From Octopus sinensis (Eukaryota), in NCBI RefSeq assembly GCF_006345805.1, contig NC_043016.1:14756001-14820000 (forward strand): a stretch of 64,000 nt of DNA, in the 5' to 3' direction. Within the stretch, counting starts at the first letter, position 1; each line of letters starts with the position of its first letter. The position numbers and the translations under genes were made by a program. Below, piece by piece: positions 1 to 64,000 of this stretch. Under the pieces are notes generated by a model that was given only the letters and a program-made list of their open reading frames with translations, made no database searches and had not been told where the DNA came from.

Positions 1-130
1 TGTGGTTTTAATTCCTGGATTGGGCAACGCATTGTGTTCTTGAGCAAAACACTTCATTTCAGGTTGCTTCAGTCCCCTCAGCTGCCAAAAACAAGTGATA
101 CCGTGACAGACTGGCATCCAGTCTGAGGAA
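1..130 (+). mobile_element. tRNA-derived SINE fragment (same family as 43721-44019)
   Basis: gagcaaaacacttcatttc and gacagactggcatccagtc motifs are shared with the 43.7 kb copy. Confidence 0.55.
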
Positions 131-759
131 TTATATTCAGAGAAACTGGCTTTATGCTCCTTGTGGAGTAATGAGGACTAACCAACCTAGAGCTAGTTTA
201 AATTCAAGAAGTTTAAACAAAAATTAGTTTTTCTTACGATGAATAAACTAATATTATATTTAATTATTGCTCAATATTAATCAGAAAGACAAAGTTTTCA
301 AAATGTATATTTCACAGCAATGATACAATTCAAGGAAAAGATTATTGGCATCTAAAATAATTAGAACTCTGACAAGTCATTTCAAGGAAACTTGTGCAAA
401 ACTGAGATAAAGAGATGAGGAACATCATTCTTTATGTTTAAAAGGGGTAAAATCCAATACTTTAAAGAATTGGAGTCTAAGTAATTGGTAGTTTGTGTTT
501 GATTCCTATAAGGGCTGATTTAACCCGTGGCTAAGAACTAATAAGATGAATATTTGATCAACTGCACCAATATGTTCCACCAAGTGCTATACATTAGACT
601 AGTTATTGCTTTTGTTTCACTTCCAGGACAAAAGAATATACAATCCCTAGAAACAATATTTTGGGAAAAAACAAAACCAAAGAAACCATTAAAATTTAAA
701 ATGGTAAACTTTCACATGGTCATTCAACCTGGCAAAATTATAGCCAGCCATAATCTTAA

Positions 760-974
760 CTCTTTAGTATTCAGGTTACTCTCTCAAATGTAATGCATAT
801 TATTTCCATATAGTTTTCAATTAATCATGCATTATCTTGTAGACGAGATTTTCATGGTGCGACTGCTTATTTTTAGAATGGCATTGTAGGTGTGAGAGGC
901 CAGATCAGGTTACTTTTAACATAAAAATGGTAAAACATTTATGCTGGATATGGTTCAGTTTGAATGTTAAAGAG
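760..974. mobile_element. TTAA-flanked MITE (piggyBac-like ends)
   Basis: TTAA at 756-759 and 975-978; TIR ctctttagta / taaagag; body similar to the copies at 15503, 16097 and 44218. Confidence 0.75.
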
Positions 975-1439
975 TTAAATCACACTTTACTGCTTCAAAT
1001 GATTTAAGCTAAGAACTGTCATTCGATTAGATCATTAAATACTATTAATTTAATCACACTAAAATAGACAAAATAAGCATACTAATACTTAAGGTCTCCT
1101 ACCCTAAAAAAGAGGCAACGTGTTTTGATAAACGACTTTTTACGTTGAATATATTAGAATATCCAAAAATAATATATTTTTTAAAAATCAGTCAATGAAA
1201 ATCAATACCAGAATTCTAAATTCAAATAGATAATCACTAAATAGGACTAAAATCTAACATCTACAATCACTAAGTAGAACCAAAAATCTAACATCTACAA
1301 AAAGGGTTATGAGAAATTTCGCCGTAAATATTTTTGCTGTTGAAAAATTAGTCATAAGAAATTTCGTTATGACTTCATCACAGTTTTTTAATGTTTGACA
1401 TTAAAGATTTGCCTATTTAATGCTTTTACAAAGCAATGA

Positions 1440-1577
1440 TTTATTTATTTATTTATTTATTTAACAAAATGCTGATATAATTGTCCATACAGTGAATTTG
1501 TCTTAGGGCGAATTTTCTCAACATGTACAAGAAGCTAACTTTTAAAAGATAACAGTAAGAAATTCCTACATTTTATT
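1440..1577 (-). terminator. Candidate polyadenylation signals in the synaptobrevin 3' UTR
   Basis: AATAAA on the minus strand at 1572-1577 and a (TAAA)n run from 1440; the real 3' end cannot be fixed from sequence. Confidence 0.3.
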
Positions 1578-1686
1578 CCCTACAACCATTAAAAATAAAA
1601 TTAAAAAATGCATATACAGTCAAAATCTCTTAGCAAAAATGAACTTCATAAGCCACAAAATAAAAATATCTAAAAAATGATACAGA

Positions 1687-1731
<45 letters not shown>

Positions 1732-1993
1732 TTGTGTGCATGCACACACAATTTTGAAATATTTTTATGTTTTTAAGTGCAACAATTAGGAAAATTCCTG
1801 TGCTAAAAAAAACAAAAAAAAAACATCCTAACACCAGAAAACCAATACACACAGTATAACTACACTTGAATCTCGGACAAAACATCTACCTCTATATACA
1901 ACACGTACAACATCTAATGAATACCAAGATTGTGTTGGATAGTGCAAATATATTCATAAGACAAGAAATTTTAGCTTACACATCGCAAAGTAT

Positions 1994-2010
1994 TTATGCG
2001 AACACCCAGA
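1994..2010 (-). CDS. Syb: Synaptobrevin terminal coding exon, 17 nt, (V)WVFA*
   Basis: Acceptor tttctttgtcttcctacctatcacAG then TC TGG GTG TTC GCA TAA; phase 1; same 17-nt coding length as the last VAMP2 exon as I recall. Confidence 0.8.
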
Positions 2011-5000
2011 CTGTGATAGGTAGGAAGACAAAGAAATAGGAACAGATTAGATGTTGTATATAAATTTATGTACATATATAATCTATAACATTTATATAAC
2101 TGTCTTGCATAACTGCAATTCATAAAACAATCATCTCATTGTATTGTATGCAATATTAAGAATGTGTAAAGGTTACACTTAGTGAATTTCAAGCAGTAAT
2201 AAAGAAAAACATGCAAATTGAACGAGTTAAATCAAATAAGAATGGATAAAGGGAAAAACAAGCTCACTAGAAAACATTTCTTTTTATATTTATATATATG
2301 AATGTGAAAATATGTGTGGTTAAAGAATAAATAATGTTAAAAGTTACTAACAATGAAGAGACTCAAAGAGAATATATCTCATTTGAATGAAATTTTAATT
2401 TGTCAATACAATGAGTTAACAAAACATTTTAAAGTTTGCACAGACACTCAAAATATATTAAATATGAATAAATTAGAATACCAATTAATACAAACCAAGA
2501 TGTAATGTAGATATTTAAATTTATATACTAAAAAAAAATTCAACTTGAAAAGATTGAAGAGTTTATCTCTACACATTAGAAAAGATGAATAGTTAAAAAC
2601 ACATACAAATTAACATTTTAATCTTAAAATATAAAAATGTAGTTTATATAAATATCAAATTAGAACTTTATTAAATTGAAATTTAAAATAATTAGTATTG
2701 TCAAACTTGAAATGAATCTAAGTATTTAGTTTTAAAATGTAAGAAAAACTCAATCATTTGAAACATTTTAAAAAGGATGAAACAAAATATATAAATTTGA
2801 ATAAATACTAAAGAAAAACAGCTAATGCAAGCTATCTTGTAGTGGAATGCTTTCACTGAATTCTACAGTAATGTTCAATTATAAAACATTTTATGCAATG
2901 AAATTGAAGTGAAATATATGAGTATATGAAGTACGTACAAAGAACAGAAAGCAAAAATGAAAGGGACAAAGTGAGAAAATTTCTTGTCAAAATCTAAATT
3001 ATTAATGGTTTTTATTTAAAAACCTCATAAAAATCCAGAAAACATTTTACTTATAACATTCAAATACCAAAATCTTATTCCTATGTATTAAAAAAAGAGA
3101 AAAAAAAACAACATTTAATCCAGTTATTTCACACAGGTACACAATATATGTAGCCATAAAAATTATGAATTGTGCTGAAATTATTTTTCAAATAAAGGAA
3201 AGAATTCAATTCATTAGATGAATAATAAAATTTAAATAATATACAGAAAACACAAATGTGTAATATATATTTACAATCTACCCCTCTTCAGACATTAACT
3301 AAGACCATGATGAAAACAATTTAATCCAAGATCATAGAAACTTAAGATTTTAATACAGAAAGATTTTGTGAAGTTGGGATTAATTATCAAAATGAGGAAA
3401 AAAAAAACACATTGTATTGCTAATCAAAATACAAATGGGAATCTTATTTGAAAAGCGTAAGAAATTATGGAAATTCTTTTCCATATTATAATATAATAGT
3501 TAAATCTATTATTCAAACAGCATTACTATAAACTAAGTTAAAAATTAGCATTAAAAATTAATCTTCATACTTTTTATTTTAAGAAACTAACAAAATGGAA
3601 TCATTGCTACATTCATAACTGTCTCTTTTTGAAGAGTTTTTTGTGGCTGTTGACCAATTAACCTTAGTACACTTGTCCAAAAATGCCAGTCACTATTCAT
3701 AGCATAGTAATAATGTTAATGATAATTCAGTCTATAAAATACGTTCTGGAAATTTATAAATCAGCAAGCAGAGTGATTTCACAAAATAATGCTACTAATT
3801 TAACTATGGGTGGTTGTCCAAATGAACTACATACTATATAAATACACAATTGCTCAAGACCAGTTATAGGCCTTTCGTTGTTTCTCCATAGTAATAAAAT
3901 AATAATAAAAATAAAACAAAATATAAAATTTATCTTCTGTTTTGTTAGACTGATGAAATTCTTGATCATAATAAAAATATCAATGATATTTTTTATCTTT
4001 AATTTGACATGGATGAATACTCTTAAAAGCAGTTTTCAGAGCAATGGATTGGCTGAATCTGTAAGATATTGGACGAAATAAGTTGGATTATTTGAATATG
4101 GGCCTGTACATTGCACTGTTCAAATCCACCAAGATCATCTTTGCTTGTCATTGTTCCAAAGATTAGCAAAATAAGTGCAACTCAAGAACTGTGGCTGATT
4201 TAATCAACTACACAACTCTCCAAAAGGAGACTTTCTACCTATGTTAAACATAAGTTTATAGTATCAATTTTTTTCATTAAACTAATACTAAATCTAATAT
4301 AATAAATGTGAAAACTAATTTCTGTGTGTCAGTGTGTCACACTTTGATCCCTTCTCTCGCTATTCAATGTAACTTCTACTGTTGATGGGATTAATAAGAG
4401 AAAGAGTAGGTATGTGAGAGAGTTAGGGACTAAACACTGAATTCATTTTCTTAGTACCACCACATCTGCCATACACCCACCAGACTTCTGACACCACCAC
4501 CATCAATAACTGACTTCACCACCATGACCAGTCTTTCACATCTTTCACTCTCACTGTCATCCCTGACCATCTCAGCTAGCACCACCACCACCACAACTAC
4601 ACCTCATACTATTACTATCCTCCCATTACCATCACAAAAAGGCTGAAAGATGTGTGTATGGCAGAGGTGGTGGCCATGGTGGTACTGTTGTTTATCATGC
4701 AGCTTTGCATTAAGTTCCAAGTTGACAAATTATATCACTGTTTTGATGAAAATTGCTCAAGTTGAATAAAATTTAATATGTACTCAATGCATGAAGCGTC
4801 ATTGTTGGGCCCAAGTCCCAATGAAGAGCCCTCCACAGGAGCCAGCTTAAGAGCCACCCAATAGAGCGGCTTTTAAGCTAGTATCTTCTATATTCAAATA
4901 TAATCTAGAGAAAAAAGTCATCATCAGGCAACTTGACAAAGAAGAACATTTGGGAAATAGCCTTGCCTAAAGGGTATTGACTAGAATTCAATATTTCTCA

Positions 5001-7833
5001 GTATGAACAAGCAACTAGTTTTAGTCTGGACTGTGGCCATTACTGGTATAGAACCTTCAAAAATTTTAGTTTAAATCAATACTAATACTTTGCCTTGTAC
5101 TTATTTTAATGACCTTGGAAAGAGAAATGTAATGTCATCCTGGAACAGGATTTAAAAATCAGGACAAAGGGGAGTAACTAACCCTCCTCAAGTTATTCTG
5201 ACTTGCTCTTTGCTAATTCTGCCCACTATAAACTACTTAATAAACATATGTAAATAGAAAAAAACATGAAAATATATTAATATTTTATTTACAAACATAT
5301 TCACACATTTGAATAAATACACACAGGCTCACACATACTGTGCATCCAAAAAGACAAACTGCTGCTCACTACTTTTGTACATCTTTTCATTCACAGCTGC
5401 AGTTTCAGCTACTTAGTTATATATAATTGTTGGGAAAAGTTGACAGTTGTCACCTGCTGGCAAAGAATAAACTGCATGAAATGTTTTAAGTTGTGCAATG
5501 TTTATGGTAATAAGGCATAAGCAATGGATGTGAAAAGATTAATGGAGGGCAGGGAAGGATGAGCTAACAGAGAACATCCAATGAAACACTTTACTTGCAT
5601 AAAAAAAAACTGAGCATACACAGGAGAACTATGAAAGCAGACAGACAAGGATTGTTGGCTGTGCTGGTATAGATATATAATGTGTACAGATGAAATTCTG
5701 ACATAAATTGACCAAGTGAGAGACAGGGATTGATGAAGTCAAATCTAAAGGTTATATAAGATTTCAAATAGCAGGATTCAGTATTGCAAACAAGTATGAA
5801 AAAAAAAAATGTTAAAAACCATCACATTGTTTCGAACATAACTTAGATGATGCTTATAAAGAGTTATGAAGAGTTTGAAATAAACGACCGTTTTAAGATG
5901 GGCAATTTTGTTGCAATAGAATCAGAGATGACCTCAAGCAAGTTGATATCAAAAATGAATGGTTTAACAACCCCAAGATGTTTGAATGTGGAATGCAAAT
6001 AATCCATTTTATTTAAAAGACAAATTTGAAAAAAATCTAAGAAAACAGCATAAATATAACAAAAATTCTAAAATATACCAGAGAATTAAAGACTAATAAA
6101 TGTAAATAAATAGATTGACTATAAGCTATGAAATGGAGGAAACATGGATTTTATGAAATGGCTAGTTGAGTAAATGAAATGATTTATGAGGAACAAAGAG
6201 TTGGTTCAGAACATCAGTTATAATTAATAAGCATTTAGTCCTTACAAATGTTAAAAAACACAGCTTGCCAACACAAAATGTAAAAGTATCAAAATTTGAT
6301 ATAAGTCAGGTAAACAATTTCACTAATATTTACTATGGTTACAGATACAATTGTTCACAACAACTGATAAGATTAATGCAGATTAATGCAACAACTTTAA
6401 AGTCAGAAAAACAAAGTTAATTATTAAAATAAAGACGAGCTAAAAATATAGATCAGACGATATTTACATCCATAAATGTAATAATGTTCACATTATTAGG
6501 ATTATTCTTTAAAATATATATAATTGGGATAATTTGAAAGCTAATTTATGAAACAAGTTTCTGGTTAATTAGCTTCTTAGATTGCTTTTAGACAACATTT
6601 TAAAAACATTTCAAAATGAAATGGTTCACAGCACCTTCAGCTTATTTTGGCCAAGTGGAGATAAGCAGCTAACATCTCTATAATTGATTTCAGATATGTA
6701 ACCTCTCTGAGCAAATTTCTTTAGTTGTCAAAAGAAACCTTTTAATTCCTATTTACCAAATCTACCAAGAAATCCCGTAACATTTCTTCCAGGTTACTGC
6801 AGTGTAATACACAAGGTGCTTATTTTGTTTTTATCTTTATATACTTTTGTTCATTCTAACTTGTTTTTACCAATTAAAGATGGCAATTACTTAAAAAAAT
6901 TTTTTTTTTAATCACTCGCAGATCCAAGATGGTACACTCAAGTAATTTTTAGTATTAGAAACATAAACACGACTGACAATTTATCATGGAATAAGTCACT
7001 GAGATATACAACAGGGATCAATGTATGTGGCAGAAGAGTTTTCAATAAACATGTATATAATGTGCTTCCTCACTAAATGATACAACTCTGAAACCAATCA
7101 CAGAATATCAAGTTCTTTGTAGAATAGCTGTATGTCATGGAGAAGTTTATCAACACAGAATTAACAATAATCCTTAACAAGCAACTGGAATCCATAAACT
7201 TCCTTTCTCTTAGAAACTATCTTTGATGCAAATTTTAGCTGTGAAAATGTTATCTAGCAACATTTTGTATAAACAAACTGTATTAGCAGTCAAACTCCTA
7301 CCATTTTAATAATCTGCACAAAATTATAAAGAAAGTATATGGTTGTTCTAATAGTGACTCATCTGTTTTCTATCCAGACTCTCAGACTAAAATTATATCT
7401 GGGTTTCTATGACACAGGAAGCTGAAACTAGGAACCTATTACATTGGTTTTCCAAACTTCTTTCATGTATTGGCATGAGTAGTGTTTTGTTTAGGGAAAA
7501 ATCATTTAGCCCTATCATCAGCCAATTTGTCTGAGAAATCTGAGTTATACTCTCGTAGTGAATGTGATCCAACTATTTTTAGTTTGGTTCTAGCTTCACT
7601 CAATCGGATTGGGACCCAATATTTCTGGCATCAAAATATCTTTATCAGCCTTTGTTATTCAGGTCGGTTAAGTACTAAATTAAGTAATTAAGACTTAACT
7701 ACGTTTGGTGTCAAAATACTGGCAACCAAACAAGGTATCATACAAAAGACATGGAACTAACCATGCAATAATCTTAGATTGACTTTCAATGAGCAAGTAA
7801 TCCAAATATGAATGCTAAATACAAAGTTAAATT

Positions 7834-7868
<35 letters not shown>

Positions 7869-10800
7869 TTGCAAAAGATGGAAAAACAGAAATGAAGATA
7901 GTAACATAATATACAGGATTATCATAGAAAGTTGATTAAATTTAACATTACTTCCAATTTAGTGTTTTTGAGAGTTGGGATTGAAAACCTGATCCATCTT
8001 TAATTAAACAATTAGTATATTATATAAAGCATTTAAAAAGTGAGTTAATAGACGCATTACAAATTGAGGTATTTCATACACTGGAATTGAGAGAATATTA
8101 GAGCAGCACAAAAGAACTGACATCTTCTTTGCAATACAGTGTTAGAATAGATGGCAGTTCGTAAGACCAACAATAACTTACCAATGATAATGATAATAAT
8201 CACAAGTACAATGGTAACAAGAATAGCGATCATCTGTAAAAGAGAATTTCAAAAAAGCCAAAAGTGCAAATAAATAAAAAAATTATAAGTAAAAAGAGAT
8301 AACATTGTTTAACCTCTAAAAAGATTGACTTCAACATTATGAAAAAGTTAAAATTAACTGATGCTCAAAAGCAGCTTAAATGCTTTCTGATTTTTTTTTT
8401 TAATTATCTTTTTAAATTTCATCTCAAATTGAGTAGATGAGCCATTCTCATAAAATCTTATGATTAGCAATCTAATATAAGAGGTTAAAATTTCGACATA
8501 AAAAAAAAAAAAAATTTGGCGTGCAAGTGCAAGATAAAAAATAATGACATTCCAGAATATATTTCAAAGAAGAAGGAAAAAGAAAAAAAAAAAAAAAAGA
8601 AAATGAAAGAATGAAAGAAAGATAGCAAATTTGCTTTGCGTGCTATGGGGAAAAAATCCAAATGCAAATTGTCAAAGTATATAAAATTTGAAATAAAATT
8701 TCTAAATTGGCATTCAGTGCTGGAGAAAAGAAAAACACTTTCAAGATGTTGGTTCAGTAACAATCAGCTTTCATCTGGTTGAAAGATTATTTTTTTTTTT
8801 TTATTTCATTTTTTACCACTCAACATATTTTCACACAGTAACCCATACTTTCTGCTCATTTTATAAAAGATAAAATTTAAAACAAGCAGAAAATTACTGC
8901 ATATCATACTGAGTGGGTAAAAAAAAAAAAAAGTGTAATTTCCAGGAAGCTGTTGTAAACAAACTCAACAAGAAAGTGATTGATAATCGATGGCACCAGC
9001 ACTTACCAATGATTACAGTGACAATGGCTGCCACAATCGCACCAAGAATTATCATCATCTGAAATTATCCAGTAATAAGGCTTCATGATTTATCATACCA
9101 TGTTCATAAAATAATTCTACCAGGCTGTATACATTCTAAAATTTAAACTCCTTAATTATTTAATCGAAAGAAAACAAAGAGAAGAAAGGAAATGGTCATC
9201 ACATTTCATTTTTATATAAGATATGTGTTATGGATCAAGTATCCATAATTGAAGATCTTAACTGTTATCCTGCCAAATTACATACAAAGGCAAATTGAAG
9301 ATAAGCTTCTTATGTCACAACTCATGGAGACAAAAAAATGAAGCAGGCACATCTAATTCGAATTTATGTACAATTAAAAACAGAGCTTATTTAAAGCCGC
9401 AATCGTAGCCTAATGTAATCTTATGGAAAGTCATGACTGTGGCTTTTAGCAGGGTAACAGTTAATATTTTAGAATTACAGAGAGTATGAGTCAACATATT
9501 TAATTATCTGAACACTATATTTTTTAAAGCTGTTGAAAGACTATTCTTACATGTATAAAATAGTGCCAAGAACATTCTACAATGTAAATAAATACATTTT
9601 AAAAAAGAAATTTAAATGCTTTAAAAATTTTTTAAATAATGTTTTGTACATATTTTTTAATCCAGAATAAGATTCCAAAATTAATTCACAAATTATGAGG
9701 ATATAAGAAAATTACTTTTACAGCTTTAAAGTCACTTTAACTTAGTAAAATAATATACAGATATAAATTAACTATATATTTCATCGTTTAACTGCCACTC
9801 TCCAAGCAAAGATGCATTGGAAGATTCAATAGGATCCAAAAAATCATAGGACCAAGACATGCTCCAATGTCTTTTATTGTGGTTTCCAAGGCTGGATACC
9901 CTAACAACCACTTGACAGAGCATACTAGTTGCATTTTCATGCTACCAAGAAGACTAAAAAAGAACTTAAAGTGGCCCCTAAAACTGAAGGAGACTTTAAC
10001 AGCATAATAATTTTTAGCAAGGTAATGAAAGACAGTAAAGAATGATAAGAGGAACAGTTTTTTAGCAGTGTGGTGGTAGTGGAGGAGCAGGTAGTGGAGG
10101 GAAGGAAACGGGGGGGGAGGAAGGTCAGGGTCAATGGTTAGCAAGAAAGGAAAGGATAGAACTGTAAAGGTGATGAGACAGGTTGTGTAGAGGGGGTATT
10201 CTGCATTATAAGAGTGAGTATGAATGGTAGGCCTGAGGGGAAGGGAAGATGAAAGAGACGAAATAGATGAGTGGCAAGAATCCAAGAAGAGATAATAAGA
10301 GAGGAGCAAGAGTTGTTGTGGGGGCGGGGGGCTGGTGTAGGAGAGATGATGTAAAAGCTGTGGGGGGGGGGGGGGAGAGAGAGAGTATACAACCACACAT
10401 TTGAAATGGGTTTAAAATATTCAAAGAGATTAACATTTGACCACTTGATAGTATAGAACTTAACAGCAATTAAAAGTTAGACTTTTAAAAACATTTGTTT
10501 CATTATATATGAATTCATTAGAAAAATAAATTCCTCAGATTTAATACAATATAGGTCAAATATTTCCTAGTAATACTTTACTTTTACTTATAAATAAAAA
10601 TTGTTTTAAGAATACGTCTTTTAGATCAATTAATTTCAATAAGTTTAGGTCTTAGAGTATATAATTTTATCAAAATTTAATAAAAACAACTACCAAGAGA
10701 GAGAGTGTGATTTTAACCATAAAACCAAACCTACCTTGCAGTTTTTCCACCAGAATTTACGTTTGAGTTTTCCAGCACTTGCTTCAAACTGTGAGGCACC

Positions 10801-12885
10801 TGCTTGAAGTGCATCTAAAAAGAAATTTTTTTTTTTATGTTAAAAGATAGCCTAAAGTGCTATAAGACAAAATATTACAAACCATTTAAAACAAAATTAG
10901 GAAGTTTACTTCATGTCTAGGGATATTTTACAAGTCAAGAAAAAACTATGCAACAAGATGGTGTAATAGTTTTTAAGAAAAGATGCTTTTACATTCGTCA
11001 GCTGTATTTGTTACAATTTCCAAACAAATGAAATGGAAAAAATGTAATAGCCAAGAGAGAGCCTGTCAAACAACTTCATTAAAAAGAATCATCAACCCAA
11101 GTTTATTCAAGTATTCTTTTCTGTCAGTTTCTGCACAACAACAGTTTACCAGTATGTCACACCCAAAACACAGCTTTTTTAATGACCTATTTAATAACGT
11201 TCTCTCAATTCCTCATTCTATTTGTACTATAGGAAAATGTTGATAGCTTTCACAGATCAACTGAGATTGGCAGGATTGTAATTATATGTTTAGTACAAAC
11301 AATTGCAAAAGAAACAGGAGGAAATTCTTGAGGATTGATATTCAGGAGAGAAATAGGCAAGTTAAAAGTTCAGGTTGGGTGATGAAAAGCAGTATGAGTG
11401 ATAATAAATTGATTCATTGGGTTAAGCAAGATTCAGAAAGGATATAGAACGTGTATCAATCGGAAACATAAATAAGGAAGTTCCACCCACACATAAGAAA
11501 ACTTTTCATATACCCTACACCAACAAACCAAACTACATCTCTTCTCTTCCTTACATTTCCTCCTTCATACACTATGCCTATCTCTCATTCCCCAATCCTG
11601 TCCTCATGGTACTGTTTCTCTGTAGCAAGCCCCCTCCTACTCTATATACCCAGGTTTTCACCTCACACTTCCTCTCCCCCCTCTAATCACACTTCTTTGG
11701 CAATATCCTGCCACTTATATTAAGACCTTCAAACCTCAAAGGTATGCCCTGGCACTTGCCACCATCCATATCTCTCTCTTCCTTTACTTGACCATCCCAT
11801 TTATATTCTGATCCCTGTCCATTGGGAGTATGCCCAGCACTTTCCCCACTCTGTCTCCTTCATTTTCATCAGGTTAGATAACCATGTATCTCCTTTGTGA
11901 CAGCACACCTGTTTCTGTCTTCATTCCTGATCTCTCCCTCTCTCCGGTTGGGCAACCTTGTACCTCCTCTACAGCAAAACACATTTCTGTCTCACTATAA
12001 GCTTTCATCATCACCTCTTTCAATGCCCCCTCCCCTCCTAAAAGATCTTTGTCTTGCAGGTTACATGGTGACCCTATCAGTGCAGGTGCTACTTAAAATG
12101 CATCCAGCTGTAAAACCCTTGTCAAAGCTGACCTGACTTGTGCTTGTGCCATGTAAAAAGCACTAAGTCCACTCTGCTGAGTGGTTGGTGTTAAGAAAGG
12201 CATCCAGCTGTAAAAATCCTGCCAAAACAGTCACAGAAGTCTGGTACAGGATGCTGCTTGGCCGGCTCCTGTCAAACTGTCCTACCCTTGCCAGCATGGA
12301 AGGCAGATGTTAAACGATGATGAAAATATAATTTTGTAGAAAGTTCAGAGCAACAGAGTGAAAAGAAGACAAGAGCTAAGAGATGTGAACACTGAAGTCA
12401 CCAGGACAGAAGTACATTGAACGGAAGTAACTGGAAATTTTTGATGCTGCTATCCAGATGAGAGAGAGTGACTGCGCCATCTTTCAGAGTAAAGTTGAAT
12501 TAGTGACAGTAAAGATCAGCTAGAGACATCAGGTGAGAAATTTGTCTTGAGTGCAAGTTACTTACATGTTAATATCAGATGAACAGGTAGATACACTATT
12601 ACTGACAGAATACATTGATTAAATTACACTATTTTTTAACAATACACCAAACAGAATTCTCAAGCCTGACAAAAACATTTTCAGTTTCATTTTATTAGAT
12701 TCCAAATTAGCCAGTCGTTTAGATGGGGATTTAGATAAATTCAAAATTTATATTTGCATGTCATGTAAGAAATGAAGTTTTAATAAAACTAACCTGCTCT
12801 GTCATCCAGTTCAGAGATTTTAGAATCTCTTTCCAAAACTTTATCAACATTCACGCGCATAATATCTACAACCTGTAGAAAAAGA

Positions 12886-12917
<32 letters not shown>

Positions 12918-14734
12918 TATAAAATGCAACAGCATTAGTAATTTATGCTTCAAATAACCATTTTCATTACTTTATGAAAAATATTTTAAGCTGGTAAAAG
13001 AAATTTTTAAGAAAACTGTATGAAAAAAATGAAAGTAAAGATAGTCTTACACAAAAAATTTGAATGACTCACTTTGCAAAAATTAAGATTGAATAATAAA
13101 GCATGAACAGAATTTTATGAATTACCTCTTCAACTTGAGCCTGTGTTTGTTGCAACCGTTTACTTTGCTGGACAGGCTGAGGAGGGCCTTGTGGTGGGCC
13201 GGGAGGGCCACCAGGCTGTGGTGGGCCTGACCTAAAGAAATATATTAGACAATAAATTAACACTTTGCTTTTGAAATGAATTTAATCCAAATAAGTTTCA
13301 TAATTTAGACATCTTACTTTAAAAGGAATCTAATACAAAAACTAACTGAAAGCAATCTGACAAATTTAGTTGATAACTATATTTTAAAGGAATAAAATAA
13401 TTATCTCCGTAATCAATAATTTATTTTGATTATTCAAAACAAACTTTAATTAGCAAACAAACTTACAAAGCTAAAAAACTTCATGCTTAATACTTAAACA
13501 AGATTGGATTAATCATACTGTACATCCCCACAAAAAATGATAAAACAATTTTTTGGCAAGATATATCAAAAAGACAAGCATGACTTAATTTTTAGCAATG
13601 AAAAAAGAAGTAAATTCAATGTATTTTTTTAAGACAATAAAATTATCTCAAATGAAGATATTACACTAAACTAGAAACATTTCAACAACCTTATGGAAAT
13701 CAAGAAGATTTGCTACCTTATAACTGCTATAGAGAAATTGTTTCTGGAAATCAACTTAAAGAGATTTTCATAAATATAAGATAAAAGAATTACAAAAAAG
13801 AAAAAATTATATAAAATCAAGATAGAAAGAGTACACACACTTGTGTGTGTGTGTGTATATATATATATGTATATATATATATATCCACACACACACACAT
13901 CTTTGGGATGTTGTATAATGTGTCCAACAGAACAGTACATAAAATTTCAAGCATTTATACATGCAGCATCTGTACAATATAAGCACAGAAAACTAAAAAA
14001 ACTGAAAGAGATAGTTCTATAGAGTGCAGTATAAACAAAAAATTAAAATAAATTTACAGAGTCAACAGTGATTACAACAATGAGCAGTAGCTACAGCACA
14101 TTAACTCCGTACTTACGGTGGACCCCCAGGGCCAGCCTGTGGATTTTGTGGTCCAGACCTAAGTAAACATGGAGAAAAATGCATTAGCCACTAAAGAACG
14201 AGGATTTCTTTGAAGTATTTTTTTTATCCGTTATATATTTTTTCACCAACACTTACATGGTAAAAAGCTGTTCCAGGAGCTGTATAAATCAACAACATTA
14301 TATTACAAGCTGTGTATATAATAGAAATTTCCTCCTCTTTGATTCATCTAGAGCAGAAAATCCCATACCCAAAATATGAAGGATTATGAAAATGCTGGAG
14401 TTTTCACTTCAATTATTATTGAGGAACAGAAAAATAGAAATACACTGGTAGAAAGGAAAATTCACGTAAATCAAAATGTGATATGGTTAAAAAGGTTTGG
14501 GTAATAAGTAGTTTTAAAATGAATAGAAATTCACCAAATATGAAAATGAACAGAGTGCTAAAAAAAGTAAAATTATTTTTTTCAGGCACAGGAGTGGGTG
14601 TGTGGTAAGTAGCTAGCTTACCAACCACATAGTTCCGGGTTCAGCCGGCACCTTGGGCAAGTGTCTTCTACAATAACCTCAGGCACTAAAGCCTTGTGAG
14701 TAGATTTGGTAGACGGAAACTGAAAGAAGCCCGT

Positions 14735-14791
<57 letters not shown>

Positions 14792-17700
14792 GTGTATGTA
14801 TATATATATACCCCACCATGCTTTGCAACCGATGGGTAACTGAAAAAGTAAAAACACTTAGTAGAATCACAAACTATATTAAGGGTCGCATCAGATTGAT
14901 CAAATGAAGAGCCAATGAGGGAACCTGTACATGATTTCTTGACCTATTGGAAAAAGTTCATTGAAATCACCATTAAAAAAAAAGCTGTAAACAATGGCTA
15001 ACTGTAGTTGCAGAATATCAACTTGTAAGATCATGGCTTAAATATCTAATGGGTCTAATTTGATTCAAGTGTCTTCAAAAACAAATTATTATTTTTTTTA
15101 ATAAAAGGTCATGATGACATATTTCTTGTTAGGTTGATCCCACAATTTGAGAAGGCAAGTGGTCTGAGCCAGCAAGATTCAATTTAAAAAGAAGTTTGCA
15201 AAAAGAAAAAAAAAAAGTAGTTATGTGGAACAGGAGACGAAAATGGAAGCCTAAAAGACAATGCTTAAGTGGAAAGCAAAAGTAAAGAATCAGAAAAAAA
15301 AAAAAAATAAAATAACATTCCATAACAAGGAAAGACAAGAATGTTATGAATCTTCAATTGATTTCAACAATGAGCATTCAAATGTTCAAATCAACTTTAC
15401 CTACTTGTTAGCATTGAGGGACTAAATCAGTGAGACGACTTGTGATAGGGCTTTACAGTACAATTCATACTCAGTCTCCAGAGCTTCTAAGTACTCACTT
15501 AACCCTTTAGCATTCGAATTAATATGTCAAAAGTAATCTTTATTCATTTACATTTTAAAAAATTAATCTGGTATTATCTTGTAGCTTCAAGATTTGAAAG
15601 ATGTAATTATTTTTAGAATGACATTGCAGGGTAGGTGTGAGATACTGGTTCTGGCCAATTTGAGCATAAAATGAATAGAATATTTGAGCCGGATATAGCC
15701 GGTTTAAACACTAAAGGGTTAACCTGCTAGAAGCAACAAGCAAATCTACCTCAAACAAAATGCTAGTCTTAAAAATTAATCATATATTGTTAAACTAGGA
15801 CCGTACGAAAATATCTTCTCTCAGGAATGACAGAGCTAAGCAACTGTCATATGATACAAGGATAAAGGAAAAGCATTATACACACAGGATATTTCAGAAT
15901 AGAGCTAATTTGGTTTAAGATGCTTTTTCTTTTTTTTTTTTTAAACCAAACATATAGCTATAAATGTCAGGACTAGAGACAACTCAAGTGAAATTCTTAG
16001 CTAACAACTGAATGCTCTGTTTTGCATCTGTTGACAACAATGCTATGTGTGTGTGTGCGTGCGTGTGTGATATGGCAGATGTTTGGGAAACTTTAACCCT
16101 TTAGCAGGAAGATTACTCTTTCAAAAGTAATGTTTGTTTATTCATATTGCATTGAATTAACCATGTATTATCTTGTAGCTTTGGAATTTTAAACATAGTA
16201 GTCTAAGTGTGAGAGGTCACATTTGGCAGGTTTGAACATAAAACAATGTTTTGGCCACATATGGCCAGCTGAAGTGCCAAAAGTTTAATGAGCAGTTTAT
16301 GAAAACTGTGCAAACTACAAATGAATGCTGATAGCATGATTAGAACAAGCAATTCACACGACATTTTATACTCATTTTAATAATAAATTTCTGAAATCAG
16401 ATGACAAGCGGGCAAGAAAGAAAGATGTGGAAAATGTTCAGAAAACAGCTGTTCCTAAGTATTTCTATTCTTGTGAAAAGCTGATTGTGAAGCTAATGTA
16501 AGGAATATGGCACTGCATGGTAGAAAGACATGGTCATCAAGTGTGAATGATAACAGAAACTGAAAGAAAATGAGACAAGCAGAATCTAGTGAGTGTCTAA
16601 TGTAAATGCGAGATATAAATGTGAATAATTGAGCTGTGTGAGATGTTCATGAATGATTATCACCAACAATTGGATGTAAAGTAGATTAACCAAATTTAAA
16701 GCAAATATGGGATGGTAAGAAAGCGTGGTGCAATTTCAAAGTGCAAAAATTCTATCTGACCCATGAGAAAAATGAACGTTAAATGATAAATGTCATTGAA
16801 ATTTAACACAAAAACTAAATTCCATCTTTGGCTTTAGTTTTACATGGTAACTAATGAGGAAAATTAACTGATAGCCCTAATCATATATTTTGAAATTGCT
16901 GAATTTGGAGAAGAAATCCAAGTTTTTAGCAACCAATAGAGCTTATGAGTAAATTTAATGTGCATAGAGTGTGAAAAAGAATGATTGGGACAGGAGGGGG
17001 CAATAAGTAGTTAAATAGATAGAAAGGATAGTTGTGATCAATGGCAACATTCAGAGAAAGTTATAGAGTATCCCAAGTAGTACTGGCATATTATATTGAA
17101 GCAGGGTGGAAATTATGTGATACTAGTAAAGCAGTTAATATTATAGTCCTGGGGTGGTATGCACATTTGGCAAAGGTTTGTGCTTCTGTGAAATCAACAA
17201 AGGAGTTAATCTAGTTAGGGGATAATATTGGCTCTAATAGCAACCAAAATCCAAACTATTTTAACCACTTCTGTAGATCACAGCCTCCAGTTTATAACAC
17301 ATAAAATATCAAGAATTTCCTCCTATTAGATGCTATAGATTTCATTATAATATAATCCAACATGATTATTGGTAATTATCTCCCTGTAGCATTAATGGCT
17401 AAAAACATAAAATGAGGCTCAATTTTAAAATTGCAGTTTGCTGAACGGTTGTGAATATAATGCCGGTAAAGGCTAACATGATTAGAAGATAGACTAAAAG
17501 CTGTATGGTCCTGAGAAATGAGAATCTCTTTCTCCATACATTAAAAGAGTTTATCCAAACTCATGAACATCAGTATAGTTTTATGCAGGTTTACATATTA
17601 AAAGTATGTGCGATAGCTTACATAGAGAAAGTGGACCCTAATGAAACAATTAGCAAAACCAACAGATGCATTTTTTTCATCTACCGTTTCAATATAAACC

Positions 17701-20700
17701 AAAAAATGGCTTTTAGAAATATAAATAGGATTTCTTTCAAGAAAGCAAATGATCCATCTCGTTTTCCAATCAAGCTTTTTTAAAACCTATTTTAAGATTT
17801 GTATGCATTCTTCATTTCAACCTTTTATAACCCTTATACATGACTTTTTTTTAAAATATGTGAACATTTTTATATCTACATTCAGATATAATAAAACAAA
17901 TATTCTATGCTGATGACCTTGCTCTAATTGCTGAGTCACTATCAGAACTAGAGGAGGTTTCAAGTGTGGAAACAAGAATTAGAATCGAAGGGCCTTAGAG
18001 TCAACCTAGCTAAAACCAAATTCCTAATAAGTAGGAAGGCAGACAAACCACAAATCCCTTCAGGTAGATGGCCCTGCTCGATCTGTAGAAAAGGCATAGG
18101 TAGAAACTCTATAAGATGTACCCAGTGTAAGCTATGGACACATAAAAGGTGCAGCAATGTCAAAGGAAGGCTAACTGGGAAGATAGTTTTTGTATGTGGC
18201 AGATGCTCAGGCGCAATAAACACTGAAAATGCTCAGAGAACAGCTTCCATCACGTTACAGGGAGAAAAACAAGTAGTAGTTGATAGCTTTCGTTACCTAG
18301 GAAGTAGTGGGGGAGGGTGCGCTGAAATTGTAGCTGCTAGAATAAGAATAGCCTGGGCAAAGTTCAGAGAGCTCTTACCTCTGCTGGTGACAAAGGGCCT
18401 CTCGCTCAGAGTAAAATGTAGACTGTATGATGCATGTGTACGAACAGCCATGCTACATGGCAGTGAAACATGGGCCGTGACTGCTGAGGACATGTGTAAA
18501 CTCGCAAGGCATGAAGCCAGTATGTGCCGATGGATGTGTAATATCAGTGTGCATACTTGACAGAGTGTAAGTGCCTTGAGAGAAAAGTTGAACCTAAGAA
18601 GCATCAGATGTGGTGTGCAAGAGAGACGACTGTGCTGGTATGCCATGTGGCAAGAATGGATGTGGATAGCTGTGTGAAAAGGTTCCACACCCTAGCGGTT
18701 GAGGGAACCTGTGGAAGAGGTAGACCCAGGAAGACCTGGGATGAGGTGGTGAAGCATGACCTTTGAACATTGGGCCTCACTGAGGCAATGACTAGTGGCT
18801 GGGACCTTTGGAAATATGCTGTGCTTGAGAAGACTTGGTAAGCTCAAGTGAGACCATAACCATATGACCTATGCCAGGGGTGTAACTATCCCACTTATGC
18901 ATGCCTTTCCTTCATTGGACACTAAACTCTGCTTGTGAAGACCTGTTGAGGCAAGTGAAATCAAAATCGAAATCAAATTCAATGACTGGCATCCGTGCTA
19001 GTGGAGCGCTAAGAGTACCATATGAGCATGATTGTTGCCAGAGCAACAAACTGGCCTCCGTGCTGGTAGCACATAAAAAACGCCATTCGAGCGTGATCGT
19101 TAGCTGTGTCACCTTACTGGCACTTGAAAAACATTCAAGCAAGGTCGTTGCCAGTACCACCTGACTGGCCCTTGTGCCAATGGCATGTAAAAGCACCCAC
19201 TACACCCTTGGAGTGGTTTGCGTTAGGAAGGGCATCCAGCTGTAGAAACTCTGCCAGATCAGATTGGAGCCTGGTGCAGCCATCTGGTTCACCAGACCTC
19301 AGTCAAATTGTCCAACCCATGCTAGCATGGAAAGCAGACGTTAAACGGTAATGATGATTACATGCTATATCCAAACCACAAAACAAGTACAAGTTTGATC
19401 ATATATTTAAGAAGTTTACTCCACAGCTAAGCAGTTCCTAGTTCAGTCCCATTGTGTGGTATCCTGGGGGAAAATATCTTCAACTACAGGTTTGAATCAG
19501 TAAGTGATGAGTGGAATTTGGTAAGCACAAACTGTACAGGAGTCCATCATGTACTTGTGTGACTATTATGATGTGTTCCTTTATGTGCTGTAACTTAGTA
19601 GTCTGACAAATAGATCAATAAAATAAGTATTAGATTCAAATAAGATGTTATGAATTAAATACATAACAGTGGTGTTCCACATGGATGCATAATGAAAAAG
19701 ACAGAAAAAGCTGTATATTTGGTAACTTATTCTACTTCAAAGAAGCCTATAAACAAAGGCTTGATTCCAACTGTGACCATTTCTTTTGAGGAGCAAAGAA
19801 GGAATATATCATCAGATTTTTCTTTCATTTATCTAAGATGGTAGCAATGTAAAGTGAAAATCTCTTGGCTTTCTGTAGCAAGTTGGTCTCCTTGCTAGTA
19901 AGTGCATTAATTCTATAATTCAATGACCATATTGTAAAAATTATTAGTTGTTTTTAAACATGGCTTCCAAATTGGGACATATGTGCCTCCAGGAGTATAC
20001 TTGGTCTTCTCAAGGGTATGTAAAGGCCTGGAAGTTTAACCAAGCTGAACAATGTAGCAACAAATTTTTTACAAAACTAATTTACAGAAACCATTTCAAA
20101 ATATAGTCATTGCATGCAGCATCAGTGACCAGATGCAATCTCTCTGGCCATATCATATAGGCTGGGCAAGAATGGGAATAAATTTCAATTCAAGTATAGC
20201 CATTCCAAATTATGAAAGCTGGAATTTTCCCGTAAGTACAAAATACTCTGACTTCATTTCTCCATTTAAAAATAAAACAAAATTTCATCTTTTCCGTTTA
20301 TATAGTCTTTGACCAAGAGAACTGCATTTTTCTCAGCTCTTCAAACAAAGACCTGCTTACAATAATTCTCTCCCCAGAATCTAAGATTTGGAAATGAGTA
20401 TTGTGAAATTCCATGTGGATCATTACTTAACTGAATTACATTACATACCATAACACTATATCACCAAGACATAAATGTTAAATTATTTTCCCTGAGCTGG
20501 TACAATAAAAATATGGAAAATTATAACAGAAGATAGGAAAAACAATCTCTTGGGTTTTCTAAAAAGTAAAATCAATTGATATCAATGATCTTTAAAAAAA
20601 CAAAAAAACCCCGAATTCCTGATTTATGCTTAATGAACTTTCCCATTATTAATTGCAACTATCTCTGCTCCATCTCACTTCCAAACTTCCACGAATCTCA

Positions 20701-23700
20701 TTATTTTATTCAAAATGCAACTCCTCTGGCTGCCAACTACCATCCTAATTTACTAATCTTTCTATCCTTTAGAAATATGAACATATGAAAGAAAAAACAC
20801 ATTCAGAGATCAACTTACAGCTGAAATTTATATCCATAGTGAACAATGGTATTATTATTATTCTAGTATTTAGTTTGTCCAAAAATATTCAATGAAGTTG
20901 CATTCTTACTTGGTAACTTGAGAAAACTAACCCTGAAGTCAAAGACAAAGATATTTGACTATTTTTAAGCATAAAGTAATGCTCTAGAAATAATGATTGG
21001 GTTAAGTGGTGGTACTTTCCATCAAAACAGTAAAACGTATCCTTTGATGTTTCACTTACAATTGTTAAATGAAAACTAAGTTAAAACCACAGACAGCCAT
21101 GTCCTTCTAGCAAAAGAAGTGGTGATGTGTTCTTGGAGGTGAAACTGAAACTACAGTCCAGTGGCATATAGAAGAAGTGTCAGGAGACATTTTGAAAGAA
21201 ATAATTGGCAAGATTTATGTTTGAAATTTTGTTAGCAGTTCAACTTGGTTCTATCACCATCATTTAACATCTGTTTTCTATGTTGGCATGGAGTGAATGG
21301 TTTGACAAGCTGGCAAGTCAGTTGACTGCACCAAATTCTGCTGTCTGCATGTCCTTCCTAATGCCAACCAGTTTACAGTTGTACTGGGTGCAATTTAGCG
21401 AGGCCATCTAGCAGTATGCAAGACAGAGACCTCTCAACTGAGAGGGAAATAGTATTTGAGTGAAGCGGCTTTGTGCCAGGTGATGAGAGGCTTGAGTGTA
21501 AATAGAGGGACAGAAACAGGAGTCTTGCTGTGAAGGAGATACATGGCTGCCCAGTAAGAGGAAAGTGAGAAAACGGTGAAGGTAAATGGGGAAAATTGTG
21601 CTTCGTTGCTAGTGTTTGCATGTCATGAAAGAAATGAAGACACGAATGAATATTATTGAAGAAATCAACAAGCAGATGATGTTCGAAATAGGTTCATTTT
21701 GCAAAAATGAGTTAATAGAAAATATGAAAAGCTGCACAAATGATGGGACATGACTACTGTTAAGATGAATGTAAAGCTTCAGTAGCCCCTAATATAGTTT
21801 TTATATATCAATTTGGCAATAAACGATCTTGCCTGATTAGCTATCCAGTGAATTATCAATCAAGATTGTCCCTCCATGTTTACAAAACTTGTGTACGAAG
21901 ATTTTGGTACTATTCACAATATATCACTTCTGTACAAATGTAAACTGTTATTAAGAAATGGGAAAAAAAAGAAAAGAAATCCTTTAAGAGCTCCAAAGAG
22001 ATGCTAAAAAGGATTTTTATCACTTCCATTAGAGATCAGTTTTTTCCCTTCTGAATCTATTTCTGATGCTGTAAATGTGCTTTTCAAGGAAGAGATGGAA
22101 AAATTTGTACCTAAATTCAGAATATTTACTGCAAAATTACACCAGTGGGGAGGAAATATGCAATTTGATACACTGATCTAGAAATTCTATCATAGTAATA
22201 AATATAGTCAGAGTTCCAATGTAAGACTATTCAAATATGTAAATAGAACTTAATGGATATTCTTCAAATCTTGAAGTGTGTCTTTGGAATCCTTTAAATC
22301 ACAAATAGTCAGGTATGCAAGAGAAGCTGATACATGATAATTCTAACAAATTGAAATGATTACTCACTGGATATTCTATAAAGCTGCAAGAGAAACTTAA
22401 ATTTCCCAAAATCTTTAATGGTTAAATTTTATCAACATTTTTTTTGCCCTTAACTTTTAGAGGTACAAGGGCACTTGCCAGAAAGCCCCCAAAAATACAA
22501 AAGAACGACTTGGGTTGTTTTATTTGATTGTAATAGTTATTGTCCTTGATCTCATTCCAGACATGATCTCTTAGTGAGATTCTCAACATCAACCTTTCCA
22601 TGGCTCTGTTGGTGTTTTCATTTCAAGGCCCAAGTCTCACAGGCACATAGCATTGCAGGCAAGACCGTGTTGCCAAAGAGATTAAGTTTACCTTCAGCAC
22701 ATCCTCCTTCACCAAGTTCAATGCTCTCCACCCTGCACTTATCCTTCATGAGATCTCATTCTCTATCTCTTGCCTCATAGGCAGTTCTGGACCGAAATAC
22801 ACATAGCTGCTCACCTCTTCTATTTCATTACCTTCAACTGTTAGGTGACCAATTGGTAAACCCTCAGATCGTATGAACTTGGTATTTGTATGGTTGATCT
22901 TCAAGCCAACTGCTGAACCCCTGAAATCCAGTTTGTATAGCATTGCTTAAGCTTTGAGATAAACATATGACTACAGGCAGGATCAACCAGGGATATAACT
23001 GGAGTGAAGAACATCGTCACAGAATACCACCATACAAAGCTAAAATTGGGTGGTCATGTTGCAAGGTTTATAGACAATCAATGGACCCATGCAGTTGTCA
23101 AGTGGTACCCATGCAAATGGAAGAGACCACACAGAAGACCTCCAATCAGGTGGGGGAGAGGACTTTAAAAAAATGTTTGGAACAATGTAGAGGAGAATGG
23201 CAAGAGCATGAGGGGAATGGAGCAAATGCTGTAGCCAGCAGAATTGGCTTGGCCAATCCAGGTGAATATAGTTATTTTAGAATAATGCCATTAAATTCTT
23301 CAAACCAGTTTTACAGTCACCTGATTTTATGAAATGTGTTGCTAGACAGAGGAATAAAAGATGGACCAAGCTTATACATGTCACTTCACCTACAACTTAT
23401 TTTACTAGGGACCCACTACGCTTAAATAGAAACGAATATCCACAAGGATTATTTTATACTTTGTGTTTTATGAACTTGTAGTAAAGATTGTTTGCCAACA
23501 TAACATGGCAGTCCTGGTTTAGGACTAATGTTGCTGTAATTTCTCCTGGGGCTAAATTACAGCAACATTAGTTCTAAACCAGGACTGCCATGTTATGTTG
23601 GCAAACAATCTTTACTACAAAGTACTGTTGCTGAATATCTCACTGAGATTTAAAAAACAGTAATTTTGACTTTGTGGTTACAGATTTTCAACCGACCAAT

Positions 23701-24496
23701 AAATGATTTACTGCATTTCAATGGCAGAGTGATCAGAAGAGTATGTAAAGTTTGAATAGACTAAATACCAAATTCTTTTGTTTCAAATATTAGTTTATGG
23801 TTAATGAGTATATCCTCTGCTAATATGTTTTTCCAGTTTGTCAATTCAAATTTCATTCACAGGATATTTATCAGCACTTACCTAAGGTGCTATGCAGTGA
23901 AATCAGACACAGACCATGGCAAAGTTAACTTTGTATGTATCTGTCCACACACGTTTATTTGTTGTCTTACCTACTACTGCTCAATATAATTTGATTGTCC
24001 ACGTTTACCAAAATATATCCAATCTATGTATGAGTCTTCTAGAAATACTGGAGGGGGGGAGGGGAGAAAGATGTTCAGCTATGATATATATGCATATTTA
24101 TAAATCTGTGTTCAGTCTTGTCAACAAAAACAAGCATGTTTCATTAGTTAGGAGTTGATAGCTTTCGATGGAGGCGGTACAAAACCTATAAATGTAAATA
24201 AACTGAAATGGCATCAAACCAAAAAACGTAAAGTGAAAATTTGAAATGAAATTTAATAAATTCAAAGAGAAACAAAAAACAAACAAGAATTTAAGAAGAG
24301 CATGCATGCATATTACCATTTTTCTAAACTTTGCTGGTGTAAAAATAGTGAGTATACAGGGAGAATTCTAAGTTCCTCTAAAATGAAATAACTAAAGGAA
24401 GTCATTGAAAGTAGCAAGGACTTAGGATATTTTGGAAGCAAAATGGATTTTCTATTTGCTGAAACAAGAGGACAAATCAGTGAAATTGCTAAGTGC

Positions 24497-24536
<40 letters not shown>

Positions 24537-27500
24537 ATTGCTCAGTATTAGATGTATTTAATTCATTGGCAACTATTGTTATATGTGCATGCAACAAAAT
24601 TCTTAGTGTGAAAAAGTATATATGTAAGCTAGACACAGTGTGTGAAAAAGGAAGATAGTCCATCTTTGCACTCTTGATACAATCATTGTTACAAGGTAGC
24701 TTTAGGAGAAATGCAAAGAGCAACATTAGGATCTGTTCAGTGCATTTGTGGATCTGCCAAATGTTTGACACAGCAAACAGGAAAACTTATGAGGGTGTTC
24801 TCAGAAACTGGCTGCCTACCCAAAACTGTGTAAACTCATCTACTAGTTCTGCATAAGGATGATAGTATGAGTATTTGGAGGACAGATGTGTCTGTGCATC
24901 AACTGTAAAAACGGGTTATGTATGACTGTACACCAGTTCCTGAAATGCTTAAGATTTTCTTTACCTATACTACACAGAAGGATAAAACAGGATAATCTAT
25001 TAACTTTTTAGTTGATAAAAGTTTTCCCAACATAAAGCAGTAGATCACCACAAAGTTCAAATCTGAGCTTATAGCATGCTGAAGACTGAATAGTAATGAA
25101 AGAATGCAATTGGCAAATCATTTATCAATAGCACATGGTACCACCCTTCCAATTACTTTCTCAGCACAACAACAATAACTACCTTGCATCATTTCCAATG
25201 ACTCTGCACAAGATGAAAAAAATTCTAAATTACAGGTTTCTTACCAAGATCTTTGTCAACTGGAAAGAGTTTCCTGTAAAGTGTAAATTAAGGACTATCC
25301 GAAATGCTTCTGGAGTCCTTTAGCATCCAGTGTCTCAAGAAGATTCTTTCATTTACATGGTAAGATAGGTCTGTGCATACAAATATCTCCATTGAACGAA
25401 AACCAACAGCACTGATCAACCTAGACAAACATCAACTTGTATAGAGTGATCTGTGACACTACATGGACATATAGTTCACACACTTGACTCACATCTCCAT
25501 AGAATCCTCTACAACCAGTTACAGTATGAGCAATGCCTGGTTGGAAAGTAAAATAACTGGTTTAAAGACCATTTGACAATTCATTCAAGGATCAACAACA
25601 ACCTTCCAAAAGTCATTGCCAGCTGTCAGAGAGGAATCGAAGAGGAATATAGGGGCAAAACAAAGAATTTTGTCTGCAACCTAAATAGTACTTGAAGGTT
25701 TAGGATCATCATCCTAATCTTTGATGTGCAGCTTCAGTTGCAAATAGGACATTGGTTTAATATGTACTTTCTGTGCTTGCATGGCTCAAACAGAAATTGA
25801 GACAGATTTTCTACAGCTGAATGGCCTTTTTGTTGCCAACCCTCATACTCCCAAGCAAGATACGAGGAGGTACCCAAAAGAAACTGGAATTTTGCAATAT
25901 AATTTTATTCATTTAGTTTTACACGTTTACACTTTTATCGCCTTCAAAGTATTCTCCATTTGAAGCAATGCATCAGTTCAGGCATGTTTTACCGTGTCTG
26001 AAGCAGTGCTGGAACTCTTGCAGAGTGATGCCTTTAAACACCTCCATCATTTCTTTCTTCAACTCTTCCACATCTGCAAATTCCACAGCACCAGCTTTCA
26101 TCATCAAAAAAAGGTCCAGATCAACTTCCAACTGTTCATTCAGTTCATAACACACTCATGACAACTTTTGATCTTCCATGAGCAAGCGAGGCACAAGTTT
26201 ATTGCAACTCTTTTCATTTGCAATTCCTCACTCAAAATTCGTTGGTAGGAGCTCCAGGATACACCAGTCATATCAACTGTTGTTCAGTGATGGTCCTTCA
26301 AGATCAGTTCATGAACTCTTTATTCCTTCAGAAGGTCAATGGCCATCCTGAATGAGGTTGGCCTTCAAGCAGCAAATGACCATTCCTAGAGTGTGGAAAC
26401 CACACATAAATTTGTGTTTTGCTCACAATAGCGTCCTTGTAAGCTGTTTCAGCAGAAAACAATTTCATGGAAGTACGCTGTTCCTTCATTTCAGCCACCA
26501 CAAAAGCTGATGAACAGGGGCGATGCACTGCAAAACAAAGAGGTATCACATAGCAGTTCAACTGCACTCAATGCTGCTTATTGGCGAACTGATGCCTGAG
26601 GGTGGCATCAAGTGACTTCTAGTGATAGAAGCCTGAATTATTGGGTTGTCTGGAAAGTTCGTACGGATTTATAGTAGCTTACCTTTCAACTTATTTTAGA
26701 ACATGGTTGAGTCCATAAAATAGGATTTGACTACACCCCCATTTAGAGCACAGTTTAAGCTATCTTTTCGTGGAAGAAGATTTATGTTCCTATAATCTGT
26801 CTTAATTCTGTAACCCTTTAAAATAGAAGATAAGTTCATTTTCGGCACTTTATGCTTTTCGTTTTCCGTAAAGGGAAAAATGCCTCACAAGCAACCAAAG
26901 AAATATGCACAGCTCACGGTGGTGTTTTTTTTATCCAAACGAACTGTACGGAAGTGGTTCGCAAGGTTCCAAGCTGGAGATTGTAGCCTTATTGATAAAG
27001 AGTGCTCAGGCAGACCATCCACCACAGATGATGACCAAATCAAGTCATTATTTGAGAATAACCCACATTGCACAACCCAAGAATTGGCAGAAAGCCTCAC
27101 CCTATCAAAATCCATCATTCATGAGCACCTGGTAAAGTTTGGGTATACAAATTGCTACGATGTTTGGGTACCACATGAGTTGAGTGAGAAGAACCTTTTG
27201 GATCGCATGATAAAGCAAATTGTGACAGGTGATGAGAAATGGATTATCTACCGAAATGTTCAGAGTAAGCGACATGAGCCACCCCAAAAGCGGGTCTTCA
27301 CCCTAAAAAAGTCTTGCTTTGTGTCTGGTGGGATTGGAAAGGAATTCTGTACTATGAGCTTCTCCCAAGTAGCCAGACAATTCTGAGAAATACTGCATAC
27401 AACTGGGTGAGTTAAAAGCAGCAATTCAAGAGAAACGTCCAGAATTGGCCAACAGGAAGGGTGTTGTTTTCCAACATGATAATGCAAGACCACACATTTC

Positions 27501-30500
27501 TTTGGGAACCAGACAAAAATTGCTGCAGCTTGGCTGGGATGTGTTACTCCACCCTCCATATTCACCAGATATTGCTCCTTCGGATTCTCCCTTATTCAGG
27601 TCTCCGCAGAATAGTCTTAATGGTAAAAATTTCAATTCCTTGGACGACGTAAAAAGATACCTTGATGAATTCTTTGCCATGAAACCACCTCAATTCTGGG
27701 AAGAGGGTATTTTCAAGTTAAAGGAAAGATGGAGACACATTGTGCAACAAAATGGTTCACATTTGGTTGATTAAAAATGTAATGGCAAGTATTTATTGAC
27801 CTTTTTCTTTCCTTTAAAACTTAGCACAAACTTTCTGAACAACCCAATACAATGGGTTTATCCCATAGAGAATGTCTCCAGTTACTTTTGGGTACCTCCC
27901 CCCTTGTATTTTCCCCATGACCAGACCTGATTCTCAGAGAAGAGTGGAAGCAAATGATGCTCATTTGAAATCATCACATGATGCCAAGACAAACACACAC
28001 ACACACACACAACAGGATTCTTTCAGTTTCTGACTATCAAATCCACTCAAAACTTTGGTCACCCTAGGACTATGTGGAAGATCCTTATCCATGTGGGATT
28101 GAACCCTAAAAAACATGACTGGGAAGGCTGTAGTAATCAAAAGAACTGCCAAGATTCAATGGACAACCATAAGCCAGCACGTTTGTATGTCAGAGAGAGA
28201 GAGAGAGAGAGAGAGAGCAGAAAGAGAGATTGTTTAGCCTCAAATTAATCTTGACAAAGCAGATATGCAATCAAAAGTATTAAAGCTATGCTCATCATTG
28301 CCAGTTTGGAGTATGCACAACTGCATTATTCAGTAGATATTTTTTTCATCAGTACAATATGCTAGGATGGAGAGATTTGGATGTGATGTCTAGTAGGACA
28401 AGCAGACATGAGGATCCCTTGTAGGCTTTTCACTATGTAGGGGGACACACTGAACTATGTATGTGAAAGGAAAGACATTAAAGCATGTGTGAAACAAAGA
28501 GATGTTCCAGTATATGTGGGACAGAGAAACAGAGTGAGGGAGAGAGAGGAAAAAACAGTGAGAGAGGGAGAGGAGAGAAGGTGAGGAGAGAGGGTGAGGA
28601 GAGGGGGGTGAAGAGAGGGGGGTGAAGAGAGAGGGGTGAGGAGAGGGGGGTGAAGAGAGGGGGTGAGGAGAGAGGGTGAGGAGAGAGGGTGAGGAGAGTG
28701 AGAAGAGAGTGAGTGGAGGGAGGGTGAGGAGAGTGAGATCAGTGAGAGGGGAGGGAGGGTGAGGAGAGTGAGATCAGTGAGAGGGGAGGGAGAGAGATAA
28801 GGGGAGAGAGATAAGGAGAGAGAGATGAGGGGAGAGAGATAAGGGGAGAGAGATAAGGGGAGAGAGATAAGGGGAGAGAGATAAGGGAAGAGAGATAAGG
28901 GGAGAGAGATAAGGGGAGAGAGACGGGGGTAGAAGGGGAGGGATGGAGAGAGGAGGATGGAGAGAGACGGAGAGGGAGATAGGGAGAGGGAAACAGACAG
29001 AGCGAAAAAGATGTTCTTGTGTATTTGAGGGAGTGAGAGAGATATCTCAATGTATGTTGGAGAAAGAGTGAGAAAGGGATGTTCTGGTGTGTGTAAGAGA
29101 GCAAGAGAGAGACCCTGGTGTATGTGGGAGAGAGAGATGTGTCCTAGCCTACATGGAGAGGGGAGAGAAGTGATCCAACCTATGTGAGGAAGGGAGTGTA
29201 TGTGGGGGAGAGCAAGGGAGAAAGATGTCCTGGTGTATGCAGGAGAGGAGAGATGCTTGGGCGTATGTGGGAGGGAGATATGCTCAGCTGAGTGAGGGAG
29301 ATATGCCCAGCTGAGTGAGGGAGATATGCCCAGCTGAGTGAGGGAGATATGCCCAGCTGAGTGAGGGAGATATGCCCAGCTGAGTGAGGGAGGGAGATAT
29401 GCCTGGCTGAGTGAGGGAGGGAGATATGCCTGGCTGAGTGAGGGAGGGAGATATGCCTGGCTGGGTGAGCAAGGGAGATATGCTTGGCTGAGTGAGAGAG
29501 AGAGATGCTCGATTTGAGTGCAAGATACAGAGAGAGAGATACTCGGTTTGGGAGCAAGATACAAAGAGAGATGCTTGGTTTGGGTGCAAGGGACAGAGAG
29601 AGAGAGACACTCGGTTTGCGTACAACAGCCGAGTGCAAGAGGCAGGTGCTCAGCCGAATGAGAGAGATATGCTTAGTTAAGACAGAAAGAGATATGCTTG
29701 GCTGAGTGCAAGAGAAAGAGAAGGAAAGAGATGCTCAGTTGAGTGTGTGTGTCAGAGAGAAAGAGATGCTTGGCTAAGTGTGTGAGAGGTGCTCATCTGT
29801 ATATGAGAGAGAGAAAAGTGTCCAATTGTCAGTTGTACTGAGAGATGGATAAATGTGCATTTGTAAATGAGAAAGATGTTCAGCTGTGATATATATGCAC
29901 TTATGCATATACAATTGTGTTAATTTTAGTCAACAAAAATAGGCATGTTTTCATTAGTTATTTTTGAGCCCATCACTGAAAAACAAATGATAAATATCAA
30001 CGACAAACATATGTGGTGATGATTTCCTCAAATTAAAATTCTCCAGAATATATATGAATAAACATGAAATATTGAATCAAATTTCAAATAAAATTGATTT
30101 TTATCAGTTGAAATTTAAAAGAAAAAAAATAACACTAGCAAAATGAATTCCCTGTTCATATGTAACTTAGTTCTGCCCATATGATAGGCTCAAAATAATA
30201 CTAGTTACAATTCTAATTCACTGTTGACTGGTTAAAGGTTGAAATAGATTCAATTTCAAAAGCACTTGATCCAATATCTGTATATAATAAAAACTTTCAG
30301 AAACTACTACATGCAAGATAGCTGATAAAAACGAGAATAATACCAAAATATTGTAAGTTTTGGGAATAGCATCAAAATGTATGTAGACTGTATTTAAGCA
30401 TATGTCACCAGAAAGAAAAAGCAAACTCAGCATAGCTGCAGTTCATGTAAGTGTAAATAAGCAAAGACAGTTCAATGGATTTCATGACATTGTATTTTTT

Positions 30501-33500
30501 ATAGAACGTATCTCACAACCTGAGTAAATGAATGATTAGATTTGTAAGTAGTACTTGAAGATGGCTGAACTCCATCAAACTGAGTTGCTTGAGACACGCT
30601 TCAGTTTCCCTAAAACCCAATGGACCACTCCATGGCAGTTGCAGATCTGATAATGGAAAATTTCTGAGGAGCAACTATGCTAGTTATTCTGTGTAAATGT
30701 TTTTCTAAGGATCAGTTTTACTAAGTTAGGCAGCAACTATGATGCTGCTGTAGTTGTTGAGTAAAAGTAATCCTATTTCTTGAAAATGAGAAATGCTAAC
30801 TTTTCTTTTGTATCCTTATCATAAGAAAGGATAGTATGCAAAGATTCTTTAAATGAAATATAGAAAGTTTTCAAAATTCAGGTGATGGAGCAGATTCATT
30901 TTTGTGTAAATCAACTTTTACAAGAAGTCTAAAAAAAAAAAAAAGTCAAACATAAAAGAGATGAGGAATAAAAAATAGTCGTTTAATTTTTAATTGTTTT
31001 TTTTTTTGCTTTACACCTCAACAATGTCTCATTTTAATATAAATAAAAGAATATGTAAAAAGTGAAAAAGAATCTTATTTTTAATGTAATTTTCATAAGA
31101 TGTTGTCTAAGCAATTTCATTATAATACGAAAATATTCCAAAAATATTTTTGTACTTTAAATGAATCACTTTCTGGAACAAAAGGTAAGTTTACAACAGT
31201 ATACCCAACTGTTTCGATCATAGCATGCTACTTTATCCCACAAAATAATGTTCATGCTAACCTCTGTGGGACATGTAATCGTCACATTTTGTCTACCACT
31301 GATTCCCATAGCCAAAATTATAATACATAGCCACTGGTATTCAACTTACATCAGGATCAACACCTTAAATCTTTAAATTAATTTTAAAACTATAGAATAT
31401 ATGAAATTAGCAAAAAATCAAACATTTTAATGATTTCCAAAAACTTTTTGGTAACATATTGAGACTAATAAGAAAGAATGATACTTAATTGATTTCTATT
31501 AGTCAAAATCACAAAAAACATAATTTAATGTATCAATAAAGCAAAATACATCTTAGTGAAGCAATAAAGGTGAAGTTAATGAAAGCAAGTTTCATATGCT
31601 AAAGAGCCTTTCAATGAAATACTAATTACCTAGTTACACTAAAAATATCCATCTGTCAAGCATAAATTTGGCAGTCAGTATAAAGGTTCTAAAATAAGTG
31701 TTAATTTGTGACATTTATAAAACTTAACCATATATTGATATAATGATTTAAATAGCATTAGTAGTGAATTATGAATCAGTAATTAAATATTTAAATAAAA
31801 TTTTAAGAAGTATATAAAATATTTCCTTCTCAAACCGGAATAAAGTACTCAACATAGCTATATTCTGGAAATGTCAATCAAAATTATATATGATGATTAG
31901 TCTCAGTTCTTGATTAGGCCTATGGTGCATAACTAACAAATCAAATACAGATTTCAGAAATACAGTAATTAGAAGTAGTTGAACATTCAAGTAGAAATAA
32001 CTGGATGTCATAAGGGTAACTGAAAGGCTTTTGAAAAGTCTCATATATTGCAGAACTTTACATCTGAACTAAGTCAATGCTAGTGATTCAATTATTTGTT
32101 TTAATAATTCAGTAAAAGTAAGAATATTATTCAATACTGAATCAGATTTTACATATCAAATAAAAAGTTTAGAAAAACCTTGTCTAATAATATTAATTGT
32201 TAAGTTATATGATAGTGAGTTTATTTTAATTATCAGTTCAAGAATACCTTTTCATTATCATTAGTAAAATTTGCAATAAGCAATAAAATTGCAATAAGTT
32301 GATGCATTTGAATAACTAGAAGATAAAAAAACCCGGTACCATAAAGAAATTCTAGTTCAGAACTAGTCAGGGTATCACACACACTTTATTAAAAAAGACT
32401 GAAACACCTCCCAAGAATGTATTAAGGCTTCATGTCAGTTAAAAGAAAAGTAATCATACAGTTTGGAGCAGAGTCAGAAGCCAAAGCCAAATAGAGTCAA
32501 AAAATATATATGATACCTTACAACAACAGTCCAGTCTCCATTGTCTTCCCTTGAGAGGTAAAAAGGTTTAAAACAGTTAAATACTTGCTTGCATATAATA
32601 TATTCTAATATGCAATTTTGGTGATAAAAGTAAGACAGAAGAGCATATGCTTTTAAAAGAAAGACATTTCAAAGTGCCTTTATTGAAAACAGATTTTTTA
32701 AAAGAGTTTCAGAAGTAAGAGTGATTATTTAAGGTAACTCAAAGATAAAACTGAAATGTCTGTATGCTTCACAAAAGAGACTCGATTCAAGTATTAAAAG
32801 GAATTCAATAAATTCTTAAAATGTTAAAAACGATCTCAAGAAATAACTAATTTAAATACAAAGTAAATAAGGAAATCAATGATGCAGAAGAAGCCCATTT
32901 TAAAATATGCAGTGAAGAATTTTAGAAGTAAAAGAATTTCTTTAAAAGCCAAGAACAGTAAAGGGAGATAGGTAAAGTAAGAACATATGGTCAAGATTGC
33001 AATTAAGGACATTAAAGAAAAGCAGGTGGACTGGAAGGGATACCTGCTGAGATGCTGAAAACATCCAATAAAGTAGGGTATGTATAAGTTACTTGCATAA
33101 TCAATCAGGTGGTATAGAGTAGTGTCATAATTAATGAGTGGTGGTGCAGAACATCAACTGTTAGAAAGGTAAAGGTGATGTTCTGGAAACAAACTCTTAT
33201 TTTGATGGGTGAATATGAAAAAAGCAAATAAACTAATAGGGAAGGTAATTAGCTTAGATGAGATTCAGTTTAAAGTTTGTGTTTGGTGTAAGAGTCCCCA
33301 GTGATGTTCTCTTCCTGGCGAGACAACAACAGGAGTTCTTACACATTAACAAAGCATTATATCAAACACTCAACATCAAGGAGGCCCCTTTAATAGGCTA
33401 CCATGGTCTGTGTTCTCATGAAGGTGAGAGTCGACAAAGATTTCAGCAAGAAATTTCACTTGCAGGTATGTTGTCTGGTAGGATTCAGTTCTCAGTATTT

Positions 33501-36500
33501 TGCTGTTTATTATAGTTCTCTAAGTGGTAAACAGGAAGAGTATCAAGACTAGCTGCCTATGGTAAATCTTGTTTGCTCATAACTAAGTTCTCACAACAGA
33601 ATCTGTAAAAGAGAAATTTCTAATGTAGAAACAAAGCCTAAAAATTAGGAGCATCAATGTAAACCAAAGACAAAAGTTCTGATTAGCAAAAAAGTAAACA
33701 GGACTATGGCCATTAGGGAAGACCTAAAGATGCAAAAGCTGTAAGAATTCTGTGTTGTATACCAAATCTTTAATCTTGTTTCAGTCACTGTGGCTATGTT
33801 AGGATACTTCCTTGAAGGGTTTAGTCAACTTGCCTCCAGTACTTTTTTAAAAAAAAACTTGGTACTACTGTCTTTTAGCCAAACTGCTAAGTTACAGGGA
33901 AGTAAACAAACCAACACCTGTTAAGTGGTGGTTGGGAACAAAAACACTCACATACAGCCATTTCAGTTTCTGTACACCAAATCCACTCACAAGGTTTTGG
34001 TTGGCTCAAGGTGCCACAGAGTGGGACTGAAACTGGAACCATGTAGCTGGGAAGTAAATTTCTTACCACATAGCCATGCCTGCACCTAATGTTAATTATG
34101 GATGCAAAAGTGAGGGTTCAAAGGCAGGCTGACAAAGAATAAAGTCTTTATATGTAACAGATGCACAAGAATAGTTAGCAACTGGAACACCCATGAAATA
34201 CTTGGAAGAAGTTGATAGCTTTCATTACCAAGATGATCTAATTAACAGTGAAGAAGACTATCCAAAAAGAACAAGGCAAGAAATTTAAGGAAGCTAATAC
34301 CTCAGTTGCAATCAAATTTTTTTAAAAATAAAGGTAGAAAGTATGATGTTTGTGTACTAAATGTGAGGTTGTACGATAGCAAACTTTCAACATAAATGTG
34401 GAGGATGTACAAAAACAGGGATGATGTGAGAAAACTGTACTACATATGTGTAATACATGAAAGATATGTACTGAGAGAAAAATGAAATATAAGAGGAATC
34501 AAATGTAGCATGCAAGAGAACAAAATGCACTGGTACAGATATGTGAAGCATATGGAGGATGAGAGTTTGGTGAAGCAGTGCCAAGGGAGTCCTGTGGAAG
34601 GGACTTGTGAAAGAACCAAGAAAGACTCAGGAACAAGTGTAGATACTGGACCTCACAAAAGAGATGAAGAGAGACAACAAATGACAAAGTAGTGTGTTGG
34701 AAAAGACCTATCCAAACAAAGAGATATGAAGTGATGATGTTGGATGAAAGAGATGTGTGGACCTGGCATATAAGATACATTATGAAGAAACTTCAAGAGA
34801 AAAACCAATTCAAGACAAGAAAAATTGTTTAAAAATGATAAAGAGCAAGGGAAGACTATCTTCTATTAACTAAAGCAATTCAGTTTTTCCAATTCCATGC
34901 TTCCTCATCCCTTTCCTGCTGCTCTAAGCAGCAGCATTTATGATGGTGGTGGTGGTGGTGGTGGTGGTAGCTGCTGCTGCAGCAGTCAGTAATAGCAGTG
35001 ATGGTAGCAGCAGCAGCAGCACACTACATTCCCATTCATTTATAATGATCAAACCTACAAGCCAGCTGAAAAGATAGATAACAAGGATGAAGTGACAATC
35101 GTAGAAATCAAAGCTGTTTCGTAGACATTAGTTAAAACGGTACAAATTGCAATTCTTAAGACACAGCATCAGAAACTACTAAAAACATTCAATAATGCAG
35201 AAAAGCTTCTCTTCAGCTGCAGCAATCTCATTAATCCTATCACTGACACAAGAGATAGTCACATGCACAACAAGCTGTACAAGAATACATTATGAGACAA
35301 GCGAAGAGAGCTTAACAAGAAGATATTAGTTATAATACATTCCGTATAAAAAGAAACCTCAGAGATGGAAAATAAAACATTTCTAACAATAAGCAAAGGT
35401 TATACCTATATCACACACATTCATGTACATGCACCTATGTACATACTTATGCACCTACATGTATGCATATATATATTATATATTATATATATATATATAT
35501 ACACACACACATACCTACACATTCACACATACCTACACATACACACATACCTATACACATACAGATGTTTCACATATGCCATCATTTATACATATATATA
35601 CATACACACATATACTCTACTATAAATGTACATCTATACACATGCATATATATAGAGACACATACATTTAGAGATACAGGCATATATACATACCCATATA
35701 TACACACAAGATGCATATCATATATATATATACACACACACACACAATATATATATATATATACACATACACAATATATATATTATATACATACATACAC
35801 ATGCATGTATACATAGGCATGGCTGTGTAGCTCAGAAATCTGCTACCCAACCATGTGGTTTGGGCTCAGTTCCATTGCATAATACCTTAGGCAAGTGCCC
35901 CACACCAATAAAAGCCTTGTGATGTGATTTGTTAGATGAAAACTGAAAGCCTGTAGTGCGTTTATATATATATATGTATGTATATGTGCACTTATGTCTA
36001 GACATTACATGATAGTTGTAAACAGCATCATCATCATCATCATACAAGTGAGGTTGTTCATCTCAAGTCTATGATGAAAAACACATCCATAGGAAAATAT
36101 GCAAACAGGTAAAGATTAGCAACAGGAAGGGCAGCTGGCCATAGAAAATCTGCCTCTCACCAAATTCCATGTGACCCATGCAGGCAGGTAAAATGGATGT
36201 TTTAAGTGATGATATTTATACACCAATATGCACATATATATACACATGTATATTATATATACAAATATGCGTATATATGTAGACGCATACACGCATACAG
36301 ACAAACATATATACACATAAATACATACATACACACATATATGCTAGTACATACATATACATACACATGTTTGTTCAAGGTCAAATTATAGTTTGATATT
36401 ATGAATTTAGCCCTTATTATTAAATATTAACTGTGTGAACATCAATGTTAACGTTTATTGCATCTAATATTATAAACACATTCTCATTAGAACAATTGGA

Positions 36501-39459
36501 AGGTAACATTTTGGCAGCCAAAAGCAAAGAAATTAACTAATTCTGTAATTACTAATTATTTCCTCCTAACAGATATTCTGAAAGACTTTATATAATGATT
36601 CGTATGAATGTAATTAAGATTATCTTAATGTGATTAAATCGAACACGATCACAAGTAAATGAGGTATTTCAGTGTAATATTCAACGCTAGTTGTAACCCA
36701 TACAAAAAGAGAAAAAAAGAAAAAAATTAAAAAAGCTATTAGCAAAACTATTCAGTAATTATTTTTGTTGCAACCAAAAAACCGAATGAATTATCCATAT
36801 TGAATTCCTCTAAACTCACTTTCACAAAAGATTTGGGATATAATATCTTTTGTACAGAATTTGAAGACCAAAAGCTTCAGAAATGCATCACAAGAATAAA
36901 ATGTCAAACAAAATTCTAATTGTTAATATTAAAAGACAGTTGAGAAAATATAAACTATCAAAGCAGAGAATTGGTAATAAGAAAGTGAATGAATGAATGA
37001 ATTTAGTTTTCTGTTTTACACTCAGGTTTTTGTCTTCTTAGTGAGAATAAGGTAATTTTTTCCCATGGTATTATCGAAGATGTTGTGGTGTCTCTCTCGA
37101 AAATTACAATTCAATAGTCATTCTTCCTTTAATACTCCATGAACAAAAATCAATATCTGATCACTATTTTAAAAACTGCATCCCAAAAATGACTTAGCTA
37201 AATTCTAAATTATGCTCTTCATAAAAAAATATACCGTTGCACTTACTAATTGAAATCGACATCTTAGGTAAGTTTTCGATTAGAAGAAACTAAAGGCTGA
37301 AAAATGCCATTAAAAACAGAAAAAAGAAAATACCAAAAATGAATAAAAATTGGAGATAATAAAAAACCGAAATTGCTTCCATTTCAATTCAGAATATATT
37401 TGATTTTAATCCTTGTGTTGAAGAAGACAGCTGAATCCATTGATAAACCATTGATTATTATTATCAATGGATTTCAACACCGATTTGCAATTAAAATAGT
37501 TATGTATGTAAATTAATATACGTGTGAATTTTTCTTTTCTGTCTTGTCAATATTTCATTTTGAAATATTAAAAAAATATTTTTCAAACCCCAAAAAAAGA
37601 AAAAAGGACACACTGTATTCAATAATAAACTAATCTAAATCAGAGACAGACATAGAAATAAATGCTAGAAATTAACAGCAACTCCGAATGTCAGCCATTC
37701 ATTCCGAACTGGAAATCGTATCAAGTTTATAAGGAAAGAAAAAGGAAAAGGAAAAACAGAAACATCGATGGAAAGTGACAATTTAATTTCTTATTTCTTC
37801 CTCATCTTTCGCTCCTAACAAAATAACTTATTGATTCAATCGAATGAATGAAACACATTATATTCACAGGACAAACTATCAAGTGCTTTCTTCTTTCTTT
37901 CTTTTTTTTTTCATTTCAGAGATTATCATCATCCGATATTCATTGAAGAGGTGTCAGATTAGACCACCACACAGGATAATGTATAATAATAATAATAATA
38001 ATGATGATGGTGATGGATAACAATGACTACATTAAAAATAATTATTAAAGAATTGCATTAAGAGGACATTTATGGATGGGTGTATAATAATAATAATGTG
38101 GAAGAAAGTTAACATAATTACTGCAACAGGTTGAGGGAGAAGAAAAGATAACATTTGTAGACACACACACAAATGTTAGATATACATATACACATATATA
38201 TATATATATATACATACATAGACACTGTATACGTACACATAAACACATGAATATGTATATATGTGTGTATATACATATATATATATGTGTGTACATATCT
38301 ATACACACACATGAATGTGTGTGTCCAGGGTATTTCATTGAAAAGAAGAAAAAAAATTAAATCCATTCCTCTTCTTCCCAAATGACATTAAAATTAGAAA
38401 TTACAGCAGCTTTATTAGCAAAAAAGACCAACACATACACATACATACATACACATATATACACACGTACAAGTATGTATGCGCATATTACATACATACA
38501 CACATATATATACATACATATATATATATATATATTATATGTATGTCAATTATATTATGTATGTATATATATATTATATGTATGTATATATTTTATGTAT
38601 GTCAATTATATTATATGTATGTATATATACATATATGTATGTATATATTATATGTATGATATATATATTATATGTATATATATATTTTATGTATGTCAAT
38701 TATATTATATGTATGTATATATACATATATGTATGTATATATTTTATGTATGTATATTTTTATGTATGTATATATTATAGGTATGTATATATTATATTAT
38801 GATTCGGTCGGTGGTGTTGGGTTAAAGGTGTGGTGTACATGTCGTCAAGAGTAAGGAACATTGAAGGGGTTCCATTCTCTGAAGGAATTCATGACTTAAC
38901 AGGTGATCGCAGATGAGGTTTCTCTCTCTCTCTCTCTCTCTGTGACAAGCTTCCAAAGAAAGGAGGGAGAACCTCATTTGACATTTCTCAATAAAAAAGA
39001 ACCGACCAGGAATGGTTTTTGTCGCAGAGACAGACACATATACCGACACATATATACATATACTAGTGTACACACTGGGTGTATATTTAGCGTAGAACAT
39101 CTGTACATTTGGTGGAATATGGATAAACAAATTGTTTAATGACAGATGAGAACAAAATGGCGTCCAACAACAAAATTTATTTTCTCCGTTTTTCTCCTTC
39201 GACATTAAAACAAGGAAAGGAGGAAAATAAAGGAGAGACAGAAGAGAAGTGTTTGGATTTGGGGTTTCTTTTTCCATTGGTTTTTTTTTCGGTTCGGTTC
39301 TGCTGGGTTTTTTTTTTTTTGGAGGGGTTTTAATTTAAAAAACAAAAAAAAAAGACACATTTCATTTTCATCCCTGATGGATGGAAATTTTGGAAGAAAA
39401 AATAAATATATTTCACAAGAGAATATTATGATTATTATTATTGTTATTTATACTTACAT
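1994..39459 (-). CDS. Syb: Synaptobrevin / VAMP (R-SNARE), spliced CDS join(39458-39459,14117-14158,13126-13231,12794-12872,10735-10814,9007-9058 or 8182-8233,1994-2010); 125 aa
   Basis: Manual assembly gives [125 protein letters not shown]. All introns are GT-AG and phases are consistent. It has a Pro-rich N-terminus, an R-SNARE motif with zero-layer R65, the WW juxtamembrane motif and a C-terminal TMD. Near-identical to squid synaptobrevin as I recall it. First and last exon assignments are less certain than the core. Confidence 0.95.
4293..4881 (+). mobile_element. Non-autonomous Helitron-like element in the last intron
   Basis: A|TC 5' end (tctaatataataaatg), CTAG|T 3' end preceded by hairpin aagagcc...ggctttt, no TSD; CCA-rich interior. 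Confidence 0.55.
8182..8233 (-). CDS. Syb: Synaptobrevin alternative TMD exon 6b, 52 nt, [17 protein letters not shown]
   Basis: Strong acceptor (long U tract, ttctcttttacAG), donor G|GTAAGT; same length and phases as 6a; open and fully hydrophobic. Confidence 0.88.
9007..9058 (-). CDS. Syb: Synaptobrevin TMD exon 6a, 52 nt, [17 protein letters not shown]
   Basis: Acceptor ggataatttcAG, donor G|GTAAGT; hydrophobic; VAMP1/2-like MMIILG start. Confidence 0.95.
10735..10814 (-). CDS. Syb: Synaptobrevin exon 5, 80 nt, [27 protein letters not shown]
   Basis: Acceptor tttctttttAG, donor AAG|GTAGGT; C-half of the SNARE motif and juxtamembrane WW. Confidence 0.97.
12060..12323 (+). mobile_element. 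RTE LINE 3' end fragment with (GAT)n tail
   Basis: gagtggttggtgttaagaaaggcatccagctg...gccagcatggaag...gttaaacgatgatga matches the 3' end of the 17.9-19.4 kb RTE. Confidence 0.75.
12794..12872 (-). CDS. Syb: Synaptobrevin exon 4, 79 nt, [26 protein letters not shown]
   Basis: Acceptor tttttctacAG, donor G|GTTAGT; N-half of the SNARE motif. Confidence 0.97.
13126..13231 (-). CDS. Syb: Synaptobrevin exon 3, 106 nt, [35 protein letters not shown]
   Basis: Acceptor atttctttAG, donor GAG|GTAAT; matches the core of ORF-track entry 13069..13263. Confidence 0.97.
14117..14158 (-). CDS. Syb: Synaptobrevin exon 2, 42 nt, (M)[13 protein letters not shown](P)
   Basis: Acceptor ctaatgcatttttctccatgtttacttAG, donor CC|GTAAGT; symmetric phase 2-2 exon. 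Confidence 0.93.
14585..14810 (+). mobile_element. Octopus tRNA-derived SINE family A (head plus TG/TA microsatellite)
   Basis: ggcacaggagtgg.tgtgtggtaag...ggttca...ccttgggcaagtgtcttcta...gccttgtgag...ggaaactgaaagaagccc; many copies in this window. Confidence 0.85.
15503..15718. mobile_element. TTAA-flanked MITE
   Basis: TTAA|ccctttag ... ctaaaggg|TTAA. Confidence 0.85.
16097..16284. mobile_element. TTAA-flanked MITE (shorter, diverged copy)
   Basis: TTAA|ccctttagc ... gccaaaagt|TTAA; body similar to the 15503 copy. Confidence 0.7.
17904..19358 (+). mobile_element. 5'-truncated RTE-clade LINE (RT C-terminus, PHD-like finger, 3' UTR, GAT tail)
   Basis: Starts at [12 protein letters not shown]; ORF 17964-18560 ([10 protein letters not shown]...YLGS...[12 protein letters not shown]...YGSETW-like); GRGRPRKTW; stops and frameshifts present. 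Confidence 0.92.
21240..21375 (-). mobile_element. Degenerate RTE 3' end fragment
   Basis: Reverse complement resembles the RTE tail (catcatttaacatc...ggcatgga...ttcctaatgccaacca). Confidence 0.55.
22542..23267. mobile_element. RTE-1/BovB-like LINE with inverted 5' segment
   Basis: Minus strand 22542-~22950 encodes [11 protein letters not shown]...EVSSYVY...[13 protein letters not shown]. Plus strand ~22985-23260 encodes [26 protein letters not shown]...RPPIRW. 9-bp TSD atagttatt at 22533-22541 and 23268-23276. Confidence 0.8.
23476..23620. repeat. Near-perfect inverted repeat: 67-bp arms, 11-nt loop
   Basis: 23476-23542 pairs with 23554-23620 with a single mismatch (23523/23573). Confidence 0.95.
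24023..24147 (+). mobile_element. Short Helitron-like element (ends shared with 28454-29957)
   Basis: Starts a|tctatgtatg; ends gaaagatgttcagct...gtcaacaaaaa...gcatgtttcattag|t, nearly the same as 29871-29957. Confidence 0.45.
25863..27906 (-). mobile_element. Internally deleted mariner transposon (host element of a nested pair)
   Basis: TA|cgaggaggtacccaaaagaaactggaa ... tccagttacttttgggtacctccccccttg|TA. Minus-strand remnants: MKEQRTS...[18 protein letters not shown]...GQPHSG (HTH) and EFADVEELK...[10 protein letters not shown] (C-terminus). Confidence 0.88.
26641..27847 (+). mobile_element. Mariner (DD34D) transposon, 1207 bp, decayed transposase
   Basis: TA TSDs at 26639-40 and 27848-49; TIR ttgggttgt...gaaagtt; WVPHEL, VTGDEKW, HDNARPH and [12 protein letters not shown] motifs across frameshifted ORFs 26880-27386 and 27445-27774. 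Confidence 0.95.
27985..28150 (-). mobile_element. SINE family A, degenerate
   Basis: Reverse complement of the head with ctttcagtttc...aaatccactca. Confidence 0.6.
28454..29957 (+). repeat. Purine-rich compound minisatellite, probably inside a Helitron-like element
   Basis: GAGAGG/GGGGAGAGAGATAA arrays, 23-bp unit cagctgagtgagggagatatgcc x4 from 29285, then 27-bp variants; both ends resemble the 24023-24147 element. Confidence 0.85.
32400..34760 (+). mobile_element. Highly degenerate RTE LINE, interrupted by a SINE
   Basis: Remnants [19 protein letters not shown], a GSVLS-like segment, KTKVLISK and [10 protein letters not shown], in RT order. Confidence 0.7.
33775..34090 (-). mobile_element. 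SINE family A inserted in the degenerate RTE
   Basis: Reverse complement of head and 3' body (ctaagttacaggg...acaccaaatccactcacaagg...ccacatagccatgcctgcacc). Confidence 0.75.
35380..35815. repeat. (TA)n/(CA)n compound microsatellite
   Basis: Direct reading. Confidence 0.9.
35815..35960 (+). mobile_element. SINE family A head, diverged
   Basis: ggcatggctgtgtag...gggctcagttccattgc...ggcaagtg...gccttgtga...aactgaaag. Confidence 0.65.
38180..38800. repeat. (TA)/(TATG) microsatellites with a higher-order gtcaatta unit
   Basis: Direct reading; gtcaatta recurs at ~38545, 38601 and 38695. Confidence 0.85.
39458..39459 (-). CDS. Syb: Synaptobrevin coding exon 1 (AT of the split start codon)
   Basis: Minus strand gacgacacaatcAT|GTAAGTa: consensus donor, A at -3, inside the CpG-retaining region, no upstream ATG for ~720 nt. 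Vertebrate VAMP1-3 also split the start codon AT|G. Confidence 0.7.
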
Positions 39460-40462
39460 GATTGTGTCGTCAAAAAAGAAGGGGTTTTTTTTTTTTCTCT
39501 CGACTGGCCGTAAAAATGAGTGTCAGAGGAGGCAGTGAAGGCTGGGAAAGCAGTCAGTAGTCACCACTGCTAAAATAAACTGACTGACAGACAATATGGC
39601 TGCACTAACAACACCACCAGCAGCAACAGCAGCAGCAACAGTCAGCAGCAACGGCAGTGGCAGCAGCAGCGGCGACGGCAGAAACAGCAGCAGTAACAGT
39701 AGCAGTGGCGGTGGCAGCAGCGGCGGCAGCAGAAACAGCAGTAGTAGCTACAGTAGTAGTAGTAGTAGTAATAGCAGTACTAGTAGTAGTAGTAGTAGTA
39801 ACAGTAGTGGTGGTGAGAGTGACTGTGACTGTGGCGGTGACGGTGGTGGGAGTAACTGTGGCTGTGGTGGTGGTGGTGGCGGTGGCGGTAGTAGTAACAG
39901 TAGTGGTGGTGGTGGTGGAGGTGGTGGCGGTGGCGGTAGTAGTAACAGTAGTGGTGGTGGTGGTGGAGGTGGTGGTGGTGGTGGTGGAGGTGGTGGTGGT
40001 GGCGGTGGCGGTAGTAGTAACAGTAGTGGTGGAGGCGGTGGTGGAGGTGGCGGTGGTGGTGGTGGTGGTGGTAGTCGAACGTATAGTAAAAAGAAAAATA
40101 CGAACGGATATCGAAAGGGAGGAGGAGGAGGAGGAGGAGGAGGTGACTATCCAGTGAAAGTAGCAATACGCCGACTTTTCATACAATATACAGCAGTTGT
40201 TAATATATATATAGACTGATGTAATCATACGGGCTTCTGCGCACGCTCCAACATATATATACACGTAGAAGGCAACTCATAAACATACCGACTACGCTCT
40301 CTCTCTTTCTGTCTCTCTCTTTCTGTCTCTTTCTCACTCTCTCTCTTTCTCACTCTCTCTCTATCTCTTTCTCACTCTGTCTCTCTCTCTTTCTCACTCT
40401 GTCTCTCTCTCTATATTTATATATATAATTATAGAAAAATTATATATCAATCTAACCAATAT

Positions 40463-40498
<36 letters not shown>

Positions 40499-40560
40499 TG
40501 TCTCTCTCTCTCTGTCTCTCTCTGTCTCTCTCTGACTCTCTGACTATATTATAACTTGAA
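39460..40560 (-). promoter_or_regulatory. Synaptobrevin 5' UTR / promoter region
   Basis: CpG visibly retained here compared with the CpG-poor flanks; tandem Inr-like TCAGTC/TCAGTT at 39578-39587 and another TCAGTC at 40214-40219 (minus strand); GA/CT microsatellite at 40296-40545. Confidence 0.6.
39605..40145. repeat. Compound trinucleotide repeat (CAG/AGT/GGT/GGC/GGA)
   Basis: Direct reading; it generates the four low-complexity ORFs at 39596-40264. Confidence 0.95.
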
Positions 40561-41486
40561 CCAAATGTTCCAATCAACCAAATGTTCCACCTTGGCCATT
40601 CCAATTCCATCTTGCTGTTCCATTTGCATTTAATTTATTTCAAACGTCAAACATTTGGTAACATTAGTGTAACATGAGCATTCGCTTTTGTGGATGGTGA
40701 CTGAGTGCTAAATGGTTCGGTGCAAGATTCAGTGCAGCTCGTGCCCGAGTTCGAGTGTCAAACGCCGCCACATTGCCTTTTATTCTTCATGGTTCCATAA
40801 GATACAAACCAGTAATATACTAACACCTATTGGGATTGAACACCTCCGCCTTGCATACTAAAAGTGCTTTTTATCCACCACGAAAAGAAATCGCTATTAA
40901 TATCGAGTTGGAACTTGTCGAGGTCAACCAGTCAAATAATAGCTTTGGTATTAATCGATCTTACTCGAATTTGATGTCTTTGGCTTAACTTACAAATCTT
41001 TACCTGTTATTCACTCAGAAACTATGGAATAAATACCAGCAATGTAACCGTTCTTCCCATAAGATGTATATCTGAAGGCATAAAAATGTTTTTCTCGAGT
41101 ATAAGAACAAATAAGTATTTGGAATAGTTATGGCAAACCATCGAGCCTTGTTGATGAGCATCCAAGATGACAATTCACAAAAATGAGGGAGTTACTTGCC
41201 ACTTAGTAGAAGTGGCAGCTAAATTTTCGTATCATGCCCTATCATCTTAGAAAAGGACATATTAACCACTATGCCTAGAATGAAAACAAATTGGTCATGG
41301 CCTGAATGCTTTTGATGAAGACAGGTCTGCTTGGCCAAAGCTGAACTGGAGCTAAACTGCTGATGGTTTGCTGTGTAGACTGAGGCTTAAATGGTAGTTG
41401 TTGAATAACAAACTAATTAATATTTGATTGATTACCTCATACAATGATGTCTAGAAATTGTCCTCTTGGATTTTTTTTTTTTCCAG

Positions 41487-41573
41487 TATGCTTTTGTGAA
41501 GCTGGGAGAAAAACTGGATGTAAGAGAAGAAACTGTACTGGTACAGATATACTGGTACATTGAAGACTGACAG
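41487..41573 (+). other. Candidate non-coding exon of a divergent plus-strand transcript
   Basis: (T)13-ccAG acceptor and CAG|GTAAGT donor, 87 nt; stop codons in all three frames. Confidence 0.5.
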
Positions 41574-42269
41574 GTAAGTGTTATGCAATCCAAGAGGAAG
41601 GAATGGCCAAACCTCAGGAATCTGGCAAAAAAAACAAACTGCATATGTTGAGAAACTGTGCAGGGGATATGTTCTACCCAGGCAAGCATGGGATAAGGAA
41701 TCAAATGATGCTGACGGTGGTGGTGATAGCAATGATGACATTGATACTGAATTGACCAAATTAAATGCTTGGTGGTTGAACCAGCAACCTCTGATCTTGT
41801 GAATAAAATCTTATTCATATATGGTTTAATTTTTTCATATATAATTAAATGGTTTTAATAATTTGGGAATTATTTGCCCTACAATTTATTGGTCTACGTT
41901 ATTTAAAAAATAGACTAATAGAATGAAATCTATCACCTATGATCAACAAGCAATTTAATTCTTTTATTTATGAGGCATGGAATAAAGGTAAGTACTGAAG
42001 GAAACCTTATAAACTCTAGTGGTTATTTGCATATTTTTACAATTAGATATTACCTTTCTGCTAACCACTCAATCATTAAAGTTGAAGTTATCATAGAAGG
42101 ATGCATGCTATGGTACAAGAATCCTTCATTAACACATCATTGAGACATGCAATCAAGAGTGTATATAGACATATCAGAGGTAAATAGCCACCGCTTACTA
42201 TATCACTTTATCTGTGCAAATACTAACTGGTGCTTCTCGTTATTATTTTTCATCGAAATCGATCAACAT

Positions 42270-42554
42270 CAATGGAAATTGCAGCTGTGATTAAGCGAAC
42301 CATCCGTTCGTGTCCGTTGCCAGCCTCGCCTGGCCCCCGTGCCGGTGGCATGTAGCACCATCCGTTCGTGGCCGTTTGCCAGCTCCATCTGGCACTAAAA
42401 AGCACCCACTACAATCATGGAGTAGTTGCATTAGGAAGGGCATCAGCCGTAGAAACACTGCCAGATCAGACTGGGCCGATGCAGCCTTTGGTTTCACAGA
42501 CCCCGTTGAACGTCCAACCCATGCTAGCATGGAAAGCGGACGCTAGATGATGAT
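42270..42554 (+). mobile_element. RTE LINE 3' end fragment
   Basis: aggaagggcatc...ccagatcagactgg...cccatgctagcatggaaagcggacg...gatgatgat. Confidence 0.85.
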
Positions 42555-42619
42555 TACAGTAAATGTTAATTGTTTATAGCAACTAGCCATGTTGCAAACA
42601 CCAAAAGCAAAAGAGCCGT

Positions 42620-43115
42620 TTGTCTTCGACAGAGAGAGAGAGAAGGTGTATTGTGAGTGAATCTGAGGATGGACTTAGCCAGTGTGAGAGAGTACAAAAC
42701 CTTAGGATTCCTCTTACCACAGTCTACAGAGTGGATGGACGATTTAACAGCAAAGGAAAAAAAGTGTCAACAGCATCCTGGTCAGATCGATCTGGGCCCT
42801 CTGACAAGTGACTTAGGGGCTGTCAAATGAATCTCTCACTTTGGGGCTGAAAAGGAATCTCTGTTGTAAGACAGCTGATGCTGCAACACAAATGAGTTGG
42901 AGAACTTCTGTGAGGTTGTCTCCATCAACTTGGCTTCTATGGCAGAGAGACTAGAAAGAAACCTCTTCTTTGGCCAACAAATGTCCAAAACAGAAAACAG
43001 AAATGAATCTTTCGAAAATGATGGCGTCTATTTACTTTTGAAATGTCTGTGTACATACACACACATGGCAAATGATGGAGTCTCTGTGTAGTTGCTTGGC
43101 TGTCTAGAAATTGCA
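42620..43115 (+). mobile_element. Tc1-like transposase remnant
   Basis: HTH-like GLSQ...LRIPLTTVYRV, LHQLGFYGRETRKKPLL, and DGVSV*LLGC (HGGGSVMVWGC-like). Confidence 0.7.
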
Positions 43116-43720
43116 GCCAAATTGCCTTCAAATCAAACATTTCCTTTTTAAAAAAATTTCATTGAATAATCTGGTTCTTGCTTCATGACTCAGAGAAAAG
43201 AAGTATGCTTGTGAACAGAATACCTTTGATCATGAGGCTCCACCATTCAGTCTGATCTGGGACTAAACAATGACAAGAACTCAAATTAATTTTTTTTCCA
43301 GAAGTTGGAATATATCCTTCCTGTCCAAAGGTGGAAAGTTTCTGGCCAAAGTCATATTCAAAACATTTCTTTGGACTACAACTTATATTTGCAGAGAACA
43401 CATCTTCAAAGACCGTAGAGAGCAGACTGTATTTTTGTTCTCTTGTATAGCTGAGAAACATAAACTGCATACAGATATAACATCAAGTGTTCACGAAAAC
43501 TTTTTTGATATCCGAAGATCTTTTCAGTATCCCAAAATCCCTCATTTAATCAACATTAAAAACATTGAATCCATACTTCATGATCACCAAGATGATCTAA
43601 ACACAATCTGCATTTCCTGTAGAAAACTTTATGGTTGCCTGCATCAGGCTTAATACTAGGTCAGTGAACAAAAGTAGTGGCTCAAGGAATTTATTGAAGC
43701 AAAAACCTTTTAAAAATCAT

Positions 43721-44019
43721 TGTTTGTTCCTTCTCCAGCCATGCCTGGCTCATAAGGGCCGGTTTCCTGGTTTTCTCAGCGTATAGGTTCCCCACTTGGA
43801 CGGGACGCCAATCTGTCACAGGTGAGCTGCTAGATGCAGGATGAAAGAGTGAAAGTTGTGGCAAAAGAGTCAGCAGAAGTTCGCCGTTACCTTCTGCCGG
43901 AGGCGCGTGGAACTTAGGTGTTTTGCTCATAAACACACACATCACCCGGTCTGAGATTCAAACCCGTGATTCCTCGACCATGAGTCCACTGCTCTAACCA
44001 CTAGGCCATGTGCCTCCAC
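43721..44019 (-). mobile_element. Full-length tRNA-derived SINE with 12-bp TSD
   Basis: TSD tttaaaaatcat at 43709-43720 and 44020-44031; A box tggcctagtggttag, B box gggtttgaatctc; central gattggcgtcccgtcca motif. Confidence 0.9.
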
Positions 44020-44217
44020 TTTAAAAATCATAGACAGCACTAATTACCATTTGCCTTGACAAGCTTATTACTAGAAAGAGATTGAAGACATGAAGAGAAA
44101 ACAGCATCATCAGGAGAAGCAGAAAAAGCAGTGTATACATAAAGCTAAATCTGCCTCTTTGATCCAGATATGTATACATCTTGTCTACAACTGGTGGGGG
44201 CCACTTAGGTACTTCAA

Positions 44218-44389
44218 CCCTTCAGCAACCAAATCACTCTGTCAATTGTAATGCTTCTTTATTTGCATTGCAGTTGTTTATTTTTAGCATGACATTATAG
44301 GATAGGTGTGAGAGTCTGGCTCTGACTGGTTTGAACATAAAACAGGTGTAATATTTGGGCCAGATGTGGTCCATTTTAAAGCGAAAGGG
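44218..44389. mobile_element. TTAA-type MITE, diverged
   Basis: cccttcagca ... gcgaaaggg; body similar to the 15503 copy. Confidence 0.65.
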
Positions 44390-44910
44390 TTTCAAAGAAA
44401 TTAGGAACATTATTAATTCTAGGAACATTGCAGTTACTATTCTTCATTGTTTTGGTAAATTCCTTGTTAATTGTGTTGAGCCATTCTTGAGGTATCATTG
44501 TTTTTTCTTTGCTCCTGTTTTTCTCCTTATTTTGTCTCTTTATTAGTTTGTCTTTTATGATTTCATATATTCTCCCAATATTATTGGATATTTATTATTG
44601 CTGGTGATTTTTCTAGCGTTATTATTATTATTATTATTGAGTGAGAGAGCAGTGCATGCCATCAAAGTGATACTGGGGTAAAATATACAAAGCCCAGTAT
44701 ACCCATAATGACTACCTGTCTGATAAGGGTACACTAGGCACATGAATCACAACAATATGTGTGCAATATGGTGATCTCATATCAAGATAAACAGTGCATG
44801 ACCTTGCAGGTGGGGCCCAGTTAGAATTTTTATCATGTTGAGTAACCCATCCCACTCAAAAGGTGTGTAGCAGGTGATAGAGTAGAAATTTGCCTCAAAC
44901 TATCAAATGT

Positions 44911-44950
<40 letters not shown>

Positions 44951-44974
44951 TAATAGTAATCTCAAACGAACTAA

Positions 44975-45950
44975 ATAACACCAGGTATGTGTTCAAAGTT
45001 TACAATACGATTATAAACAATCTGTTTTATATGGGCGATCTGAAGCTGTTTGCTAGAACTGATGAAGAGTTAACCACTGTTAAAGAATTCAGTAATGACA
45101 TTGGGATGGACTTTGGCCTTGATAAGTGTGCTAAAGCATCTTTTGTAAGAGGCAATCTCAGGCAAACAGCTTCCATTAAATTAGGTGCTGACACAATCAT
45201 GAAGGAGCTTGACTCACAAGAAAATTACAAATACCCGGGGATAAATGAAGGAGATGGTATACAACATGCTACCACAAAGGAAAAATAAGAAAGGAATATT
45301 ATGGGAGAATAAAACTCGTACTAAGAACTGAACTCAACTCTAAAAATCACATCAAAACCATTACTGGCACTTCCAGTAGTCCAATATAGTTTTAATATCA
45401 TTAACTGGAATCTTACAAAGCTCCAATGCCTGGACAAGAAGACAAGAAAACTACTAACTTTTAAGAACATGCACCACCCAAAAGCAGATGTTGATTGCCT
45501 GGACCTACCTAGAAATAATGGGGGAAGAGGAATGATGCAGGAAGAATTGTGCTATAAGACCTCCACAATAGCAATGAACAGGTACTTATTTAAGACAGAC
45601 AACTGAATGCTGCAACTTGTGTGTGCAAATACAAAAGCAGCAAAAAGTCACATTCTATTGTCAAAGAAGCTTACAAATTCACAAGGGAACTTGGGATCAA
45701 TCCTGAAATATTTAAAAAACCTGAAACCACTGACACAAAACAAGCAAAATGGATCAAGCAGACTGCAAAAAAGAACAGGCAGAAATAAACTGAGGAGTGA
45801 TGGCACTAGAAACCTCTGCATGGACAGTATGTACTTCGAAGTCAAAATGCTGATGTAGATCAAGCAACAACCCATTGCAGGACTAAAAGCAGAGACTGAA
45901 AGTTTCATATTGGCTGCACAAAAAACTACCAGGTTAACGTTCTTCAAAAT
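44975..45950 (+). mobile_element. R4/Dong-like non-LTR retrotransposon fragment (RT C-half)
   Basis: FYMGDLKLFA, DIGMDFGLDKCAK, YKYPGINEGDGI, HPKADVD, GLKAETESFILAAQ; preceded by (TAA)n. Confidence 0.85.
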
Positions 45951-46144
45951 GGTTCAGACCTCAAATGCAGATCCTGCGACACATATGACATATGGACTAG
46001 AAAAACAGCTGACATAATGAAGGGTCGTTCCTTGTGGCTTGTCATGTTTTCCATTTGTTTATTTTGTTGCTTGCAAAAAAAAAAGCCCTTATTCCATGTT
46101 CTCGTACTCATATTTTTATTGTCTATATTTTTGTCATGTCCTGT

Positions 46145-46228
46145 GCCCACATGCATATGTATATACGTATACATGTAAATATGTACATATACATATATAT
46201 ATATGTATATATATAGTATTTATATATG

Positions 46229-46285
<57 letters not shown>

Positions 46286-46563
46286 GGCCTGCTCGCTTAG
46301 CCAGCGGGGTGGCGTCATTCGAAGGCTAAAACAATGCGAACGCATTGTAACCAGCAATGTGTAACAATATCTGATGGTCTGGTCGGTCACATGATCACGT
46401 GATATATATATATATATATGTATATGTGTGTGTGTGTATACATATATATATTGTGTGGTGTGTGTATATATATATGTATATGACTAGTATGCATGTATGT
46501 ATATATGCATATATATATATATATGTATATATATATTATATTATATAAATATATATATTTGTC

Positions 46564-46596
<33 letters not shown>

Positions 46597-46790
46597 ATAT
46601 AATACTATATATATGTGTGTATATATATATATACATATATGTATACATATATATATGTATAATATATATATATATATATATGTATGTATACATATATATG
46701 TGTGTGTATACATATATATATGTATGTATATTTATATATATATATCGATATAGATAGATAGATATGAATATATATTTGTAGTATGCGTGT
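46145..46790. repeat. Long (TA)n/(TG)n array with an embedded 116-bp CpG-rich element at 46286-46401
   Basis: Direct reading. Confidence 0.9.
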
Positions 46791-48299
46791 AAATATATAA
46801 AACATTTGATATTAAAAAACTTACTATTATTATCATTTTTATTTTTTCCTCACACAGCTATTTTTGCCACCATATTTTGCTATCGTTGTTCTCAGTCCTA
46901 CTTCATGTTGAGTAGCTGGTAGTGGAAAATGAATAAGTTCAAAGCTTACAGCTGAAGCCATTATGTTGTGGCCATGAGGAAAATACAAAAGCCTGTTTAC
47001 TTAATATGCCAACTGAAAATAGGTTCCATTCAAACCTCATGGTCACACGACTAATTGTAGGAAGAGCAAATAACGGAGAAAAAAACATTTTCTGCAGTAC
47101 AGCCAACAAAGGAACCCATTCTGCTAGAAATAGTAACCAACACATACTCTCCCTCTCTCTCTCCCTCACACACACGCACTCTCTCTCTCTCTTTCAAATC
47201 ATGCCCCTAAAATCTTTAAAAAAAATTAAAGACACATCAAACAATTTAGTCTTATGTTATATGGGATGTCTTGGAAAATAGGTCTCCTTGATCTTGGGTG
47301 ACCTGGCACCAAACATCAACAACAGAACTTCAATAAGTCACACCATTTATAATGACAAGTCGTAACCTGTCCCCTAAGCATCCCCTACAGAAAAGAATTT
47401 CAACTTTATTAACCCAAGGTATCAGTTAGTTTATTTTGTTCACACCTGCAAATAGTGTCCTCATTTAAGCTGTTATGGTCACAAAATCTTCATTATGACA
47501 GTGTTCCCTCTTACCTTCTTTAAGTACTTTGTTGTATATGGGGACTCTTGGAATTTTAAACTGAACTCCTTATTAAAGAGATTTTTGCCATTCTATTTCC
47601 CATACCAGGAATATTCTCTTATTTGTTACTTTTCTACTTGTGATGTCAGTTAGTTGTTCTGCTTAAACCAAAGACTTTTATCAGAATTTGATCAAGAGAT
47701 TAAACTCCCATGCTTATTAGCTAAACTGACACATTTTACATTTAACCAGTTATCATATTTTGCTATTCCATTGCTCCGCCAACAACAGAAAACCTGTCAT
47801 TTTGGGAGACTATATCTTTTGGGCCTGGTTTTACAAATGAAGATTTTATGAAATTGGACTCTAAGAGAGAAGAAAGAAAATACTTATTAATACCGCTTAT
47901 ATTTTCAATATAAAAATGAAGAAATAGAGATACACCATTATTATAAAGCACAAAGCCTGATACTGTTAAATTTTTATAACTAATATCAGCATATGTCACC
48001 TTCACCGAATAGAAAGTTAAGTGCTAGGATGTGAATCTTAGACTATTGTCAGAATTGTATAGTTGTTCTTTTTGTAGTATCAATTTCTGAGACATGTTGA
48101 AATTTCTTAGAATAATACAAAGCTTTGTCTTGAGAAAGTTGAAATTAGGTAATTCAGCATAGATATTGTGGTTTCCTCAGTTATGTTTTTATAAGCTTAA
48201 TATAGGAAATACTAACAATAGTACAATAGTATAAGGTTTCAGAAAATTGGACCCAGAGGCAATCATTTTCATCTAAACTATAAGTCAAAAAAAAGGAGC

Positions 48300-48605
48300 C
48301 GTTATTAAATCATTCGACCTGCTAGAAAAACAGCCAAGTTTCTCTCAAATGACATTCTGCTGTCTTAAGTAAGGACAGTACACGTTAGATATTGGTTCAA
48401 ATTTTGGCACAGGACCACAAGTTCAGGGCAGGGGTTAAGATGATTATACAGACACCAATGCTCAACTGGTACTTATTTCGTTTACCCTCAAAGGATGAAA
48501 GGCAAAGTTGACCTTGGCAGAATTTGAACTCAGAATGCGAAGTCAGATGAAATGCTGCTAAGCATTTTGCCTGGCATGTTAATGATTCTGCCAGCTTGCT
48601 GTCTT
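48300..48605 (-). mobile_element. tRNA-derived SINE family B
   Basis: Reverse complement of gagctggcagaatcattaac...gagttcaaattctgccaaggtcaactttgcctttcatcc. Confidence 0.75.
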
Positions 48606-48736
48606 GCAGGCCACATTAGATATTATAGACTAATATAGAGACAGGATCACAGCTGGATTCCCCTTTATCTTAAGTCGTCTTAATTACAGTTGACCTGAAA
48701 TTAAGCTACCACAACTCTACAAGAATTGTACATATA

Positions 48737-48990
48737 TCATCATCATCATCATCATCATTTAGCGTCCGCTTTCCATGCTAGCATGGGTTGGACGGTTCAA
48801 CTGGGGTCTGGGAAGCTAGAAGGCTGCATCAGGCCCAGTCTGATCTGGCAGTGTTTCTACGGCTGGATGCCCTTCCTAACGCCAACCACTCCGTGAGTGT
48901 AGTGGGTGCTTTTTACGTGCCACCCGCACAGGTGCCAGATGGAGCTGGCAGACGGCCACGGATGGATGGTGCTTTTTACATGCCACCGTA
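48737..48990 (-). mobile_element. RTE LINE 3' end fragment
   Basis: (CAT)n then ttagcgtccgctttccatgctagcatggg...gcccttcctaacgccaaccact. Confidence 0.85.
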
Positions 48991-49793
48991 ATATATATAT
49001 TCAATGTGTTTAATGATCTTAGGTTGACCTTTGAGCAGAATGTCAGGAGCATTTAAACTTTCATAAAGAAATATCTACAGTTGTCCTTTCATTTAAATTT
49101 ACTTTTGCAATTCCAAAAAAGTCTATGCACTATCTTATAAACTAGTTGAGAAATTAGTTTCTTAATTGTTAAAAGGTTCATTAGAAAGAATTCATTAAGG
49201 AAAATAACAAAGCAGACAAAAATAAAATAAGATTGAAAGATATTTCAGACATAATTACAGCTGTTAATTATTTTCTTAAAATAATTCTCTAACATGATTA
49301 TTTATTTATTTCTACTTTAACGGTTTAGTTTGTTTGGTTTGGAATAAGGATCAGTGGCCCATGATTTATAAAGGTCCTCTGCAACTGCTGAATTTTATAC
49401 AACTAATACTCCTCTTGAATGGCTTGAGTTGATGGGTGCAAAAAGGAGCAGGAAGAGGATTCATGAGGACTAAAGAGTGGACACAGTGATTAGTGGTGAG
49501 GCTTAGAATGGAAAGATAGTATGTGTGATGTGAAGAAGAAGAAAGACAAGTGTACTTGAGTAGAGAATGGACACAACCAGCTGGCTCTGGGGTGCAGAGG
49601 TTTCCCACCACCAAAAAGAAATCAGTAAAAAGAGAGGGTACATCTGGGCAGCGAAAATTGGAGTATGTTGGTGAGGAACTTCATATAAGCCAGGTGGATG
49701 ACCCTTTCTTTTTAGAGGAGAGATTACAGTCAATAATAAAATAACGTTTATTTCCTTATTATTAATTATTATTGTTTTGAATTAACTTGGTCG

Positions 49794-49829
<36 letters not shown>

Positions 49830-49857
49830 TATCATTATTATTATCATTATTATTATT

Positions 49858-50060
49858 AAAGGCAGCGAACTGGCAGAAACATTAGCATGCCAGGCGAAAT
49901 GTTTAGTGGTATTTCATCTATCTTCTTGTTCTGAGTTCAAATTCCACCGAGGTCGACTTTGCCTTTCATCCTTTTGGGGTCGATAAAATAAGTACCAGAT
50001 GTACTCGATTTATCAACTTCCCAAAATTGCTACCCCTTGTGGTAAAATTTAAAACCATTA
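49858..50060 (+). mobile_element. SINE family B within a (CAT)/(ATT) array
   Basis: ggcagcgaactggcagaa (A box) ... gagttcaaattccacc (B box); ATT tail. Confidence 0.85.
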
Positions 50061-50064
50061 TTAA

Positions 50065-50095
<31 letters not shown>

Positions 50096-50134
50096 TATAA
50101 CTATTGTTATTGTTGTTGGTTTGAATTAGGTTTG

Positions 50135-50187
<53 letters not shown>

Positions 50188-50223
50188 TTTTATTATTATT
50201 ATCGTTATTACTACTATTATTGA

Positions 50224-50440
50224 AGGTGGCGAGCTGGCAGAACCGTTAGCACACTGAGTGAAATACTTAGCGGCATTTCCTCTGACTGCACATTCTGAGT
50301 TCAAATACCACCAAGGACAACTTTACCTTTCATTCTTTTGGGGTCATTAAATTAAGTACCAGTGAAACACTGAGATTGATGCAATCAACTAGTCTCCTCC
50401 CCCAAAATTTCAGGCCTTGTGCCTACAGCAGAAAGGATTA
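50224..50440 (+). mobile_element. SINE family B within an (ATT)n array
   Basis: ggtggcgagctggcagaacc...gagttcaaatacc...ggccttgtgcctacagcagaaaggatt(att)n. Confidence 0.85.
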
Positions 50441-50460
50441 TTATTATTATCATTATTATT

Positions 50461-52270
50461 GCCTTTGCACAGCTTCTAATGCTGGAGGTGTACTATGGTG
50501 TCAGCTGTTCACTACCAGGGAACTAAGGTGACACCTCTAATTTTTTGAGCACCTTCTGGAGTATTTGAGCGGTTCCAAGCAGTGCTGTTTTCTGCAATTG
50601 TTCCACCCTTATTGCAGCCCCCATTTGTTCCATGTACTTCTCAAGATTTTTACTCACTGTTCCTAGGGTTCCAACAATTATTGGTACTACTACCACCTTT
50701 TTTTCATCGACCACAACTGCTTAACTTCCCAAGCTAACCTGTCATATCTCTCAACTTTTCTTTCTTCCTTATCGCATACCTTGTTGTCAGCTGGGCATGC
50801 TATATCTATGATCCAGCATGGTTTGTTTTCTTTCTCAATTAAGACTATGCCTGGCTTCCTATTCTCTATCTCATGGTCGCACTGAATCATAAAATTCCAT
50901 AGGATCTTTGCATTATCATTTGTATGATGCCTTCAGCTTTATGATCGTAACAATTTCTTTCTCTGTCAAGACCATAATTGTTGCAAAGTGTCCAATGGAC
51001 AAGCTTTGCTATATTGTCGTGGTGTCTCTTATATTCCTTCTGGGCTAATGGTGTACATTGGCTGGTAATATGCCATATGGTTTCACTATTTTGTCCACAA
51101 ATTCTGCAGTTATCACTTTCAGATGTGTTGTCTGCTCTGTATTTTATGTAGTTTGTTCTTAGTGCTTGCTCTTGGGCAGCACAGATTAGAGCCTCCGTTT
51201 CTGGTTTTGAATCACTTTTAGTCATCTACACCCATCTTTTTTCTCTGTCTGTCTTATTTTAAACATCCTATGAAATTGTCCATGCATTCTTTTCTTTATC
51301 AACCGATTTTCAGTTTCATTCATTTTCAATTTCTTGTATAGTGCTTTATCTTTGCAATCTTTCATCCTACACAAGCCTGACCTTCTTACTTCTAATAATA
51401 GTGGTTCTATGGCATTTTTTACATACCATGCTATATTGTTTTTTTCTGCTCTAATGCTGTGTTCGCATTCAATCAGTTCTCTTCCCCCTCTTTTTTCTTG
51501 CTACATATAGTCTGTCTGTGTCACTTTTTGGGTGGAGTACCTCATATCTAGTCAGCAACTTCCTTGTCTTTCTGTCTAAGTTGTTTAGTTCGTCTACTCT
51601 CCCTGTGATTACCCCCTGCTCCATACTAAGGAGTGAAACTGCCCAGGTGTTGATAGCTTCAATCTTATTCTGTCCGTTTAATTTTGTCTTAAGGATCAGT
51701 CTCAGTCTGAGCAGGTACTCCACCTTTAATTTTTCTGTTATTTCTTTCTCTATCAATTTATCCATTTCCAAAATCCCCAAGTACTTATTGCCTGTCTCTT
51801 CTATCTGCTTCATAACTCAACAGTATCGATAGCCTGTCCATACATTTGATTTTGCTTCTCTTCAAGACTAACACACCACACTTTCTCAGTCTGAACTCCA
51901 TTCTGAGAAGTATACGCCATATCAACGAGGGAACTGACTTGGGCTTCATCTTTACCGTAAAGTTTGAGGTCATCCATGAATAACAACTATCGTATGCTTT
52001 ACGATAATTGATCCATGACATGGCTAATTTAGTTTTCCCTCTTTTGCAGTCTCTAAGTATAGTTTTGTCTATCAGGAGTTGATACTTGGTACCTCTGCAC
52101 TTATGCTTGCAACCCTTCTGCTCATGTGGTGAGACTCCATTTTTTTTCCAGATGTCTGTACATCGACTCTGCGACTATTCCAGTCAATAATTTCCACATA
52201 ACTGGCAAGCAGAATACTGGCCCGTAATTGTCTACTGTATTGCCTTTTACAAAGTTTCCAAGCACAGCAC
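50461..52270 (-). mobile_element. 5'-truncated R4/Dong-like LINE (RT end, CCHC knuckle, restriction-like endonuclease)
   Basis: YLGILEMD, LNGQNKIEAINTWAV, HPKSDTDRLY, CRICGQNSETIWHITSQC, RKPGIV...IIDIACP...EERKVERY, VPIIVGTLG; (TAA)n on both sides. Confidence 0.92.
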
Positions 52271-52297
52271 TGTCCTATTATTATTATTATTATTACT

Positions 52298-52664
52298 TTT
52301 TTTTTCTTCTTTCAAATTTGCTTCCATTTCTTGCCGAGTGTCTTCCCGACTCCTAGGGCAAAGAAACTCATAGTATACAATGGTAGGCCATTAAACCAAA
52401 CTCAGTAGATCGTTCATTTTTTTTTTTTTTTTTAGTTAAATTAAAATACATGAGCAGCAACAGTTCTCACATCGACAATGCTCTTCTCAATATGTGTGAT
52501 GTACCAGTTAAGACAATCTTTTGCACTTCTTGCAGGGATGGTAAGCCAGGGATCATTCTCATATAATTTCGGTTCCCTCTTGATCATTCCTAGTGCTCCT
52601 ACGATCACTGGTATTGTAACCGCCTTGAGATGCCACATTTTCTCAATTTCAATGAGTAGGTCTT
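52298..52664 (-). mobile_element. Short R4/Dong-like 3' fragment (endonuclease end plus 3' UTR)
   Basis: KDLLIEIEKMWHLKAVTIPVIVGALGMIK; (TAA)n on both sides. Confidence 0.8.
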
Positions 52665-52666
52665 TT

Positions 52667-52727
<61 letters not shown>

Positions 52728-53395
52728 TATTATTATTAATGCAATGAGCTGGCAGAATCGTTAGTATGCCCAGAAAAATGCTTCGTGGCATTGTTATTTG
52801 AATGCTGGCATGATATGCCACAAAGGGTAACTTGCACAAAGTGCTCGGAAGATTCCATAAAGTACTGCTGTTGCAAGCTGTTATGACACAAGACCACATC
52901 TATCCTGGATTGGGTCCCCCCCCCCACCACCACCACCACCACCACTCAGCTCAAGTGAGTTGGCCAGTCGGTTGTAATTTGTTGTCAGCAGTCACCACAG
53001 TAACAACTTTGGTCATTGTGTTACTGCCTGTTTTATGCTCTGTGGTGTGAAGATATTGTTGGAAATGGTCAGGAGATACCCTTATGGATAATAGTGGAAA
53101 GAAAAAGAGAAAACATTTATGCTTATTTATAACACAGAAAGTGAAATCAATAGAAGAGAACTTAACAGTTGCATAAGTGTGAAGCATTTGAGGAATTTGG
53201 TATTAGAACAATGACTATCTAAAACCTGAAGAAACTAGAGGACAAACTGTTTAAGTTTCTGGAGGAAAGAAAATGAAGATCTTGATTATGTATTGGGTGG
53301 AGTGGATTTGTTGGTGTAGGGTGAACGCATGCCATTTGATAGAATGCTGCTCATGAAACAATAAAAAAAATCTATCAAGAAGAATTGAATAATAC

Positions 53396-53793
53396 TGTTC
53401 TATATTTAAGAGATGAGGAATTATGTACATTATTTACATTTGATGGATATTTGTCCTCATCTTGTTTGCTGTTAACACAACATTTCGGCTGATATACCCT
53501 CCAGCCTTCATCAGGTGTCTTGGAGAAATTTCAAACCACTACGCCATATGGCTGTGGGCATATGGCATTGTGGTTAAAAGCATGGGCTACTAACCCCAAG
53601 ATTCCAAGTTTGATTCCAGGCAGTGACCTGAATAACAATAATAATAATAATAACATCGAAAAATCCCTTAGGAATGAAAACCCAGGTTTGAAATTTCCCC
53701 AAGACACCTGATGAAGGCTGGAGGGTATATCAGTTGAAACATGTTAACAACAAACAAGATGAGGAGAAATATCCATCAAATGTACATAATGTA
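53396..53793. mobile_element. tRNA-headed SINE with Penelope-like tail and an inverted tail copy
   Basis: Arms 53427-53537 and 53685-53793 are inverted repeats; centre has A box tggcattgtgg (53563-73), B box agtttgattcc (53607-17) and a (TAA)n spacer. Confidence 0.8.
53474..53519 (-). ncRNA. Minimal type I hammerhead ribozyme (Penelope-type)
   Basis: GACAC-CUGAUGA-A-GGCUG(gagggtatat)CAGCC-GAAA-UG-UU-GUGUU: core boxes intact, stems I and II pair, vestigial stem III; degenerate copy at 53703-53745 (+). Confidence 0.7.
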
Positions 53794-53974
53794 AGAGGAA
53801 TTGAATATCAAAGGTAGCTCTAAATATTCAACAGGTTAATTAGAAACATTTATGAAAAGGCACAGAATTAAATATTTAAAGGTTAATGGTAATGACTAAA
53901 CAGCTAATGTCAAAACAGGACATTGCAGGTGGAGACTGATATCTTACCTTTCTGATAGTATTATCATATAATGA

Positions 53975-54160
53975 TGTCAAGTGAGCTAACAGAATCGTTA
54001 GCAGACCAGGCAAAATGCTTAGTGTATGTTCTGAGTTCAAATTCCACTGATTCGACTTTACCTTTCATCCTTTCCAGGTTGATAAAATGAGTACCAGTTG
54101 TATACTAGGCAATGTAATTGATTTACTCCCTCTCTGGGCCTTGAGCCAACATCTGAAACC
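53975..54160 (+). mobile_element. SINE family B, diverged
   Basis: gagctaacagaatcgttagc...gagttcaaattccact...cctttcatcc. Confidence 0.7.
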
Positions 54161-54261
54161 ATTATGCATAAAAATTATTAAAATCATTAAATATTTATAT
54201 GAAAAACTATATTCAGTGTGTATATATCAGCTCTTTTATAAAATGTAAACTTTTACCTTTT

Positions 54262-54686
54262 ACTTGTTTCACTCATTAGACTGCAGCCATGCTGGAGCAC
54301 CACCTTGAAGAAATTATGGCCAATTGAATCAACCACAGGACATTTTTTTTTCAAGCCTAGTACTTATTCTGTCAGTCTCTTTTTTCTGAACTGCTAAGTT
54401 ATAGGGACATAAACACACCAACACCAGTTGTCAAGTGGTGATGGGGACAAACACAGACACAAATACATATACACACACAGGCATACACAGACACATATGC
54501 ACATGCATATTCATACACATATACAATGGACTTCTTTCTGTTTCTGTTTAACCAAATCCACTCATAAGGCGTTCTAGAAGCTATAGGAGAAGTCACTTAC
54601 CTAAGGTGCCATACAGTGGGAATGGACCCGGAGCCATGTGGTTGGGAAGCAAGCCTCTTGCCACACAGCCAAGCCTGCACCTATAA
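54262..54686 (-). mobile_element. SINE family A, near full length
   Basis: Reverse complement from the head (gccacacagcc...cctgcacct) to the tail (cttttacttgtttc). Confidence 0.8.
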
Positions 54687-55954
54687 GCCATGGCTATGGA
54701 TTTTTTTTGTTTTTTTAGACCTAGGTCTGATTGCCAAGCTGTCCTATTTTATAGAAGCAAACACATAAATACTCTGAAAATCCACAATAATTTCAGTTCT
54801 GTGAGTTTTGGATAAGGGATTCCCTGCTTCTTGCTTTTAAGATGTACACTTTGTGATTTAAGCACTAAAAAAGTGTGCCTATAAAGAGTTACATTCTTCA
54901 AAATTCCATAAACCCCTAAACTCCCAAATTATTTACCCAAAATTGCGTTACAGCAGAATTGGCAAAGAATACCACTTACTGCAACATCTGGTGAGAGTTG
55001 CACACCACCACCACCACCAGAAAAGCAAAGAATGCTTTTGTGCTTTATTGCAATAAAGCCTTCTGATTCCTTGTAAAATTGTTCTCACCCAACTTCATAC
55101 AATCCTCCTATTTATTACTTCTCAAACAAAATAGCTCTACTAAAAATACTCTTAAAAAGAAACCTCAGCATTTGCTTCCCATTTTGCATTTAACTCCTCA
55201 TTTCACTCTCTCGCAAAACTCCACTCAGACTGTCCTCCACTCACCCATTGTCTTGCTACTCCAGTTACAGTTGAGTATGTAAAAAAAAAAGCATTGATTT
55301 CTACAACCCACAAGCCATCTGTTCCACCACCTACAAACAATACACTCCACAACTAATTCCTATACTTGTGAAACACTTTCATGTCCCTCCCTCCCACTCT
55401 CCCCTTTCTCTCTCTCTCTCTACCTCCCTCCCTCTATCCCCCCTCCCTCTCATTATATCTCAGTCTTTGGGAACCTGCCTCAGTACAATGGTTCCCAACC
55501 ATTTCACTGCCAAGGACTCCTTTGATTTAAACAAATATCCCCATGGACTAGGTTTTAGAAAGGCTTATCTATCCAATAAGCCAATTTTATTAACTGACGA
55601 CCAAATTGTCCTATTTTAATCTCTTGATTGTAATCTAACTGAATAAATATATGCAATGGATTCATTAAATATTTAACATTGCAGCCTTTTAAAATTTTGA
55701 ACACAGCTCACAGACCCCAATACTACGAGTGAGGACTTCAGGTTAGGAACTTCTCTCATCTTATAATTCATCACCAAAATATTAATTTATCTGACACTTC
55801 CAACAATTGACATGTTGGACTCATTTCCTGCATGGGAACAGCTTTCAATCATTCTCTCTCATCTTCAAGATTTTCAATTATTCTCTCTTGTCTACAGCTA
55901 GCAGTACTCCATTCTTTGAATTAGATCCACTGAGAACTTGATTTTCATTTCACA

Positions 55955-56180
55955 AACGGTCCCTTGCACTTGACATTGACAAAGATTTTGAATCTTCCAG
56001 CTAAGTTTCCTGCCTTTGACCTCTGTTAGTCATTTCTTGAATCAAACTCTTCCTGTTAAACGAGACATTCTCTGACTGACATTCTATTAACTCTGGTGTA
56101 TTCCAAGGATCTGTTACATTTTCTCATCATCATTCTGAACATTAACAATCCACTTACCATTGTATCTAACTCTACAATAC
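55955..56180 (+). mobile_element. Degenerate CR1/Jockey-type RT fragment
   Basis: ALDIDKDF (ALDISKAFD-like) and INSGVFQGSV remnants. Confidence 0.55.
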
Positions 56181-56336
56181 TCACACTGCTGGTTACTACT
56201 TTCCACTCCTTAACCCTCTGCTTAGACAGACATAATCCAAATGCTATGTAAACATGAAATGAGACCTTGAAGGGAATCCTTCAGTAGGAGACAAAAACCT
56301 AATCTCTAGCAGAGAGCACAATGAAAATATATATAC

Positions 56337-56730
56337 AGGCACAGCAGTGGCTATGTGGTAAGAAGCTTGCTACCCAACCATGTGGACCTGGGTTCAGTCC
56401 AACTGCATGGCACCTTGGACAAGTGTCTTCTACTATAGCCTTGGGCTGACCAAAGCCTTGTGAGTGAATTTGGAAGGCGGAAACTTATATATATGCATAT
56501 ATATATCTATGTGTGTGTCTTGTTTGTCCCCCCATCACCACGTGACAACCAGTGTTGGTGTGTTTATGTCCCCATAACTTAGCAGTTTTGCAAAAGAGAC
56601 CAATAGAATAAATACCAGGCTTAAAAAATAAGTGCTGGGGTCAATTCATTCGACTAAAAATTCAAGGTAGTGTCCCAGCATGGCCACAGTCTGATTACTG
56701 AAACAGGTAGAAGGTAAAAGATAAAAGATA
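56337..56730 (+). mobile_element. SINE family A, full length
   Basis: Head, TA/TG spacer, ccataacttagc...caaaagagacc, ccagcatggccacagtc, gtaaaagataaaagat tail. Confidence 0.88.
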
Positions 56731-57183
56731 TATTCAAAGAAAACACAGTTACATGCTCACCTTCTCACATCAACACAAAGCTAAAGCTCTTAGACTCACT
56801 GGAAAGGTTAGCTTTGTAACCTGTGCAGTTTCTCGTGTTAACCTTATACGCATGACTACCAAACTGCACCCAAAAGCCTTGGCTTTCTCTTCTCAAAATA
56901 AATACCTCAGGTCTGATCAGTCACTAACTCTCTTCAAAGTTTAGGTACAGCATTTGAGTGCTACTGTTGCTCATGGTATACATGCAGATATCCTGGACTA
57001 AATGTCATCCTGTTGGCTGGCAAAAATTTATGCACCAACAGAAAGCAACCTCTAGCAAACAGACATACTATAACAGTTCTTTTACTCTGCTGTCCATTCT
57101 ATAATGGCTTCTGCTTCCCTGAGTTCTGTGTTTGAAAATATAAGGACACAGATCATGTCATATAGCCAGCTGGAGATGATGTC

Positions 57184-57310
57184 TCCTGGGGCTAAATTAC
57201 AGCAACATTCATCCTAAACCAGGACTGCCATGTTGTGTTGGCAAACAATCTTAACTCTAAAGTATTGTTGCTGAATATCTCTCATTGTAAGATTTAAAAA
57301 TAGTAATTTT
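57184..57310 (+). repeat. Second copy of the loop, right arm and flank of the 23.5 kb hairpin
   Basis: ctcctggggctaaattacagcaacatt...aaaccaggactgccatgttgtgttggcaaacaatc...ttgctgaatatctc; no left arm. Confidence 0.9.
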
Positions 57311-57577
57311 CAAACTTCATATTAGTCCCATCAAATGCATTTGCTTTTTCTCCTGTTACGCATATTCAGTCTCATCTCCTACAAAATATTTTATCCCTAC
57401 CCAATAGTCTGAGAGCCCTTTGTAACCCCCTCAGTATTTTTTAAAGATTTTAATCCACAGATATTTGGACTAAACACCAGCCACATTAATCTCATAAATC
57501 TGGGAAAGCCAGATAAGGTTAAGCAGTCTGTCCCTCTTCTTTTGGATAACTTTAAATAAAATGAAATATTTTATATT

Positions 57578-57796
57578 AGTGTCAAGAACTGTCAAAACAC
57601 AGTGTCAAGAACTGTCAAAACACTGTGACAAGAACTGTCAAAACACAGTGACAAGAACTGTCAAAACACAGTGACAAGAACTGTCAAAACACAGTGTCAA
57701 GAACTGTCAAAGACACAGTGTCAAGAACTGTCAAAGACAGTGTCAAGAACTGTCAAAGACAGTGTCAAGAACTGTCAAAAACACATTGACAAGAAC
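57578..57796. repeat. 22-24 bp tandem minisatellite, ~9.5 copies (agtgtcaagaactgtcaaaacac)
   Basis: Direct reading; units are head to tail without spacers. Confidence 0.95.
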
Positions 57797-57857
57797 ATCA
57801 GGTGAGGCAAACGAATGAAAACAAATATATGACAGGTTATATTCCAATTGTCTAGAA

Positions 57858-58150
57858 CAGTGATTCTAACTTATTTTTATCTATAGACTCCATTGTTTGC
57901 TATTTTATTGTGGTGGACCCCATTGCCATTTGATGTTTAAAAGATTGTTTTATGGATACTTCTTTACACATTCACTTGTGAAAGGTGTAAAACATTAAAG
58001 AAAGAAACCTAGTTGCTTCTTGCAATAGATACATTTAAATCAAAGTTTTTCATGGACCCCTAAAATACTACTGTAGATCCTCAGCTTACTATCTAGATTG
58101 CATGGACCTCCAAAAATCTTATATGGACCCCTACTAGTTGAGAACCACTG
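57858..58150. mobile_element. hAT (Charlie/Buster-type) MITE
   Basis: 8-bp TSD gtctagaa at 57850-57857 and 58151-58158; TIR cagtgattctaact / agttgagaaccactg. Confidence 0.88.
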
Positions 58151-58876
58151 GTCTAGAATATTCCAGTCACATAAAAACATCCAAGAAATTACATAAGTGC
58201 TATATGAATAAATACACGTGTATGTTTATAAATATTTATATATATGTATATGTATATATATATATAGTAATAATAATAATAATAATATGAGGGAATATTA
58301 TTCCAAACTTACAGGGAATATATATATATATATATATAGAGAGAGATAGAGAGATAGATAGATAGATAGATAGATATAGATATATAGATATATATATGGC
58401 ATATTCCAAATGGATAAGGTAATGTAATCTGATGGTAGAAAGAATTCCATGAATTAGGTACTCCAAAACCAGACTGAAGGATGAAGGTCTGTGTGAGCAT
58501 GTGGAAAAAAGTTAATAAAAAAAAACAGAGGAAAAAGACAAGAAAAAACAACACTGCAAGGACGTGGTACATGCAAAGTATTAATAAAACACTCAAGGAA
58601 GGAAAAGAGAAGTTGTTTTACATTTCAAGCAAACCTCTTCTTTGGAAACAGGAGATATAGGAAAGTCCCAAAGAAAAAGAAGAAGGGAAAAAAATCGCCA
58701 ACAATCCACATGTAGTTACATGTGGACTCTTGGTCATTCCCCCCCCCCCCCCATTTCTGAAGGAGAGCTTTGCTCAAAACACCAAAACACCCTTTCTTTC
58801 CTTCCCTGGGTGTCTTTGCATGTATTAATCCTTACGTTGCTGATTTTTGTTGTTGTCTTTTTTTCTATTTTTTTAA

Positions 58877-58879
<3 letters not shown>

Positions 58880-58919
<40 letters not shown>

Positions 58920-59089
58920 ATATATATATTATATATAATATATATATATATATATATACACATATATATATCATCATCATCATATATAGATTAGACTGGA
59001 GCCTGGTGCAGCCTTCTGGCTTCCCAGAACCCTGGTCGAACCGTCCAACCCATGCTAGCATGGAGAACGGACGTTAAACAATGATGATG

Positions 59090-59127
<38 letters not shown>

Positions 59128-59184
59128 TATATATATATATACATATATATATATCATCATCATCATCATCATCATCATCATATG

Positions 59185-59215
<31 letters not shown>

Positions 59216-59216
59216 T

Positions 59217-59248
<32 letters not shown>

Positions 59249-59350
59249 ATAACACATATATATATATGATGATGATGATATATATATGTGTGTATATATA
59301 TATATATACATATATATATACATATACATATATACACATATATATATCTA

Positions 59351-59405
<55 letters not shown>

Positions 59406-59610
59406 TACATATACATATACATATATATACACACACATCATCATCACGTCGTTTTAAATGTTCACCTGTTCATGCTTGCATGAAATTAGGGTTTATTGAG
59501 GCAGATTTTCTACACCCAGATGCACTTTCTGTTTCCAACCCTCACCTGTTTCCAGGCCAGGTAATATTTCTCCATAGCCACATTATGTTCTCACAGAATA
59601 TTGGAAATGA
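58880..59610. repeat. (TA)n array with alternating (CAT)n/(GAT)n tracts and two opposed RTE tails
   Basis: RTE tail (+) 58990-59090, RTE tail (-) 59437-59610. Confidence 0.85.
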
Positions 59611-59904
59611 ATGACAATGCTTGTATGATAGGGATAACAATTTTACAACTATCACACAATATCAAGACGATGAGAAACAAACATCCACACACACTCACAA
59701 ACACACACACATATGTGTGTGTGTGTGTGTGTGTGTGTTGTATATGATGGGCTTTGGTCAACCCAGGGTTATAGGGATTGGGAAGCAAGCTTCTTACTAC
59801 ACAGTCATACCTACCTCTGTATTCATGTGTATAAATACAATAAATGTCATACAGCAGGAAAAAAAGGGATTACTTAACAAAGTTTCACTGCAAAAAATAA
59901 ATAA

Positions 59905-60270
59905 ATCATCATCATCATCATCATCGTTTAGCGTCCGCTTTCCATGCTGGCATGGGTTGGATGGTTCAACCGGGGTCTGGGAAACCAGAAGGCTGCACCA
60001 GGCCCAGTCTGATCTGGCAATGTTTCTACAGCTGGATACCCTTCCTAACACCAACCACTCCGTAAGTGTAGTGGGTGCTTTTTATGTGCAACCGGCACAG
60101 GTGCCAGACGAGGCTGGCAAATGGCCACGATCGGATGGTGCTTTTTACGTGCCACCAGCACGAGACCAGTTGGGGCAGCGCTGGCAACGGCCACGTTCGG
60201 ATGGTTCTCTTACGTACCACCGGCACTGGTATCACATCTGCAATTTCCATTGATGTTGATCGATTTCGAT
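59905..60270 (-). mobile_element. RTE LINE 3' end fragment
   Basis: (CAT)n cgtttagcgtccgctttccatgctggcatggg...; internal tandem units. Confidence 0.85.
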
Positions 60271-60331
60271 TTAAATAAACTATAATTTTAAAAGTAATTT
60301 TAAAAAATAAAAAAGCAATCAATGACAATAG

Positions 60332-60848
60332 GTGCAGGAGTGGCTGTGTGGTAAGTAGCTTGCTTACGAACCATATGGTTCCAGGTTCAGTCCCACTGTG
60401 TGGCACCGCAGGCAAGTGTCTTCTACTGTCTCCCATGCTGGTGGCACATAAAAAGCACCATCCAAACATGGCTGATGCCAGTAACCCCTGACTGGCCCCC
60501 GTGCCGGTGGCACATAAAAAGTACTATCTGAACATGATCGATGCCAGGCCTGCCTGACTGGCTCCTGTACTGGTGGCCTTGTGAGTGAATCTGGTAGATG
60601 GAAACTGAAAGAAGCTCATAGTACATATATATGTATATGTGTGTGTCTGTTTGTCCTCCCACCATCGCTTGACAACTGATGTTGGTGTGTTTACATCCCT
60701 GTAACTTAGCGGTTTGGCAAAAGAGATTGATAGAATAATTACTAGGCTTACAAAGAATAAGTCCTGGGGTCGATTTGTTTGACTAAAGCCGGTGCTCCAG
60801 CATGGTCACAGTCAAATGACTGAAACAAATAAAAGAATAAAAGAATAT
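60332..60848 (+). mobile_element. SINE family A carrying inserted RTE-UTR units
   Basis: Head 60332-60428, 66-bp-type units 60430-60575, then SINE body and tail. Confidence 0.8.
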
Positions 60849-60914
60849 GAAATTAAGTTTGAGAAAGGCCATTTGGATGTCATACTTAGTATTCTCAATA
60901 ATGTGTACACTTTA

Positions 60915-61590
60915 AGGTGGTGAGCTGACAGAATTGTTAGCAAGCCGAGTAATATCGTAGCTGTGGCCAGTTCGTCCTGACTGGCTCCTGTGCCAGTGGC
61001 ATGTAAAAAGCTTCATCCAAACGTGACTGATGCCAGTACCCACTGACTGGCTCCTGTGCCAGTGGCACGTAAAAAGCACTATCCAAACATGATCGATGCC
61101 GGGCCCACCTGACTGGCTCCTGTGCTGGTGGTGCATAAAAAGCACCATCCAAATGTAGCCGATGCCGATACCCCCTGACTGGGCTCCCCTGCCAGTGGCA
61201 TGTAAAAGCCCTATCTGAATGTGATCGGTGTGAGGAGCGCCTGACAGGCTCCTGATGGTTGGTGTTAGGAAGAGCATTCAGCTGTAGAAACATTGCCAGA
61301 TCAGATTGGAGCCAGGTGCAACCTCCTAGCTTTCCAGACCTCAGTCAAACTGTCCTACCCATGCCAGCATGGAAAACGGACGTTAAACGATGATGATGAT
61401 GATGATGTAAAATACTTGGTGGAATTTTGCCCATCCTTTATGTTCTGAGTTCAAATTCCACCGAGGACAACTTTGCCTTTCATCTTTTCGGAATTGACAA
61501 ATTAAGTATCACTTGTGCCCTGGGGTTGAAGTAACCAACTGACCTACCCACCTGAAATTGCTGGCCTTGTGCCAAAATTTGAGACCAATA
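60915..61590 (+). mobile_element. SINE family B interrupted by an RTE 3' fragment (60955-61407) with a 66-bp tandem array
   Basis: SINE head gagctgacagaattgttagc...gagtaa resumes after (GAT)n as taaaatacttggtgg...gagttcaaattccaccgagg. Confidence 0.85.
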
Positions 61591-62479
61591 TGTTATTGGC
61601 CTCAAAATCAAATAAAACTATTGGCTTGAGATTTCTAGATGTGTTAAATCTGAACCTGATATAGGTGATCAATCAATCAATCAATAATACTTATTTATCT
61701 AATAGAAATGTGATAAAAAGTCACTAGTTTCTAAGTTGTTTTTTTTTCATAATCAGGTGAAACCATTAACAGGCTGTTATTCATTATGTCTTCAAGGGAT
61801 TTGTGTACTTGTACCGTGTAGAATGTGTTTGTGTGACATTTTGCAAAATGATTACAGTGAAATGATTTTGACCATAAATTGAAATTATGTCATGGAGTCG
61901 GAGGCATTAAAACTTACTTACTACCGACTGGTTTGCAGCAGTCATGTGTGTTTATAGCAGAGAATGACTATCTTAGTAACAACATAGAAATATAAAGGCT
62001 ATAATCCACAATGATATTTAAAATTAGGTATTAATACCTTAATTAAACAATGATAGCAAAAGAGAGAGAGAGGCTGGGGGAGAATGAAAAACAATTAACT
62101 GATGTACTTGTGGTTGTTGTTGTTTTTGTTTTTGTTGTTGTTTTTGTTGTTGATGGTGGATTTTGTTGTGGCAGTCAAGTTTTATAGATTTAGATTGAGA
62201 TCTGTCAGCCTTGGGATATTGCAGTCCTGTATATTCTAAGTATTACCCAGCAGTTTTATAATCATCAAGTGGTGGTGGTGGTGGTGGTTGTAGTACCACC
62301 AACATTTGTGGTGATGTGATCTACTATATAATATAATGTATTCAAGTGGCTGAGGTCAAGTACACAATGCAACCACAATGTAATATATTGTGGTCCAATG
62401 TTTTTCTCAATGGTCTTGTCCTGTGAGGATTGAAAACCAAAAAAAGGCAAAGTGCTCCAAGCAGCACTTTTCATCCTGT

Positions 62480-62947
62480 TGTAAGCTATTGTTGTCGGCA
62501 ATATGTGCGAGCCATGGAAGTGCTTACAACATTGTCAAATCACTTGGTTTTTCAAAAGTGTGTGCCCGTTGGGTACCAAGAGAGCTGAATACTAAATGCA
62601 AATCTGACAGGGTCATTGCCTGCACTTACCAGATTTAGTGCCTTCAGACTATCATCTCTTCAGCCCCATGAAAGAGGGTTTGAGAGGCAAACATTATTCC
62701 AGTGACAAGGAAGTGAAAACTGTAGTGAAGAAGTGACTCAAAGAACAGTCAACAGAATTTTACGGGGCAGGGATGCATGCTCTCATTCGAAGGTGGAATA
62801 TTGCTATTGAGAGAAACAGTGACTATGTTGAGAAGTAGGGATGTGATCCACAAAGGACCAGCTTCATTTTGATGTATGATACATGTTCCTGTGTTGGTAA
62901 TTATACCTGGCCTAAACAAAATGACATTACTTTTTAACTCACCCTCC
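62480..62947 (+). mobile_element. Internally deleted mariner remnant
   Basis: GFSKVCARWVPREL joined to PDLVPSDYHLF...RRWNIAIERNSDYVEK*; right TIR cattactttttaactcaccctcc. Confidence 0.85.
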
Positions 62948-62994
62948 ACATGGTTACCAACCTCATGGTTCCAGGCTCAGCCTCACTGCATAGC

Positions 62995-63161
62995 ACATAG
63001 GCACAGGAGTGGCTGTGTGGTAAGAAGTTTGCTTCCCAGCCACATGGTTCTGGGTTCAATCCCACTGCGTTGCATCTTGGGCAAGTGTTGTCTAGTTTAG
63101 CCTTCGGCTGACCAAAGCCTTGTGAGTGAATTTGGTAGATGGAAACTGAAAGAAACCCATC

Positions 63162-63220
<59 letters not shown>

Positions 63221-63385
63221 GTATGTATGTATATATGTGTATGCATGTATGTATGTTGTGTTTATGTCCCTGTAACTTAGTAGTTTGGCAAAAGAGACCA
63301 ATAGAATAAGTACAAGGCTTACAAAGAATAAGTCCTGGGGTCGATTTGCTCCAGAATGGCCACAGTCAAATGACTGAATTGAATG
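62995..63385 (+). mobile_element. SINE family A, full length
   Basis: ggcacaggagtggctgtgtggtaag ... (TA)n ... gaataagtcctggggtcgatttgc ... ggccacagtcaaatgactga. Confidence 0.88.
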
Positions 63386-63699
63386 TGTGTATGTTTGTGT
63401 TGTTCCCCCCCCCCTCTCCGCACTGCATGACATCCAGTGTTTGATTACATTCCTGTAATTTAGCAAAAAAAAAAAAAAAAGAAAGAAGAAAAAGTTATCG
63501 AGTAAGTACCAGACTTAAAAGATAAGTATAGGGTTCCATTTGTTTGGCTAAAACCCTTCAGGATGATGCCCCAGCATGGCCACAGTTCAATGACTGAAAT
63601 GAGTAAAAGATAAAAAGTAACTTTTGTGGAATGGCAGAAATAGCCAAACACTGAACTAAAGTGCATGTATTATTTGGTAATATTTCAGTTTATTTTTAA

Positions 63700-63860
63700 G
63701 GTTGTGAGCTGAGAAAATCGTTAGCACGGTGGGCAAAATGGATGGCAGCATTTTTGACTGTCTTCATGTTCTGAGATCAAATACCACAGAGGTTGACTTT
63801 GCCTTTTATCCTTCCGGGTTGAACACTGGAGATGAGGTAATCGACCTACCCTCTCTCCAC
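63700..63860 (+). mobile_element. SINE family B, diverged
   Basis: gagctgagaaaatcgttagcacg...gttctgagatcaaatacc...gttgactttgcc. Confidence 0.7.
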
Positions 63861-64000
63861 CACCACCACCACCACCACCAAATTTGTTTCAGTTTATTTT
63901 GTATTTAAATTCAGCTGCAGCCAACTTTTTTGTTTATCCTTTCAAAGTTGATAAAATAAATAAATACCAGTGATTTATTAATGTCAATCAATTACTTGTC

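What the first reader, a model, noticed from the sequence alone, without database searches (positions are those of the whole stretch)
8182..9058. Two alternative transmembrane exons in synaptobrevin: a VAMP2-like and a VAMP3-like anchor in one gene
Seen: two intact 52-nt phase 0-1 exons, each AG/ATG...G/GTAAGT, 773 nt apart. 6a = [17 protein letters not shown]; 6b = [17 protein letters not shown]. Either completes the frame after KNCK; both together shift it. 6b has the stronger pyrimidine tract, so it may be the default. Recalled knowledge: VAMP2 reads MMIILGVICAIILIIIIVY and VAMP3/cellubrevin MWAIGITVLVIFIIIIIVW. The VAMP2 G100 hinge and the beta-branched content of the TMD affect fusion-pore behaviour. 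6a keeps that glycine (10/17 beta-branched); 6b replaces it with Val (13/17). Inference: the gene switches membrane anchor by mutually exclusive splicing, doing what vertebrates (VAMP2/VAMP3) and flies (nSyb/Syb) do by gene duplication. I do not know of this being described in cephalopods, but cannot exclude existing database isoform annotations.
Basis: partly seen in the sequence, partly recalled or inferred. Interest (0 to 1): 0.88.

Follow-up and report, generated by a model that had tools for sequence, protein, structure and literature searches.

The report
Octopus synaptobrevin alternative membrane-anchor exons
The octopus synaptobrevin (VAMP) gene has two interchangeable 52-base exons, each encoding a different membrane anchor; the pair is real and the second exon is spliced into mRNA in a related species, but it is an old feature shared with chitons, snails and annelids, not an octopus invention.

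Summary
On the minus strand, 9058..9007 encodes [17 protein letters not shown] and 8233..8182 encodes [17 protein letters not shown]. Both exons are 52 nt, ag|ATG…G|gtaagt, phase 0→1 and 773 nt apart. They are the only such matches in the window (chance expectation 0.025).

Mutually exclusive use is well supported:
- **Transcript evidence.** Two assembled mRNA contigs from independent public runs of a diverged relative join exon 5 directly to exon 6b and skip 6a. Against the window they show 33 synonymous and 0 non-synonymous codon changes (dS about 0.7; 3 and 0 within 6b).
- **Conserved gene structure.** The same tandem pair, a glycine-containing "MM" exon followed by a "MW" exon, lies in the orthologous gene of a chiton, a snail and an annelid. 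RefSeq isoforms there differ only in this exon.
- **Similarity to vertebrate anchors.** 6a resembles VAMP1/2-type anchors and 6b resembles VAMP3-type anchors (13/17 identical to marsupial VAMP3), although 6b has lost the signature Trp.

The feature is therefore ancestral to molluscs plus annelids and already implicit in database annotations. I found no paper describing it. Not tested: both junctions in this species, tissue specificity and functional consequence. The genome also holds two further VAMP-like paralogues.

The parts
14257..14279 (-). Candidate 3' end of the first exon, carrying the first two bases of the start codon (…ACCAT|gtaagt)
   Evidence: Inferred. It is one of only three purine-NN-ATGT(A/G)AG sites upstream of exon 2 on this strand. 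It gives a weak local alignment (score 24) to the end of the 5'UTR of the relative's mRNA. The exon probably extends further 5'.
14117..14158 (-). Exon 2, 42 nt, encoding (M)[13 protein letters not shown](P); a probable cassette exon
   Evidence: ag|GTCTGG…CCACC|gtaagt. Its length is a multiple of 3 and it has the same entry phase as exon 3. It is absent from the relative's mRNA contigs, which go from ATG straight to exon 3.
13126..13231 (-). Exon 3, Pro-rich N-terminus to QTQAQVEE
   Evidence: 87.7% identical to the relative's mRNA.
12794..12872 (-). Exon 4, [26 protein letters not shown] (first half of the SNARE motif, with the 0-layer Arg)
   Evidence: 89.9% identical to the relative's mRNA.
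10735..10814 (-). Exon 5, [27 protein letters not shown], ending in phase 0
   Evidence: 88.8% identical to the relative's mRNA.
9007..9058 (-). Exon 6a, transmembrane anchor [17 protein letters not shown] (MM / VAMP1-2 type, with Gly at position 6)
   Evidence: It is 9-12/17 identical to the MM exons of chiton, snail, annelid and brittle star, against 6/17 to MW exons. It is the first of the tandem pair, as in the other species.
8234..9006 (-). 773-nt intron between the two alternative exons; AT-rich with long U and A runs
   Evidence: No convincing selector/docking hairpin, no Rfam match and no consistent Rbfox, CELF or PTB motif pattern.
8182..8233 (-). Exon 6b, transmembrane anchor [17 protein letters not shown] (derived MW / VAMP3 type, no Gly, Trp lost)
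   Evidence: Single-copy in the genome. Found spliced after KNCK in the Logan contigs L014 and L015, with 49/52 nt identical and all 3 changes synonymous. It is the second of the pair, like the MW exons elsewhere.
1994..2010 (-). Putative terminal exon 7a, coding part (G)TC TGG GTG TTC GCA TAA = VWVFA*
   Evidence: It is the only AG-preceded, phase-1 'VW' continuation downstream of 6b in the window. The conserved VW and the short-tail exon preceding the long-tail exon match Biomphalaria. There is no transcript evidence. A second terminal exon, 7b (VWQVNENK*), lies outside the window at G000:C20:14748022..14747997, minus strand.

Best explanation
This is the canonical synaptobrevin/VAMP (brevin R-SNARE) gene of an octopus. 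After exon 5 (…WWKNCK) the spliceosome uses one of two tandem 52-nt exons. The protein therefore receives one of two tail anchors: a glycine-containing 'MM' anchor (6a, VAMP1/2-like) or a glycine-free, more beta-branched anchor (6b, the local version of the 'MW'/VAMP3-like exon). Because 52 is not a multiple of 3, only single inclusion gives a membrane-anchored protein. The 773-nt spacing rules out steric exclusion, so the choice must be set by trans-acting splicing regulators.

Shown:
- The exon pair exists and is orthologous to a pair present since at least the mollusc-annelid ancestor.
- 6b is spliced into mRNA without 6a in a relative.
- 6b is under strong purifying selection.

Inferred:
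- 6a is the neuronal/synaptic-vesicle form. It has a weak 3' splice site, and the molluscan MM isoforms are the ones named synaptobrevin; Lymnaea 'synaptobrevin isoform A' (P0054) carries the MM anchor, and as far as I recall the molluscan CNS cDNAs do too.
- 6b is the more general form, used on non-synaptic or larger carriers.
- The swap tunes anchor flexibility, and hence fusion-pore behaviour, and possibly sorting.

The choice combines with an optional 42-nt N-terminal exon and two alternative terminal exons.
For: - **Sequence and frame:**
- **Not chance, not a repeat:**
- **Family membership:** both isoforms hit Pfam PF00957 at about 111 bits.
- **Transcript with KNCK|[17 protein letters not shown]|VW…:** protein P0121 on two contigs from SRR27666087 and SRR24189492. 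These align exon by exon to the window and omit 6a.
- **Selection:** 33 synonymous and 0 non-synonymous codon differences; dS 0.70 overall and 0.28 in 6b. The 3'UTR is only 70% identical.
- **Same two 52-nt exons in the same order:** Liolophura, Biomphalaria, Owenia.
- **Annotated isoform pairs with identical flanks:** Liolophura P0014/P0002, Biomphalaria P0046/P0034, Physella P0048/P0037.
- **Class assignment:** 6a averages 9.9/17 identity to MM anchors and 6.7 to MW. 6b averages 10.3 to MW and 6.4 to MM. The best non-cephalopod matches of 6b are VAMP3 at 13/17. Region searches return synaptobrevin/VAMP1/VAMP2 for 6a and VAMP3(-like) for 6b.
- **Splice-site pattern:** the MM exon has the weaker pyrimidine tract in 3 of 4 species.
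- **Functional background:** G100 and beta-branched content of the VAMP2 anchor affect fusion-pore kinetics (PMC5460238, PMC4972536, PMC7239655).
Against: - No RNA data for this species could be reached. Exact look-ups of my isoform models found nothing, and records of the window's own genome appear to be withheld.
- No 6a-containing cephalopod transcript was recovered, so use of 6a rests on orthology and intactness.
- The two Logan runs could not be assigned to a species or tissue. If they were DNA libraries, the intronless contig would be a retrocopy, which would still prove the splice once occurred.
- 6b lacks the Trp that defines MW/VAMP3 anchors, and it discriminates MW from MM only modestly (10-11 versus 8-10 of 17).
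- No regulatory motif or RNA structure explaining the exclusivity was found.
- With both exons included, or neither, the new stop lies in the last exon. Classical NMD would therefore not clear such transcripts.
Confidence: 0.85

Rival explanations
1. Exon 6b is a relic in this species. It would be a conserved-looking duplicate that is no longer spliced here, so the gene makes only the 6a (classical synaptobrevin) anchor.
For: No transcript from this species was available. 6b has lost the Trp found in MW exons of other phyla.
Against: The frame is intact, the donor is a perfect gtaagt, and its pyrimidine tract is the stronger of the two. There are only 3 synonymous and 0 non-synonymous changes against a relative at dS of about 0.7, where the neighbouring 3'UTR has dropped to 70% identity. 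The relative splices it. A neutral 52-mer would not survive since the mollusc-annelid ancestor.
Confidence: 0.04
2. The exons are not strictly mutually exclusive. Transcripts containing both, or neither, would be a regulated product that yields an anchorless, soluble synaptobrevin acting as a modulator.
For: Database predictions that read through both exons and frameshift exist in oyster (P0038) and Physella (P0101). In octopus the frameshifted stop lies in the last exon, so such mRNAs would escape classical NMD.
Against: The frameshifted tails are unconserved nonsense. The conserved feature across phyla is the 52-nt length and frame of each exon separately. The only recovered transcripts carry exactly one exon. 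The read-through models may be gene-prediction artefacts.
Confidence: 0.05
3. Same splicing, different purpose. The anchor swap would mainly determine sorting and partners (which vesicle or membrane domain the SNARE enters, synaptophysin-type interactions, membrane-thickness matching) rather than fusion-pore kinetics.
For: - For C. elegans syntaxin, the two alternatively spliced anchors are expressed in neuronal versus non-neuronal cells and are not interchangeable. Small hydrophobicity differences are thought to sort syntaxins into distinct membrane domains (PMC4946901).
- In Dhara et al. 2020, natural anchor swaps left total secretion unchanged.
- The near-identity of the MW anchor from annelid and chiton to shark VAMP3 suggests specific contacts rather than bulk flexibility.
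Against: [quoted passage not shown] The two purposes are not mutually exclusive.
Confidence: 0.4

Closest known systems
The MM/MW transmembrane exon pair of other lophotrochozoan synaptobrevin genes (RefSeq isoforms such as Liolophura sinensis synaptobrevin-like X2 vs VAMP3-like X5/X6, and Biomphalaria glabrata synaptobrevin X2 vs VAMP3 X1; also the Owenia fusiformis locus)
   Same: Two tandem 52-nt exons, AG|ATG…|GT, phase 0→1, directly after …WWKNCK. The Gly-containing MM exon comes first and the MW-type second, 0.4-2 kb apart, followed by alternative VW… terminal exons. The octopus pair is the orthologue.
   Different: Octopus 6b has diverged: MIAILVT… instead of MWAILIA…, with Trp2 lost through a codon that differs at all three bases. 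It is 10-11/17 identical to the others, whereas the chiton and annelid MW exons are 17/17 identical to each other.
Vertebrate VAMP1/VAMP2 versus VAMP3 (cellubrevin) paralogues
   Same: The same two anchor classes. 6a is 12/17 identical to lamprey VAMP2-like and 6b is 13/17 identical to marsupial/monotreme VAMP3. The lophotrochozoan MW exon is nearly identical to shark VAMP3 (MWAILIAVILVIIIIIV vs MWAILIAVILIIIIIIV).
   Different: In vertebrates the two anchors sit in separate genes. In the two deuterostome invertebrate genes I read (brittle star, acorn worm) the anchor is fused to the KNCK exon, with no intron and no second copy.
C. elegans unc-64/syntaxin exons 8a/8b, and mammalian syntaxin 2 isoforms
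   Same: Alternative splicing replaces the C-terminal membrane anchor of a SNARE. In the worm this gives neuronal versus non-neuronal isoforms that are not functionally equivalent, under CELF/UNC-75 control (PMC4946901).
   Different: That is a Q-SNARE, and the alternative exons are terminal exons, not an internal frame-locked pair. No CELF-type UGUG clusters were seen here.
Other SNARE isoform switches: SNAP-25 exon 5a/5b, VAMP1A/1B C-terminal variants, Drosophila n-Syb C-terminal variants
   Same: These are alternative splicing within the core exocytotic SNAREs. n-Syb variants with an alternative C-terminus are cell-type biased (PMC6025963). SNAP-25 5a/5b and VAMP1A/B are cited from general knowledge.
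   Different: None of these exchanges the whole transmembrane helix of the v-SNARE through an internal mutually exclusive pair.

Membership tests
Synaptobrevin/VAMP 'brevin' R-SNARE (Pfam PF00957) | Pfam Synaptobrevin domain above the gathering score | tested here: met
   Both isoforms score 110.5-111.8 bits against a cut-off of 26.4, covering residues 38-123.
Synaptobrevin/VAMP 'brevin' R-SNARE (Pfam PF00957) | 0-layer arginine in …SELDDRADAL…, a juxtamembrane WWKN motif, a single C-terminal tail anchor, and no longin domain | tested here: met
   Read directly from the spliced model. The cytoplasmic part is identical to the squid synaptobrevin chain P0033.
Mutually exclusive exon pair | Neighbouring exons of equal length and equal phase, with intact splice sites and recognisable sequence similarity | tested here: met
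   52 nt each, phase 0→1, ag…gtaagt on both, 33/52 nt and 8/17 aa identical, 773 nt apart.
Mutually exclusive exon pair | Joint inclusion or joint skipping destroys the reading frame | tested here: met
   Including both gives …[14 protein letters not shown]…; including neither gives …KNCKSGCSHKILCDV*.
Mutually exclusive exon pair | Transcripts that contain one exon without the other, shown for each exon | tested here: inconclusive
   A 6b-only mRNA was found in a related species, in two runs. A 6a-only mRNA was not retrievable for any cephalopod. Either/or isoforms are annotated in other molluscs. Nothing was available for this species itself.
VAMP1/2-type transmembrane anchor (for 6a) | MMIILG start with Gly at the G100-equivalent position | tested here: met
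   MMIILGA…; 53 of 58 MM-class anchors have Gly at position 6.
VAMP1/2-type transmembrane anchor (for 6a) | Central Cys (C103 of VAMP2) | tested here: not met
   Position 9 is Val in 6a. Molluscan MM exons also lack it, so this is a vertebrate trait.
VAMP3/cellubrevin-type ('MW') transmembrane anchor (for 6b) | Met-Trp start | tested here: not met
   6b starts Met-Ile (ATG ATC). All 96 MW-class anchors have Trp by definition.
VAMP3/cellubrevin-type ('MW') transmembrane anchor (for 6b) | No Gly at position 6, an Ile-rich C-terminal half, and best overall similarity to VAMP3 anchors | tested here: met
   0 of 96 MW anchors have Gly at position 6, and 6b has Val there. 6b is 13/17 identical to marsupial and monotreme VAMP3. 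Mean identity is 10.3 to MW against 6.4 to MM. It occupies the second position in the tandem pair, as MW exons do.

The most novel reading that the evidence does not exclude
The two anchor classes may be older than the gene duplications. In this reading, an ancestral bilaterian (or at least protostome) brevin gene already carried a VAMP2-like and a VAMP3-like transmembrane exon as a mutually exclusive pair. The vertebrate VAMP1/2 versus VAMP3 anchors would then descend from these two exons, so a splice choice was converted into paralogues, with loss of the K|M intron in deuterostomes.

Observations that fit:
- The annelid/chiton MW exon is nearly identical to shark VAMP3.
- Chelicerate and priapulid isoforms carry two anchor types (MIAIMVG… and MWAILI…) on otherwise matching sequences.
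Probability: 0.25. Interest if true: 0.8.

Novelty: new member of a known kind. Interest (0 to 1): 0.55.

Why it matters
Whether the transmembrane helix of a v-SNARE is a passive anchor or an active, tuned part of the fusion machine is still debated. Most evidence comes from artificial mutants or from swaps between distant paralogues.

Here one gene keeps two complete alternative anchors, and each has been held under purifying selection since before molluscs and annelids split. One resembles VAMP1/2 and the other VAMP3. That is strong evolutionary evidence that the anchor sequence itself is functional.

It also offers a natural, minimal pair for experiment: identical cytoplasmic SNARE, 17 residues exchanged. 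Cephalopods add large accessible synapses in which isoform choice could be mapped to vesicle type.

For annotation, gene models that include both exons, or that name the isoforms of one gene 'synaptobrevin' and 'VAMP3-like', should be read as one locus with a mutually exclusive pair.

Tried and rejected
- **Chance ORF or repeat-derived pseudo-exon.** Rejected: the pattern is unique in the window, null expectation is 0.025, and 6b is single-copy in the genome.
- **Cephalopod innovation.** Rejected: the same pair occurs in chiton, snail and annelid.
- **Looking up this species' annotated isoforms.** This led nowhere. 14 exact-sequence models were absent from the collection, a spliced model is not accepted by the look-up of encoding contigs, and cephalopod full-length proteins never appear in the searches. 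They are probably withheld together with the window's own genome.
- **Locus look-ups for other phyla.** Oyster, nemertean, priapulid, two spiders and a nematomorph all failed, because only the longest product per gene is indexed. Whether ecdysozoans have the pair in one gene stays open.
- **Mechanism of exclusivity.**
  - Inverted repeats in 8100-10800 are only A/T homopolymer pairings.
  - There are no Rfam hits in the window.
  - No Rbfox GCAUG, CELF UGUGU or PTB CUCU pattern is shared by the four species.
  - Steric hindrance is excluded by the 773-nt spacing.
  - NMD is unlikely because the frameshifted stops fall in the last exon.
- **Terminal exon.** A 'VY…' candidate at 8080 was rejected because its tail is unconserved and looks random. 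VWVFA* at 2010 is kept as putative. The transcript-supported terminal exon lies outside the window.
- **Literature.** Five full-text searches found no description of alternative transmembrane exons in synaptobrevin (papers read). The library lacks most subscription journals, so this is not proof of absence.
Full report
**1. The observation**

On the minus strand, the window holds two 52-nt open exons. The first, 9058..9007, encodes [17 protein letters not shown] plus a split G. The second, 8233..8182, encodes [17 protein letters not shown] plus a split G. Each is preceded by ag and followed by gtaagt, and a 773-nt intron separates them.

- The upstream exon ends in phase 0 after …FWWKNCK at 10735.
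- Either exon keeps the frame. Including both, or neither, shifts it.
- Beta-branched counts of 10/17 and 13/17 are correct.
- A scan of both strands of the whole window for this exon shape finds only these two sites. Shuffled sequence gives 0.025 per 64 kb.
- Exon 6b with its flanks is single-copy in the 2.72-Gb genome.

**2. The gene**

The exons belong to a synaptobrevin/VAMP gene on the minus strand:

| Exon | Window coordinates | Encodes |
|---|---|---|
| 2 (optional, 42 nt) | 14158..14117 | [13 protein letters not shown] |
| 3 | 13231..13126 | Pro-rich N-terminus to QAQVEE |
| 4 | 12872..12794 | [12 protein letters not shown]…DDRA |
| 5 | 10814..10735 | DALQAGAS…WWKNCK |
| 6a / 6b | 9058..9007 / 8233..8182 | the two anchors |
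| 7a (putative) | 2010..1994 | VWVFA* |

- Exon 7a is the only 'VW' continuation in the window.
- A second terminal exon, VWQVNENK*, lies about 8 kb beyond the left edge of the window, at G000:C20:14748022..14747997.
- Both isoforms match Pfam Synaptobrevin at about 111 bits.
- The cytoplasmic part is identical to the squid synaptobrevin chain in the PDB-derived entry P0033.

**3. Is 6b used?**

A region-restricted protein search returned P0121, with the sequence …FWWKNCK|[17 protein letters not shown]|VWTVNDNKKGGN. It sits on two roughly 1.09-kb contigs assembled from two independent public runs, SRR27666087 and SRR24189492.

These contigs align to the window exon by exon: exon 3 at 88%, exon 4 at 90%, exon 5 at 89% and exon 6b at 94%. 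They omit exon 2 and exon 6a. They therefore come from a different, fairly diverged species, probably another octopod, though I could not resolve the accessions. They show an exon 5→6b→terminal-exon mRNA.

Over 106 codons there are 33 synonymous and 0 non-synonymous differences:

| Region | dS | Changes |
|---|---|---|
| All compared codons | 0.70 | 33 synonymous, 0 non-synonymous |
| Constitutive exons | 0.84 | 30 synonymous, 0 non-synonymous |
| Exon 6b | 0.28 | 3 synonymous, 0 non-synonymous |

The adjoining 3'UTR is only 70% identical. Exon 6b is thus under strong protein-level constraint. It also shows reduced synonymous change, which is common in regulated alternative exons.

Caveat: if those runs were DNA libraries, the contig would be a retrocopy. 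That would still document the splice.

**4. Comparative anatomy**

The first protein search showed many molluscs with isoforms from one contig that share N- and C-termini but carry either an MMIILG-type or an MW(A/L)ILI-type anchor. Examples are Liolophura P0014 vs P0002/P0021, Biomphalaria P0046 vs P0034, and Physella P0048 vs P0037. NCBI names these 'synaptobrevin' and 'VAMP3-like' respectively.

Reading the loci confirms the same architecture. There are two 52-nt exons, AG|ATG…|GT, with MM first and MW second:

| Species | Group | Spacing |
|---|---|---|
| Liolophura | chiton | 926 nt |
| Biomphalaria | snail | 1997 nt |
| Owenia | annelid | 422 nt |

- Biomphalaria also has a short and then a long alternative terminal exon, like the octopus.
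- An oyster model and a Physella model that include both exons show exactly the expected frameshifted read-through.
- 6a is 9-12/17 identical to MM exons and 6/17 to MW exons. 6b is 10-11/17 identical to MW exons and 8-10/17 to MM exons. Together with exon position, this makes 6a the MM orthologue and 6b a derived MW orthologue that has lost Trp2.
- In a brittle star and an acorn worm the anchor is fused to the KNCK exon and there is only one.

The pair is therefore at least as old as the mollusc-annelid ancestor and is not shown for deuterostomes. Chelicerate and priapulid proteins show two anchor types (MIAIMVG… and MWAILI…) on otherwise matching sequences. Their loci could not be fetched.

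**5. VAMP2-like versus VAMP3-like**

Across 177 fetched brevins, 6a averages 9.9/17 identity to MM anchors and 6.7 to MW anchors. 6b averages 10.3 to MW and 6.4 to MM.

- The best non-cephalopod matches of 6b are marsupial and monotreme VAMP3, at 13/17.
- 6a reaches 12/17 to lamprey VAMP2-like.
- Region searches return synaptobrevin/VAMP1/VAMP2 for 6a and VAMP3(-like) for 6b.

One qualification applies to each: 6b lacks the Met-Trp signature, and 6a lacks the vertebrate C103.

**6. Mechanism**

Shown:
- There are two frame-locked alternative exons.
- Single inclusion of 6b occurs in a relative.
- The pair is deeply conserved.

Inferred: the choice is made by trans-acting regulators.
- The 773-nt spacing excludes steric exclusion.
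- Both introns are GT-AG.
- Frameshifted stops fall in the last exon, so NMD is not the filter.
- I found no selector/docking hairpin, no Rfam element and no shared Rbfox, CELF or PTB motif pattern.
- The MM exon has the weaker pyrimidine tract in three of four species. This fits an activator-dependent, probably neuronal, exon and a default MW/6b exon. The evidence is weak.

Functional inference: the anchors differ at the G100-equivalent Gly and in beta-branched content. Counting by hand from the two peptides, the N-terminal half has 4/9 beta-branched residues in 6a and 6/9 in 6b. In VAMP2 these features change anchor flexibility and fusion-pore kinetics, and they correlate with vesicle size among natural VAMPs (PMC5460238, PMC4972536, PMC7239655). 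A sorting or partner-binding role is an equally live alternative, as argued for the alternatively spliced syntaxin anchors of C. elegans (PMC4946901).

**7. Comparison and novelty**

The closest known thing is the orthologous exon pair already implicit in RefSeq isoform sets of other molluscs. The closest described analogue is the unc-64/syntaxin 8a/8b anchor switch.

Five full-text searches found no paper describing alternative transmembrane exons in synaptobrevin. The library is incomplete.

I rate this a new member of a known kind. It is real, well supported and useful, but not specific to cephalopods. It also does not replace gene duplication, since the genome holds two further VAMP-like paralogues.

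The most novel reading not excluded is that the VAMP2-type and VAMP3-type anchors began as this exon pair and became separate genes in vertebrates.

**8. Limits**

- No RNA data for this species were reachable.
- No cephalopod 6a transcript was recovered.
- The species and tissue of the two runs are unknown.
- Exon 7a and the first exon are inferred.
- Tissue specificity and function are untested.

Noticed in passing
window 14117-14158 (-): A 42-nt exon ([13 protein letters not shown]) opens with nearly the same bases as exon 3 (GTCTGGACCAC… vs GTCAGGCCCAC…), has the same phase and is a multiple of 3. The relative's mRNA goes from ATG straight to exon 3. This is a likely cassette exon that lengthens the Pro-rich N-terminus, apparently born by internal duplication.
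   Followed up: partly
window 1994-2010 (-) and G000:C20:14747997-14748022 (-), locus L016: There are two alternative terminal exons: a short tail VWVFA* inside the window (no transcript evidence) and VWQVNENK* about 8 kb beyond the left edge. The latter is orthologous to the VWTVNDNKKGGN* exon used in the relative's mRNA. The same short-then-long layout occurs in Biomphalaria (VWVTQG* then VWVVTSTGG…).
   Followed up: partly
L001 (G000:C7512:85537-85707) and L002 (G000:C8999:40054-40218): Two further VAMP-like genes lie on small unplaced scaffolds (67-68% identical over the SNARE motif). The DDRA|DALQ intron is lost, but a short intron is kept exactly at the K|M boundary before a single MM-like anchor (MKLIIGGVVLTVLVVIIVWVVLKHKKNN; MMICLGVVLAILITV…). 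These are apparently octopus-lineage paralogues.
   Followed up: partly
exon 6b versus exons 3-5 (window 8182-8233 vs 10735-13231), compared with L014/L015: Synonymous divergence is three times lower in the alternative exon 6b (dS 0.28) than in the constitutive exons (0.84). This suggests overlapping splicing signals inside the exon. The sample is small, at 13 synonymous sites.
   Followed up: no
proteins P0009, P0013, P0017, P0024 (spider VAMP models): Predicted spider proteins contain the first half of the SNARE motif twice in a row (VVGIMRVNVEKV…DDRAG and VVDIMRTNVEKV…DDRA), while P0155 has it once. This looks like a second mutually exclusive exon pair in chelicerate synaptobrevin that gene models have concatenated.
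   Followed up: no
proteins P0038 (Magallana gigas) and P0101 (Physella acuta): These database models include both transmembrane exons and read the second one out of frame (…IIIIDVVNSYCNHSYYNHNNC…). They are either annotation artefacts or low-level double-inclusion transcripts.
   Followed up: no
window 26814-27774 (+) and 17952-18560 (+): Both are transposon remnants upstream of the gene. One is a broken mariner/Tc1-like transposase (weak HTH_32, HTH_48 and Tc3 hits, below the Pfam cut-offs). The other is an ORF with a PHD-finger match of 24.6 bits, just above the 24-bit cut-off, that looks like the tail of a retroelement.
   Followed up: partly
window about 28400-29700: A roughly 1.3-kb stretch is strongly strand-asymmetric and C/T-rich on the minus strand (GC skew +0.55 on the plus strand). 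It gives long SLSLS/PLSS-type pseudo-ORFs. The 5'UTR of the relative's mRNA is also CT-rich, but no real alignment was found.
   Followed up: no
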